A stretch of 64,000 nucleotides of DNA from Squalus acanthias (taxonomy: Eukaryota), in contig JASTWF010000033.1 of the NCBI GenBank assembly GCA_030390025.1, positions 2,978,001-3,042,000 of the forward strand. Direction: 5' to 3'. Both the position numbers and the translations under genes were made by a program. Positions 1 through 64,000 of this stretch are shown here, piece by piece. Within the stretch, counting starts at the first letter, position 1, and every line of letters starts with the position of its first letter. Under the pieces are notes generated by a model that was not told the DNA's origin, ran no database searches, and was given only the letters and a program-made list of their open reading frames with translations.

Positions 1-3000
1 CAAGGCTGGCAGGCAGTGAGAGAGACATGAAATCAAGACAACATGCAGAATCGAAATAAAAAAAGAAAATGCTGGAAATACTCCGTAGGTTAGGCAGCAT
101 CAGTGGAGATACAGAGAAACAGAGTAAATGTTTCAGCTCGATGACCTTTCGTCAGAACCTTCCCAGAAACTGACAAAAGGTAATCGAGCTGAAACATTAA
201 CTCTGTTTCTCTCTCTCTCCACAGATGCTGCCTTACCTGCTGAGTATTTCCAGCATTTTCTGTTTTCATTTCAGATTTCCCACATCCAATGGATTTGCTT
301 TTGATGAAGAATAGAAAGCCTGTTTCGGTAGGCCGCAAAATGTAAAAATTAAATACTGAAAACTGTCTGTTTGCTTTTAAACTGCCAAACATAGCAGACT
401 GTGATTTGTTGCAATTTTGCAGGCTGGCTGTGTGTGTGTGTGTGTGTGACAGAGAGAGAGACAGACAGCAAAAGCTGGTGTGTATGCAGGGCTTGTCTGT
501 GTTCAAGTTATCTGCTGTGTGCATTGGTACTGCATCTCATGTCTGAAAGAAACAGAAAGTTTACTCCATTTGATCATATTGATTTAATTCCAGACTGCAC
601 TGTTGTGGTATCTTACTTTGCCTTTTTTCAAGTATTTTGTAAAAAAGCAATTCTACATATATACATCAAGCCATGTGATATTTTTCTGGACTGGACTTTA
701 TAGGGGAATGTTTGTGGAGTGTTTCATGGCACATCCTGCTGTGGGATCTTACTCTCCCCTTCAGAACAACCCAAACAAGACAAGACATTTGTTATAGCAA
801 AAGTATATATTATATTTTTTGATTGTTTTCAAATAATCCATTTGATTTTTTTCTGGACTTGTCTTTATTGGGGAATGTGCTTGGGATGTTTTCAGGGCAA
901 AAGCTGCTGTGGGATCTTTCCATTAATTGTATTACACTCCAAGCAAACCACAGACAGGCAGACATTTAATTAACAGAAGTAAAGTATATATTTTATTTAA
1001 TCCTGATTGTATTTACTTCTTTTCACCCTCCCGGGCTTTCATTTCCTCTCGGGGACCCGGATTTCTGGGGCCTCGGCTTCACTTCTTCCTGTTGGATTGT
1101 CCTCATCAAACATGGCCACTCAACCAGGAAGGGTATTCATCAAAAATAGACACTCCAGGCTGTACCCTTTCAAAATACATGTGTGTGTGTGAGTTTTTGC
1201 AAGTTACAGAGTCTGTGTGAGTGTATTTGTATGTAAGTGGGTGTCTGTGTGTCTGCAAATTGCAGAATCTGTGTGTGTCTGTGTGTCATGTCACAGTAAG
1301 TTTTAGTTCACTCTGGATGGGAGGGAGAGTGTGTGAGTGAGAGACAGACAGACAGATAGCCAGTGAGAGAGCGAGACATGAAATCAAAAGGCAAGATGCA
1401 GAATAGAAAGCCTGTTTCTATAGGCCACAAAGTGAAAAGATAAGATACAGAAAAGTGTATTTTTGGTTTTAATTTTACAACATGGCAGTCATCATTCTGC
1501 AGGCTGGTCAGGCTGTGAGAGTCTCTCTGTGTGTGTTTGTGTGTGACAGAGAGAGAGAGACAGAGAGAGGGCAAAATCTGGTGTTTGTGTGAGATGTGGT
1601 CTGCTGTCTTATTACCTGCTGTTGTTGTATTAAACCCTATTGATTTCATTCTGGCCTGGTCCACATGTAATGCTGTTGTGTATCACTTAATTGCACTTTA
1701 TTTCATTTCACATCGCTTCAAGACAGACAGTCAGTCAGTCAGATACTGAAAAATGTCTATGTGGACTGTCTGACAATAAAAGCTGCTCTGGGCTATTTGC
1801 ATTCTTTTTATTCCACACTACTAAATTCAAGACAAGGCAGACAGGCTGGCTGGCAGTGAGAGACACACATGAAATCAAGACAACATGCAGAATAGAAATA
1901 AAAACAGAAAATGCTGGAAATACTCAGCAGCTCAGGCGGCATCTGTGGAGAGCCAGAATCTGACAAAATGTAATCGAGCTGAAATATTAACTCTGTTCCT
2001 TTCTCTCTCCACAGATGCTGCCTTACCTGCTGAGTATTTCCAGCATTTTCTGTTTTGATTTCAGATTTCCCACATCCACAGCATTTGCTTTTGATGTAGA
2101 ATAGAAAGCCTGTTTCTGTAGGCCGCAAACTGAAAAGATAAAATACTGAAAACTGTTTGTTTTTAAACTGCCAAACAGAGCAGAGCTATGATAGAAATCA
2201 ACTTTCTTTCATTGCTGACAGTGATTTGTGGCAATTTTGCAGGCTGGCCTGTGTCTATATGTGTATGTGAGAGAGAGACAGACAGCAAAAGCTGGTGCGT
2301 ATGCAGGGCTTGTCTGTGTTCAAGTTATCTGCCGTGTTCATTGGTACTGCATCTCATGTCTGAAAAAAACAGAAAGTATACTCCATTAGATCATATTAAT
2401 TTAATGCCAGACTGCACTGTTGTGAGATCTTACTTTGCCTTTCTTTCAAAATTTATTCCTGATTGTTTTTACTGCTTTTCACCCTCCCGGGCTTTCACTT
2501 CCTCTCAGGGACCCGGATTTCTGGGGCCTCGGCTTCACCACTTCCTGTTTGATTGCCCTCAAACACACAGCCTGGAAGGGACATCATCAAAAATAGACAC
2601 TCCCAGGCTGCACCACTTTCAAAGTAATTGTGTGAGTGTGAGTTTCTGCAAATTGCAGAGTCTGTGTAAGTGAGTCTGTATGTGAGTGGGTTTCTGTGTG
2701 TCTGGAAATTGCAGAGTCTGTGTGAGTGTGTCTGTATGTGCATCAGTGTCTGTGTGTCTGCAAATTGCAGAGTCTGTGTGAGTGTTTCTGTATGTGCGTG
2801 GTTGTCTGTGTTTCTGCAAATTGCAGAATCTGTGTGAGTGTGTGTGTCATGTCACTCTAAGTTTTAGTTCACTGTGGATGGGAGGGAGAGTATGTGAGTG
2901 AGAGACAGACAGACAGATAGCCAGTGGGAGAGCGAGGCATGAAATCAAAATGCAAGATGCAGAATAGAAAGCCTGTTTTTTTAGGCCAAAAAGTGAAAAG

Positions 3001-4450
3001 ATAAGATGCAGAAAAGTGTATTTTTGGTTTTAATTTTCAAACATGGCCGTCATCATTCTGCAGGCCGGCCAGGCTGTGAGTGTGACTGTGAGAGAGAGAG
3101 AGAGAGAGAGAGGGCAAAAGCTGGTGTTTGTGTGAGATGTGGTCGGCTGTCTTATTATCTGCTGGTGTTGTATTAAACTCTATTGAATTAATTCTTGCCT
3201 GGTTCAAATATAATGCTGTTGTGTATCACTTTATTGCACTTTATTTCACTTCACTTTACTTCAAGACAGACAGTCAGTCAGTGAGATACTGAAAAATGTC
3301 TTTGTGGACTGTCTGACAGTAAAAGCTGCTCTGGGATCATTGCATTCTTTTTATTCCACATTACTCAAATCAAGACAGGGCAGACAGGCAATGAGCGAGA
3401 CACATGAAATTAAGACAACAGGCAGACTAGAAATCAAAACAGAAAATGCTGGAAATACTCAGCAGCTCAGGCGGCATCTGTGGAGAGAGGAAGAAACATA
3501 GTTAACGTTTCAGTTCGATGACCTCTCGTCAGAATCTGACGAAAGGTCATTGAGCTGAATTAACTCTGTTTCTCTCTCTCTCCACAGATGCTGCCTGACC
3601 TGCTGAGTATTTGCAGCATTTTCTGTTTTAATTTCAGATTTCCAGCATCCGCAGTATTTTGCTTTTGATGCAGAATAGAAAGCCTGTTTCTGTAGGCCTG
3701 AAAATGAAGAGATAAGATACTGGAAAGTGTTTTTTTACTTTTAAACTGCCAAACACAGCAGAGCAATGAGAGAAATCAACTTTCCTGCATTGCTGACAGT
3801 GTTGTGTGGCAATTTTGCAGACTGGCCTGTGTTTGTGTGTGTGTGTGTGTGTGAGAGAGAGACAGAGAGCAAAAGCTGGTGTGTATGCAGGGCTTGTCTG
3901 TGTTCAAATTATCTGCCATGTGCATTGGTACTGCATCTCTTGTCTGAAATAACAAAGTGTACACCATTAGATAATATTGATTTCATTCCAGACTGCACTG
4001 CTGTGGGATCTTACTTTGCCTTTCTTTCAAGACTTGTAAAAATCAAAGCTACATATATGCAACAAGCCATTTGATTTTTTTCTTGACTGGACTTTACCAT
4101 GGAATGTTTGTGGGATATGTCAGAGCATATCCTGCTGTTGGACCTTACTCTCCCTTTAATTCCAAACCCAACTAAGACAAGACAAGACTTTTGTAAAAAC
4201 AAAGTATATATATATTATATTTATTTAATTATTATTTTCAGAATAATCCATTTGATGTTTTTCTGGACTGGGCTCTATTGGGGAATGTTTGTCGAGTGTT
4301 TTCAGAGCAAAAGCTGCTGTGGAATCTTTCCATTCATTTTATTCCAGTCCACTCAAATCACAGAATGCAGACATTTCATTTACAGAAGTAAAGTGCATAT
4401 GTTATTATTATTATTTATTCTTGATTTTATTTGCTTCTTTTCACCCTCCC
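1..4450. repeat. Degenerate tandem duplication, three copies of a ~1.5-1.85 kb unit (starts ~1, ~1843, ~3376)
   Basis: The blocks 'cagtgagagagacatgaaatcaagacaac', 'aaaagctggtgtgtatgcagggcttgtctgtgttcaa' and 'ccagactgcactg' recur in the same order three times. Confidence 0.85.
57..303. mobile_element. Palindromic head-to-head Penelope-terminal-like/SINE-like insert (copies at ~1899-2092 and ~3435-3667)
   Basis: 'gaaaatgctggaaatactc...gcagcatc' is followed by its reverse complement 'gatgctgcc...gagtatttccagcattttc'. The same motif terminates the Penelope-like fragments at ~33505 and ~47130-47210. Confidence 0.65.
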
Positions 4451-4754
4451 TCCATGCCCATCTCCTGGGGCGTCAATCAGCCCCTCCATGCATTTCACCC
4501 CCTCCAATCCCCCAGCCCCTTTGGGTCCTGAGCTCCACACTCACTCACTCACACACAGGAGCCGAGCTGGCGATCTGCAGCCACCATTCCTTCCTTCCTT
4601 CCTCCCTGCAGCATGTGCTGCCTGCCTGGGTATGTGTGAGCAGCAGCGCAGCCTGTGAGCGGATCCAGACAATGGCACAAAGCAGCGGGGCGGGACTCCA
4701 TCCTGCAACACAAGTGGAGCCCATTTAAAATCACAGTCCACCGCAAAGCGCAAT

Positions 4755-5815
4755 TATACTGCAAAGTGCTATTATATTGCAAAGTGCTATTTCATGGCAA
4801 AGGACTATTATATTGCAAAGGACTATTATATTGCAAAGTGCTATTTCATGGCAAAGGACTATTATATTGCAAAGGAGTATTATATTGCAAAGTACTATTC
4901 CATTGCAAAGGACTATTATATTGCAAAGTGCTATTTCATGGCAAAGGACTATTATATTGCAAAGTGCTATTTCATGGCAAAGGACTATTATATTGCAAAG
5001 GAGTATTATATTGCAAAGTGCTATTCCATTGCAAAGGACTATTATATTGCAAAGTGCTATTTCATGGCAAAGGACTAATCCATTGCAAGTTGCTATTCCA
5101 TTGCAAAGGGCTATTATATTGCAACGTGCTATTCAATTGCAAAGGGCTATTATATTGCAAAGTGCTATTTCATGGCAAAGGACTATTATATTGCAAAGTG
5201 CTATTTCATGGCAAAGGACTATTATATTGCAAAGGAGTATTATATTGCAAAGTGCTATTCCATTGCAAAGGACTATTAAATTGCAAAGTGCTATTTCATG
5301 GCAAAGGACTATTATATTGCAAAGGACTATTATATTGCAAAGTGCTATTCCATTGCAAAGGACTATTATATTGCAAAGTGCTATTTCATGGCAAAGGACT
5401 AATCCATTGCAAGTTGCTATTCCATTGCAAAGGGTATTATATTGCAACGTGCTATTCAATTGCAAAGGGCTATTATATTGCAAAGTGCTATTCAATTGCA
5501 AAGGACTATTATATTGCAAAGTACTATTCCATTGCAAAGGACTATTATATTGCAAAGGAGTATTACATTGCAAAGTGCTATTCCATTGCAAAGGACTATT
5601 ATATTGCAAAGTGCTATTTCATGGCAAAGGACTATTCCATTGCAAGTTGCTATTCCATTGCAAAGGGCTATTATATTGCAAAGTGCTATTCCATTGCAAA
5701 GGACTATTATATTGCAAAGGAGTATTACATTGCAAAGTGCTATTCCATTGCAAAGGACTATTATATTGAAAAGATCTATTCCATTGTAAAGTGCTATTCC
5801 ATTGCAAAGGACAAT
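4755..5815. repeat. 18-bp minisatellite (ctattatattgcaaagga / ctattccattgcaaagtg)
   Basis: Clear 18-bp periodicity with a TTGCAA core. Confidence 0.95.
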
Positions 5816-6438
5816 AATAAAATTGTATAAATTTACCGCATAGAAGGAGGCCATTCGGCCCGTCGGGCCCATGCCAGCACTCTGCAAGAGAGCTTCAACT
5901 AGACCCACTCCCCTTCCCTGTCCCCGTAGACCTGATAATTTTACTTCACGTACTTATCCAATTCCCTTTTGAAAGCTGTGATTGAATCTGCCTCCACCAC
6001 CTTTTCAGCAATGGCATTCCAGATCATAACCACTCGTTGCATCATTTTTTTTTCCAAATGTCGTCTTTGGTTCTTCTGCCAATCACCTTAAAGCTGTGTC
6101 CTCTGGTTCACGACCCTTCCGCCAATGGGAACAGTTTTGCTCTCTTTACTCTGACGATACACCTCATCATTTTGAACACATCTATCAAATCGTCTCTCAA
6201 ACTTCACTGCCTTAAGGAGAACAACCTCAGCTTCTCCAGTCTATCCATGTAACTGAAGTCCCTCATATCTGGAACCATTCTTGTAATCTTTTCAGCATCC
6301 TCACTGAGGTCTTCACATCCTTCCTAAAGTGCGGTGCCATGAATTGGACGCAATGCTGCAGTTGAGACCGAAATACTGTTTTGTAAAGGTTCATCATAAC
6401 TTCCGTGCTTTTCTACTCTCTGCCTCTATTTATGAAGC

Positions 6439-7091
6439 GGAGATGACCGCGCAACAATCGCCAGGCAGGATTGTTACCTCCCAGTCGGGGAACACTTCAG
6501 CAGTCAAGGACATTCAGCCTCGGATCTGCGGGTAAGCGTTCTCCAAGGCAACCTTAGAAACACACGACAACGCAAAATCATCGAGCAGAAACTGATAGCC
6601 AAGTTCCGCACTCATGAAGATGGTCTCAATCGGGATCTTGGGTTTATGTCACGATACATGACGTGATCCGGACTCGAGTCGTCGTTAGCTTGTTCACAGA
6701 TGTGATTCCCAGTAAAAAAGTAAAAATTTTCCCAGTAAAAAAGTAATTTTTTTTTAAAGCTTTTCGTTTTACATACAGACGGCAGCTTTTGACACGTTGG
6801 AACCCCTGCGACTACACCTCATTGTCTCAGTTGTATCTTGCTATGTCTTTTGATGTGGTACCTTCCTGGCTGACTTAATTAACTTTATCACACCTCGGCA
6901 GATAGTCAGGATGATTTAATTTATTGGTCTGCAATTGTAAAGTACACATGCTTTTTTTTCCATCTATATATGCTCTGGCGATTCTGTATCCAATTTACTT
7001 CACCTGAGGAAGGAGCGATAGCTCCGAAAGCTTGTGATTTCAAATAAAACTGTTGGACTATAACCTGGTGTTGTGCGACCTCTCAATTTTG
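6439..7091 (+). mobile_element. 5'-truncated Penelope-like element (GIY-YIG C-terminal region plus terminal repeat) with 14-bp TSD
   Basis: TCTATTTATGAAGC is duplicated at 6425-6438 and 7092-7105. The insert encodes PVGEHFSSQGHSASDLRVSVLQ, and its inverse homolog lies at 35410-35960. Confidence 0.85.
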
Positions 7092-7523
7092 TCTATTTAT
7101 GAAGCCCAGGATCCTGCTTTCTCAGCCTACCCTGCCACCTTCAACGATTTGTGCACATATACCCCCAGGATGCTCTGATCATGCACCCCCTTCAGAATGG
7201 CACCCTTTAGTTTATATTGCCTCTTTTCATTCTTCCTACCGAAATGTATCATTCGCACGTTTCTGCATTAAATTTCATCTGCCAGGTGTCCAGCGATTCA
7301 GTCAGCCTGTCTATGTCTTCTTGAAGTCTATCATTATCCTCCTCACTGTTCACTATACGTCCAAGTTTTGTTTCATCTGTAAATTTTGAAATTGTGCCCT
7401 GTATACCCAAGTCCAAGTCATTAATATATATCAAGTAAAGCAGTGGTCCTGGTGCCAGCCCCTGGGGACCACCACTGCATACTATCCTCCATTCTGAAAA
7501 ACAGCCGCTCACCACTTCTCTCT

Positions 7524-8288
7524 GGGCCAGAAATTCGGCTCTCCGGCTTCCTGTAGGGGCAAGCATCGCGCGCGTACTTACCTACCATGCCTGCCGTTGA
7601 GCTTCGGGCCCACGAGGACTTCGGGTCCTGGGCCTCCTGTAGCTGCCGGCGTGCAGTGCTCGCATATCCCAGGGGCGCAGTTAGTTCGAAGCGTCCCCTG
7701 GGATCACGTGGGCCATGGAGAGCCAATCCTAGCAGGGCATTTTCATTCATAGATTTGACAGGAAGACCTGTCAAATCTATGAATAGAGATCGGCCCCAAA
7801 ACCTTACTAAAACTTCAAATAAATTTAAAAAAATACATCACATTTTTTAAATAACTATAAATTACGTAAATTAACTACTTTAAACAAAAGTTTAAATTTT
7901 TGAAAAAGTTAATTACACTTTTTAACGGTGCTAAAAATAAACTTTCCTTTCTTTAAAGTATGTAAAAAACATAAACCTGTTGAAAACATGTTTAAATTGT
8001 ACTTAATTAACCACTTACCTTGTTTAAAACAGGCCTTGCGCCTCCTTTTTAAAATGTGCAGCTTTTCCATACTTACCCTCATGGAGAAAGCAGAAAAAAA
8101 ACCGAAGGACTCTGCGTGCGCGCTGCCTCTCCTGCGCACGCATTCGACTTCTGAACCCCTTCCTTCAGGGGAACAGAAGTTCCGGTTTCTGGTGCATGCA
8201 CAGTGCATGCGTGAAACCGGCACTTCAGGTGGCCTTACGGGTGAGTACACAGTGCGTACTCACCCGTGGAGAGCCGAATTTCTGGCCC
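7524..8288. mobile_element. Non-autonomous DNA transposon (MITE), PIF/Harbinger-like termini
   Basis: Perfect 21-bp TIRs GGGCCAGAAATTCGGCTCTCC (7524-7544; 8268-8288) with a 3-bp TSD TCT; CR1 sequence resumes on both sides. Confidence 0.85.
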
Positions 8289-9859
8289 TCTGTTTACTGT
8301 CACATAGCCAATTTCGTGCCATGCTGCCACTGTCCCTTTTATTCCATGGGCTTCAACTTTTCTGGCGATCCTATTATCTGGCACTTTATCAAACGCCTTT
8401 TTGAAGTCCATGTACACCACATCAACCGCATTGCCCTCATCAACACTCTCTGTTACCTCATCAAAAAACTACTCAAGTTAGTTAAACATGATTTGCCTTT
8501 GACAAATCCGTGCAGGCTTTCCATAGTGAATCCACACTTGTCCAAGTGACTGTTACTTATGTCCCGGATTATCGTTTCTAAAAGCTTCCCCACTATCTGG
8601 GTTAAACTGGCTGGTCTGTGGTTGCTGGGTTTATCCTTCCAGCCTTTTTTTGAACAAGGGTATACCATTTGCAATTCTCCTTTCCTCTGGCATCACCCCT
8701 GTATCTAAAGAGGATTGGAAGATTATGGCCAGTATCTCCGCAATTTCCACCATTACCAACCTCAGTATCCTAGAATGCATCCCATCCAGTCCTGGTGACT
8801 TATCTACTTTAAGTTCTGCCAGCCATTCTACTACCTCCTCTTTACCTATTTTTATCCCATCCAGTATCTCATCTACCTCCTCATTTATTATGACTTTGGC
8901 AGCATTCCTTCCTTGGTAAAGACAGATGCACATTATTCATTTAGCAACTCAGCCATGCCCTCTGCTTCCATGCGTAGGTCTCCCTTTTGGTCCCTAAACG
9001 GTCCTACCCCTCCTCTTACTACCCGTTTATTATTTATATGCATATACAAGACTTTTGGATTGCATTTTATGTTAGCTGTCAGTCTATTCTCCTGCTCTCT
9101 TTTCCCCTCTTATTTCCTTTTTTCACTTCAACTCTGAACTTTCTATATTCAGCCTGGTTCTTACTTGTATTCTCAACCAGACATCTGTCATACTCCCCCT
9201 TTTCCTCCTTCATCTTATTCTCCATCTCTTTCATCATCCAGGGAGCTCTGGCTTTTGTTGCCCTACCGTACCCCCTTGTGGGAAAGTACCTCGGCAGTAC
9301 CCAACCCATCTCCTCTTTAAAGGCAGCCCCTTGTTCAATTACAGTTTTGCCTGCCAATCTTTGATTCCAAATTACCCAGGCGAGATCAGTTCTCAAACCA
9401 CTGAAATTGGCCTTCCTCCAATTTAGTATTTGTACTCTAGATTGCTCCCTGTCCTTTTTTAATAGCTAATCTAAACCTTATGATTCTATGATCACTGTTC
9501 CCTAAATGTTCCCCTACAGAAATTGCTCCACTTGACCCACCTCATCCCCCAGAAGCAGATTTAGCAATCTCCCCTTCCTCGTTGGGCCGGAAAGATACTA
9601 ATCAAGAAAGTTCTCCTGAATACACTTCAGAAATTGGTTCCCCTCTCTGCCCTTTACACGATTTCTATCCCAGTATATATTAGGATATTGGAAGACCTCT
9701 TTTTCCGTCCTCTATTTCTAATTGAAAACTTACCGTGTACCTCTTTCTTCCCTTATTCTCTATTTCCAAATAAACAGTCACTGTGTTCCGCTAAATTTCC
9801 AAGTCCTCTATTTCTATTTAAACAGTTGTTAAGTTCCCCATAATCGTCCTGTCCGCTAT

Positions 9860-10535
9860 ATCTAACTAAACAGTAACCGTGTTCCCCTTACTCCCCCTGT
9901 TCACTGTTTCTAATTAAACAGTTACCGTGTTCCCCATTACTCCCCCTGTTCACTGTTTCTAATTAAACAGTTACCGTGTTCCCCATTACTCCCCCTGTTC
10001 ACTGTTTCTAATTAAACAGTTACCGTGTTCCCCATTACTCCCCCTGTTCACTGTTTCTAATTAAACAGTTACCGTGTTCCCCATTACTCCCCCTGTTCAC
10101 TGTTTCTAATTAAACAGTTACCGTGTTCCCCATTACTCCCCCTGTTCACTGTTTCTAATTAAACTGTTACTGTGTTCCCCTTACTTCCTCTGTTCTCTGT
10201 TTCTAATTAAACAGTTACTGTGTTCCCCTTACTTCCCCTGTTCACTGTTTCTAATTAAACAGTTACCGTGTTCCCCTTACTTCCCCTGTTCACTGTTTCT
10301 AATTAAACAGTTACCGTGTTCCCCTTACTCCCCCTGTTCACTGTTTCTAATTAAACAGTTACTGTGCTCCCCTTACTCCCCCTGTTCACTGTTTCTAATT
10401 AAACTGTTACCGTGTTCCCCTTACTCTCTCTGTTCACTGTTTCTAATTAAACAGTTACTGTGTTCCCCTTACTTCCCCTGTTCACTGTTTCTAATTAAAC
10501 AGTTAATGTGTTCCCCTTACTTCCCCTGTTCTCAG
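9860..10535. repeat. 49-bp tandem repeat (taattaaacagttaccgtgttccccattactccccctgttcactgtttc), ~13 copies, degenerate copies from ~9700
   Basis: Direct 49-bp periodicity (9911, 9960, ...). Confidence 0.95.
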
Positions 10536-10536
10536 T

Positions 10537-12163
10537 TTCATAGAAGCATAGAAAATAGGAGCAGGAGTAGGCCATTCGGCCGCTCGTGCCTGCTCCGCCA
10601 TTTAATGAGATCATGGCTGATCATCCAAATTCAATACCCTGTCCCTGCTTTCTCCCCATATCCCTTGATTCCTTTAGCCTTAAGAAATATATCGAGCTCC
10701 TTCTTGAATATATTTAATGAATTGACTTCTACTACCTTCTGTGGTAGAGAATTCCACAGGTTCACCACTCTCTGGAGGAAGAAATTCCTCCTCATCTCAG
10801 TCCTAAATGGCTTACCCCTTATCCAGAGTCTGTGACCTCTGGTTCTGGACTCCCCCGCCATCGGGAACATCCATTCTTGCATCTAGACTGTCTAGTCCTG
10901 TTAGAATGTTATAAGTTTCAATGAGATCCCCTCTCATTCTCTAAACTCTAGCTAATATAAGCCTAATCGACCCAATCTCTCCTCATATGTCATTCCTGCC
11001 AACCCAGGTATCAGTCTGGTAAATCCTCGCTGCTCTCCCTCCATGGCAAGAACATACTTCCTCAGATAAGGCGACCAAAACTGCACACAATACTCAAGGT
11101 ATGGTCTCACCAAGGCCCTGTACAACTGCAGCAAGACATCCTTGTTCCTGTACTCGAATCGTCTCGCTATGAAGGCCAACATATCATTTGCCTTCTTAAC
11201 CGCCTGCTGCACCTGCATGCTTACCTTCAGCGACTGGTGCACAAGGACTCCCAGGTCTCGTTGCACTTCCCCTTTTCCCAATCTATTGCCGTTCAGATAA
11301 TAATCTGCCTTCCTGTTTTTGCCACTGAAGTGGATAACCTCGCATTTATCCACATTTTACTGCATTTGCCATGCATCTGCCCAATCACCAAACCAGTCCA
11401 AATCATACTGGAGTTTCTCTGCATCCTCCTCAAAGCACACACACCCACCCAGCTTTATGTCGTCTACGAACTTGGAGATATTACAACTAGTTCCCTCGTC
11501 TAGATCATTTGTATATGTTGTGAATAGCTGGGGTCCTAGCACCGATCCCTGTGGTACCCCACTAGTCACTGCCTGCCACTCGGAAAAAGACCCGTTTATT
11601 CCAACTCTTTGCTTCCTGTCTGCCAATCAGTTTTCGATCCAAGGCAGTACCTTACCCCCAATCCCATTTGCTTTAAATTTGCTTGCTAATCTCTTATGCG
11701 GGACCTTATCGAAATCCTTCTTAAATTCAAAATACACCACATCCACTGGTTCTCCCTTATCTATTCTACCAGTTACATCCTCAAAAAATTTCAGTAGATT
11801 AGTCAAGCATGATTTACCTTTTGTAAATTCATGTTGAATTTGTCCTTTCCTGTCACTGTTTTCCAAGTGCTCTGCTATTACATCTTTTATAATGGACTCT
11901 AGCTTTTTTCCCACTACCCATGTCAGACTTACCGGTCCATAATTCCCCATTTTTTCTCGACCACCTTTTTTAAATAGTGTGGTTACATAAGCTTCTTCCA
12001 ATGCATGGGAACTGTTCCAGTGTCGATAGAATTTTGGAAGATGACCAGCAATGCATCTACTATTTCTTGGGCCACTTCCTTACATGCCCTAGGATGTAGA
12101 TTATCAGGCCCTGGGAATTTATCGGCCTTCAATCCCATCAATTTCCCTAACACCATTTCCCTA
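10537..12163 (-). mobile_element. CR1-type LINE 3' portion, cut by the ERV-A LTR
   Basis: RT peptides SGVPQGSVLGPQLF and LEYCVQFWSPY; 3' tail 'catagaagcatagaaaataggagcaggagtaggcc'. Confidence 0.9.
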
Positions 12164-13196
12164 TGTAAGTGGTTTTTGATCCTGGCCCAACAGCTAGACT
12201 GACGGTTCGAATCGCCCCCGCCTTACGATAGTTCTATACCCGGGAATTATTATTTAGAGTGTAAATGAAATAAGTCACGGACAGGAATGCTTCAGTGAAA
12301 AATCAAACTTATATTTATTTGGTCTAACATACACTGGCTAAAACGTGCACTACTAAACGAAATCACTGTCTCTGTGGAGAATAAAATCCAGGTTACAAAC
12401 AACATACATACAGTACAAAACTGGGGACTATGACAAGCAGTAATTCCCTTGTTGCTATGTTGGACTCTAATTCCAACACTAACAACGAATTACCCTTTCG
12501 CATAAGCACCTTGGCCTGGCTGAACCAAACAAAGCTCCCACCCTCGGAATAGCCCAAAAGCTTCACTTCTGAGAAACTCTGATCCCTCTGGTTACGGGCT
12601 TGGGTCACTCGAGATCATGCTTACCCCCACACGCAGTCCGTCTCGATCGCTCCGCTTAGCTGCTTCTTCCTCTGGTACTTCTTGTTAGGTAGATCTTGTT
12701 GGGGCGAGAGCGAGACAGAGAGAGAGAGAGATGGTGGGAAAGGATCTATCTTTATTGGAGTCTTGCTACCCCTATCATTCCCGTCAATCTTTAAAATCCT
12801 TTTGTTTCGAAGCACTCCAGTGCTGAATCAGTAATTGGTCATCCTCAGACCCATGTGTACTCCGTGTTTGTGCTAATGGCCCTAATTCTGGGACATAATT
12901 CGGTCTTTGTGTTGGGAAAAACTGGCTCCTCTCCGGCTGGCTAGGCCAGTGGGTTCATTGTTCTGCTTCTCTTCTGAGATGGAGGTGAGAAGTGCCTTTG
13001 CATATTCTGGATGACTGACAGTTCTTTCGTCACAGCCAACTGCCATGCATTCTCTGGAGTTTTAACAAACCACTTTTTCACATATCTGCCCAGGTGAGCC
13101 CATCACAGGGAAAATATCCTCAGAAAAATCCCATAATATCCACAAAATATTCTCGACTGAGTCCATTCTTCAAACAGAGACTTTGCGATCTCTTCA
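12164..13196 (-). repeat. ERV-A 3' LTR
   Basis: tgtaagtggtttttgatcc...ctttgcgatctcttca, collinear with 22297-23325. Confidence 0.92.
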
Positions 13197-13469
13197 GTCC
13201 CCCGTTTGATGTTTGTCTTTCCACAAAGCATCACTCGACGAGAGAGCAAAGGCCAAAGTCTCCCACAAGTGAAGCTGTTTCTCTGATTTTACATTTTAAA
13301 CCCCAGAACTGCACCCCTTACCGCGCGTCATAGTTCCGTTCTACCGAGTCAAAACATCAGCGAAACGGCTTCTGAACACATTCAAATGGCTGGGTTCCAA
13401 TTCCCACCGACAAACTTCAAGTCAAAATACAGAACATTAATAAGATCCACAGGAGGTTACCAAAAAGTC

Positions 13470-13660
13470 ACCGCGCACATCACACAGTACAGCATTGACA
13501 GGTGGTAACACATTACAATAACACAATCGTGCACATCACACAGTACAGCATTGACAGGTGGTAACACATTACAAAAATACAACCGCGCACATCACACAGT
13601 ACAGCATTGACAGGTGGTAACACATTACAAAAATACAACATCGCACATCACACAATACAG
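13470..13660. repeat. ~55-bp tandem repeat (3-4 copies) in the ERV-A 3' UTR
   Basis: 'gcacatcacacagtacagcattgacaggtggtaacacattacaa' is repeated. Confidence 0.85.
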
Positions 13661-13771
13661 AGTGTAAAGCTATAACCAGAATACTATACACTTGCTTACA
13701 GAACCTTGGTACATTACAAGTTTTTGCAGGGAGAAACCGTCATCAACATAAATCAATGACACCTTTCCGGA

Positions 13772-15063
13772 TCAATCTAACACCCCTTGCCACCGCGCTC
13801 GGAGCATCTGGCTCCATCGCCTGCTGCTGGTGTAGAACAAGTAGCTTACAAGGAATAATTGTATGATAACTAATGCATGGGAAGAGATGCGGATCCAGGG
13901 AGGAATCTCTATACTCAGACCGATGTCCCACCATGGTGGCGAGACAATCCCCTTCATCTCCTCCCCCACTTCTACTGTCTTTTGTTCCAAACTGTAAAAA
14001 TGTTTCTGGGAGAGTTCAACGGTCTTTATTAACTCAGTGAGATATTCTGGCAGAAAAGGAATTGTTCCAGGTCCCTCTTCTCTGCCTCCCGGACGCCACA
14101 CTGTCCCCAACATTCAGGTTATAAAGCTGTTCTTTCTCTACATTTCCATAGGCCAGTTCATAAAATATCCTGCAACATCGCTTTTAACAGAGCTTCATAA
14201 AGCTTCTCCGTCTTCCTTGGACACCACACAGGCAGATGGACTTCAGTCAGGTTCAGGATCACGGATGCCACGGCGTAGAGCACGTTCTGAAACAACACTT
14301 TGTCAGTAGGGATTAACACCAACCCATTCCCTGGACCCCTGGTGGTGGTGGGACACCCATCTACAGCCGTCTGTACCGTCGGTGCTCTGCGCGGGGGCTT
14401 CCTGGTATATGAGATGAGCTCTGTGGCGTTGATGGTGTTCGGGGGTATTGGGATCATACAGGAGTCCACACTCCGATCCCAACCGATCCCACCCCTGGCG
14501 TCCTGCCATCGCCTGCTAAACGCGATCGACACACCCGCTGGGCAGATCTTTTCCGACCCCCACATAAACACATAAATCCCTTCCTCGGATTCCCACCACT
14601 TATCCCAACACACATTCACTCCTCCCTGAGAACCCGTGATCGTCCGGTACGTATCATTACTTAGTCTTTCCCAGTCAGCTGTCTGGTCCCCTGTATCCGC
14701 ACTCAGTTACCTGATCCACCACCACCTTCCCAGTGGAATGTGTCCCCTACAGCTAACGCACACTCGTTTACCCTCTGTTACCCTAACCCGGGAGGTGGTA
14801 ACCCCTATTCTCGGGCATGGGATGGACGCTTCACCATTAGTGAAGTTGTCATGACTGGAATACTGGGTGGAATTCGACCCCAGCCATCCAGGCCATCTTC
14901 CCTCGTGGAGATAGACGCTCGCCCCATCCTTCGAGCCACCTCCAGTGGTCACAGTCGGTCCGTCTCCGCCGGTGCAGCCGAAGATAACCGATTCCTCGGT
15001 GTCACCCCTGTGACTCTCGCTGGCTTCAATCATGACGCTCAGGACTACCATGGCTGACTTCAT
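13772..15063 (-). pseudogene. env: ERV-A atypical env / type I membrane glycoprotein (signal, Ig-like domain, RQRR furin site, heptad, WW, TM), disrupted
   Basis: ATG at 15063 follows the splice acceptor TCTGTGTCTTTTCAG (~15098-15082). ORFs 15126-14707 and 14619-14158 are in the same frame. RQRR lies at 14087-14076, and the C-terminus is WWDIGL...HALVIIQLFLVSYLFY followed by a basic tail. Confidence 0.75.
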
Positions 15064-15263
15064 CTTGTTCTTAGGCGTTCTCTGAAAAGACACAGAATGC
15101 AACGTTGTCCTTGGGTGATGCCTCACCTTTCCAGACGCAGCTACACACGATTACATTTGGTATCCACAGCATACATGTAAATCCAAACTATACAGACAAG
15201 CTAAGGCAACAGACAGGAGATAAAGAAGTTATGTACAGCGCCACCCGTCTCCGGGTGGCCACA

Positions 15264-18200
15264 CTAGGTCTTCTCGACCCTGGGCCTATTCCGACTCCGG
15301 CTTCCTTCGTTCAATGGTGTGTAAGGAGGCGTCCACAGAACCCTCGGCCGTGGGATCCTGGCACTCCCACTCACTCCTGCCTCCACAGGCGGAACGACTG
15401 GTCGCTCTGTGGGCTCCTCACTGTCCCAGATTATGGGCTGGAGACCCACACCTGTAGCGCAGCTCACTACTCCCTGCTGTTTCCTCCTCTTATCAGCTCT
15501 TTCCCCAGGGTTGAAAAGCTTGCACTGATTGATATGGAAGCACTTAGTGCGTCGAGGCATTTTGATCGCATATACCATCAGACTTGCCCTATCCACGATA
15601 CTGTACGGTCCCATGTATAGCGGTTCAAAAGTCCCTACCCTGGCGAAGTTTCTAACCATTACTTGATCTCTGATCTTGCACTCGTGGTGCCTCTGAGTCT
15701 CAAGCAATAAACGATTTCTACGATGTTGCTTCCCAATGTTACTGGCAGCCTGCCAATGGGTCTGTCTGAGATGCTCAAACAAATTCTTAACAAACCTGTC
15801 CCGGTTCACCTCTCTCAACTGACCTTCCGTGAGAACCGGGGCCAATACATGGCTGGGCGTTCTCATGACCCTGCCAGTCACGAGGTCATGCGGGGAATAC
15901 CCTGTGCTTCTAGACGGGCTGGCTCGGACCCCCATCAGAACTAACGACAAGACCTCCGCCCATTTTCTAGGCGAGTCTCCCGTCTCCTCCCGTAACCTTT
16001 CCTTGATGGTCCTATTCATCCGCTCCACAATCCCCGATGACTGCGGGTTGTGTGCGACGTGTCATTTACCCTCTACACCTAGCATCTTCAGAGTCGCCTG
16101 CATGACTGTCCCTGTGAAGTGACTCCCCTGATCGGACTCCACATACCGTGGTAGCCGAGAGAACACTTCTCTCACTAGAATCCTTGCGGTCCACAAAGCT
16201 GTGGCTGTTCGGCATGGGAAGGCTTCTACCCATTGAGAGAACACATCCACCAGGACCAGGCAGTACTTGTAACCCCCCTGTGCGGTGGGCAGCGGTCCGA
16301 TATAATCGACCTGTATGGACTGCCATGGTCCCTCCACTCTCCTAGTATGTCCCATGGATACGTTCCTTTTTTGAGGGTCAAGGTTGTTTGCAGCACAGAC
16401 CAAGCAATCCGCGCAGAAGTGGCAGACCTCCTCCCTCAGTTTCGGCCACCACCCTGCCTGTTCCACCCGTTGCCAGGAGGTCACCGGCCCCGCTGCCCCG
16501 CTCCTGGACCCTCGTGGGCCAACTGAAGGAATTCTCTCCGGTGCTGCTGCGGAACTGCCCACTGTTCCCCTCTGAAAACCATCCCTTCCTTTAGAGTCAT
16601 AGAGTCATAGAGTTATACAGTTCAGAAAGAGGCCCTTCGGCCCCTCGTGTCCGCGCCGGCCTTCAAGCCCTGTCTATTCTAATCCCATTTTCCAGCACTT
16701 GGTCCGTAGCCTTGTATGCTATGGCGTTTCAAGTGCTCATCTAAATGCTTCTTGAATGTTGTGAGGGTTCCTGCCTCTACCACCCTTTCAGGCAGTGAGT
16801 CCAGATTCCAACCACCCTCTGGGTGAAAAAGTTTTTCCTCAACCCATCTAAACCTCCTGCCCCTTACCTTGAAGCTATGCCCCCTCGTTATTGACCCCTC
16901 TAATAAGGGGAAAAGTTCCTTTCTATCTACCCTATCTATGCCCCTCATAATTTTGTACACCTCAATCAGGTTCCCGCTCAGCCTTCTCTGCTCTAAGGAA
17001 AACAACCCCAGCCTGTCCAGTCTCTCTTCATAGCTGAAGCGCTGCAGCCCAGTTAACATCCTGGTTAAACTCCTCTGCACCCTCTCCAATGCAATCACAT
17101 CCTTCCTATAGTGTGGCACCCAGAACTGCACACAGTATTCCAGCTATGGCCTAACTCGCGGTTTGTACAGCTCCATCATAACCTCCCTGCTCTTATATTC
17201 TATGCCTCGGCTAATGTAGGCAAGTTTCCCATATGCCTTTTTAACCACCTTATCTACCTGTCCTGCTGCCTTCAGGGATCTATGTACATGCTCACCAAGG
17301 TCCCTCTGATCCTCTGTCCTTCCTAGGGTCCTACCGTTCATTATGTATTCCCTTACCTTGTTAGTCCTCCCAAAATGCATTACCTCACACTTTTCAGGGT
17401 TAAATTCCATTTGGCACTGTTCTGCCCATCTAACCATCCCGTCTATATCGTCCTGTAGCCTGAGGCTTCCCTCCTCGCTATTTACCACCACACCAATTTT
17501 CGTGTCATCTGCGAACTTACTGATCATACCTCCTACATTCATATCTAAATCATTAATGTACACTACAAACAGCAAAGGACCCAGCACCGATCCCAGTGGT
17601 ACACTATTGGACACAGGCTTCCAGTCACAAAAACAACCTTCAACCATCACCCTCTGCCTCCTGCCACTAAGCCAATTTTGGATCCAATGTGCCAAGTTGC
17701 ACTGGATCCCATGGGCTTTTACCTTCTTGACCAGTCTCCCATGCGGGACTTTGTCAAAAGCCTTACTGAAGTCCATTAGACCACATCAACTGCACTACCC
17801 TCATCCATACACCTAGTCACCCGCTCGAAAAATTCAATCAAATTGGTTGGACATGATCTCCCCCTGACAAAGCCATGATGACTATACCTGATTAATCCTT
17901 GCCTCTCCAAGTGGAGACTAATTCTGTCACTCAGAATTTTTTCCAATAATTTCCCTACCACTGATGTCAGGCTCACTGGCCTGTAATTCCATGGTTTATC
18001 CCTACTACCCTTCTTTAATAATGGTACTACGTATTTAGCGAGATACCTGCCACTCCGTATAGACGCTCTACCTTATCTCCCTTAGCCAGCGTCTCCAGAA
18101 CAGTCTTTAGGACGGGATCTCGTGCCTGGACCATGTTTAGGTCCGGTGCCAATGCTACCCCTGCACTCGCTTAGGCCCCACCTCTGTCTCTGATCGCTGC

Positions 18201-20588
18201 TACCAGAATCGACCCATATGGATCCCAAAACGTGCCCGTTCGAGCACCCTCTTTGGACATCACGTTGGCCTGCTGATTGCCCTCCGCACGGGGTTCCGCC
18301 TTTGAATGGGCCATTACGTTGTGGATATAGAAATCCCCCTGGGTTCCTATCGATGTTATGATCTGTTGCAACAATGGCTTTGTTGCTAGGGGTTTCCCGT
18401 TTGCAGATGTGAACCCGCGACGAGACCAAATGGCTAAATATTCTGCACACGAATTGCAAGTGAACATGGTGTCCGAGCAAATAGTATAGGGCGTAGGGTA
18501 TACTTCGGGGTGAGTAACCACATACAGCACCGCCGACAGTTCAGCGTGCTGGGCGCTCATGGTGCTCAGGAGTTTAATGGCCTTGGCAATGCCTACCTTT
18601 GGGTCCAAAATTTTCGCATCCAGTGAGTTGCTCCCCTGCCACCACTGTACTGGACCCTTCGACATGGATCCCAGCCCGAAACCCTATGTCTACGTCCCAT
18701 ACCCATTCAACAGAACATTTGTGGGCCACCCCTGGTTAGATCAAATTTGCGGGGAGCTTAGGCTCACAGAGGCCTTTCACACTCAAATTCGTCTGAGAGA
18801 GCAATAAAGTCCAGCGAGCAATGCGTGCACTGCTCACCGTGCCGTCTTTTATCCTCCCATCCAGAAGCATCTGAGTGAGCGTATGATGGGTTAAGAGAGA
18901 TAACGGGGACGCTCCCGTGAAGATTTGTGATCTCCTCACGGCCCAATGTGTGGCAAGCCGGTGCCTCTCACAATTGGAGTACCCCCTCTCTACATCTGTG
19001 AGGATTCTTGATGAGTATACCACAGGACTCAGCTTGCCATGCCGCTCCTGGAGCAGCACTGCACTCAAACTCTCCCCTGTGGCAGCTACCTCCAAAAATA
19101 ACTCCTTTCCCCCATCAACGCTCCTAAAGCCGATGTGGTCTGCAGATCTCTCTACAGACGACTAAAAGCTGCCCTGCAGTCATCCCCACTCCCTTGTGAA
19201 GTTGCCGGAGTAGAGGAGCTGCCGTAGCGGCATAGTCCTCTTCGAAATCCCTGCAATACCCTGTGAGTCACAGGAAGGATCTTACCTCCGTTATCGTGGT
19301 CAGGGCAGGTAGCTCCTGTACCGCCTTCCTTTTCGCCTCATCGATGGCCCTCTCCCCAGCACGTATGGTCAGCCTGAGGAATTTTACGTCCTGCTGGCCG
19401 ATCTGTGCTTTCTTGGGATTAACCTTGAACCCAGCTTCCTTTAACAGACTCAGCAGCTCAGCCAGCAGCGGGCCATGCAACTCCCCCTCGTTGGAGAACA
19501 AAAGCAGATCGTCCACGTACTGTACAAGCCGCTGCGGTCTGCTGAACCCTTTTAAACAGTTGGCCTTATATTAGTGGAAAATAGAAGGGCTGTTATGAAA
19601 CCCTTGGGGAAGGCAGATCCATGTGTACTGCTGACCCTTGAAAGTGAATGCGAATTTATAATGGTCCTCCCTTTTGAGAGGGACAGACCAGAATCCGTTC
19701 GAAATGTTCAGCACCGTGAATGTTTTCGCGGATGCCGGGATACTCCCGATCAGGTCGGCTACGGCTGCGACGGTGGGGGCACAGGCTGGGATGTTCTTTA
19801 AGAACCCGATAGTCCACAGTGGCTCTCCACGAATTGTCCGGTTTCCTAACAGGCCAAATCGGAGAGTTCACATGGGTCGCTATGGGTCTCAACACACCCT
19901 GCTCAACCAGTGATCCCAATGCCATCTCTAAATTCGCCTCTACCTCTCTGGGGAAGTTGTACTGTTTCTGTGGTTGGGCCATGGGGTCTCCTTCTACTCT
20001 GACCTCCACCCCTATTACCCTCCCACAGTCGTGCTTGTGTGTAGCGAATGCCGCAAGGTTGGCTCGCACATCCGCTATGTACTCCACCGGGGTAGAAGTG
20101 ACCAAAAGTTCCAGGTCATAACTACCCTTGGGCTTCATCGTACACACGGTTCCCTTGCCTTGCTTCCCTGGTATAACTACCACCTCCGTATCCTTTCCCG
20201 TGCACACTGCCCCCCAAAGACAGTGATTCCGGAAATCCACCAATATCTTGTGGGCCAGTATGAAGTCTGCCCCCAAAATGCCTATTCCCTCCCGCTCCCA
20301 CCGCATCAGGACACATTTCAACTCCGTATGGAGTGTACCCAGATCGATGGCTAGTGGGATGGAGAAAGGCCCAGCCTGTTCGTTCCCGGTGAAACCTACT
20401 AAGTAATATGGGACCCCGCTCGATAGAGGTGCTGTGGTCGGGTTATCCGCATAGAAAACGGTGCTTGAAGCTCCAGTGTCCAGCAGATAGGTCCCTTGCA
20501 CCTTGTCCACCCCCATCTTCACGCACGGTCTCTTCCAAGCATCATAACTTAGTGGGCACAGGTAAACTGGCTGAGAAGCTCCTAGTCA
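15264..20588 (-). pseudogene. pol: ERV-A pro-pol (PR, RT, tether, RNase H, integrase), frameshifted and split by a CR1
   Basis: LLDTGAS; SPIWPVRKPDNSWRATVDYR; QYVDDLLL; AVLLQERHGKLSPVVYSSR; SAQHAELSAV...ICSD...AHSK...GNQQA; CxxC, IQVDYIGP, SDQGSHF, ERMNRTIK and GPY motifs. Confidence 0.92.
16592..18028 (-). mobile_element. 5'-truncated CR1 inserted in ERV-A pol between RNase H and integrase
   Basis: [19 protein letters not shown] and QFWVPHY peptides; 'tagagtcatagagtcatagag' 3' tail. Confidence 0.92.
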
Positions 20589-22230
20589 TGGGTCGGGATT
20601 GTTCGGGGCGGATGGGAGTACGCTGCCCGCTGCTGCATCCACCCTACCCTGCCGGAAAGACTGCGCGGAGAGCAGCCACTAATACCGCGAACGGATCAGT
20701 GCTGCTTCCTGCCACAGCTGCAGCTTTCTGCACTGGCGCTGGAGGATCCCCTTTCCCGCTCCTTTTGTCAGAGACTGGGCAGTCTTTCCTCCAGTGCCCT
20801 TTACTCCCGCACCCATAACAACCCTGCTTCTTCTCTGAGCTACCCCCTCCCTGGCGCCACTCTCTTCTAACTTTGCCTCCACTAGGCTTTAACTCGTGTA
20901 CTCTGCCCTTTGGTTTGTCATCCTCACCCCTACCATTCTTCAAAGAGAGAGTTAACTGCCGGATCACACTCTCTTCTGTGGTCTGGGGATCCCTGGAATC
21001 GAACCACCCCTCTGCTTTGGCCTTGATCCTGGGCAGGCTGTTCGCCAACAGGGTCCTCAGCCAATGAGCCCTAGGCTCCCCCTGCAGCTGCGCCCGGTCG
21101 GGCACCCCCGCACAGGCACTCCGGTAGACGGGCCAAAGCCTGTCCGCGAAAGCCTGCGGTGCCTCCCCAGCTGACTGCAGTGTCCTTTCCACTCAGGAGA
21201 AGGGACTTTCATCACTGAGGCCCATAGCCTCTAGGATGTCATCCTTAATCCCCTCTAACGTCCCTGCCCCCTCTTGCTACCCGCTGAGAGCGACTGGTAC
21301 AACCTACTATCCAGGGAAAATAAAAGTAATTTGTCTGTCTCAGCTTCGTTACAATTATTGATCCCCCCACACCTGCTCCACATCCGTAAAATGGACAAAT
21401 GGGTCTCCTGTGCTGTTCAGTTTGGTCAGGTTAGAGACCATTGCCCGCAGCTGGGGGGTCGTATACGGGACCACGAAGTCACTCTGCAGTGCTCCTTGCT
21501 CTTGACCGTCTACGGGCGCACCGTATTTCCGCTGCCGGACAGGGCACATGGGTCCTGGTACCGGCACTTCGGGCGGTGGTCGAGCAGCCTCCTCTGCCTC
21601 ACAGTCCTCCTTATCTCCCTGCTGCTCTTCCTCATCTACCCGGGCCATTCCCGGAGCTACCAAGCAGACTATCCCTTTGGCCTTAGATACAGCATCGGTC
21701 AAATTCTAGATCTGCTCTTGGCCAGGACCATGATTACCCGTATCAAACCATCCAGTGCTGGAGACTCTGTATGCCACTTGAATATCCTTCAACTGCTCTC
21801 CCAGCACTTTTACCTCACTCGACAAGCGAGCGTTCTCCTCCCTAACATTCCTCTCGTTCCCCTTTGCCTCAGTTACCTGGCATTGCAGGAACACTTTATG
21901 GTTACAGAAGGTTTTCTCCTGGCTTATTTTTCCCTGCTTCTCAATGCTTGGCTCCGTGCAAAACCAACTCCCTACTACAGCCCTTGCGTCTGACTTTGCC
22001 TCGGACTCCCTGAGCTCTGCCTCTAACCTCGCAACCTGCTTATCTAGCAGTTGGACTCGTCTTTGTAGACAGACGAGCCATATCGCATTTTCAATGCTGC
22101 GCCTATGGTCCTGGCCCTCCGTCCATTCTGCCGCTGCCTCCACGCAACAAGCCCAGCGCCCATTTCTTAGTGACGTTAACCTTCTTAAACACATATGAAG
22201 AAATCCTTTCCTCCATTTGGGATCTTTCAC
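20586..22230 (-). pseudogene. gag: ERV-A gag with CCHC zinc knuckle and PSAP motif
   Basis: CYGCGSKGHWRKDC, a coiled-coil N-terminal region, and LPSAPNNPDP before TGA at 20588-20586. Confidence 0.85.
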
Positions 22231-22296
22231 CAGAAGCGCTGTCCATCACTGATTTACACACCTGTAACCCTTGTCCTGCCCGCAGTCGCCAAGAGA

Positions 22297-23325
22297 TGTA
22301 AGTGGTTTTTGATCCTAGCCCAATTGCTAGATAGACGGTTCGAATCGCCCCTGCCTTACGAAAGTTCTATACCCGGGAATAATTATTCAGAGTGTAAATG
22401 AAATAAGTCATGGACAGGAATGCTTCAGCGAAAAATCAAACTTATATTTATTTGCTCTAACATACACTGGCTAAAACGTGCACTACTAAACGAAATCACT
22501 GTCTCTGTGGAGAATAAAATCCAGGTTACAAACAACAAACATACAGTACAAACTGGGGACTATAAAATGCAATATTTCCCGTGTTGCTATGGTGGACTCC
22601 AATTCCACCCCTACCAACGAATTACCCAGTCGCATAAGCCCCTTCGCTTGGCTGAACCAAAGGAAGCTCCCACCCTCGGAATAGCCAAAAAGCTTCACTT
22701 CTGAGAAAAACTCTGAGCCTCTGGTTACCGGCTTGGGACACTCTAGACCATGCTTACCCCCACACACAGTCCGTCTCGATCGCTCCGCTTAGCTGCTTCT
22801 TCCTCTGGTCTTAATGTTAGGTCAATCTTGGTGCAGCGAGAGCGAGAGAGAGAGAGAGATGGTGGGAAAGTATCTATCTTTATAGGAGTCTTGCTACCCC
22901 TATCTTTCCCGCCAATCTTTAAAATCCTTTTGTTTCGAAACACTCCGGTGCTGAATCTTTGATGGGTCATCCTCAAACCCATGTGTACTCCGTGATTGGA
23001 ACAATGGTCCTCAGTCTGGGATATATTTCGGTCTTTCTGTTGGGCAAAACTGGCTCCTCTCCGGCTGGCTAGGCCATTGGGTTCATTGTTCTGCTTCTTT
23101 TCTCAGATGGAGGTGAGAAGGGATTTTGAATATTCAGGATGACTGACAGTTATTGTGTCACACCCAACTGCCATGTGTTCTCTGGAGTTTTAACAAACCA
23201 TTTTTTCACATAGCAACACAGGGTGATAACATCAAAGGGAAAATACCCTCAGAAAAATCCCATAAAGTCCACAAAATATTCTCGACTGAGTCCATTCTTC
23301 AAGCAGAGACTTTGCGATCTCTCCA
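22297..23325 (-). repeat. ERV-A 5' LTR
   Basis: Collinear with 12164-13196 and followed on the minus strand by a PBS-like sequence. Confidence 0.92.
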
Positions 23326-25092
23326 GATATTATGTGGATTTGGGAGCAGCTGCCGATATTGGGTGGGATGGGGAGGAGCTGAGGATATTAGGTGGGGTGG
23401 GGTGGTGCAGAGTATATTAGTTCAGGTGGGGATGAGCTGAGGATATTAGGTCAGGTGGGGATGAGCTGAGGATATTAGGTGGGCTGCGGGGGAGCTGAGG
23501 ATATTAGGTGGGGTGGGGAGGGAGCTGAGGATATTAGGTGGGGAGGGTGGAGCTGAGGATATTAGGTGGGGTGGGGAGGGAGCTGAGGATATTAGGTGGG
23601 GTGGGGTGGAGCTGAGGATATTAGGTGGGGTGGGGTGGACTGACGATATTAGATGGGGTGGGGAGGAGCTCATGATAATATGTGGGGTGGGGTGGAGCTG
23701 AGGATATTAGGTGGGGTGGGGGAGGAGCTGAGGATATTAGGTGAGGTGGGGAGGAGCTGAGGATATTAGGTGGGGTGGGGAGGAGCTAAGAATATTAGGT
23801 GGGGAGGGGAGGAGCTGAGGATATTAGGTGGGGTGGGGTGGAGCTGAGGATATTAGGTGAGGTGAGGAGGAGCTGAGGATATTAGGTGAATTGGGGAGGG
23901 ACTGAGGATATTAGGTGGGGTGGGGAGGAGCTGAGGATTTTAGGTGGGGTAGAGATGAGCCGAGGATATTTGGTGGGTGGGGAGGAGCTGAGGATTTTAG
24001 GTCGGGTGGGGAGGAGCTGAGAATATTAGGTGGGGTTGGGAGGAGCTGAGGATGTTAGGTGGGGTGGGGAGGAGCTGAGAATTTTAGGTCGGGTGGGGAG
24101 GAGCAGAGGATATTAGGTGGGGTGGGGAGGAGCTGAGGATATTAGGTGGGGTGGGGAGGAGCTGAGGATATTAGGTGGGGTGGGGAGGAGCTGAGGATAT
24201 TAGGTGTGGTGGGGAGGAGCTGAGGATATTAGGTGGGGTGAGGGAGGAGCTGAGGATATAAGGTTGGGTGGGGAGGAGCTGAGGATATTAGGTGGGGTGG
24301 GGAGGAGCTGAGGATATTAGGTGGGGTGGGGGAGGAGCTGAGGATATTAGGTGTGGTGGGGAGGAGCTGAGGATATTAGGTGGGGTGGGGAGGAGCTGAG
24401 GATATTAGGTGGGGTGGGGAGGAGCTGAGGATATTAGGTGAGGTGGGGAGGAGCTGAGAATATTAGGTGTGGTGGGGAGGAGCTGAGGATATTAGGTGGG
24501 GTGTGGAGGAGCTGAGGATATTAGGTGAGGTGGGGAGGAGCTGAGGATATTAGGTGGGGTAGGGAGGAGCTGAGGATATTAGCTGTGGTGGGGAGGAGCT
24601 GAGGATATTAGCTGGGGTCGGGAGGAGCTGAGGATATTAGGTGAGGTGGGAGGAGCTGAGGATATTATGTGGGGTGGGGTGGAGCTGAGGATATTAGGTG
24701 GGGTGGGGAGGAGCTGAGGGTATTCGGTGGGGTGGGTAGGAGCTGAGTATATTTGATGGGGTGGGGAGGAGCTGAGGATATTAGGTGGGGTGCGGAGGAG
24801 TTGAGGATATTCGGTGGGGTGCGGAGGAGCTGAGGATATTTGGTGGGGTGGGGAGGAGCTGAGGATATTAGGTGTGGTGGGGGAGGAGCTGAGGATATTA
24901 GGTGGGCTGGGGAGGAGCTGAGGATATTCGATGGGGTGTGGAGGAGCTGAGGATATCAGGTGGGGTGGGGAGGAGCTGAGGATATTCGGTGGGGTGGGGA
25001 GGAGCTGATGATATTAGGTGGGGTGGGGAGGAGCTGAGTATATTAGATGGGGTGAGGAGGAGCTGAGGATATTTGGTGGGGTGAGGAGGAGT
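23326..25092. repeat. 29-bp G-rich minisatellite (gaggagctgaggatattaggtggggtggg)
   Basis: Clear ~29-bp periodicity over ~1.75 kb. Confidence 0.95.
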
Positions 25093-25379
25093 TTATGATG
25101 TTCGATGCATATATCGAAAGTCACAAAGTGAGGCTGAAGGAAAGTGGAGGGCAGTTCTGTTATTTGAAATAAATAATATCTTCACCAACTTCTTCGAAAA
25201 GCAGTGTTACAAAGTGACAAGCCAGGAGTTTACTCTGCAATCAATCCTCAGATTTTCTGATAAATTTCCAAAACCACACACAGTTTTAAATGGCTGCCTT
25301 TATTAATTATTATGGTTTTTTATTCAATACACTGATGCTTTTCTTCAAATATTGAAAAGACATTTCTCTACATGACAAC

Positions 25380-27975
25380 TCAGAATAGACATTGGAAACC
25401 ACACAGACTGCGCAGTTAAGTGACAAGTGAACTTTAACATCGATGAATGCGAGGCGATGCACTTTGGTAGGACACTAGAAACATCATGAGGGTAGTGCGG
25501 TTGATGTTGTGTATATGGCTTTCAAAAGGCGTTTGACAAAGTACCACATGACATACCTGGTCATAAAATTGTAGTCCATGTGATTAATGGGACAGGGCAC
25601 CATGGATACCAAATTGGCCAAGTGTCAGAAAGCAGAGAGTAGTGGTGACGGGTTGTTTTTCAGACTGGAGGGAAGTACACAGTGGTGTTCCCCAGGGGTC
25701 GCTATTAGGACCAGTGCTCTCTTTGATATATTTTAATGACCTAGAGTTGTGTATAGAGGGCATCAAAACTCGAAAATGTAGTACACAATGAGGAGGATAG
25801 TCACAGACTTCAGGAGGACGTAGACTGACTGGTCAACAAGAGAACATAAGAAATAGGAGCAGGAGTAGGCCATTCGGCCCTTCGATCCTGCTCCACCATT
25901 CAATACGATCATGGCTGACCTTCGGTTAAAAAGTCATTCATGCAACACCTTCTAACTGACCCTCATTCCTGCATATAAAGTTATCTCCTTACTCAGTTTA
26001 CTGGCATATTTTCCATTAGCAGAATAAAATATAATTGGAACCGAAAGCAAGACACTAAATGCCAAGAGCATTTGGCTGGGTGTTTACCCTTATAAACTGT
26101 TCCTCAGGCTGGAGGGATTGAGAGCTTCAGAGACGTCCCTGACATGATCCTACACTTCTCTGATGGCGTTTCTTTCGGAATCCTATCCCTTTGCTTACAG
26201 CATAACCCGAACTCTGATTCAATTAGGCAGACACTTGTCAGATTCTATTTAACACAGAGAATTGTGAAGTGAAAAATGAGAAGAGGCAATGTGATCTCAA
26301 TGGTGTAACTATAAAGGGAGTGCAGGAATAGAGGGACCTAGGCATGTATGTACACTAATCTTTGAAGGCGGCCGGGCAATTTGAGGAGTATGTTAATTAA
26401 GCATACGGGATCCTTCACTTTATTAATAAGCAGTAGAGTACAAAAGCAAGGAAGTTATGCGAAAACATTATAAAGCACTGATTAGGTTTCAGCAGGAGCA
26501 TTGTGTCCAATTCTGGACACCACACTTTAGGATAATGTCAAGGCCTTGGAGCGTGTGCAGAAGAGATTTACTAGAATGGTACCAGAGACAAGGGACTTCA
26601 GTTATGTGGAGAGAGTGGAGAAGCTGGGGTTGTTCTGATTAGAACAGAGAAGTTTAAGAGGAGATTTGATAGAGGTGTTCAAAAGCCTAAATAGATTTAA
26701 TAGAGTAATTGAAGAGCAACTGTTTCCAGTGGTAGTGGGGTCGGTAACCAGATGACACAGACTTAATGTGATTGGCAAAAGAACCGAAGACAACATGAGG
26801 AGGATTTTGTTTTACACAGCGAGTTGTTGTGATCTGGAATGTGCTGCCTGAAAGAGTGGTGGAAGCACATTCAATAGTAACTTTCAAAGGGGATTTGGAA
26901 AAATAGTTGAGATAAAGAAAAAAACTGGGGAAAGAGCAGAGGAGTGTTATTAATTGGACAGCTGTGCCAAACAGCCGGCACAGGTACTCTCGGGAGTGTT
27001 GAGGGGCTGGTGGAGCTTGCAGAGGTAGGGAGGGCGTGGCCATGTAGGGATTTGAAAGCAAGGAAGATAATTTTAAAATGGAGACATTGCCGGAACGGGA
27101 GTCACTGTAGGTCAGCGAGCACAGGGGTGGTGGTTTACCGGGATTTGGTGTGGGTTAGGTGACGGGCAGCACAGCTTTGGATGAGCTCAAGTTATGCAGG
27201 GTGGGAGATGGGAATCCGGCCAGGAGAGAGTTGGTGTTATCAAGTCTAGAGCTACCAAAGGCATGGATGATGGTTTGAGCAGCAGATGAGCTGAGGCAGG
27301 GGCGAAGTTTGGCGATGTTACGGAGGTAGAGGTGAGCAGTCCTGGTGATGGAGTGAATATCCGGCCGCAAGTTCATCCCGTGGTCAAATACGACACCAAG
27401 GTTGCAAACTGCAAACTGGTGCTAAGGAGAGGGATGGAGTCGATGGCTCGGCAACGGACTTTGTGAAGGGGGCCAATAGCTTCGGTCTTACAAATATTTA
27501 GATGGATGGAACCAGAACTGAAAGATTGCAGCTATCGGGAAAGATTAAACAGGTTGGGCCTTTCTGCTATAGAAGAGAGAGGACTGTGATGAGGCCTGAT
27601 AGAGATCTTTAAATTATGAATGGGTTGTACAGGGTAGATGTGGAGAGAATGTTTCCACTTGTGGGAGAATGCAACACTTTGGGTCATAAATACAAGATAT
27701 TTACTAATAAATTCAACAGGGAAATAAGGAGTAATTTCTGTACTCAGAGAGTGGTTAGAATTTGGAACATACTCGCACAGGAAGTGGTTGAGCAAAATAC
27801 TTTAGATATTTTCAGAATCAAACATGATGAGTAAATGCTAGAAAGAGGAATAGAAAGATATTCTGAGCGGCTGAGATGAGGTCGATGCAATGAGAGGAGA
27901 CTGGTCTGGAGCATAAACACCAGCACAGACTGATTGGGCCGAATGGCCTGTTTGTGTGCTGTATATTCCATGTAA
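25380..27975. mobile_element. Cluster of old LINE fragments: CR1 (+; ~25380-25830, ~26270-26980, ~27510-27975) and L2-like (-; ~26980-27500)
   Basis: HCVQFWTPHF, RVDVERMFP and FCTQRVVRIWN (CR1); HLYLRNIAKLRPCLS...IHAFGSSRLD (L2). Confidence 0.8.
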
Positions 27976-28233
27976 TATAATCCTCTGAACTGCAGCTCAG
28001 CTGTCTGCCTACCTATTTACCAGGCTCTTACTCTGGAAGCAGCGAATGAATTGCTGCCCTCAATCGCTGCAGGGACTCTTTACATAAGAGCTCAGAGTGA
28101 AAGCAGTAAACTAATGCTCTTGTCCCGAGAGACAATGTCGGAAATGTCAGTCAGAAACAGTGCCGAGTCCTAAACACAGTGCTCGCACCGCCGCTGGCTG
28201 TATCTTCAGATCTGGAGCGATTGCTGGTGTAAT

Positions 28234-29213
28234 TCAGTGGATGGCAGTCTGGGGCTGAATTTTACATTCCTGGGCTGGAAACACTGGGATACGCCTCTGG
28301 GCTGCACTTAGTTGTTTCTGATTATTAATGCATTGAATAATTGTGGTAAGCGGATATTTCACCGCCCTCTTCACCTGCTCTCTGAACTTGGACTGGGTCA
28401 CCCCATAAATAAATGTGTTTGTGCAGCAATTTAAATTCCGCAGCATAAATCCGACTCGTTGAAAGTTAAATAATGAATCAGTGTAATAAATGGTTCCTGT
28501 AATGGTTAAATATAAGAAAACTAAAACATAAACCAGCCACAGCAGTATGAAGCTGGCTGAAATGGTGCAGAGTAAAATCACAGACTTCCTTCTGCTCTCC
28601 ATCTCTGGGTCTCTGCCATTCTCTCCCTTGCTCTCACCCCTCAGTCCCTTACGGACCCGACTGGCCACAAAAATGTGTCTGACTGTCAGAGCGTTGAGCA
28701 ACAGAATTAAAGCGAATGGGAGCAATGGGGTTAAAACCGTATTAAGCCAGTCAAATCCCACCCACCCGGGCTCAGTACGAAAGCTCGGGATTGCGGCACA
28801 GAACCACGGCACAGTGTCGATTATCCTCCTGGGTTGATATATAAAGTAGAATGGAACGTTTTTTAAAGAGAGCAGAATGCAGCTTGTTGCCAGAACCACA
28901 GCCGCAGTTTTCCCGGTGCAATATTTAGTTTTCAGCTTCTGGCAACAAATGGCCACAAATCGATCAAAGGTGAAAGTGACGGTGAACCAGACAGAACAGT
29001 CTGTGGCTGCACAGGACAGGACAACGAGAACACTACACACAGGGGTGATGCCCAGGAAAGACAATGGGAAATAATACAATCTGATCCTCCTCAGTATGAC
29101 CTCAATGACAATGGCCTGGAGATCCGCCGCTGCCATGCCCACCAGGTAACGAGTGGTGCAGGTGGAGAGCCCGCACTTTCCCCGGGACAGGATCACAATC
29201 GCCAGCAAATTCA
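28234..29213 (-). CDS. Terminal coding exon of a class A orphan GPCR, GPR139/GPR142-like (end of TM1 to C-terminus); first exon not located
   Basis: Intact 326-codon frame with YLVGMAAADL (TM2), SVWFTVTFTFDRFVAIC (TM3), P-containing TM5 and NCCTNTFIY (TM7). Splice acceptor ctgtgttttacAG lies at 29215-29214, so the track's start codon is not a true start. Confidence 0.88.
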
Positions 29214-29286
29214 CTGTAAAACACAGAAGGGAAAAGAGACTGGAAATTACTGATCAAACATTCTCGGTGTCTGAACCCAGGCAGTC

Positions 29287-30706
29287 GGGCTGGATTTTAA
29301 CACCGCAAAAACGAACGGGTTGGGGTCGGGTCAGAGGTGAAAATTGAACAATATTCTCCCGAACCCAACTCGACTCCAACCCGCCCGCTTCCGAGTTTAA
29401 CGGAGACGGGACAGGGGGGCGGGCAGTGAACCGCTCCCAGGAGGCGGGTTGGCAAGTTAAATATTTTAATGAGGCGGGCAGCCTCTGATTTAACCTGTTC
29501 ACAGGTTTAACTACGACTGGCCGGGCTTCCTGGGCCTCGGGAATGATGTCAGCCCCACCCCGCAAGCTATACCCACTGCCCGAGCACCCCAAGGATAGAA
29601 TCCTGGGGTCGGGTTCGGACATCCCTAAGACTGGGGATTGGACAAACACCCGGGAGCGGTCGAACCACCGGGACCGGTTAAACCCACCGGGACCGGTCAA
29701 ACCCCCCGGGACCGGTCAAACCCCCGGGACCAGTCAAACCCCCGGGACCGGTCAAACCCCCGGGACCGGTCACACCCCCGGGAATGGTCAAATCCCCAGG
29801 ACCAGTCAAACCCCCGGGACCGGTCAAACCCCCGGGACCAGTCAAACCCCCGGGACCAGTCAAACCCCCGGGACCAGTCAAACCCCCGGGACCGGTCAAA
29901 CCCCTGGGACCGGTCACACCCCCAGGACCGGTCAAACCCCCAGGACCAGTCAAACCCCCGGGACAGGTCAAACCCCCCGGGACCGGTCAAACTCCCGCGA
30001 ATGGTCACACCCCCGGGACCGGTCAAACCCCCCGGGACCGGTCACACCCCCGGGACCGGTCAAACCCCCGGACCAGTCAAACCCCCGGGACCGGTAACAC
30101 GCCCGGGACCGGTCACACCCCCGGGACCGGTCAAATCCCCGGGACCAGTCAAACCCCCGGGAATGGTCAAATCCTCGGGACCAGTCACACCCCCGGGACC
30201 GGTCAAAACCCCGGGACCGGTGAAACCCCCGGGACCGGAGAAACCCCCGGGAATGGTCAAATCCTCGGGACCAGTCACACCCCCGGGACCGGTCAAACCC
30301 CCGGGACCGGTGAAACCCCCGGGACCGGAGAAACCCCCGGGAATGGTCAAATCCCCGGGACCAGTCACACCCCCAGGACCGGTTTAACCTCCTGGACTTG
30401 TCAAACCCTCGAGTCCCTGATGGGACACACCGCGGGATCAGACGCTCCATCCAACCCAGTTTCGTCTATCGGACCTACCTGGTCCTGCTCCGGAGACCCC
30501 CCACCCCGTCTGACTGGTAGCCCGACTGTCAATCAGGCTGACTTCCCGGGTGGGGAACCAGTCAAAGACAAAAGACGTACGCTGTGGAGTTAAGACACCC
30601 CAATGTCCGGGAATACCTGGACATCCAGGTATCCTGTCTGATATTCTGTATCCACCCCGTACCAACCGGCCATCGTACATAACCCGCCTCTGTTAATATC
30701 CAGGCG
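29287..30706. mobile_element. Probable MITE with degenerate TIRs in the GPCR intron, containing an expanded 18-bp repeat
   Basis: GGGCTGGATTTTAACA (29287-29302) vs TGTTAATATCCAGGCG (30691-30706), 13/16 inverted match. Confidence 0.55.
29660..30400. repeat. 18-bp GC-rich minisatellite (ccccgggaccggtcaaac)
   Basis: Direct periodicity. Confidence 0.95.
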
Positions 30707-30754
30707 GAAGTATATGACCAAATGCAAAATACTGAGGCTGCTGTAAATCGGTTA

Positions 30755-33495
30755 AGAACATAAGAACATAAGTCATAGGAGCAGGAGTAGGCCGTTCGGC
30801 CCTTCGAGCCAGCTCTGCCATTCAATGAGATTATGGCTGATCTTCTGCCTCAATTCCATTCACCGGCCCAATTGCCAAATCCCTTGATGCCCTTACTAGT
30901 CAGAAATCTATCGACTTCTGTTTTGAATATACCCAATGACTGAGCCTCCACAGCCCTCTGGGGTAGAGAATTGCAAAGATTCACCACCCTCTGTTTGAAG
31001 AAATGTCTTCTCATCTTAGTCCTGAATGGCCTACCCTTTATCCAGAGGCTGTGGCCCCTGGTTCTAGACTCCCCAGCCAAGGGAACAATTCTCCCAGTAT
31101 CCACCCTATCAAGCCCTGCAATAATTTTGTATGCTTCAATGAGATCCCTTCTCTTTCTTCTGAATTCAAGAGAATACAGGCCTAGTTTACTCAATCTCTT
31201 CTCATACGACAGTCCCGCCATCCCAGGAATCAATCTCGTGAACCTTCGTTGCACTTCCTCTGTGGCAAGTATATCCTTCCTTAGGTAAGGAGACCAAAAT
31301 TGTACACAGTAATCCAGGTGTGGCATCACGAAGACCCTACATAATTGGAGTAAGACTTCTTTTCTCCGGTAGTCAAATCCTCTTGTAATGACGACCAGCA
31401 TACAATTTGCCTTTCTAATTGCTTGCTGCACCTGCAAATTCACTTTCAGTAATTCATGTACAACGACATCCAGCACCCTTTGAGCATCTGCATTCCCCAA
31501 TCTTTCACCATTTAGGAAATACACTGCCTTCTGTTTTTTCTACCAAAGTGGATAACTTCACACTTATCCACATTATATTCCATCTGCCATGATCTCGCCC
31601 ACTCACTGAGCCTCTCGAGATCCTCTTGAAGACTCTTCACATCCATTTCGCAACTGACACTGCCACCGAAATTTGTGTCATCAGCAAATTTGGAAATGTT
31701 ACATTAAGTCCCCTCATCCAAATCATTGATATAGATTGTGAATAGCTGAGGCCCAAGCACCAATCCTTGCGGTACCCCAATAGTCACAACCTCCCATCCT
31801 GAAAAAGACCCGTGTATCCCTACTCTTTGTTTTCTGTCTGTTAACCAATTATCAATCCATGCTAGTATATTACCCCCAAGTCCATGTGCCGTAATGTTGT
31901 TCACCAGCCCCTTGTGTGGGACCTTATCGAAGGCCGTCTGAAAATCGAATTACACCACATTTACCAGTTCCCCTTTGTCTACTCCACTAGTTACATCCTC
32001 AAAGAAATCCAATAGGTTTGTCAAAAAGGACTTCCTTTTAATAAATCCATGTTAACTCTGCCCAATCTTACTATTAGTTTCTAAGTGCCCAGTTATTGCA
32101 TCCTTTATAATAGATTCCAGCATTTTCGCAACTACTGATGCGAGACTAACAGGTCTGTAGTTCCCCGATTTCTCTCTCCCTCCTTTCTTAAAGAGCGGGG
32201 TTACATTTGCTCTCCTCCAATCTGCAGGAACCGTTCCAGAATCTATAGAATTTTGGAAGTTGACAAACAATGCGTCCACTATCCCAATGGCCACCTCTTT
32301 CAAAACTTAGGATGTAGGTCATCCTGTCCTTGAGATTTATCAACTTTCTGTCTCATTAATTTTGCTAGTCCTGTTTTTTTAGTAATAATAATTTCTTTAA
32401 GTTCCTCATTCTCGCCACACCCTTGGTTTTCTCGTATTTCTTGGAGGTTTTTAATGCCTTCCTCCGTGAAGACAGAAACAAAGTATTTATTTAATTTTTC
32501 TGTCATTTCCTCATTCCCCATTATAAATTCTCCCGTCTCTGACTGTAACGGATCTACATTTATCTTCGCCAGTGCAACGACAGCTGGGTGTCCTTGTGCA
32601 CCAGTCGCTGAAGGTAAGCATGCAGGTGCAGCAGGCGGTTAAGAAGGCAAATGGTATGTTGGCCTTCGTAGCGAGAGGGTTTGAGTACAGGAACAAGGAT
32701 GTCTTGCTGCAGTTGTACAGCGCCTTGGTGAGATCACATCTTGAGTATTGTGTGCAGTTTTGGTCGCCTTATCTGAGGAAGGTTGTTCGTGCCATGCAAG
32801 GAGTTCAGCGAAGATTCACCAGGCTGATACCTGGGATGGCCGGAATGACGTATGATGAGAGATTGGGTCGATTGGGCTTATACTCGCTGGAGTTTAGAGG
32901 AATGAGAGGGGATCTCATTGAAACTTATAACATTCTGACAGGCCTGGACAGATTGGATGCAGGAAGGATGTTCCCGATGGTCGGAGAGTCCAGAGCCAGT
33001 GGTCACAGTCTAAGGATAAGGGGTAAGCCATTTAAGACAGAAATGAGGAGGAATTTCTTTACCCAGAGATTGGTGAACATTTGGAATTCTCTACCACAGA
33101 AGGCAGTAGAGGCCAATTAATTAAATATATTCAAGAAGGAGTTGGATATATTTCTTAAGGCTAAAGCGATCAAGGGATATGGGGAGAAAGCAGGGACATG
33201 GTTCTGAATTTGGATGATCAGCCATGATCGCATTGAATGGCGGAGCAGGCTACAGGGGCCGAATGGCCTACTCCTGATCCTATCTTCTATGTTTCTATGT
33301 TTCACATACCTATAGAAGCTTTAACAATCCGTTTATATATTTTTCGCTAGTTTGTGCTCGTATTCCATTTCCCCTTTCTTTATCAATTTCTTGGTCCCCC
33401 TTAGCTGATTTCTAAAAAGATCCCATTATTCAGGCTGACCGCTTTTTCTGGCAACTTTATAAGCTTCCTCCTTTGACTTAATAGTAGCTTTAATT
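30755..33495 (-). mobile_element. CR1 (-) with a second 5'-truncated CR1 (+, ~32571-33303) inserted in opposite orientation
   Basis: Minus-strand RT peptides at 30850-32521; plus-strand HLEYCVQFWSPY with tail 'tctatgtttctatgtttc' at ~33300; the minus copy resumes at ~33304. Confidence 0.88.
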
Positions 33496-33499
33496 TAAT

Positions 33500-35313
33500 T
33501 AAGAAAAACAATGCTGAAAACCCTCAGCGGGCCAGGCAGCATCTTTGCAGATAGAAACAGAGTCAACATTTGAGGTCGATGACCTTTCATCAGAACTGAA
33601 GATGTCAGAGATTAACAGTATTACAGCAATGATAGAGTCAGAGAAAAGTGCGGTTGCATAAGGTAAGAACAAAGTCTGTGTCTGGCAAGAGGGCAGTAGT
33701 GATTCAATGACAAAAGGGATGATGGTGCAAGACGAATGGGACAATTAAAGTAACAGAAGATGGGTCTAGAGGAGGTGTAAATGGTTACAGCAGAATAACA
33801 AGTGGGAGGGGTAGTAGGGCACGTGTGGCAGAGATGCGGGTACGGATGCATAGTGGCTGTGTTACTGGACTAGTAATCCAGCGGCTTAGACTAATAATAC
33901 GAGACTTGAGTTCAAATCCCACCACAGGCAATTGTGGAATTTAAATTCAATTAAAAAAATCTGGAATTTAAAAACTAGTATTAGTAATGGTGACAATAAA
34001 ACTGGCGGACTGTCGTAAAAACTCATCTGGTTCACTAATGCCCTTTAGAAGAAGGAAATCTGTCGTCCTTACCCGGTCTGGCCTATATGTGTCTCCAGAC
34101 CCACAGCAATGTGATTGAATCTTAACTGCCCTCTGAAATAGCCCACCTTCTCGAGGGCAATTAGAGATGGGCAATAAATGTCGGCTTTGCCAGCGACGCC
34201 CACATCCCAAGAACGAATAAAAAAAAAAGCTGGGTACACCCCAGATGTTTGGACCAGTCCGCTAGCTGTGTACCGGGTTGGACACCACAAAACCCGAGCC
34301 CCCAGCTCCTCCACTCCCAGTGGCTCTGTGGAACCATCTTCCATTGCCAGCGCATGTCGTTCGAGAAAACGGGAGCGGAGGTTATGATCTGAAGCATTTA
34401 TACTTAGTGTTGTGTCCGGAAGGCAATAAACTGCCTAACCGAAAAATACGGTGCTGTTCCTCATTGAGTTTAAAAGGGGAATAGTGCAGGTTGCCGAGAA
34501 CAGTGAGTTCAGAGTAGGAGTAGGATGTAGAATTAAAGTGGCAAGTGACCTGAAGCTCAGGACCACACTTGCGGACTGAAGGGAGGCGTTCAGCGAAGCA
34601 ATTACTCAATCTGCGTTTAGTCCACCCAATGTACAGGAGACTGGATCGTGGGCAGCGAATACGATATACTGAATTGGAAGAAGTACAAGTAAATTAGTCT
34701 TTCACGTGGATTGGGGCCCTGGCTCTTGGGATGGAAAAGGGGGAAATGGCAGCCGTTGCATCTCCTGCACTTGCATAGGAAGGTGCCAGGGAAGGGGAGC
34801 AGATGTTAGGGGTGACGGAAGAGTGGTCAGGGTGTTGCGAGAGCCGGGGATGGCAGGTCAGGGGATGATATGTTTGTTGGTGGCCTTAGCTGGACATGAC
34901 GGAAATGGCAGAGGATAATCCGTAGAATGTGAAGGCTGGTGCAGTGGAAGCTGAGGACAAAGGAAACCCTATCTGGGTTCCAGCCGGGAGGGCAAGTGGT
35001 GACGGGAGCAATGTAGGATTGACACGGTCGAGGGCCCTGTCAATAACAATGGAGGTGAATACACGGCTGAGAAAATATGAAGAGATTTCGAAAGCACTGA
35101 TGTGCAAGCTGGCATCGTCAGAACGTATGCAACGGTGGCGGAGAAAATTTGAGAATAGAATAGAGCCCGTCCAGGAAGCTGGGTGAGAGGAAGTCTACTC
35201 AAGATTCCTGTGGGAGTTGGTGGGATCATAGTAGATATTGGTGGATGGCCTAGACCCTGAAATAAAGATCGAGAAGTCGAGGAAGGGAATGGAAGATCAC
35301 TGTGGTTCACCAT
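33500..35313 (-). mobile_element. Degraded Penelope-like element with an internal SINE
   Basis: HFNS...EEQHRIFRLGSLLPSG and HISAFEISSYFLSR peptides; terminal motif at ~33505-33600. Confidence 0.7.
33850..34229 (+). mobile_element. tRNA-derived SINE with L2-like 3' tail (second copy at ~62455-62945)
   Basis: B-box-like 'gagttcaaatccc'; tail 'gggcaataaatg...gccagcgacgcccacatccc' plus A-tract; homologous to 62455-62945. Confidence 0.7.
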
Positions 35314-35409
35314 TTACATGTTATTCCTGTATTTAAAATGGAAGATAGAACAATTCCAAAGATCTACAGACCAGTTATAAAAGCGTCGATGCTAGGAAAT
35401 ATAATAATG

Positions 35410-35960
35410 AGAAGTCGCACAACACCAGGTTAAAGTCCAACAGATTTATTTAATTTTCCAACTTTCGGAGCGGTTCGCTCCTTCCTCAGGTAGAGTAGCT
35501 GTGAGAGAATCTCCCAGAATTCACAATTTAAACACAGACAAAATCTATTCAAATCTTTCCCTACATCAAAGACACACTAAGAGCACAACCAAGACAATGA
35601 GATGTGTCCCAGGGGGTCCAACGTGTCAAACCACCTGCTGGCTGCATATCCTGTCAATTTGCGTTGGTTCTTGTGTTAGTCTTTTTAAAAAAAAACACCT
35701 GGGAAGACCGGCCATGATGTCAAGTCACGTTCTGTATCGTGACATGAACCCGATATCGCGATTGAGGCAATCCTCATGAGTGCGGAACTTGGCTATCAGT
35801 TTCTGCTCTATGATTTTGCGCTGTCATGTATGCCGAAGGCCGCCTTGGAGAACGCTTACCCGCAGATCCGAGGCTGAATGCCCCTGGCTGCTGAAGTGTT
35901 CCCCGACTGGGAGGCAACCCTCCTGCCTGGCGATTGTTGCACGGTGTCCGTTCATACGTT
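35410..35960 (-). mobile_element. Penelope-like fragment, same family as 6439-7091
   Basis: Reverse complement of the 7000-7085 terminus; LQRMNGHRATIARQEGCLPVGEHFS. Confidence 0.8.
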
Positions 35961-37420
35961 GTAATGGCTTACCCCTTATCCTTTGACTGTGACTTCTGGT
36001 TCTGGACTCCCCCGCCATCGGGAACATCCTTCCTGCATCTAGTCTGTCTAGTCCTGTTAGAATTTTATAAGTTTCAATGAGATCCGCTCTCATTCTTCAA
36101 AACTCTAGCGAACACAAGACCAATCGTACCAATCTCTCTTCATATGTCATTCCTGCCATCCCAGGTGTCAGTCTGGTGAACCTTCGCTGCACTCCCTACA
36201 TGGCAAGAACATCCTTCCTCAGATAAGGCGATGAAAACTGCACACAATACTCAAGGTGTGGTCTCACCAAGGCCCTGTACAAATGCAGCAAGATATCCTT
36301 GCTCCTGTACACAAATCATCTCACTATGAAGGCCAACATACCATTTTCCTTCGATACCGCCTGCTGCACCTGCATGCTTACCTTCAGCGACTGGTGCACA
36401 AGGACTCCCAGGTCTCGTTGCACTTCCACTTCTCTCAATCTATTGCCATTCAAATTATAATCTGCCTTCCTGTTTTTGCCACCAAAGTGGATAACCTCGC
36501 ATTTATCCATATTATACTGCATCTGCCATGCACCTGCCCAATCATCCAACTTGACCAAATCATACTGGAATTCCTCTGCATCCTCCTCACAACACACACG
36601 CCCACCCAACTTTGTGTCGTCTGCAAATTTGGAGATATTACATCCAGTTCCCTCGTCTAGATCATTAATATATATTGTGAATAACTGGGGTCCTAGCACC
36701 GATCCCTGTGGTACCCCACTAGTCACTGGCTGCCACTCGGAAAAAGACCCGTTTATTCCAGCACTTTGCTTCCTGTCTGCCAACCAGTTCTCTATCCAAG
36801 TCAGTACCTTACCCCCACTCCCATGTGCTTTAACTTTGCACGCTAATCTCTTATGCGGGACCTTATTGAAAGCCTTCTGAAAGTTGAAATACACCACATC
36901 CACACGTTCTCCCCTATCTATTCTACCAGTTACTTCCTCAAAACATTCCATGAGATTAGTCAAGCATGATTTACCTTTTGTAAATCCATATTGAATTTGT
37001 CCGATCCTGTCACTGTTTTCCAAGTGCTCTGCTATTACATCTTTTATAATGGACTCTAGCTTTTTCCCCACTACCGATGTCAGGCTTAATTCAACGTTTT
37101 CTCTCCCGCACCTTTTTTAAACAGTGGGGTTACATTAGCTACCCTCCAATCCATGGGAACTGTTCCATAATCTATAGAATTCTGGAAGATGACCAGCAAT
37201 GCAGCTACTATTTCTCGTGCTACTTCCTTAAGTACCCTAGGATGTAGATTATCTGGCCCTGGGGATTTATCGGCCTTCAATCCCGTAAATTTCCCGAACA
37301 CCATTTCTCTGCAAATACCGATTTCCTTCAGTTCTTCCCTGTCATTAGAGCCTATGTTCCCCGACATATCTGGGAGGTTATTTGTGTCCTCCTTTGTGAA
37401 GACAGAACCAAAGTATGTAT
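35960..37420 (-). mobile_element. CR1 internal fragment
   Basis: 251-aa RT ORF with FQKAFNKVPH and KFADDTK. Confidence 0.9.
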
Positions 37421-39222
37421 TGTAAGTGCAATGGAATATCACTTCGCAATGTAATAGTCATTTGAAATGCAAAACTCATTGTAATGGAATATCACTTTGC
37501 AATATATTCGTCATTTTCAATGCAATAGCTTATTGCAATTGAATTTCTCTTTGCAATATATTCGTCATTTTCAATGCAATAGCTTATTGCAATTGAATTT
37601 CACTTTGCAATATAATACTTATTTGCAATGCAATAGAACATTGCAATGGAATATCACTTTGCAATATAATACTTACTTGCAATGCAATAGAACATTGCAA
37701 TGGAATATCACTTTGCTATTTGATAGGCATTTGCAATGCATTAGCTCAATCTAATGGAATATCACTTTGCAATGTAATAGTCCTTTGTAATGCAACAGAA
37801 CATTGCAATGAAATATCACTTAACAGCATAGTAGTCATTTGTGATGCAATAGAACATTGCAATGGAATATCACTTCGCAATGTAAAAGTAATTTGCAATG
37901 CAATAGCAAATCGCAATGAAATATTGACTTGCAAAATAATTGTCATTTGCAATGCAATAGCACATTTCAATGGAATATCACTGTGCAATGTAATAGTTAT
38001 TAGCAATGCAACATAACGTTGCAATGAAATACCACTTAAGAGCATAGTAGTCATTTGTGATGCAATAGAACATTGCAATGGAATTTCACTGATCAATATA
38101 TCGTCATTTGCAATGCAATAGAATATTGCAATGCAATATCAGTTAAAAGCACAGTAGTCCTTTGTGATGCAATAGAACGTTGATATGGAAGATCATTAGC
38201 AATGTAATATTCATTTGCCATGCAATAGCACATTGCAATGGAATATCACTTAGCAATATGATCGTAATTTGCAATGCAAAATAACATTGCAATGCAATAT
38301 CACTTAGCCATATAATAGCTATTTGCAAAGCAACAGAACATTGCAATGAAATATCATTGCAATATAAGCGTCATTTGCAATGCAATAGAAGATTGCAATG
38401 CAACATCACTTTGCAATATAATAGTAATTTGCAATGCATTAGAACATTGCAATGGAATATCACTTTGCGAAAAATAGTCATTTGCATTGCATTAGCTCAT
38501 TCTAATAGAATATGACTTTACAATATATTCGCCAATTGCAATGCAATAGCACATTGCAATGGAATATCACTTTGCAATTGAATAGTCATTTGCAAAGCAA
38601 GAGAACATTGCAATGAAATTTCAGTTTGCATAGTAATAATAATTTTCAATGAAATAGAATATTGCAATTGAATATCAGTTAAAAGTAACGTAGTCATTTT
38701 TAATGCAATATAATATTGCAAAGGAATATCACTTAGCAATGTAATAGTCATTTGCAATGCAAAGCAAATTGCAATGGAATATCACTTTGGAATATATTAA
38801 TCATTTGCAATGCAATAGCATAGTTCAATTGAATATCACTTTGCAATATAATAGTCATTTGCAATGCAATAGAACATTGCAATGGGACATAACTTATAAT
38901 ATATAATAGTCATTTGCAATGCAATAGCACATTGCAATGAAATATCGCTCTGCAATATAATATTGATTTGCAATGCAATAGAATATTGCAATGGAATATC
39001 ACTTTGCATTATTATAGTCATTTACAATGCTAAAGAACATTGCAATGAAATATCATTGCAATATAATCGTCATTTGCAATGCAATAGAACATTGCAATGG
39101 AATATCACTTTGCAATAGATTCGTCATTTCCAAAGCAAGAGAACAATGCATTGGAATTTCAGTTTGCATTGTAACAATAATTTGCAGTGCAATAGAATAT
39201 TGCAATGGAATATCACTTAAGA

Positions 39223-40117
39223 TGTTAATGATCTCTGAATTATTCGACAATACACCAATAGGCAGCAGCCAGTATGTTTGAGCAATAGATCAAGATTTAT
39301 TAATCATACAGCGTAATATACTTAATATTCGGCGATAGTTTTAGCGAGTAGCTCGCAGCCCTAGGTCTCTGGAACCTCTCGGATACAGATGACGCCGTCT
39401 TAAATCTGGTCCTTTGTTTTCGCAGTACGTCTGTGTAAAATTGTTCTTTGAGTATCGCGGTTTAAACCCTTTTCTTATCAATAACTTCGTTTGGCCAGTG
39501 TACATATATGGTCTTCAACAAAATCACCTTTTATAATTGGTTCTAATGGTTAACATACCATTGTCACTTCGACTAAGTTAGCATCCCGCCTTTCCAGTAT
39601 TTTTCCACCAACTTTGAAATGTTCAGTGTTATCTTGTTTATAAATTTGCACCCCATTGGAATTGACTTTATCTCTTTCATCTCGAGCTCCGCTGGTACAA
39701 GGCCTTTATAGCAAGGGTCCATATCAGCGCTGTCTAACTCGTCTTTAGGTATCCAGACTATCTCACTTTAATCTACCAGCTAAATACCTTATCTCCATGA
39801 TCTCTCTCATTTTATGTCTTTATACTAATTCTTCTTTAAATATTGTTGCAATTAGTTTTATTAAGCGAAATCTAAGTTCTACTTAGCATCGTAGTATGTA
39901 ATTTAATGATTTGTCCTGCACTAGCAGCCTGTAACTGTTTGTTATCAAAGTTTAGTCAAAACTGCTTCAGACTGTGCAGCTACATTTTGAACAATTCTGA
40001 GATTGTAGCTACCCAGGAGTAATTGTGGGCTATATTATTTGGTCAATGGCTACACTTGAAGTTATACATATATGATTCTCGTCCACTAAATATCTTCAAA
40101 TATCAGCCTTCCGTACA
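39223..40117 (-). mobile_element. Probable solo LTR inserted in the satellite
   Basis: Unique ~895-bp block bounded by TGTTAA...GTACA with satellite on both sides; AATAAA on the minus strand near 39296; no clean TSD seen. Confidence 0.55.
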
Positions 40118-41704
40118 CAGTATAGTAGTCATTTGTGATGCAATAGAACATTGCAATGAAATATCACTTCGCAATATAATCGTCATTTGCAATGCAATAG
40201 CAGATTGCAATGGAAAATCACTTAAGAAAATAGTAGTCATTTGTAATGCAATAGAAGTTTGCATTCTAATACAAAGTTATAATATAATAGTCATTTGCAA
40301 TGCATTGGCACATTGCAATGGAATATCACTTTGCAATATAATAGTCATTTACAAAGCAATAGAACATTTCAATGGAGTATCAGATTTCATATATAATACT
40401 TATTTCCAATGCAACAGAACATTGCAATGTAATATTAGTTTAAAATATAACAGTCATTTGAAACGCAATAGAGTGTTGCAATGGAGAATCACTTTGCAAT
40501 ATAAAAGTAATTGGCAATGAAATAGCATATTGCAATGGAATATCACTTTGCAATTCAATAGCCATTTGCAATGCAAAAGTTCTTTGCAAGGAAATACCAA
40601 TTAAGGATATAGTAGTCATTTGTATTGCAATAGAACATTGCAATGGATTATCATTTTGAAATAGAATCGTCATATGCAAAGCAATAGAACATTGAAATGG
40701 AATATCACTTTGCAATAGGATCGTCATTTGCAAAGCAAGAGAACATTGCAATGGAAATTCAGTTTGCATTGTAATAATAATTTGCAATTAAATAGAATAT
40801 TTCAATGGAATATCAATTAACGGTATAGTAGTCATTTGTTTTGAAATAGATTATAGCAATGGAATATCAATTTGCAATAGCATCGTCATATCCAAAGCAA
40901 TACATCATTGAAATGGAATATCAATTTGCAATATAATATTCATTTGCAATGCAATAGCACATGACAATGGAATGTTAATTAGCAATATGATCGTCATTTG
41001 CTATGAAATAGAACATTGCAATGGAGTATCACGTTGTCACGTAATAGTCATTTGCAAAGCAACAGAACATTGCAATGAAATATCATTGCTATATAATTGT
41101 CATTTGCAATGCAACAGAACATTGCAATAGAATATCACTTTGCAAAAAATAGTCATTTGCAATGCATTAGCTCATTCTAATAGAATTTAGCTTAGCAATA
41201 TAATCCTCAATCGCAATGCAGTAGCACATTGCAATGGAATATCAATTAAAGATATAGTAGTCATTTGTAATGCAATAGAACAATGCAATGGAATATCACT
41301 TTGCAATAGAATCGTCATATCCAAAGCAATGGAACATTGCAATGGAATATCACTTTTCAATAGAATCGTCATTTGCAAAGCAAAGGAAACGTTGCAATGA
41401 AATTTCACTTTGCATTGTAAAAATAATTTGCACTGCAATAGAAAATTGCAAAGGAACATCACTTAACAGTATATTGGTCATTTGTAATGCAATAGCATAT
41501 TGCAATGGAATATCACTTTGAAATATAATAGTCATTTGCAATGCAATGGCACATTGCAATTGAATATCACTTTGCAATATAATATTCATTTGCACTGCAA
41601 TAGCACATTGCAATGGAATATCACTTTGCCATATAATAGTCAATTGCAATGAAATAGAACATTGATATGGAAAATCAGATTGCAATTCAATAGCCATTTG
41701 CAAT

Positions 41705-43045
41705 GCATAGAAACATAGACATAGAAACATAGAAAATAGGTACAGGAGTAGACCATTCGGTCCTTCGAGCCTGCACCGCCATTCAATGCGTTCATGGCTG
41801 AACATGCTACCTCAGTACCCCATTCCTGCTTTCTCGCCATACCCCTTGATCCCCTTAGTTGTGAGTGTTATATCTAACTCCCTTTTGAATATATTTAGCG
41901 AACTGGCCTCAACAACCTTCTGTGGAAGAGAATTCCATAGATTCACCACTGTCTGGGTGAAGAAGTTCCTCCTCAGCTCAGTCCTAAATGGCTTCCCCTT
42001 AATCCTTAGACTGTGACCCCTGGTTCTAGTTTTCCCTACCATTGGGAACATTCTGCCCGCATCTAATTTGTCTAAACCAGTCAGGATTTTAAATGTCTCT
42101 ATAAGATCCCCCCTCATTCTTCTGAACTCCAGAGGATACAAGTTCAGTTGACCCAATCTTTCTTGATATGTCAGTCCGGCCATCCCAGGAATCAATCTAG
42201 TGAACCTTCGCTGCACTCCCTCAATAGCAAGAATGTCCTTCCTTAAGTTAGGAGACCAAAACTGCGCACAATACTCCAGGTGTGGCCTCACCAAGGCCCT
42301 GTACAACTGTAGCATCACCTCCCTACTCCTGTACTCAAATCCCCTTGCTATGAAGGCCATCATTCCGTTTGCTTTCTTGACTGCCTGCTGCACTTGCATT
42401 CCCACCTTCAGTGACTGATGTACCATGACGCCCAGGTCTCGTTGCACGTCCCCTTTCCCTAATCTGCCACCATTCAGGTAATAGTCTGCCTCTCTATTTT
42501 TACCACCAAAGTGGATAACCTCACATTTATCCACTTGTACTTCATCTGCCATACATTTGCCCATTCACCCAACCTGTCCAAGTCACTCTGTAGCCTCCTA
42601 GCATCCTCCTCATTGTTCACACTGCCTCCCAATTTAGTGTCATCCGCAAATTTGGAGATATTACATTTAATCCCTTCGTCCAAATCATTAATATATAATG
42701 TAAACAGCTGGGGTCCCAGCACCGAACCCTGCGGTACCCCGCTGGTCACTGCCTGCCATTCTGAAAAGTACCCATTTACTCCTACTCTTTGTTTCCTGTG
42801 TGCCAACCAGTTCTCAATCCACGTCAACACATTACCCCCAATCCCATGTGCTTTAACTTTGCTCACCAATCTCTTGTGTGGGACCTTGTCGAAGGCCTTC
42901 TGAAAGTCCAAATACACCACATCTACTGGTTCCCCCCTGTCCACCCTATTGGAAACATCCTCAAAAAATTCCAGAAGATTTGTCAAGCATGATTTCCCTT
43001 TCACAAATCCATGCTGACTTGGACCTATCATGTCGCCACTTTCCA
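41705..43045 (-). mobile_element. 5'-truncated, fairly well preserved CR1 inserted in the satellite
   Basis: Two overlapping RT ORFs (200 and 250 aa); 'catagaaacatagacatagaaacatag' tail. Confidence 0.92.
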
Positions 43046-43871
43046 AATGCAATAGCACATTGCAATGGAATATCAATTAAGGATATAGTAGTCATTTGTA
43101 ATGCAATAGAACATTGCAATTGAATATCACTTTGCATTTGAATCGTCATATGCAAAGCAATAGAACATTGCAATGAAATATCACTTTGCAATAGAATCGT
43201 CATTTGCAAAGCAAGAGACCATTGCAATGGAATTTAAGTTTGCATTTTAAGAATAATTTGCAATGCAATAAAATATCGCAATAGAATATCACTTAACAGT
43301 ACAGTAGACATTTGTAATGTAATACAATATTGCTATGGAATATCACTCAGCAATATATTCGTCATTTGCAATGCAATAGCATATTGCAATGGAATATCAC
43401 TTTGCAATATAATAGTCTTTTGCAATGCAACAGAACATTGCAATGGAACATAACTTTAGATATAATAGTCATTTGCAATGCAATAGCACATTGTATTGTA
43501 ATATCACTTAGCCATATGATCGTCATTTGCAATGCAATAGAACATTGCAATGGAATATCACTTTGCCAGATAATAGTCATTTGCAATGCAATAGAACATT
43601 GCAATGAAATATCACTGCAATATAATCGTCATTTGCAATGTAATAGCACATTTCAATGGAACATCACTTTGCATTATAATAGTCATTTACAATGCAATAG
43701 CACATTGCAATGGAATATAACTTAGGAATATCGTAGATATTTGTATTGCAATAGAACATTGCAATGGAATATCACGTTCAATGTAATAGTCATTTGCAAG
43801 GCAATAGCACATTGCAATGGAATATCGCTTTGCAATATGATTGTTATTTGCAATGCAATTGAACAGTGCAA

Positions 43872-45200
43872 TGTCTTCGAAACTAAGGGTGCCTAAAAAT
43901 GAATATAGCTGCATGAATAATACTGTGTTTAAATGATAACTTCCGTTTTCCTGGAAAGCATGCATTAGAATTTGAGACAGTCTTTTTAATCAGTTAGATT
44001 CGGGGAAACATAAACATTCCACACGGGGACCCATAGGATGGTCCTGTCAGGCACGTTATCTGTGGTTTGTAAGTTAGGGTTTTGACTTCGATTATGTATC
44101 TTTAATTTGGCCAGTGAAGGCCCAACCTATGTTTCTTGCATTGTTACTAATAACCATATTATAATCTCCACAGATAGAATTTGGAATTTGTTCAGCAGAA
44201 CTGCTTTTCAAGATAATTAAAAGTGAATTAGGAATAGGCATAGAATGAAAGACATTTGAGGAGGCTAAGGTATCCATCTTAGAATGGGCCATTTGCTAGA
44301 TGAAGGTGAGATAGCGACTGGCTAATGTGCAACAGCTCTGGCTGGGGCCATGATTAAGAGGGACAGGGCCGGGCCTTATACTTGCTGGGTTAAGGAGGAT
44401 ATTTTCAAAGGAGATAAGATGGATTCCAATGGAGGAACCTTTAAATGTAAAAACAAGAAACATAAATTGGATGAAGTGATGAGACCCTCTTTTGGGGAAG
44501 GCTTTCATCCAAGATCCAAGAAAAAGAACTTGAGCTGCCATTGGTTGATGAAGTTTTAGAGGAACCTCTACAGATTAACTGGTCTTGTCAATAACTTGGC
44601 CTCAGGCCCAACCCTAAAAGGAGAATAAAAAGTGAAACTCCAAGCGCTTGCCCACAGACGGTGGAGGGGAGAGCCGAACAGAAGTTGCAAAGAGAAGTTG
44701 GGCTGGTCGAACGCTCTTTTGACTGCGAGCCCATGCTCAGCATTGGAGGTTCGAGAGAGGGAGAGAGAGAGAGAGAGAGAGAGAGAAGGAGAAGGAGAAG
44801 GAGAAGAGGCCAGAGGCCAGAGAACTGTTTACGCATGCTGATCGGGTCTGATACCAGCTGCTTGTCACGGTCGTATGATTTTACTGTTTTACTAGTGTGT
44901 TATATTCGTCCTAAACTCCGATTAAACACAATATACCCACGATATTGGTTTGCAGTCGATCCTGTTTACCAAAGATACGTGAATCTCTACAAATTGGCGA
45001 GCCGAGTCAGGGTTGTTGTTTTCGAAACGAGCTGGGGACGGGTTCAGTCTATAATGTTACAAGGCATTCTTATCGGGTTGTAAAGTAAAAACGAAATGGC
45101 AGATATATAATTTAGAGAAAAGTTTGCGAACAGTCTTTCGGATAGGTAAGCGGCTCCGGGAGCCCAAGTAGTAATCGGAATAGTACAGGGAGACGGGAAG
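43872..45200 (+). mobile_element. Probable 5' LTR (~43872-44991) with PBS and truncated leader of another LTR element
   Basis: TG...CA block ending 'gaatctctaca', followed by aatTGGCGAGCCGAGTCAGG at 44995; ATTAAA at ~44921. Confidence 0.6.
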
Positions 45201-45460
45201 AGTGAGAAGAGTTACTCTGAGATTTGGGGCGAGATATTTGAGGGACGGCAGTTGTCACATCTGAAGCCATTGATAAAGAGCATGTCGGTTGTGAGAGGAA
45301 GAATATTTCTGACGTGAAGCCGGTTTGAGGCAGTCAGTCTGGATTTGTGGGAGAAATGAGCTGTACAGGCTGGATTATGGACAATAAAATGGAAATTGTA
45401 GAAGGTGCAATGATGCACTGCAGCCAATGAAAGTCCTTTTGTGAGCTTCAGTAAGCAAGA

Positions 45461-45533
45461 GCCCGGATAGATCAGTCGGGCGAGCATCAGACATTCAATC
45501 TGAGGGTCCAGGGTTCAAGTCCCTGTTCGGGCG
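45461..45533 (+). pseudogene. tRNA-Lys(UUU)-derived pseudogene; anticodon reads TTC
   Basis: 73 nt GCCCGGATAG...GGTTCAAGTCCCTGTTCGGGCG matches the vertebrate tRNA-Lys(UUU) body, with D-arm changes and anticodon loop CA-TTC-AA. Confidence 0.85.
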
Positions 45534-45589
45534 CTGCTATTAATTCACGATATTCATTTATGCATTCATGCTCTGATCCTTTAGCAATG

Positions 45590-46105
45590 AGAATAACAAC
45601 AGGACTAGGCCTTTTCACCGCTCGAGCCTTTCTGCAGTTCAATGAGATCTGTGATCGAACTCCGTTTGCATCCCTTTGCTCCAGATCCCTCAATATCTTT
45701 GGTGAACCAACATCTATCAATCTCAAGTTTAACATTGCAAATTGACCCAGCTTTAAGTGCTGTTTGCCGAAGTGTGTTACAAATTTCTGCCACCTATTCC
45801 ATGCAGAAGCCTTTCCGAACTTCTCTCATGAACGGCTTGGAACTAATGTTGATTCTGTGTCCCGGACTCCAAGACGGGCCAATCATCGGAAATAGCTTCG
45901 CTCTATCGACACTATCAGTTCCACTTAATATCGTGAATACTTCAATCAAATCACCACGTAAGCTTCTAAATTCCAGGGAATATATCCCTTGTTTGTGCAA
46001 TCTCCCATTTTAATTTGTCCCTTGGACTCTGTGTATCATTCTGGTAAATCTACGCTTCACTTTTTAAGCCTAATATTACCTTCCTAATGTGTGATGCCCA
46101 AAACG
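45590..46105 (-). mobile_element. Old CR1 3' fragment
   Basis: GIYSLEFRSLRGDLIEVF peptide. Confidence 0.75.
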
Positions 46106-46149
46106 TAAGGGCGTAAGGGGATGTAGCTCAGGCCTTTGCTAAGGGCTGA

Positions 46150-47210
46150 TCATTCGGGGTCAGAGAGGGGAAGGTCAGAGGGGATAGTGAAAACGGAACC
46201 ACGATGGAGTTCCCCTTGTCCTCACCTTTCACCCCACCAGCCTGCACATTCAACGTATCATCCTCCGCCATTTTCGCCACCTCCAGCGTGATCCCATCAC
46301 CAAAGGCATCTACCCCTCACCTCCACTTTCAGCATTCCGTCGGGACCGCTCCCTCCACGACACACTAGTCCAATCGTCTATCGCCCCCAACAACCCTTCC
46401 CCTTCGCCCAGCACCTTCCCATGCAAGCGCAAGAGATGCAACACATGCCCTTATACCTCCCCACTTCCCACTGTCCAGGGCCCAAAACACCCCTTCCAGG
46501 TGAAACAGAGATTTATTGTACATCTTGCAATTTAGTATACTGTATTCGCTGCTCACGATGTGATCTCCTCTACATTGGGGATACCAAACGCAGATTCGGT
46601 TAATGCTTTGTGGAACACCTCGGTTCAGTCCGTAAGGGGGACCCCGATCTTCCGGTCGCATGTAACTTTAATTCACGGCTCCACTCCCACTCAAACCTCA
46701 CCGGCCTCGGCCTCTTGAATTGTTCCACGGAAGATCAGCGTAAGCTCGAGGAACAGCACCCCATCTTTAGATTAGGCACTTTAGAGCCTTCTGGACTCAA
46801 CATAGAATTCAACAACTTCAGATCATAACATATTTATGTATATATATTATTCACACTTTTGTTCTGTTCTTTCCTTCCACAGGGCAGCTGTCTTCCATTC
46901 TGCCAGCGCAATTTACACTTCATCTAGAGCCATCCTTTCTTTCTTAACCTGTCCCATTACCTTCCCCTTTTGCCTTGAATATCTCTTAATGTCTCTCAAT
47001 GTCTCTAAATCTCTCCTGCCTTCCAGCCTATCACAGGCCTTCCCTTTTGTTCTCTCATCCCAGCCCCCATTTCCCAGCCACTACACTTGCTTAAAAATCT
47101 GTTCCATTTCCTGCTTTTTTTCCAATCCTGACGAAAGTTCATCGATCTGAAACGTTAACTCTGTTTCTCTCTTCACGGATGCTGCCTGACCTGCTGAGTA
47201 TTTGCAGCAA
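46150..47210 (+). mobile_element. Penelope-like element 3' part with GIY-YIG endonuclease remnant
   Basis: CTSCNLVYCIRCSRCDLLYIGDTKRRF, EHLGSVRK...PVACNFN and EEQHPIFRLGTLEPSGLNIEF; terminal motif at 47130-47210. Confidence 0.88.
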
Positions 47211-47223
47211 GCGTTATTTGTGC

Positions 47224-47296
47224 TCCTGCATAGCTCAGTCGGTAGAGCATTAGACTTTTAACTTGAGGGTCCACGGTTCAAGTCCCTGTTCATGCA
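47224..47296 (+). pseudogene. tRNA-Lys(UUU) pseudogene
   Basis: ATAGCTCAGTCGGTAGAGCATTAGACTTTTAA...GGTTCAAGTCCCTG, with mismatches in the acceptor, anticodon and T stems. Confidence 0.8.
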
Positions 47297-47449
47297 CTGC
47301 TTTTAAATCACGAAACTCATCTCTGCATTCGTGCTCTGATTCTTTAACAATGAGAATAGCAATCGGAGTAGTCCATTTAATCCATCGAGCCGTTCTGCCA
47401 TTCAGTTGGATCTGTGATCGAGCTCCTTTTGCATCTCTTTGCTCCACAG

Positions 47450-49310
47450 AAAAATAGGAGAAGGAGTAGACCCTTCGGTACTGCTCCGCCGTTCAATATG
47501 ATCATGGCTGACCTCTATCTCAGTATTATATTCCCGCTCACTCCACATACCCCTTGATGCCGTTTTTTATCTAGAAATCTATCTATCTCCTTCTGAAATA
47601 TATTCAATGGCTTGGCCTCCAAAGCCTTCCGTTGCAGAGAATTCCACAGATGCGCCACCCTCTGAGTGAAGAAATGTTTCCTCATCTCAGTCCTAAATGT
47701 CCTACCCCGTATCCTGAGACTGTGACCCCTCGTTCTAGAACCTCCAGCCAGGGGAAACATCCTCCCTGCATCCAGTCTGTCTGCCACTGTAAGAATTTTA
47801 TACTTTTCAATGAGATCCCCTCTCATTCTTCTAAAATCTAACGAATACAGGTGTAGTCGACCCAATCTCTCCTCGTACGACAGTCCTGCCATCCCATGTA
47901 TCAGTCTGGTGAACCTTCGCTGCAATCCCTCTATAGCAAGTATATGCTTTCTTAGGTAAAGAGACCAAAACTGCACACAGTACTCCAGGTGTGGTCTCAC
48001 CAAGGCCCTGTACAACTTCAGTAACACATCATTGCTCCTGTACTCAAATCATCTGCTATGAAGGCCAACATTCCATTTGCCTTACTACCTTCTTGCTGCA
48101 CCTGCATGTTTGCTTTCAGTGACTGATGTACAATGACACCCAGGTCCCTTTGTACATCAACATCTCCCAATCTATCACCATTTAAGTGCTATTATGCCTT
48201 TCTTTATACCTACCGAAGTGGATAACTTCACATTTATCCACGCTAACCTGCATCTGCTATGTATTTGACCACTCACTCAACTTGTCTAAATCGCCTGGAA
48301 GCCTCTTTGCAACCTTCTCACAACTCACAATCCCACCTAGTTTCGTGTGGTCAGCAAACTTGGAAATATTACATTTCGTTCCCTCATCCAAATCATTGAC
48401 ATATATTGTGAATAGCTGGGGATCAAATACTGATCACTTTGGTACAAAACTAGTCAACGCCTGCCACCCCGAAAAAGACTCATTGATTCCTACTCTTTCT
48501 TTCCTGTCTGTTAACCAATTTTCAATCCATTCCAGTATATTACCCCCGATGAAATGTGCTTTAAATTTAAAGTGGGTCTTTATCAAAGGCCTTCTGAAAA
48601 TCTAAATACACCACATCCACTTGTTCTCCTTTATCTATTTTACCAGTTACATCCTCAAAAACTCCAGTAGGTTTGTCAAACACGATTTCATATTCATAAA
48701 TACATGCTGACTTATGAAATCCCGTTGATTATTTCTAAGTGTCCTATTATCACATCTTTTATACTCCATATAGACTCTAGCATGCTCCCTACTAGTGATG
48801 ATAGGCTATCAGGTCTGTAGTTCCCTGTTTTCTCTCTCACTCGTTTTTTAAATAGTGGGGTTACATTTGCCACCCTCCAATCTGCAGGAACTTTTCCATA
48901 ATCTATAGCATTCTGGAAGATGACAATCACTGCATCCACTATTTCCATGACTACCCCTTTTAGTACTCTGGCGTGCAGATTATCAGGCCCTGGCGATTTA
49001 TTGGCTTTCAGTCCGATTAATTTCCCAAGCACTATTATTTTACTAATACTAATTTCCTTTAATGCTTTCTTCTCACTAGACCCTTTGTTCCCACGCATTT
49101 CTGGGAAGTTATTTGTGTCCTCTTCCGTGAAGACAGAACCAAAATATTTGTTTAATTGCTCAGCCATTTCCTTGTTCCCTATTATGAATTCTCCCGTTTC
49201 TGACTGCAAGGGACCTACACTTGTCTTCACTAATCGTTTTATTTTTGCATATTTGAAGAAGGATTTACAATCTGCTTGTATGTTCCTTGCAAGTTTACTC
49301 TTTTTACTCC
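47450..49310 (-). mobile_element. CR1-type LINE fragment
   Basis: LVRPHLEYCVQFWS and KSPGPDNLH peptides. Confidence 0.9.
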
Positions 49311-49364
49311 ATCTGCCAACTTACTTCCCACTCTTCATCTATCTATATCCCTTTGCAGACACTG

Positions 49365-51801
49365 TGTGTTCTTCTAGGTGAAAAATGAATTCACTCGAGT
49401 CTCTCTGAAAGCAGAAGATCACAGTTTCTTTAACAGAGCGCTCTGGGAAGGAGCCATAGACTCCGCGGTCTAGTGATCCACTTCTTGTCGTTACAGTGGT
49501 ATTGAAACTTCTTTTATACTTTATAGGGTCGTTACGCAATTCATTACATACAAATGTCTTCACCCAATCACATTCCCCCATCAACAGACTTCTAATTATA
49601 AACTGCATTTAAAGCTAAAAAATGTTACTCCCTATCGAAACTATAAACATCGAAATGTTGTGTCAGCTCTGTCTGGTCGGACTGGCTGGCCATGCGGTGA
49701 TTGGTTCTCAAGTGTAACCGTTGTACTATTATTATTTTGGTGGGCCTCGGACGTATGCATGTTGACCACAGCCATTACTCATCGCACTGTGTCAGCGAAA
49801 CCATTCTAAATTTACGAATTTATTACATTCTTTAAGCCCTATAATTTTTACTCTAACAATCCCTCCTTTTGTTCCCTGATCAAAACTCCTTTTGTGACAG
49901 GGAGCCAGCATCATACGGATTTATGGTAATGTAAGTCGATATGTTTACATTCCAGGGGCTCACAGTCCGTTAGTCAGATTGTGGCATCCTTGTATAGGGA
50001 CTCATATCCACACATCTCTCTCTCCGGGTGTCATTGATTAACCATCATTACACTTACAGCAAGCCGTGACATTTGAGCGCAACAATATTTTAACAATAGG
50101 GCCAGACCATACATTACTAATATTATAACAAAGAACAAAATCATTCCTTGTACTACTGTTGTCCCGAGTGATCCCTACTATCAAGATGCCCAGCCCCAAA
50201 GGGTGGATGCCGGAGGTTGTTTTAATGTTTTTAATTCTTCCTGTATGTGTTCTGCCAAGTTAGTTATTGCTTCCGAGTTATCTGGTATGTAGGTACAACA
50301 TTCTGTACCTATTAGGGCACAGGTTCCCCCTTTTTCCACCAACACATAGTCAAGGGCCATCCGATTTTGTACTGCTACTGTGCGGAGGGCTACCATCTCT
50401 GCATTAACCTTAACTAGAGCTTCAGCTGTATCGTTGGCCACCTGCTCCAAGACGGAGGCCATGTTAATGGATTCCCTTGCCAATTTACCCGCTCCATTCT
50501 CGGGGCAACCAGGGATAGGCCCTATGACCGCACACGAAATGAGTCCCGTTGTCGGAGGTATACTTATTTACCTCTGGCGGATCCCATTGTACTGAAAAGT
50601 CACCGCTTTCGTTTAGTGACGGGAGGTTCACACTACCCGTTTTACCAGGCAAGGCAATGTTATATGTGCAGTTACTGTAGCCCACAATAGGATCTGTCGG
50701 TCCTCCCCTCTTTACGAGACGTAGTCCCCCCCCTTTGTCCCACCTTACTCCTCGTTCTCAGTAACGGTGGTAGATAGGAATCGTTATATGTTGACCATGT
50801 CCACCCAATACAATATTCTGGGTTGTACCCATGACGTTGCAGCTTTGCTATAGTTCTGCCGTCTGTCTTGGCTTCATAACATCCCACACTTTTGCATCCT
50901 GCTCTATCACCAAACATCCAACTGACCATCTCATCGTCACTAAGTGGGATTGGTTGTAGGGGGATTACTTCCTCCGAGTGCGTGGGAACATGGGCGCAGA
51001 CCCAACAGCTGGCAAAATCAACTCTCTTGGCATATGTGTACGACATATATAAAAAGGTGTTCACCCGTAACCCACTTTTGGCCCGTGGGAGTACGCTAGC
51101 CTGACTCCTCCCGAGGCTACATATTATGATTATACAAACTAGCAAACTACACATGATATTGCGTAACACGATCATCTTATCACTTTATGTTAACAATGTT
51201 GCAAAGGCTATATCGCCAACCGAACCGCTTTGTTGCTATAAAGATTCTATTTTCCTGTGGGGGTGAATAGAATACTGTCATTATACTGGGTCCTCGATCA
51301 GAATCATTTGGATTACCTCCTCCTGCTCTACGGTTGGAGTCGATGGGAATGCTCCCATACATGCTTCACGATACATCCCATGGTGTATCCCATTATGACA
51401 ATGCATATTGTCCATACCAACGTTCGTACTAGCGCCCATTCCCATTCTTTAATTGTTTAACGTATTCTTCACTTCCCACAAAAGGTACTTGCTCTAGTGT
51501 AGCCATTTTTAAGCTGGCGAAGGGTCATAGTCTTTTAGCTGTGTCCAGTGCTTCCATCGTCTCATGCCCTTCATATCAATGCAAGCACACGTATCTCCAC
51601 TAATTAGAATCTGATATGGTCCTGACCATTTTGGGGGAAACCCGGGTTTCCCTGGTAAAACTTTAACCATTACCGTAGTCCCGGCTGGAGGGATATATGG
51701 GAGCGCGGTCAATTCTAAATCCTTATAATTTTCTTCCTGTCTCTCCCGCGTTTGCTGCCTCATTTCCTTTAATTGACTGCTTAATTCGAGGACATACCTT
51801 C
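49365..51801 (-). mobile_element. ERV-C: 3' remnant of an ERV (integrase C-terminus, gamma-type env, PPT, 3' LTR ~49365-49858)
   Basis: PKWSGPYQ (IN); signal plus CWVC (SU); VQNRMALDYVLVEKGGTCALIGTECC (ISD + CX6CC); PPT AAAAGGAGGGAT at 49870-49859. Confidence 0.9.
50040..51175 (-). pseudogene. env: ERV-C gamma-type env, frameshifted and internally deleted
   Basis: CWVC, THFVCGHRAYPWLP, CKS-17-like ISD, CX6CC and a TM helix. Confidence 0.88.
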
Positions 51802-52281
51802 TGTAGGAGTAAATTTATTATAGGGTTTTAATAAGAAATCTAAAATTAAAGAAAGTGCCGTAAGAAGTAAATTCGTAAATAGAAAATGGTTTCGCTGACA
51901 GTGCGATGAGTAATGTATGTGGTCAACATTGAGGCCCACCAAGGAGGCCACCAAGGCAATAATAGCACAACGATTACACAATCAACGCATGACTGGCTAG
52001 TCCGAATGGACAAATGTGAGGCAAACCGTTATGCTTGTAGTTTCGTTAGGGAAGTAACTTTTGAACCTAACGTACATATTATAATTAGAAATCTGTTGCT
52101 AAGGCTATGTGATTGGATGAATAATGTATACAAGGAATCTCATACCGCTGTAATTTCGAGAAGAAGTAGTCACTAAGCTGAGGAGTTTACGACATCTTCT
52201 CCCAAAGATCTTTGAACATTAATAAACTGTTTGGTTGTATCTATGACACAGAATGGAGTGAAATAATTTCTCCACAACAAA

Positions 52282-52299
52282 TGGCGTCACGAACAGGAT
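52282..52299 (+). promoter_or_regulatory. Primer binding site complementary to a tRNA-Ser 3' end
   Basis: TGGCGTCACGAACAGGAT, 2 nt after the LTR; as I recall it, this matches the vertebrate tRNA-Ser(CGA) end ...AUCCUGUUCGUGACGCCA. Confidence 0.8.
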
Positions 52300-53217
52300 A
52301 ATTCGGAGCTGAAAACCGCCTGTACCAGTGAACGGGGCAAGTAGTCAAATCTTTGACCGCCCAGAAATTGGGTCACTCGGAAGGTGGGTGTGTTCGGCAA
52401 CGCAGTATCAAACGAATGTGGTGTCTGTGACGGTAGCGAAACAGTTATTAAAACCTAGGTGGGACATGAAGTGTTTGTAATGTATTAATAGTGGTTAAGA
52501 TGATTGAAGCCTGATGTGTTATTTCGGAATGTAAATGCCTCGAGAGCCCATGCTGAGCCGAAATTAAGAGGGCGATTGGGCCCCACGTGACGGCCCGAGT
52601 TAGTTGGGAATCCGAGACAGACAAAGAATTTGTAAGAACCTCTCTGCTTCGTTGCGTTGCGGGATCTATTGGATGGTATTACGTGAAGAATTGTGATAAT
52701 GTATTAATGGCTACAAGTGAAACATCACCTCTGAGACAAGTGAAATAATCACCTCTGAGACAAGTGAAACCTTCACCTCTGAGTGCAAGATAGTTACAAG
52801 TCAGGCCGCCATCATACAGGTGGTGGTCGATAGGCAGAACCTCTGAGAACGAGTTGCTAGGACGGACCGGAACGCGGTAAACTATTGACAAAGAATAACA
52901 CATTATGGCGGCGGGCGAGGAACCAGATTGGGGCCCGCCAGGATCCATGAGTCGGCTCTACGCCGAGGACCAAAAGGGATTTAATGATAAAATGAAGAAG
53001 GATGGATGGGATCCTGTAGGAAACCTAATGGCGCAACGGGAGTGGTGGGAGAAGCAGAAACAAAAGAAAACTAGAAAGGCAGGAGTGATTTTAATACATC
53101 AGGTGATAATGAAAACAAAAGGGGTTAACACACAAACCAGTAAGATGGAAGAACAAGGAATTAGAAAGTATAATAGAACGGATGGAATTGACAAATAGAG
53201 GGAACAGAAATGGTGAG

Positions 53218-56200
53218 TGTGGTAACACAATGCAGCTTCCTGTGACTTGAACTTTATTACATCACTTCCTGTGATTAGTCCAGGATAAATACTGGGCTGA
53301 TCAGTTGGATCCTGGAGAGGCAGAGAGTAAGACCTCTTTTGTATGTAGCACCTTTTTAGTTGATTAAAGCTTACTTTAAGTTCACCACGCATAAGGCTCA
53401 TTCTTACGACAATTTAATCAACTTTGAAAAATTTCGCACTCAAACTTTTTGGACGAACTCGGAACTAAGGATCCAGGGAATCACCCATCATGGAAAACAT
53501 CCTTAAACCATCGCGTCTTGACTTGGACCCAAACACCCCAGCAGCCGGTAAGGTGTGGAAACACTGGTATCGCACGTTTGACAATTTTCTCGAATATTGC
53601 AAGGCTGATGATGACTCAAAATTGCGGATACTCATCAACTGTGTCACCCCGAATGTATTTCAGTATGTCGAGGAATGGGGCAGTTACGAGGAGGCAATTC
53701 GGACGCTTAAAAGACTATATACTAAGACACCGAATGAGGTCTATGCCAGACATCTACTAGCTACAGCCCAACAAGGGCCGGAGGAATCCATTGATAAATT
53801 CCTCCAAGAGCTTCGCAGACATAGTATGGACTGTAACTTTCAGGCGGCCTCAGCTGAGCTGTACCGTGAAGAAATGATCCGTGATGCTTTCATCAGCGGG
53901 CTTGCCTCCCCATTTATACGCCAGCGTCTACTGGAAAGTAAGACACTTGAGCTTCAGAGAGCTTATGACATGGCTTGCTCTCTAGATCTGGCAAAAAGAA
54001 ATGCAGACCTTTATACAGTGCCCAGACCTCGGTCTGCTGCCTTAACTACAGTCAGGCAATTTAAGAGGCCACAGGTGAACTCTATTAGGGAGGACTTTAT
54101 CCCTGACGATCAATCTGATGACTTCACTGATGAAGAGGATGATGACCCCACTGTGGCAGCCTCTTGGCAATCTAAGAAATGCTTCTTCTGTGGTGATGAG
54201 TTTCACCCTCGGAAATTCTGCCCTGCTCGCAATGCGTTTTGCGGTCATTGCAACAAAAAGGGTCATTTTGCAAAGGTTTGCCTATCAAGAGCCTCTACGA
54301 GGGCTTATCAAGCTAAGTCCTACCGAACTGCCCCGGTAAGGGCCTATCAAGATGTTCCGGCTAAAATCTATCGTGCTTCCTCTCGGGTTTTCTCTCGAAG
54401 AAACACACCTAGAGTTTCAGCCACTCTTTGTGCAACGACACCAATTACAGCTGCTTGTCCTCAGAACCTATTCCATGCAGCTACAAAAGCATCAATTAAT
54501 GGACATACTTTAGATGCCTTAATTGACTCAGGTAGCACTGATAGTTTCATTAGGGAACAGATTGTTGCAGAGTTAAAGCAGAGTTTCCCATCGGACCAGG
54601 CAATTGCGATGGCTCAGTCATCACTTAATACCAGAATTTCTGTCTTTTGTATGGTTGAAATAACACTTAATGGTCACAGGTATCCCTCCACCCGGCTTTC
54701 GGTGCTCAAGGACTTATGTAGTGATCTTATCTTAGGGCTAGATTTTCAAAAGCAGCATAAGAAGCTCACCATTGAGTTCGGCGGATCCAAACCTGAACTC
54801 ACTATTTCTAATATACGACCTCGATTACCGTTCTGTGCATTGTCAGCAGCTTCACTGGATGAACCTTCACTGTTTACCAGTAACCCTCCTCGATGCAAAC
54901 CGATTATAACAAAGTCACGACGTTTCAGTCAGGAAGACCAGTCTTTTATTGCGGCTGAGATTTCTCGGCTTTTAGCAGAGGATATCATCGAGCCTTGTTC
55001 GTCGCCATGGCGCGCCCAGGTCGTTATTGTTAAGAACCCTCTACAACCTCACAAGAAACGGCTGTGCATTGACTATTCACAGACCATCAATCAATATACG
55101 GACTTGGACGCATACCCATTGCCGCGCATCGATGATATGGTTAATAAACTGGCTGAGTACACGGTGTTCTCAACATATGATCTGAAAAGTGCCTATCATC
55201 GGGTACCCTTGAAGGTCTCAGACAAGCAGTATACGGCCTTTGAAGCCAATGGACGGCTGTATCAATTTCGTCGCCTCCCCTTTGGGGTCACTAATGGAGT
55301 GGCTGTCTTCCAGCGAGCAATGGATGACCTGGTCAAACAGGAAGACTTAAAGGATACGTTTCCTTATCTGGACAATATTACTGTCGCAGGTCGCAATCAG
55401 CGAGAACATGACGCCAATCTCCAACGATTTTGGGATGCACTCCAGCACCGTAATTTGACATTAAATGCGGCTAAATCCATTGAGTCACAACCAACCATCA
55501 ACATCCTTGGCTATTGTGTGGGCAATGGCATCATTAAACCTGACCCTGAAAGGCTTCGCCCACTCCAAGAACTCCCGCCACCTAAGAATCCGGCCTCCTT
55601 GCGCCGGGCCCTCGGCCTGTTTGCATACTATGCTAAATGGATTCCTAACTTCTCGGACCGAATCCAACCTCTACTGAAGGCCAGCACATTCCCACTAGAC
55701 ACAGAGGCTGTTGCAGCCTTTAACCTCCTGAAAAAACAGTTGGAGAAAGCGGCTCTTCACTCCATCGATGAGAGTCTTCCTTTTGTTGTTGAGTGTGATG
55801 CCTCGGAGGTGGCGATCTCGGCCACTCTGAATCAGGAAGGTCGTCCGGTGGCATTTTTGTCCAGGAATTTTCAAGGGGCTGAGCTACATTATCCTCCAGT
55901 CGAGAAAGAAGCTACAGCCATCATAGAGGCAGTACGGAAGTGGACTCATCTCCTAGCTCGCCAGCACTTTACCTTAATCACGGACCAGCGATCGGTCGCC
56001 TTCATGCTCGATAATCGAAAAGGGACCAAAATTAAAAATAATAAAATCCAGCTTTGGCGGCTGGAATTGGCCTCTTTTGGTTACACCATCCACTATCGAC
56101 CTGGCAAGGAGAATGTGGCTCCGGATACCCTCACACGAGCATTCTGCTCCGCCATGGCACCCTCTACGCTCGTAGACATCCAGGATGGGTTGTGTCATCC

Positions 56201-57694
56201 GGGCGTTACTCGCATGCTACACTTCGTGCGGTCCCGAAATCTCCCATTCTCTACCGGGGATGTAAAGAAGATGTGCTCGGACTGCAGAGTCTGTGCGGAA
56301 TTGAAACCTCAGTTTTTCCGCTCCTCGGGTGGTATACTCATATATGCGACCCAGCCAATGCAACGGCTTAGCATCGATTTTAAGGGGCCGTTGCCCTCTT
56401 CAACTCGCAACACTTATCTATTGACCATGGTCGATGAGTATTCCCGTTTTCCGTTTGCCTTTCCCTGCCCCAATATGCTGACGACCACGGTTATCAGCTG
56501 CCTTGAGCAGGTATTTGCTTTCTGTGGCATGGCATCCTATGTTCATTCGGATCGGGGCCCTTCTTTTATGTCAGGAGAACTCAAGGCCTATCTCTCGGAA
56601 CGGGGTATTGCTGCCAGCAGAACGACGCCTTATCATCCGGTCGGGAATGGGCAAGTCGAGCGTTTTAACGCTATCATCTGGAATGCGGTACGTCTGGCTT
56701 TGAGATCTCGGGGCCAACCCAACCAGCAATGGGAAGCAGTACTTCCAGACGCATTACACTCCACACGGTCCCTCCTTTCGACCGCCATAAATACGACGCC
56801 TCATGAACGGTTCTTCCGATTTCAGCGTCGCTCATCCTATGGGATATCTCTCCCGTCGTGGCTGACTGCACCGGGACCAGTGCTACTCCGAAGATATGTT
56901 CGGGCGTCTAAGAATGACCCCCTGGTAGATGAGGTTGAGCTCACTGACATCAACCCTACCTACGCCTATATTCGGTATCCTGACGGTCGGGAATCTACCG
57001 TGTCATTGCGGGATCTGGCTCCCTGCCCGCCGAAACATAGAGGGACACCAGGGGATGATATTGTACCAGGCACATCTCTGGGCTCGCCAGGTGGCTCTCA
57101 TCACGATCTGGATCTGACGCCGGCTGGTACCTCACTCCAGCGTGCCGACCTGGGGCAGACTGACTATGAGCCCATCGGGGCTCGCACGCGCAGCCACGAT
57201 CCACCCCGTACCATACGCTCGGAAACGGATCTGCCACAGCCCTGCCCGACACCCGTTCGGGCACCAGTAAACAGTCAGGATCGTCCTGACCCCTCACAGA
57301 GCGGGCTGGATCACTCGGACTCTGGTCCACGGCCCGCGGCGGGTAAACGTGCTAGGGGCCCTCTACCGCTACGAGAACCCAAACGGGTGCGGCTCTCCCT
57401 CGTCCAGCGGCTACGAAATGGAGGGAGAATGTGGTAACACAATACAGCTTCCTGTGACTCGAACTTCATCCCGGCCTTCTAATGTTTTGGGGGGTTAGAA
57501 TGTGGTAACACAATACAGCTTCCTGTGACTTGAACTTTATTACATCACTTCCTGTGATTAGTCCAGGATAAATACTGGGCTGATCAGTTGGATCCTGGAG
57601 AGGCATAGAGTAAGACCTCTTTTGTATGTAGCACCTTTTTAGTTGATTAAAGCTTAATTTAAGTTCACCACGCGTAAGGCTCATTCTTACGACA
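53218..57694 (+). mobile_element. Full-length Ty3/Gypsy LTR retrotransposon nested in ERV-B gag
   Basis: 194-bp LTRs at 53218-53411 and 57501-57694 (4 substitutions counted by eye); 5-bp TSD GTGAG at 53213-53217 and 57695-57699. Confidence 0.96.
53490..57437 (+). CDS. Intact single-ORF Gag-Pol polyprotein (Gag, two zinc knuckles, PR, RT, RNase H, IN), 1315 aa
   Basis: CFFCGDEFHPRKFC and CGHCNKKGHFAKVC; LIDSGS; YLDN at the RT YxDD position; VECDAS; HPG...CSDC; IDFKGP, HSDRG and GQVER. Confidence 0.95.
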   Translation: MENILKPSRLDLDPNTPAAGKVWKHWYRTFDNFLEYCKADDDSKLRILINCVTPNVFQYVEEWGSYEEAIRTLKRLYTKTPNEVYARHLLATAQQGPEESIDKFLQELRRHSMDCNFQAASAELYREEMIRDAFISGLASPFIRQRLLESKTLELQRAYDMACSLDLAKRNADLYTVPRPRSAALTTVRQFKRPQVNSIREDFIPDDQSDDFTDEEDDDPTVAASWQSKKCFFCGDEFHPRKFCPARNAFCGHCNKKGHFAKVCLSRASTRAYQAKSYRTAPVRAYQDVPAKIYRASSRVFSRRNTPRVSATLCATTPITAACPQNLFHAATKASINGHTLDALIDSGSTDSFIREQIVAELKQSFPSDQAIAMAQSSLNTRISVFCMVEITLNGHRYPSTRLSVLKDLCSDLILGLDFQKQHKKLTIEFGGSKPELTISNIRPRLPFCALSAASLDEPSLFTSNPPRCKPIITKSRRFSQEDQSFIAAEISRLLAEDIIEPCSSPWRAQVVIVKNPLQPHKKRLCIDYSQTINQYTDLDAYPLPRIDDMVNKLAEYTVFSTYDLKSAYHRVPLKVSDKQYTAFEANGRLYQFRRLPFGVTNGVAVFQRAMDDLVKQEDLKDTFPYLDNITVAGRNQREHDANLQRFWDALQHRNLTLNAAKSIESQPTINILGYCVGNGIIKPDPERLRPLQELPPPKNPASLRRALGLFAYYAKWIPNFSDRIQPLLKASTFPLDTEAVAAFNLLKKQLEKAALHSIDESLPFVVECDASEVAISATLNQEGRPVAFLSRNFQGAELHYPPVEKEATAIIEAVRKWTHLLARQHFTLITDQRSVAFMLDNRKGTKIKNNKIQLWRLELASFGYTIHYRPGKENVAPDTLTRAFCSAMAPSTLVDIQDGLCHPGVTRMLHFVRSRNLPFSTGDVKKMCSDCRVCAELKPQFFRSSGGILIYATQPMQRLSIDFKGPLPSSTRNTYLLTMVDEYSRFPFAFPCPNMLTTTVISCLEQVFAFCGMASYVHSDRGPSFMSGELKAYLSERGIAASRTTPYHPVGNGQVERFNAIIWNAVRLALRSRGQPNQQWEAVLPDALHSTRSLLSTAINTTPHERFFRFQRRSSYGISLPSWLTAPGPVLLRRYVRASKNDPLVDEVELTDINPTYAYIRYPDGRESTVSLRDLAPCPPKHRGTPGDDIVPGTSLGSPGGSHHDLDLTPAGTSLQRADLGQTDYEPIGARTRSHDPPRTIRSETDLPQPCPTPVRAPVNSQDRPDPSQSGLDHSDSGPRPAAGKRARGPLPLREPKRVRLSLVQRLRNGGRMW

Positions 57695-60399
57695 GTGAGG
57701 ATAAAGAAAGACCCCCACCGTATGCCTCGGCCCAATCGAAAACGAAGGCGACGTTCCGGTAGTGCCGATTGCCCCCGTAATACGATACCCAGCGGCTGAC
57801 AACAGTCGATATCAGGCTTTCACGCCTCTTGAAAAACAAGCCGTTCTCCAAGATTTGGGAATCCTCAAACCCCGTAGTCAGAACGCCGAGTTCTGGGGAA
57901 ACCTGGAGGGAATGTGGGACATCCATGATTGACACTGTAAGGATATCCATCAGTTAGTTAGGGCATCATGCCCAGCCGACAAATGGAGAAATGTAAACCC
58001 CGCTGTAGGCATGCAGGATGGAGCATGGACAGATGCAATGGCTGCGGGGGCCGCACAGGCGGCACAACAAGCAGCATTTGGGCCTTAAAATCGCAGTAGA
58101 AACAGCACTTGGGGGTCCTACTATAAATTGGGGAAAAATCCAATCAGTAAAACAATCAAAGGGAGAATCTAGTAGTGAGTATGGAGATCGATTGTTTGAT
58201 GCTTATTGTGAATCGTCAGGGCAAGCAAATCCACAGCGAACAGACCAGTCCTTTATCCAGCTGTTTAAGGAAGGACTCTCATCGGCACACCAAGCCATCC
58301 TAGAGTTGGGAGTGTTGGTCGCCCCTCATACGCTCTCGCGGTTCAATGGGCATGTCAGATAGATGCTAAGGGACCTGAACCCACAGGAAAGGGAGGTATA
58401 AAAATCAAACAGGAGAAGGTAGCAGCAGGGGGGGCATCGCAACCGTACAAGAGGATTCAGGGGAGCTGTTATACTTGTGGAAAAGTGGGACATATGGCGA
58501 AGGATTGCAGGAGTGGAAAGAAAGGGGGATGTGACTATTGTGGTAAGCTAGGACACCAGATTTACAACTGCTGGAAGAAAGGAGAGGTGGACCAGACACA
58601 GGGCGCTTATTTTAGTCCGGAGGAATAGAAGGGAGTCTGACTGGAGGCGGCCCCAGTAAAAGGAGGCTCGGATAACCGAGTCGACGTTGCAGCATTATTA
58701 GGGGGCCAATCGTGTGAAATGCTAATTGATACAGGAGCATCAGTATCTTTACCTGATTTTCCCCGTCCGACAAACCAAAGATAAAGAAGGAAAATATCTA
58801 ATTTGCAGGCTAACCAATCTGAAAACGCAGCTTAGACAAAAAAAAGAGATTTGGAAAGCCAGGAAAGCTGCTGAGACACCTATGTAGAAAGAAAAAAGAG
58901 ACAAATTTAAAGTTTTACCGACATGGAATTTATTAATGTCTGAGCCGAGACAAATAAAGCACAAGATTTGTTGAGTGAAAGGAATCGTAAAAGGAATGCT
59001 GGGATCTAAGTTTGAGTGAAAGTGAGAATTGAAGAGTGAAAGTCTGCCTGACTGTGAATGTTTACGGAGTTGCAGTATTTATTTTGTCTGAAAGTCTGTC
59101 TTTAAAAAGGTATGTGTCATTTTTGTTTTAGCTCCACCCACTCTTTTGTACAGAGAGCTAAAAGCTGTTTAACCCTTTGAAGACTTGTTTTGAATGATGG
59201 ACAAGCGTGTGTTGTTTTAAGTTTGTTAATTGTTTTACAAAACATAAGCTTCAGCCTTGAAGTCACAGTTGCCAATGTGCCTGGAAGAAAATGAATTTGA
59301 ATGTTTACAAGGCATGGGTAATTGTTTCTTTGTTAATGTGGCTACGGTTTCTTTCTTTTCCAAGTGATACTGGTTAGTTTACAAAAAATTGATCTGGATT
59401 GAAGTGGAGTTATTGAGGTTAATTAACCTATTAAAACAAGACTTTCATTTTGGCCACGGTGAAATTCTGGTTGGTGTAAATTTGTGTAGACCACATTGAT
59501 TATGATATTTAATGGTCTGAAACCAGACTTTAAAACATTTACAGTCTTGGATACAGAACGGGTTCTGGTCCATACCATTGGCAGAGGAATCACAAGGGAA
59601 ATCGCCTTTACTGTCGGGGATAGACAGTATACCTGAACCAGGGTCCAGCATGGTTCCACAATAGTCCAAATATATTCCACCATGTACTGAGTCAAGCCTT
59701 AGACCAGTTAGACCTGTCAAAGTATCAGAGTGCCCTACTCCAATATGTCGATGACATAATGATTGCATCAGAGGATGGCAAAGGACATATGGCAGCATTA
59801 CACTTAAGAAAGCTGGCTTTAAATTGAACCCAAAAAGGCACAGGTTGGACGGTCCAAAGTAAAGTATCTAGGACACGAAATTAACCAGGGGTATAAGGCA
59901 CTCCTGCAGAAACAAAAGGCAGCCATAAAGACATGCCAAGGCCAGAGACCGTCCGGGGAGTGAGGAAAATGTTGGGACTATTTAACTACTGCAGGAATTT
60001 TATATCAGACTTTGCAGGGAAAGCAGAGCCGATTCAACGGTTAGTTAAAGAGGGATCCAGCAGCGAAGGCAATGCCACGATGTGTGGCTGCAATAGATTG
60101 TGCCCCAAGAATTGAAAAAATAAACTTTGAACTACAGTTTAAGTTAAGCTGGTGTGTAAACTGAGAAGAACAACAAAAAGTTTGTTTAACAAAAGATTAA
60201 GTTTCGGTCTAAGATTTGACCTTGGAGTTACGGTTGCTATGGTGAAATCTTCCAAAGCAGTTTGATTTGATTTGCTTAAATGTCAAAAACTAATTTTTCT
60301 CCAGTTATATTCAATGTTTTTACAGTATTTTGGAAAGGCATCTGAAGAAAGGAAAATAAGAAATATGATGTAACAGAACGTGGGGTAAACCCGGTACGA

Positions 60400-60810
60400 A
60401 TCCAGTATGAGGTGATTTTGGTGGTACTTCCTGTGTCACAGCTACCGCAATTACCATGCTTTATGGGTCTAACAGGATCTGTCCCATCAACCAACACGTT
60501 TTTATGTATGAGCGATGCAATTATGTTTTCACAATTCGGATACTACATTCCCCAGTGAGCTCATGATGCGACTGAACTCCTCCCTAAAGCATTTTTATGT
60601 TTTGGAGGAAGACAACTCGAGAATACATGTTGAAATTGACAGCATAGAGGACAACTCACACTGGTGGGATATTGGGCTTAATATATCAGCACACCCTTAG
60701 ATTTGTATTATTTCACACGCTCTGGTAGTTCTCCAACTTGTAATGATAGTGTATTTGATATATGTAACCTATGTAGTAAGATACATAAGCCAATTGGGTA
60801 CTCATACCTG
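60400..60810 (+). pseudogene. Remnant of an ERV-A-type env C-terminus (heptad, WW, TM) inside ERV-B
   Basis: SLKHFYVLEE...WWDIGLNISAHP*ICIISHALVVLQLVMIVYLIY aligns to ERV-A SQKHFYSLEQ...WWDIGLSIEIPPWIRISSHALVIIQLFLVSYLFY. Confidence 0.8.
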
Positions 60811-60959
60811 ACTAACCAGCACCAACAAATTAAATGAGCACACCGAAAGAGAAGATCCAAAGCAATATAGAGGAGACCCAGGCGGGGTAACATCAGGAAA
60901 GATAGAAGAAACAGAGGATACCCCAGGCGGGGCATAATTGGAACACCGGAACAATGAAT

Positions 60960-61868
60960 TGAATTTGAGCAAGGGGATTGGTCTGGGCATTATGCATCAT
61001 TCTGATTTGCTTCACATTGGGTTGTAGTAAATGCGAGCAGAAATATGAATTAAAGGTGACCAGTAGTGGGTACGGTGGTGCAACCTTCACGTATGGGACG
61101 TGGAATCTCGGTACAATTCCAAACATGAACAGTGGGGGGCCATGGAAGGGTAACATCATGATAATGAATAACATATGGAGTAGGTATGAAGCCTATAATA
61201 ACACTTACTTCATTGGGGTATGTCGTACCCTTTGTACATCAATGCCTAAACCTCAAGGAACACCCAGCCTATCGTTATAAACGAGAAATTAACGAGGCTG
61301 AAAGATACTTCGCGATCTATCTACCCCCATACGGAGTCGCGAGAGCTATTAAAGAGATACGGTTCTTGGCAGAGGTTTTAGAACAGGTTGGGAATGATAC
61401 AGCAGAAGCTCTAATAGACATTAACGCCGAGATGGTAGCGATAAGGACAGTGACGCTACAGAACCGAATGGCACTTGATTAACTCCTAGCAGAAAAGGGG
61501 GAACGTGTGCATTGATTGGGACAGAGTGCTGTACATAAATTCCTGACAGTTCAGAAAATATAATTAATTTGGCAGAACACATACAGGAGGAAGTAAAGAA
61601 ATTAAAACAACCTCCGGCATCCACCCTTTGGGGCTGGGCAACTGGATGGTTGGGATCACTCGCGACATCAGCAGTACAAGGATTTATTTTGTTCTTTGTT
61701 ACAATATTAATGATGTATGGTCTGGTCCTATTGTTAAAATGTTGTTGCGCTCAAATGTCACGGCATGCTGTAAGTGTCATGATGGTTAATCAAGTGACAC
61801 CCAGAGAGAGAGATGTATGGATATTAGTCCCTATACAAGAATGTCACAGTCTGACTTTTGGAATGTGA
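60960..61868 (+). pseudogene. env: ERV-B gamma-type env (deleted SU, RYKR furin site, ISD, CX6CC, TM)
   Basis: YRYKREINEAERYFAIYLPPYGV, LQNRMALD, CALIGTECC and GFILFFVTILMMYGLVLLL. Confidence 0.9.
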
Positions 61869-62454
61869 GCTCCTGGAGTGTAAACATATCTACTTACTTT
61901 ACCAGAAATCCGTATGATGCTGGTTCCCTGTCACAAAGGAATTTTTGATCAGGGACCAACAGAAGGAATTGTAGGATTAAAATTTATTATAGGGTTTTAA
62001 TAAGAAATGTTAAATTAAAGAATGTGCCGTAAGAAGTAAATTCGTAAATAGAGAATGGTTTCGCTGACAGTGCGATGAGTAATGTCTGTGGTCAACATTG
62101 AGGCCCACCAATGAGGCCACCAAGGCAATAATAGTACAACGATTACACAATCACCGCATGACCGGCTAGTCCGAATGGACAGATGTGAGGCAAACCGCTA
62201 TGCTTGCAGTTTCGGTAGGGAAGTAACATTTGAACCTAACGTACATACTATAATTAGAAATCCGTTGCTAAGGCTATGTGATTGGATGAATAATGTATAA
62301 AAGGAATCTCATACCAGTGTAATTTCGAGAAGAAGCAAGTTACTAGACTGCGGAGTTCATGGCTTCTTCTCCCAAAGATCTCTGAATATTAATAAATTGT
62401 TTGCTTCAACCTATCACACAGACTGGAGTGATGTAATTTCTCCACAACAACGCG

Positions 62455-63125
62455 GAAATGGTGGCATATTGATTATGTTACTCTATTAGTAATCCAGAGG
62501 CCTGGACTAATAATCTGGAGACATAAGTCCAAATTTCTCCCCGGAAGCTGGGAGTTTCAATTCAGTTAATTAAATACATCGGGAATATAAAAGCGAGTAT
62601 CAGTAATGGTCACTGTGAACTAGCGGATTGTCGTAAAAAAACTTCTGCTACATAATGTCCTTCAGTCAAGGAAATCTGCCGTTCTTACCTGGTCTGCCCT
62701 ATATGTGACTCCAGACACACGTAAATGTGATTGACTCTTAACTGCCCCCTGAAGTGGCCTATCAAACCATTTACTTTTACCAAATCACTATGACAAAGTC
62801 AGCACTGTGGGAATACCTTCACCAAATGTACTCCAGCGGTTCAAAAGGCAGCTCACTACCACCTACACAAGGGGAATTAGGGTTTGGCAATAAATGCCGG
62901 CCTTGCCAGCGACGCCCACATCCCGTGAATGAATAAAATCCGAAAAAACAGGTTATCTGGTCATTATCTCATTGCTGTTTGTGGGAGCTTGCCGTGTGCA
63001 GATTTACTGCTGCATTTACTACATTACAACAGTGACTACACTTCAAAAGTAGTTGATTGGCTGAAAAGCGATTTGGAACGTCCGGAGGTCGTGACAGGCC
63101 CTCTTTAAATGAAAGTATTTCTTTC
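62455..63125 (+). mobile_element. SINE (62455-62945) followed by a second SINE-like 3' segment (~62950-63125)
   Basis: Homology to 33850-34229; the second segment resembles Deu/AmnSINE-type tails from memory. Confidence 0.6.
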
Positions 63126-63134
63126 TATCCGAAC

Positions 63135-64000
63135 GAGGCCGTTCGGCCCCTGGAGTCTACGTCTACTCTTTCGAAGGAGACATCCAGTTATTCCCACTCC
63201 CTCACTCTTTCCCCATATCCCTGCAATTATTCTCCTTCAAGCAATTATCCAATTCCCTTTTGAAGGCTACTATTGAATCTGTACCCACCACCCTATCAGG
63301 CCGTGAATTCAAAATCCTAACCACTCGCTGTGTGAAAATGTTTTAGCTCATGTCGCCTCTGGTTCTTCTGCCAATCACCTTAAATCTGTGCCCTGTGGTT
63401 ATTGAAACTTCAGACATTGGAGTCAGATTCTCTTTATTTACTCTGTCTAAATCATTCATGATTTTAAACATCTCCATCAAATCTCTTCTTAGTACTCTCT
63501 GCTCTAAGGAGATTAAACCCAGCTTCTTCAATCTATCTACGTAATTCCAATCCATCACCCCTCGAACCGTTATGGTAAATCTCTTCTGTACCTTCTCCAA
63601 AGCCTTCACGTCATTTTTAAATTGCGGTGACCAGACCAGGACACAATACTCCAGCTGGGGCCGAACTAGATTTTTTTTATAGATTTAGCATAACTTCCTG
63701 GCTTTTGTACTCTGTGCCTCTATTTATAAAGCCCAGGATCCTGTCTGCTTTATTCACTGCTTTCTTAACCTTTACTGCCATATTCAACAACCTGTGCACA
63801 AACACCCCCAGGTCTCTCTTTTCTTGCACGCAATTTATAATTGTAATATTTAGCTTGTACTGTCTCTCCTCATTCTTCCTACCAAAATGTATCATCTCAC
63901 ACCTGTTTGCTTTGAATTAAATCTGCCACGTGTCCGGCCATCCCACTAGCCTGTCTCTTTCGTCTTAAAGTCTATTACACGCTCCCTCAGTGGTTACTCC
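63135..64000 (-). mobile_element. CR1 3' portion running off the window
   Basis: ALEKVQKRFT and IHFGRKNEERQY peptides. Confidence 0.88.

Follow-up and report, generated by a model that had tools for sequence, protein, structure and literature searches.

A broken endogenous retroviral env copy in Squalus acanthias whose complete relatives probably join an Ig-like domain to an F-type fusion module

The locus described here is what is left of env in one copy of an endogenous retrovirus family that is highly abundant in its genome, which is of elasmobranch type. It is probably a broken member of an env family whose complete relatives join an N-terminal immunoglobulin (Ig)-like domain to a fusion module with the fold of F proteins, and whose deletion-bearing form has been amplified. 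The copy itself is dead and its function is gone: a premature stop, a one-base frameshift and a deletion of ~1 kb leave it unable to act as a fusogen. F-type envelopes are known in retroviruses, from sequence in lokiretroviruses in 2020 (PMC7947760) and from structure in foamy viruses in 2024 (PMC11468914). The design is uncommon but previously reported for retroviruses, and F-type Env is here extended to cartilaginous fish.

The provirus and its env copy

The window, that is, the whole stretch of DNA that was analysed, comprises 64,000 nt of Squalus acanthias (GCA_030390025.1, contig JASTWF010000033.1, forward strand 2,978,001-3,042,000). The env remnant occupies 15063-13772 on the minus strand, inside an LTR-flanked provirus extending over ~23325-12164; every feature of the element given below lies on that strand. 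The 5' LTR (22297-23325; 1029 nt, TG...CA) and the 3' LTR (12164-13196; 1033 nt) were delimited by direct-repeat comparison, their repeats standing ~10,130 nt apart, and the ends of both were read from the sequence. The two LTRs are 90.2% identical, and no target-site duplication was found at their ends as defined. Also read from the sequence were an 18-mer resembling a primer-binding site, which begins with TGG 5 nt past the LTR (22274-22291), and a polypurine-tract-like run directly upstream of the 3' LTR (13197-13220). Between env and the 3' LTR, repeat comparison revealed three 56-nt tandem repeats (13457-13660), whose copy number varies among sibling copies and contigs.

The open reading frames (ORFs) of the gag remnant (20644-22366) are distributed over several frames and encode one CCHC zinc knuckle (Pfam zf-CCHC, E 3.3e-5). 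The pro-pol remnant (15264-20585), interrupted by stops and frameshifts, was delineated from ORFs and from Pfam and PDB matches and contains protease, reverse transcriptase (RT) with YVDD, RNase H and integrase (IN); Pfam matched RNase_H (1.1e-10), rve (1.3e-11) and Integrase_H2C2 (3.2e-6), and comparison with PDB sequences matched retroviral RT and IN. For both enzymes the best-scoring solved counterparts are those of foamy virus and MLV, and Ty3 also scores well; the RT reaches 86.9 bits with simian foamy virus, ~76 with MLV/XMRV and 65.5 with Ty3. The element combines an orthoretrovirus-like Gag with a pol that is closest, among solved enzymes, to those of foamy and gammaretroviruses. A secondary insertion of 1449 nt in pol (16594-18042), recognized by its LINE-like RT ORFs, carries a LINE-type RT fragment; contigs of three public runs skip it, joining 16593 to 18043 and omitting the 1449 nt. 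An Rfam scan of window positions 12000-23500 and a Pfam search of the plus-strand frames beneath the env remnant gave no match.

Every peptide string quoted in the first-pass annotation was recovered in the translation of 15063-13772. The signal-like start was among them: the ATG lies at 15063 and opens a segment resembling a signal peptide, MKSAMVVLSVMI (15063-15007). The splice acceptor claimed upstream stands as a consensus-level, putative site, a pyrimidine tract and CAG at 15083-15098 (minus strand), 20 nt before the env ATG and identified from sequence only; contigs of four public runs of uncertain kind contained no joint from the leader to this acceptor-like site at 15083. Translation then gives an N-terminal region (14815-15006), where a sibling model has pLDDT < 50, with the motifs RGD (15009-15001) and NST (14874-14866). 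The Ig-like domain, V/I-set-like in character, follows at 14518-14814 and was delimited by a sub-threshold Pfam Ig_3 match, a sibling model, Foldseek, VIA and the Cys pattern. It contains the strings RVCVSC (14766-14749), TYRTITG (14652-14632), VNVCWDKWW (14619-14593) and EEGIYVFMWG (14586-14557). Inside this domain, RWWWIR is followed by a premature TAA at 14709-14707 (codon 119), and the second Ig Cys reads Phe, as had been noticed, through a TTT codon at 14568-14566.

Downstream lies a Pro/Thr-rich linker (14356-14517) with an NAT sequon (14430-14422), recognized by translation and by the low pLDDT with which the fusion-module model begins. The next segment (14076-14355) was assigned as F2-like by aligning the sibling model to F chains; it consists of a beta-hairpin (GLVLIPTDK...VILNL), a helix and a furin-like end, RQRR, located at 14087-14076 exactly as annotated. 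The same model and alignment place GLVLIPTDKVLFQNVLYAVASVILNL, which is not a membrane or fusion segment, in the first beta-hairpin of this F2-like part. The frameshift that had been noted is due to an additional base at 14167, which four sibling copies lack.

The abrupt jump reported past the cleavage site is a real internal deletion. In BLAST comparisons with three siblings, sequences that are 990, 993 and 1020 nt apart in those copies abut at 14062/14061 in the window copy; BLAST was used for this mapping, global pairwise MAFFT having put the large gap in the wrong place. The missing ~990-1020 nt take out the fusion peptide, the first heptad-repeat region (HRA) and the head made of domains I/II. 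Beyond the junction, translation yields a heptad helix resembling the second such region (HRB; 13946-14041), equivalent to helix 466-499 of the sibling model, and a terminal ORF segment (13772-13939) comprising the membrane-proximal PPWWDI (13939-13922), a hydrophobic transmembrane (TM)-like stretch (13897-13829) and a basic tail up to the stop at 13772. The only parts of F left in the window copy are the F2 part, the cleavage site, HRB and TM.

The fusion module and its relation to known envelopes

Natural siblings encode an Env of 784-788 aa. From N to C terminus it presents a signal peptide, an N-terminal region, the Ig-like domain, a Pro/Thr linker, an F2-like segment, an RQRR furin-like site, a fusion peptide, HRA, a beta-rich head, HRB, PPWWDI, TM and a basic tail. 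The linear order of an F-type protein (F2 part, basic site, fusion peptide, HRA, beta domains, HRB, TM) is found in the siblings and in distant relatives alike.

The fold was addressed with an AlphaFold2 model of the natural sibling segment built from a 39-row alignment (mean pLDDT 63.8, pTM 0.48, 152 of 509 residues below pLDDT 50). Its strands 46-69 and helix 81-103 align with the N-terminal part of F chains. Foldseek against the PDB returned 231 matches at E <= 0.001, headed by hPIV3 F (1ztm_C, 3.4e-11), and every one of the matches listed is a paramyxovirus or pneumovirus F. With VIA-align, 209 of 983 chains reached Z >= 8; the top match was Langya F (8tvg_A; Z 12.3, rmsd 6.5, 334 of 377 residues), and the best 50 entries are all F proteins. 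Matches in BFVD included lispivirus and arlivirus glycoproteins, paramyxovirus F0, baculovirus F (1.6e-11 to 4.6e-4) and the Env of three retroviruses, namely walleye epidermal hyperplasia virus 1 (3.5e-8), feline foamy virus (1.1e-4) and walleye dermal sarcoma virus (6.6e-4). The predicted model thus resembles F in three dimensions over domains I-III.

Sequence comparison was silent on this point. Pfam PF00523 matched none of 10 family proteins or segments, frog ones included, even at E <= 10; stricter scans found none at E <= 1 in P0001 and none at E <= 0.1 in further members. A PF00523 search of the family's own genome found no match, the controls also matching nowhere. The single-sequence fusion module matched nothing in the PDB, and the family profile retrieved only coiled-coil noise from PDB sequences. 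Since no sequence method ties the family to F, the assignment rests on predicted structure.

The marks of a gamma-type retroviral Env were sought as well. CWLC (in SU) and CX6CC (in TM) are absent from all 8 long env frames checked, as had been reported for the window copy, and Pfam TLV_coat gave no match in the family proteins scanned; judged by these motifs, the family is not gamma-type. The initial description of an internally deleted retroviral env of class I that is not gamma-type is therefore upheld, the F fold being supported by Foldseek, VIA and BFVD on the sibling model.

The closest structural counterparts, the F proteins of paramyxoviruses and pneumoviruses (PF00523; hPIV3 F 1ztm, Langya virus F 8tvg, RSV F 3rki), share the domain order, and the predicted fold aligns with them over 290-340 residues. 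The shark family Env differs in having no detectable sequence similarity to them, in being encoded by a retrovirus and in carrying ~235 extra N-terminal residues, Ig-like domain included, on the same chain.

The first-pass annotation had suggested a lokiretrovirus type, and membership in that group, with an Env strictly of the lokiretrovirus kind, is unlikely. The resemblance is considerable: lokiretrovirus Env is a retroviral F-type protein reported as similar to F of paramyxoviruses and pneumoviruses, with a signal peptide, an RXKR-type site, a fusion peptide, a coiled coil and a TM (PMC7947760). Distant relatives of the shark Env occur in the frogs Xenopus tropicalis and Pelodytes ibericus, and the supplement of the same study lists an X. 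tropicalis lokiretrovirus (PMC7947760). The defining trait of the group is an RT that is sister to all other retroviruses, and the good scores of IN and RT against Ty3 might suit such a basal lineage; among solved structures, however, both enzymes score best against those of foamy virus and MLV. The Env of lokiretroviruses is detectable by sequence with PF00523 (E 2.2e-7; PMC7947760), whereas that of the shark family is not. The supplement records 3 genomes of Orectolobiformes/Chondrichthyes screened with 0 positive, and the main text names no cartilaginous fish and contains 0 occurrences of 'immunoglobulin' (PMC7947760).

Foamy virus Env also combines F-like domains I-III in its fusion core with a receptor-binding domain (RBD) on one polypeptide (PMC11468914). 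The kinship extends to RT and IN, for which foamy virus supplies best-scoring solved enzymes, and to the BFVD match with feline foamy virus Env. Foamy virus Env is absent from the matches listed, namely the best 50 VIA PDB entries and the Foldseek rows, which is not evidence of absence. Pfam Foamy_virus_ENV found no match in the family proteins scanned. Foamy Env possesses a long leader peptide; the shark family Env has instead a 19-residue, cleavable-looking signal-like segment, and its candidate binding domain is N-terminal and Ig-like, not a foamy RBD. By these marks it is not a foamy virus Env, although the core fold is related. The Gag proteins differ too, as the shark element encodes a CCHC knuckle that foamy Gag, to our knowledge, lacks.

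Two further groups deserve comparison. The Env proteins of two exogenous fish epsilonretroviruses, walleye epidermal hyperplasia virus 1 and walleye dermal sarcoma virus, have predicted structures that match the fusion module as given above, but at 1317 and 1159 residues in BFVD they far exceed the shark family Env in length. A review terms fish epsilonretrovirus Env distinct from the gamma type (PMC9967133). Baculovirus F (Ld130) and errantivirus or Ty3-gypsy Env likewise place an F-like fusogen in a DNA virus or a reverse-transcribing element, but their hosts are invertebrates; the source reports finding no intact homologues of these elements in vertebrates, and the terms 'immunoglobulin' and 'Ig-like' have 0 occurrences in it, so that it describes no Ig-like N-domain (bioRxiv 10.1101/2023.10.26.564294).

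The Ig-like domain, its origin and its proposed role

The claim of an Ig V/I-set pattern in the N-domain receives moderate support from conserved residues, sub-threshold Pfam matches and a low-confidence model. The spacing Cys102...Trp115-116...Cys166 is invariant or nearly so in family alignments, and the residues of a V/I-set domain (B-strand Cys, C-strand Trp, and F-strand Cys within D/E-x-G-x-Y-x-C) are present in the family; the window copy departs from them by its Phe in place of the F-strand Cys and by the stop after the Trp run. At this F-strand position, the GIYVF of the window, 33 of 42 related loci carry Cys and 4 carry Phe (window included), 5 being unreadable by the pattern used. 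Of 8 members scanned, 3 matched Pfam Ig_3 at E 0.0085-0.022, with its positions 2-74 of 78 covered; their scores of 15.7-17 bits fall well short of the 30 bits that the family threshold requires, and the skate sequence P0003 did not match. The best PDB profile match was the V domain of CRTAM, aligned end to end at E 0.16. The nearest ESM-Atlas clusters were mostly Ig families, with scores of only 0.84-0.87.

An AlphaFold model of the sibling N-domain, from a shallow 14-row alignment, has a mean pLDDT of 47.1 with no residue >= 90. Its strands (68-163) follow an order that agrees with the Ig sandwich, and the matches listed for the predicted two-sheet fold are all Ig domains. The Foldseek search yielded 435 matches at E <= 0.001, those listed being chains of antibody, shark VNAR and other Ig-superfamily complexes. 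VIA over 48,161 chains placed 107 at Z >= 8; the best 50 are chains from structures of antibody complexes or Ig-superfamily proteins, at Z 8.6-9.5 and with rmsd 2.1-4.2 over 84-106 residues, to be read with the caution that models lacking true relatives commonly reach a best Z of 7-8.

AlphaFold may here be echoing the Ig-like pattern of its 14 input sequences. The low confidence of the model, sequence signals that all stay below threshold, ESM-Atlas scores under 0.9 and a PDB so rich in Ig domains that any small sandwich tends to match one would fit a domain that adopts a different beta-sandwich, or a fold peculiar to itself, in which Cys-Trp-Cys arose by chance. This reading keeps a minor share of the probability, because several weak signals from different methods converge on the Ig family, the alignments span the whole domain with canonical residues in register, most top VIA rows show rmsd 2.1-3.1 A over ~90 residues, and the Cys pair and Trp are kept across subfamilies and species. 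An Ig-like domain is thus favoured. Compared with Ig-superfamily V/I-set domains (CRTAM V 4h5s, basigin, NCAM2 Ig1, shark VNAR), it has the Cys-Trp-Cys spacing, the strand order and a predicted sandwich within rmsd 2-3 A, but it lies below every curated sequence threshold, at 8-23% identity.

The domain had been described as captured from a host. Viruses do capture Ig-domain genes, and the Foldseek matches include shark VNAR as well as V domains of antibodies, as might be expected if it had recently been taken from a host gene such as an immune receptor and served immune mimicry. Such an origin is nevertheless improbable, given the 11-21% identity to those matches. Two large protein searches yielded no host Ig relative: no host Ig protein occurs at E <= 0.001 among the 4 matches of one or the 40 of the other. 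The domain is moreover fixed in the Env of both subfamilies in the genome, between which it is ~74% identical, and of skate and sawshark, which implies that it predates the spread of the family. Distant relatives, too, have N-terminal regions that are named Ig-like (P0016, in UniRef) or weakly scored as such (V-set, E 0.045 in P0033). In a profile-profile comparison of the clade with its distant relatives, the fusion modules aligned and the N-domains did not. When the family alignment was used to query a word-indexed protein database, the matches stayed within elasmobranchs. Zinc-finger matches of one family profile were discarded, being caused by the chimeric gene model P0004.

A complete Env would be a type I membrane glycoprotein of ~785 residues, one chain uniting two functions that paramyxoviruses divide between two proteins, their attachment protein being separate from F. 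The region of the Ig-like domain may be the receptor-binding part. By analogy with F, a furin-like protease would cleave Env at the RQRR-type site, and the cleaved protein would form a metastable trimer, whose refolding into a six-helix bundle of HRA and HRB would merge the membranes. The literature searched contained no N-terminal Ig-like domain on the same chain as an F-type Env, the J Virol 2023 study of cartilaginous-fish endogenous foamy viruses lying outside this comparison.

More speculatively, an Env clade not yet described may be common to sharks, skates and frogs, one in which a fast-evolving N-terminal Ig-like domain and an F-type fusogen provide attachment and fusion on a single chain, and whose deleted form may be a secreted receptor decoy; we regard this as doubtful. 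If true, it would add to the case for the F type, and not the gamma type, as the older retroviral envelope. Its confirmation would bear on the ancestral type of retroviral envelope and on how frequently fusion modules were transferred between retroviruses and negative-strand RNA viruses.

The amplified deletion

A 182-aa piece of SU located relatives in the same genome at all 150 of the 150 places scored, at E <= 2.5e-79. The 14062/14061 junction was likewise present in each of 40 scored places, the window's own included, out of 187 candidates, with 115-120 of 120 nt matched (93-100%), and it was found in 17 of the 30 best loci. A junction common to at least 39 other loci indicates that the deletion is older than those copies and that an env-defective lineage was amplified. 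In the SU tree, built from 30 loci, 20 of the 27 inner branches are drawn open; its shape is star-like, and deleted copies are not set apart from undeleted ones.

Several deletion-bearing copies retain an open frame of 359-371 codons that starts at the ATG and ends at a stop shortly past the junction. SU-only Env decoys occur in mammals, and such frames could encode a secreted protein made of signal peptide, Ig-like domain and F2-like part, kept by the host to block the receptor against related viruses. That the deleted form owes its persistence to this use is highly improbable: in the window copy a stop and a frameshift fall within that very frame, and a multi-copy, star-like form fits a transposing parasite better than a single host gene. 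Amplification as a parasite is accordingly preferred; the env-defective form may have multiplied with Env supplied in trans by complete relatives, or through intracellular retrotransposition. The common deletion provides a further example of env loss alongside genomic amplification.

Provirus and broken env copy

The env copy under study belongs to an LTR-flanked provirus on the minus strand of the window. It is bounded by direct repeats, each about 1 kb long and spaced about 10,130 nt, namely a 5' LTR of 1029 nt (23325-22297) and a 3' LTR of 1033 nt (13196-12164), both with TG...CA ends. Between them, on the same strand, are a gag remnant in which Pfam recognises a CCHC knuckle (E 3.3e-5), a pro-pol region, and env, translated from 15063 down to 13772. 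Pfam matches in pro-pol are RNase H (E 1.1e-10) and integrase (rve, E 1.3e-11; Integrase_H2C2, E 3.2e-6). Pfam returned no match in the plus-strand frames beneath env and Rfam none in window 12000-23500. Within pol, 1449 nt (16594-18042) belong to a LINE-type RT fragment, which is absent from contigs of three public runs, where 16593 is joined straight to 18043. A 29-nt tandem repeat array (53 copies reported) extends from 23278 to about 25000 and abuts the 5' LTR, and a LINE-type RT fragment at 11627-12222 forms the other flank. Three 56-nt tandem repeats are found at 13457-13660, between env and the 3' LTR; their copy number varies among siblings (related loci of the same genome) and public contigs, with contig joints skipping 112 or 119 nt.

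Every peptide string quoted in the first-pass annotation was recovered in the translation of 15063-13772. The premature stop, at codon 119, is a TAA (14709-14707), the Phe codon of the Ig-like domain lies at 14568-14566 and the furin-like RQRR was correctly placed at 14087-14076. The announced splice acceptor corresponds to an acceptor-like tract plus CAG at 15098-15083, a consensus match only. The frameshift is due to a single additional base, at 14167, that four siblings lack. What had been described as an abrupt jump is a deletion: its flanks abut at 14062/14061 in the window and are separated by 990, 993 and 1020 nt in three siblings. The window's env copy is dead. In one contig of run X2, of low depth (2.73), position 15080, beside the acceptor-like site, is joined to 19295 inside RT, which may reflect a deletion variant or splicing.

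The two LTRs are 90.2% identical (K2P 0.105). Because their transversions (64) outnumber transitions (37) and no target-site duplication was found at the provirus LTR ends, they may not be sisters, for instance after recombination between copies, and two copies may have recombined to give this provirus. No insertion date is given for this reason.

Env architecture and predicted folds

The full-length anatomy was taken solely from natural sibling loci as they stand, with no repair and no consensus. In the sister subfamily, several copies are open across the entire env and encode 784-788 residues from the ATG. A signal peptide is followed by some 65 further residues, then by the Ig-like stretch and a Pro/Thr linker with a sequon. 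Next come a Cys-Pro...GLVL... segment, G-x-G-RQRR, a Gly/Ser/Thr-rich hydrophobic stretch and a long heptad region, then a part of about 200 residues with many Cys and beta-strands, a second heptad region, PPWWDI, a TM and a basic tail. None of the eight long env frames contains CWLC or CX6CC. An RGD triplet (15001-15009) directly follows the signal-like segment; it is kept in 8/8 own-genome copies of the alignment and in none of the five other-species sequences with an aligned N-terminus.

Pfam, PDB single-sequence and PDB profile searches of the fusion module found no link to F. A natural segment of 509 residues from the window's own subfamily was modelled with AlphaFold2 from a 39-row alignment (mean pLDDT 63.8). 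The beta-rich part, at about 264-432, is well predicted and is accompanied by a 60-residue helix and a C-terminal helix. Foldseek against the PDB gave 231 matches at E <= 0.001, the best being hPIV3 F (3.4e-11), and all matches listed were paramyxo- or pneumovirus F. When the Foldseek list was realigned with VIA-align, 209 of 983 chains reached Z >= 8 and all 50 entries listed were F; Langya virus post-fusion F scored Z 12.3 over 334/377 residues (rmsd 6.5). Among predicted viral structures, the best matches were F-like glycoproteins of lispi- and arliviruses, a fish filovirus-like virus, baculovirus F and paramyxovirus F0. The matches further included three retroviral Envs, from walleye epidermal hyperplasia virus 1 (E 3.5e-8), feline foamy virus (E 1.1e-4) and walleye dermal sarcoma virus (E 6.6e-4). 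On these matches, the F-like proposal is borne out as far as the predicted fold goes. In the model, GLVLIPTDKVLFQNVLYAVASVILNL corresponds to strands 46-69, the first beta-hairpin of the F2-like part, and does not represent a membrane segment.

For the natural N-terminal 196 residues, the model is of low overall quality (mean pLDDT 47.1), but residues 80-150 or so reach 60-74; it displays seven or eight strands in Ig order. Foldseek yielded 435 matches at E <= 0.001, those listed being antibody, shark VNAR and other Ig V-type domains (target TM 0.5-0.68). An independent all-against-all VIA comparison with 48,161 chains retained 107 at Z >= 8, of which the best 50 (Z 8.6-9.5) were almost all Ig-superfamily domains. 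Pfam Ig_3 matched three of eight members over nearly its full length, under the cut-off (E 0.0085-0.022). A clean 9-row profile aligned end to end with the CRTAM V domain at an E of only 0.16, and ESM-Atlas neighbours, taken as a lead only, were mostly Ig families (0.84-0.87). The family alignments show no variation at the B-strand Cys or in the Trp run, and the F-strand position, which the first-pass annotation had named as a check, reads Cys at 33 of 42 loci. We thus regard an Ig-like fold of this domain as likely. The main structural proposals hold, namely those of an F-like Env, not of gamma type, that is internally deleted and carries an Ig-like N-domain.

The suggestion that the Ig domain was captured fared otherwise, as a recent acquisition from the host has no support. 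Neither the word-indexed search (4 proteins) nor the exhaustive one (40 at E <= 0.001) placed a host Ig protein among the relatives, and the domain is common to both subfamilies and to other elasmobranchs.

Retroviral affinities

Compared with solved enzymes, the RT is closest to simian foamy virus PR-RT (86.9 bits), followed by MLV/XMRV (about 76), prototype foamy virus (about 74) and Ty3 (65.5 bits); the integrase is closest to that of prototype foamy virus (95.5 bits), then Ty3 (76.1). The integrase translation contains a GPY motif, which we take to fit the gamma/epsilon/spuma side, and the CCHC knuckle of Gag presumably speaks against a true spumavirus. Membership in the lokiretrovirus type, which had been put forward as a possibility, is not supported by Pfam scans or by what PMC7947760 reports. 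F-type Envs have already been published for lokiretroviruses (PMC7947760) and foamy viruses (PMC11468914). No Env pairing the F type with an Ig-like domain at its N-terminus was found in the literature searched, whose coverage is incomplete; this domain would be an addition to a known kind of retroviral Env.

Relatives and spread of the deleted form

A 182-residue segment of the Env (SU piece) gave 6882 first-look candidates in the 3.7-Gb assembly, and all 150 places scored among them matched at E <= 2.5e-79. Identity was 87-100% at 57 places and 65-68% at the other 93, hence two subfamilies. Outside this genome, the word-indexed protein search found 4 proteins, from sawshark and skate, and the exhaustive search of representatives 40 at E <= 0.001. 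Hosts among the matches looked up were the sharks Mustelus, Chiloscyllium, Scyliorhinus and Pristiophorus and the frogs Pelodytes and Xenopus. Distant relatives (20-30% identity) align only from about residue 210 on, that is, over the fusion module. Three Pristiophorus japonicus gene models annotated as ZFP2-like (P0004), cadherin-related 5-like (P0005) and Niban 1-like (P0009) contain stretches 53-88% identical to this Env and are probably chimeric models over ERV fragments.

A 120-nt probe spanning the deletion junction gave 187 candidates, and all 40 that were scored matched over 115-120 nt at 93-100%, which makes at least 39 junction-bearing loci besides the window. Among the best 30 SU loci, the junction was present in 17, the probe halves lay apart or only one half was found in nine, and neither half was found in four. 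As the junction is common to many loci, the deletion is older than these insertions and the env-defective form has multiplied. The SU tree is star-like (median end branch 0.013; the window's, 0.027) and did not separate deleted from undeleted forms. In some copies with the deletion, the probe match covers 119 nt instead of 120, and one continuous frame runs from SU into HRB-TM, with open frames of 443 codons. In an annotated 516-residue protein of the skate Rhinoraja longicauda (P0003), the globular head is missing via a different, frame-keeping junction.

Follow-up and report, generated by a model that had tools for sequence, protein, structure and literature searches.

A chromodomain-free Ty3/Gypsy lineage of animals with a primer site complementary to its own LTR, and its probable self-priming

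The window analysed here is a stretch of 64,000 nucleotides from Squalus acanthias (assembly GCA_030390025.1, contig JASTWF010000033.1, positions 2,978,001 to 3,042,000 of the forward strand). It contains an intact, young Ty3/Gypsy LTR retrotransposon, with TG...CA LTRs, a target-site duplication, a polypurine tract and protein domains in the order PR-RT-RH-IN. The limits of its LTRs are fixed, because the 5-bp duplication GTGAG flanks the element at both ends. The features of the element, in window coordinates, are the following:

53213..53217, + strand: left copy of the target-site duplication (GTGAG), matching the right copy at 57695..57699
53218..53411, + strand: 5' LTR, 194 bp, TG...CA, with 4 mismatches to the 3' LTR
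53358..53368, + strand: LTR arm, putative self-primer and predicted first 11 nt of the RNA; exact complement of 53413-53423
53363..53368, + strand: ATTAAA, a hexamer resembling a poly(A) signal and closing the arm on its 3' side; the sole A[A/T]TAAA in the LTR stretch checked
53369..53381, + strand: small hairpin of 5 bp with a 3-nt loop (centroid fold), beginning directly behind the arm, where cleavage is predicted
53412, + strand: one-base spacer (A) between the LTR end and the primer site
53413..53423, + strand: primer-binding-site position, complementary to the element's own LTR (sequence match)
53490..57437, + strand: single gag-pol ORF of 1315 aa (ORF translation and Pfam), with two CCHC-type motifs in the Gag part and Pfam domains for protease (aa 333-419), RT (522-675), RNase H (738-863) and integrase (901-1050)
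57415..57466, + strand: upstream polypurine tract, with a repeat of the initial ~37 nt of the LTR
57489..57500, + strand: polypurine tract adjoining the 3' LTR, with two T in the window copy
57501..57694, + strand: 3' LTR, in which the arm copy (57641-57651) lacks a partner and is predicted by folding to be unpaired
57695..57699, + strand: right copy of the target-site duplication (GTGAG), matching the left copy at 53213..53217

Neither Chromo nor SH3_Tf2-1 was detected in the protein with Pfam (E<=0.1), in agreement with a preliminary description made from the DNA alone, according to which the element has no chromodomain. Rfam gave 0 matches for 53150-53600 (E<=1). The polypurine tract and the first ~37 nt of the LTR are present twice (57415-57500), the second copy lying 71 bp upstream of the 3' LTR. 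Both tracts are kept in 10 of 12 copies fetched from the genome, and in two copies that are 71 bp shorter (L121 and L129) the 3' LTR sits at the upstream tract, a layout that suggests two usable plus-strand priming sites. The element is itself nested in an ERV-like element (~51802-62449) whose LTRs measure ~480 bp and which has a TGG primer site as well as remnants resembling env, and a second element related to this surrounding one lies on the minus strand at ~49500-51800.

At the downstream edge of the 5' LTR, the terminal CA (53411) is followed not by TGG but by one A (53412) and then by TTTAATCAACT (53413-53423), which is the exact reverse complement of AGTTGATTAAA (53358-53368) within the LTR. 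The match ends at 11 nt on both sides. The preliminary description had reported the missing TGG, the 11-nt complement and its overlap with an ATTAAA, and all three are found at these positions. It had also placed the arm in an initiator-like TTAGTT context, which is present at the window arm but is not fixed, a second subfamily carrying an extra A before the arm.

Proteins 46-62% identical to the window protein over most of the query come, where the source is named, from crustaceans, cnidarians and a tunicate. The loci fetched for comparison comprise 80 from metagenomes (the best 80 of 445) and 9 filed in bacterial MAG records, the latter being presumably host DNA. Loci were counted when they had an intact gag start and enough upstream DNA (43, window included), and the duplex was scored by perfect complementarity of the bases that follow a CA to upstream sequence. 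Of the 43 loci, 28 have a perfect duplex of 11-18 nt, against a mean of 0.05 and a maximum of 1 out of 43 in 60 rounds of shuffling for duplexes of at least 11 nt; duplexes of at least 9 nt are present in 30 loci, corresponding to 21 families. As a control for circularity, LTR ends were set by target-site duplications alone in nine loci, eight of which have a duplex of 11-17 nt, the ninth being a decayed copy. Each of these primer sites matches the LTR of its own family; compared with the LTRs of other families, they match over at most 7 nt, the exception being L050 and the window, which have a common arm sequence. Fifteen of the 43 loci fall below 11 nt and 13 below 9 nt. L067, L070 and L086 are visibly decayed copies of positive families that fall short of the cut-off, L093 has an imperfect pair, and no duplex is seen in L032, L037, L046, L047 and L101. 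One family of the lineage (L096, L097, L099 and L102, of which L097 and L102 are included in the trees described below) has a duplex of at most 8 nt, and consists either of old copies or of a real exception. A scan of viral contigs found no members of the lineage, and an atlas search gave generic RT clusters only.

The pairing follows a common layout in the 21 families. In 19 of them, a single base separates the LTR end from the start of the duplex. The 5' edge of the duplex varies (9-18 nt), and the distance from the arm to the LTR end is 20-86 nt. The arm's final three bases are A in 20-21 of the 21 families, and its last six are AATAAA or ATTAAA in 13; the 8 families without a canonical hexamer at this place nevertheless retain the duplex, the final AAA and the hairpin. 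At positions -5 to -13, two to four different Watson-Crick pair types occur. Close relatives show the same correspondence: of 500 columns aligned between L049 and L051, 5 differ, and two of the 5 are precisely the bases that pair, and the one-base indel that separates L084 from L110 is present in both arms. Such paired changes would be expected where plus-strand synthesis copies the primer into the primer site, as is established for tRNA primers, and selection on pairing could also give them. The preliminary description had staked its reading in advance on the conservation of the two 11-mers among relatives, and the pairing is both conserved and covarying across families. As judged by sequence comparison, the self-complementary primer site is a real trait of the lineage, well supported by this covariation.

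Two further regularities concern the edges of the arm. An A is found at position -11 in 16 of the 21 families and a G at -10 in 19, following a T-rich run, a bias that fits an initiator together with an 11-nt primer, the length known from Tf1; TATA-like boxes ~30 nt upstream occur in only 3 of the 21 families, and not in that of the window. No poly(A)-like loose end was listed in the assembled RNA contigs of four runs, a kind of data that does not show starts or ends. At the other edge, a hairpin with a stem of at least 4 bp immediately follows the arm in 16 of the 21 families, a count reached in 0 of 2000 shuffles in a pooled test whose span limit of 26 nt was chosen after the data had been seen, compared with 2-10 families when the hairpin is sought at other starting points. 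The stem itself shows changed pairs. With unlimited loop length, the hairpin test is not significant per family.

Within the host genome assembly (3.7 Gb), 2115 LTR-primer-site junctions were counted from the pattern of flanking letters only. The first 100 listed, which are all on one contig and whose arms were judged by eye, keep the LTR arm in 100 cases and the primer site in 97. Ten of the 12 copies fetched have 0-1 LTR mismatches and 5-bp duplications; of the remaining two, one carries a 3' LTR with a deletion, and the other could not be closed. Full-length open frames are found in many copies. The second subfamily, with its extra A before the arm and a pairing of 12 nt, makes up most of a set of 447 pattern matches. 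Judging from these copies, the window family is young and abundant and replicates without a tRNA-type site. A compensating change in the LTR arm was found in 0 of 9 primer-site mutants fetched from the host genome, the arm being unchanged in all, and copying of the primer into the primer site is therefore not seen within the window's family; uncompensated mutants are as expected from damage after insertion. The other LTR elements of this genome, read at the LTR end, have TGG sites and a self-match of at most 8 nt. A second young Gypsy family of the host genome (L152-L163) is CsRn1-like; its primer site reads TGGTG and its frames span ~1281 aa. No sushi-like chromovirus was found through SH3_Tf2-1, Chromo, DUF4939 or a plant chromovirus RT, which does not imply absence, and the SH3_Tf2-1 matches were ERV-like where readable.

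The position of the lineage was examined in three trees (191, 80 and 54 rows), two of them built with IQ-TREE. In all three it forms one branch with a support of 100 and a long stem, and in the two IQ-TREE trees the plant, algal and fungal-like chromoviruses form their own branch without it (99 and 100 SH-aLRT). Forcing the lineage together with the fungal-like chromoviruses is not rejected by the AU test on RT-RH (p=0.17), and is rejected on RT-RH-IN (p=3e-5), a set in which the lineage was thinned to 14 rows and 26 candidate rows without an unbroken RT-to-integrase stretch were left out. Group labels are our own, and the fungal-like chromoviruses are represented by proxies from IMG/VR, Tf1, sushi and Cigr-1 not being in the trees. 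Chromo is present in the proxies L173, L179 and L184; the use of L173 as a stand-in is supported by its Chromo domain together with a 10-nt self-complementary site. Among the 120 matches listed for an algal chromovirus query, none was a named fungal or fish element, and a plasmid search returned one unrelated record. None of the six deep members of the lineage that were scanned has a chromodomain. The lineage is nearest to the Mag-like rows in the RT-RH-IN tree, a placement weakened by the long stems. The preliminary description had proposed placing the RT in a Gypsy phylogeny as a check; on the features tested, the lineage appears to lie outside the chromoviruses and not to be a Tf1/sushi member, with RT-RH alone leaving a link unrejected.

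The best reading of these observations is Tf1-like self-priming with the element's own RNA, as the preliminary description had suggested, and we consider it likely in view of the lineage-wide pairing and covariation. The RNA would start at A53358 or a few bases before it, and its first ~11 bases would fold onto 53413-53423. Cleavage behind the three A (53368/53369), where the small hairpin begins, would then follow, probably through the element's RNase H, and the freed 3' end would prime minus-strand DNA. The short interval separating this cut from the poly(A) site would be used in the first strand transfer, the 20-86 nt from arm to LTR end being enough for a short repeat region. Each cycle would write the primer back into the primer site, and the paired changes would thereby be accounted for.

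Several alternatives have to be weighed against self-priming. A chance match in A/T-rich sequence could be argued from the 9 of 11 window pairs that are A-T and from the weak fold of the 83-nt window stretch (z -1.18, with 26 of 200 shuffles folding equally well; the folds of three relatives have z -2.1 to -5.6), but a match of at least 11 nt is reached in only 14 of 20000 Markov-resampled window LTRs, and the family survey (28 of 43 against 0.05) refutes this explanation, whose probability is practically negligible. That a host tRNA fragment acts as primer is very improbable. The D-loop of tRNA-Ile(AAT) resembles the arm, 2 of the 100 listed genes (of 340) could pair with the site via two G-U wobbles, and a decayed copy (L233:1490-1565, minus strand) carries 10 of the 11 arm bases in its D-loop; this copy is however a single one and not called a tRNA, and most of the 100 listed tRNA-Ile genes mismatch the site. 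The arm placed 5' of a T-loop pattern gives 3 matches versus 3 in the control; none of the 3 is called a tRNA, and one is the decayed tRNA-Ile(AAT) copy. Moreover, a site that is copied from a tRNA primer in each cycle should match it exactly, whereas this site matches the LTR, and the primer sites of the 21 families differ, each following its own LTR, and therefore cannot follow one tRNA. The tRNA-Ile D-loop was consequently rejected as primer, on account of its mismatches, its control-level pattern and the family-specific sites. The screening of host tRNAs, which the preliminary description had named as a further check, gave no intact tRNA in which the arm lies 5' of a canonical T-loop, in the part of the host set that was covered (63 scored genes; the 13 loci typed are Lys and Cys).

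The remaining alternatives accept the duplex and give it, or its origin, another meaning. The pairing might only hide the 5' poly(A) signal against premature polyadenylation, with priming by another route. AATAAA or ATTAAA at the end of the arm in 13 of 21 families would suit such a function, as would the fact that the partner of the arm exists only downstream of the 5' LTR, the 3' LTR arm being predicted unpaired; as the sole role it is nonetheless improbable, as it would leave no primer site at the place defining the LTR end, has no need of the fixed one-base register (19 of 21), and sits poorly with the 8 families that keep the duplex and the final AAA without a canonical hexamer. This idea, which the preliminary description had offered as its alternative, is thus disfavoured as a full account but may hold in addition to self-priming: with the hexamer inside the arm, the same duplex would make the 5' copy of the signal inaccessible while the 3' copy stayed free, so that masking may be a side benefit. 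It is also possible, though unlikely, that the element's own RNA does the priming, though not from its capped 5' end: a fragment from within a longer leader could take this role, as could a second genome copy through a 3' end at or near the hexamer. A TATA-like GATAAATA lies ~70 nt upstream of the window arm, and in the window's family the A run that follows the primer site can form pairs, with a bulge in between, to T-rich bases upstream of the arm. Polyadenylation, on the other hand, normally takes place 10-30 nt downstream of the hexamer rather than at it, the bias at -11/-10 fits a start at the arm, and the perfect duplex stops sharply within 9-18 nt.

Self-priming itself is known from several systems. 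In the portions of the sources available to us, it is described for Tf1, with an 11-nt primer and an RNase H cut between bases 11 and 12 (PMC7175516), for Tj1 of S. japonicus (PMC4600332), and for Tf1/sushi, plant Tcn1 and the plant Copia TAR lineage (PMC6317226). As far as these descriptions go, the present lineage is similar to Tf1/Tf2 of Schizosaccharomyces pombe, Tj1, the Tf1/sushi group and Tcn1 in having no tRNA site and a primer site of ~11 nt complementary to its own LTR. It differs from Tf1/sushi in being a separate long-stemmed RT lineage without chromodomain or SH3_Tf2-1, and from Tf1 in that its arm ends in a poly(A)-signal-like hexamer and is followed by a local hairpin. Fission-yeast elements form a 'pretzel' fold around the primer site, according to the accessible part of a preprint (bioRxiv 10.1101/2022.12.06.519325). 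The side helix of this fold in Tf1 is absent in the lineage, the complementarity of the LTR loop to the 15 nt that follow the duplex adding up to 86 over 21 families versus 91 in shuffles, for this side helix only. The plant Ty1/copia TAR lineage (Houba, Osr-1) had its self-priming predicted from a match of at least 10 nt located 0-5 nt after the LTR (PMC6317226, in part). It thus resembles our lineage as a case outside Tf1/sushi predicted from sequence with a similar criterion, but belongs to another superfamily and to elements of another kingdom; the TAR case, so far as it is described there, provides a precedent for separate origins of self-priming, and that of the present lineage is probably separate from Tf1/sushi.

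Elements that we take, from motifs, to be Mag-like and CsRn1-like are present in the host genome, are tRNA-primed, and share with the lineage the domain order, a CCHC-type Gag and short LTRs; unlike it, they have TGG sites and no self-match, and identity in aligned stretches is ~25-34%. The Cigr-1 clade of Gypsy (Ciona, molluscs) is characterized by a single ORF of ~1200 codons and an echinoderm-like Gag, and such features make a link with the lineage a presumed lead only. Cigr-1 is placed under the Mag branch in the supplement of PMC6238403, and the available main text of that paper mentions neither PBS nor self-priming. Bivalve TRIMs, fungal GalEa and Dictyostelium Skipper are also without canonical primer sites (PMC6934838, PMC5445492, PMC5006619), and no complement in the LTR is reported by the authors of the GalEa and Skipper studies (PMC5445492, PMC5006619), in the sections read. 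Nothing on the priming of the lineage is contained in the accessible portions of PMC3601003, PMC11042837, PMC3670739, PMC2774666, PMC7472051, PMC8220671 and PMC6238403. Our search, which covered the literature in part, yielded no publication on self-priming in a chromodomain-free animal Gypsy lineage, although the primary element descriptions (Butler 2001, Simmen and Bird 2000) and Repbase entries may already note it.

Self-priming in animals has so far been tied to sushi chromoviruses. If the present reading is true, a second abundant and recently active animal lineage would use it, meaning that tRNA-free priming arose more than once within Gypsy, and the apparent lack of a primer site in the automated annotation of such elements would be explained. 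The full proposal, to which we would give about an even chance, is that of a widespread animal Gypsy lineage (crustaceans, cnidarians, tunicates and Squalus acanthias) whose self-priming is independent of Tf1/sushi and in which one 11-nt stretch serves as transcription start, poly(A) signal and primer, the hairpin behind it marking the cut. Pairing would hide the 5' poly(A) signal and cutting would make the primer, a compact RNA design with initiation, polyadenylation control and priming in one short sequence. Since 3' tRNA fragments could not act at a primer site of this kind, elements that have no tRNA site would be spared silencing by them.

A few minor observations were made along the way. 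In several families the arm looks like the D-loop of a tRNA, a resemblance that may be due to chance. L111-L119 are animal-type Gypsy elements in bacterial MAG records, some with both LTRs and target-site duplications, and are probably host DNA in the bins. In L098 (3822-8236), a repeat pair corresponding to the L065-family LTR in opposite orientation surrounds a partial match, probably reflecting nested or inverted copies. In the host genome, copies spaced 4247 and 4295 bases apart (G000:C1:566506-575082 and G000:C4:939442-944924) suggest tandem arrays sharing LTRs, as reported for Tf1/Tf2 in the available part of PMC11042837.
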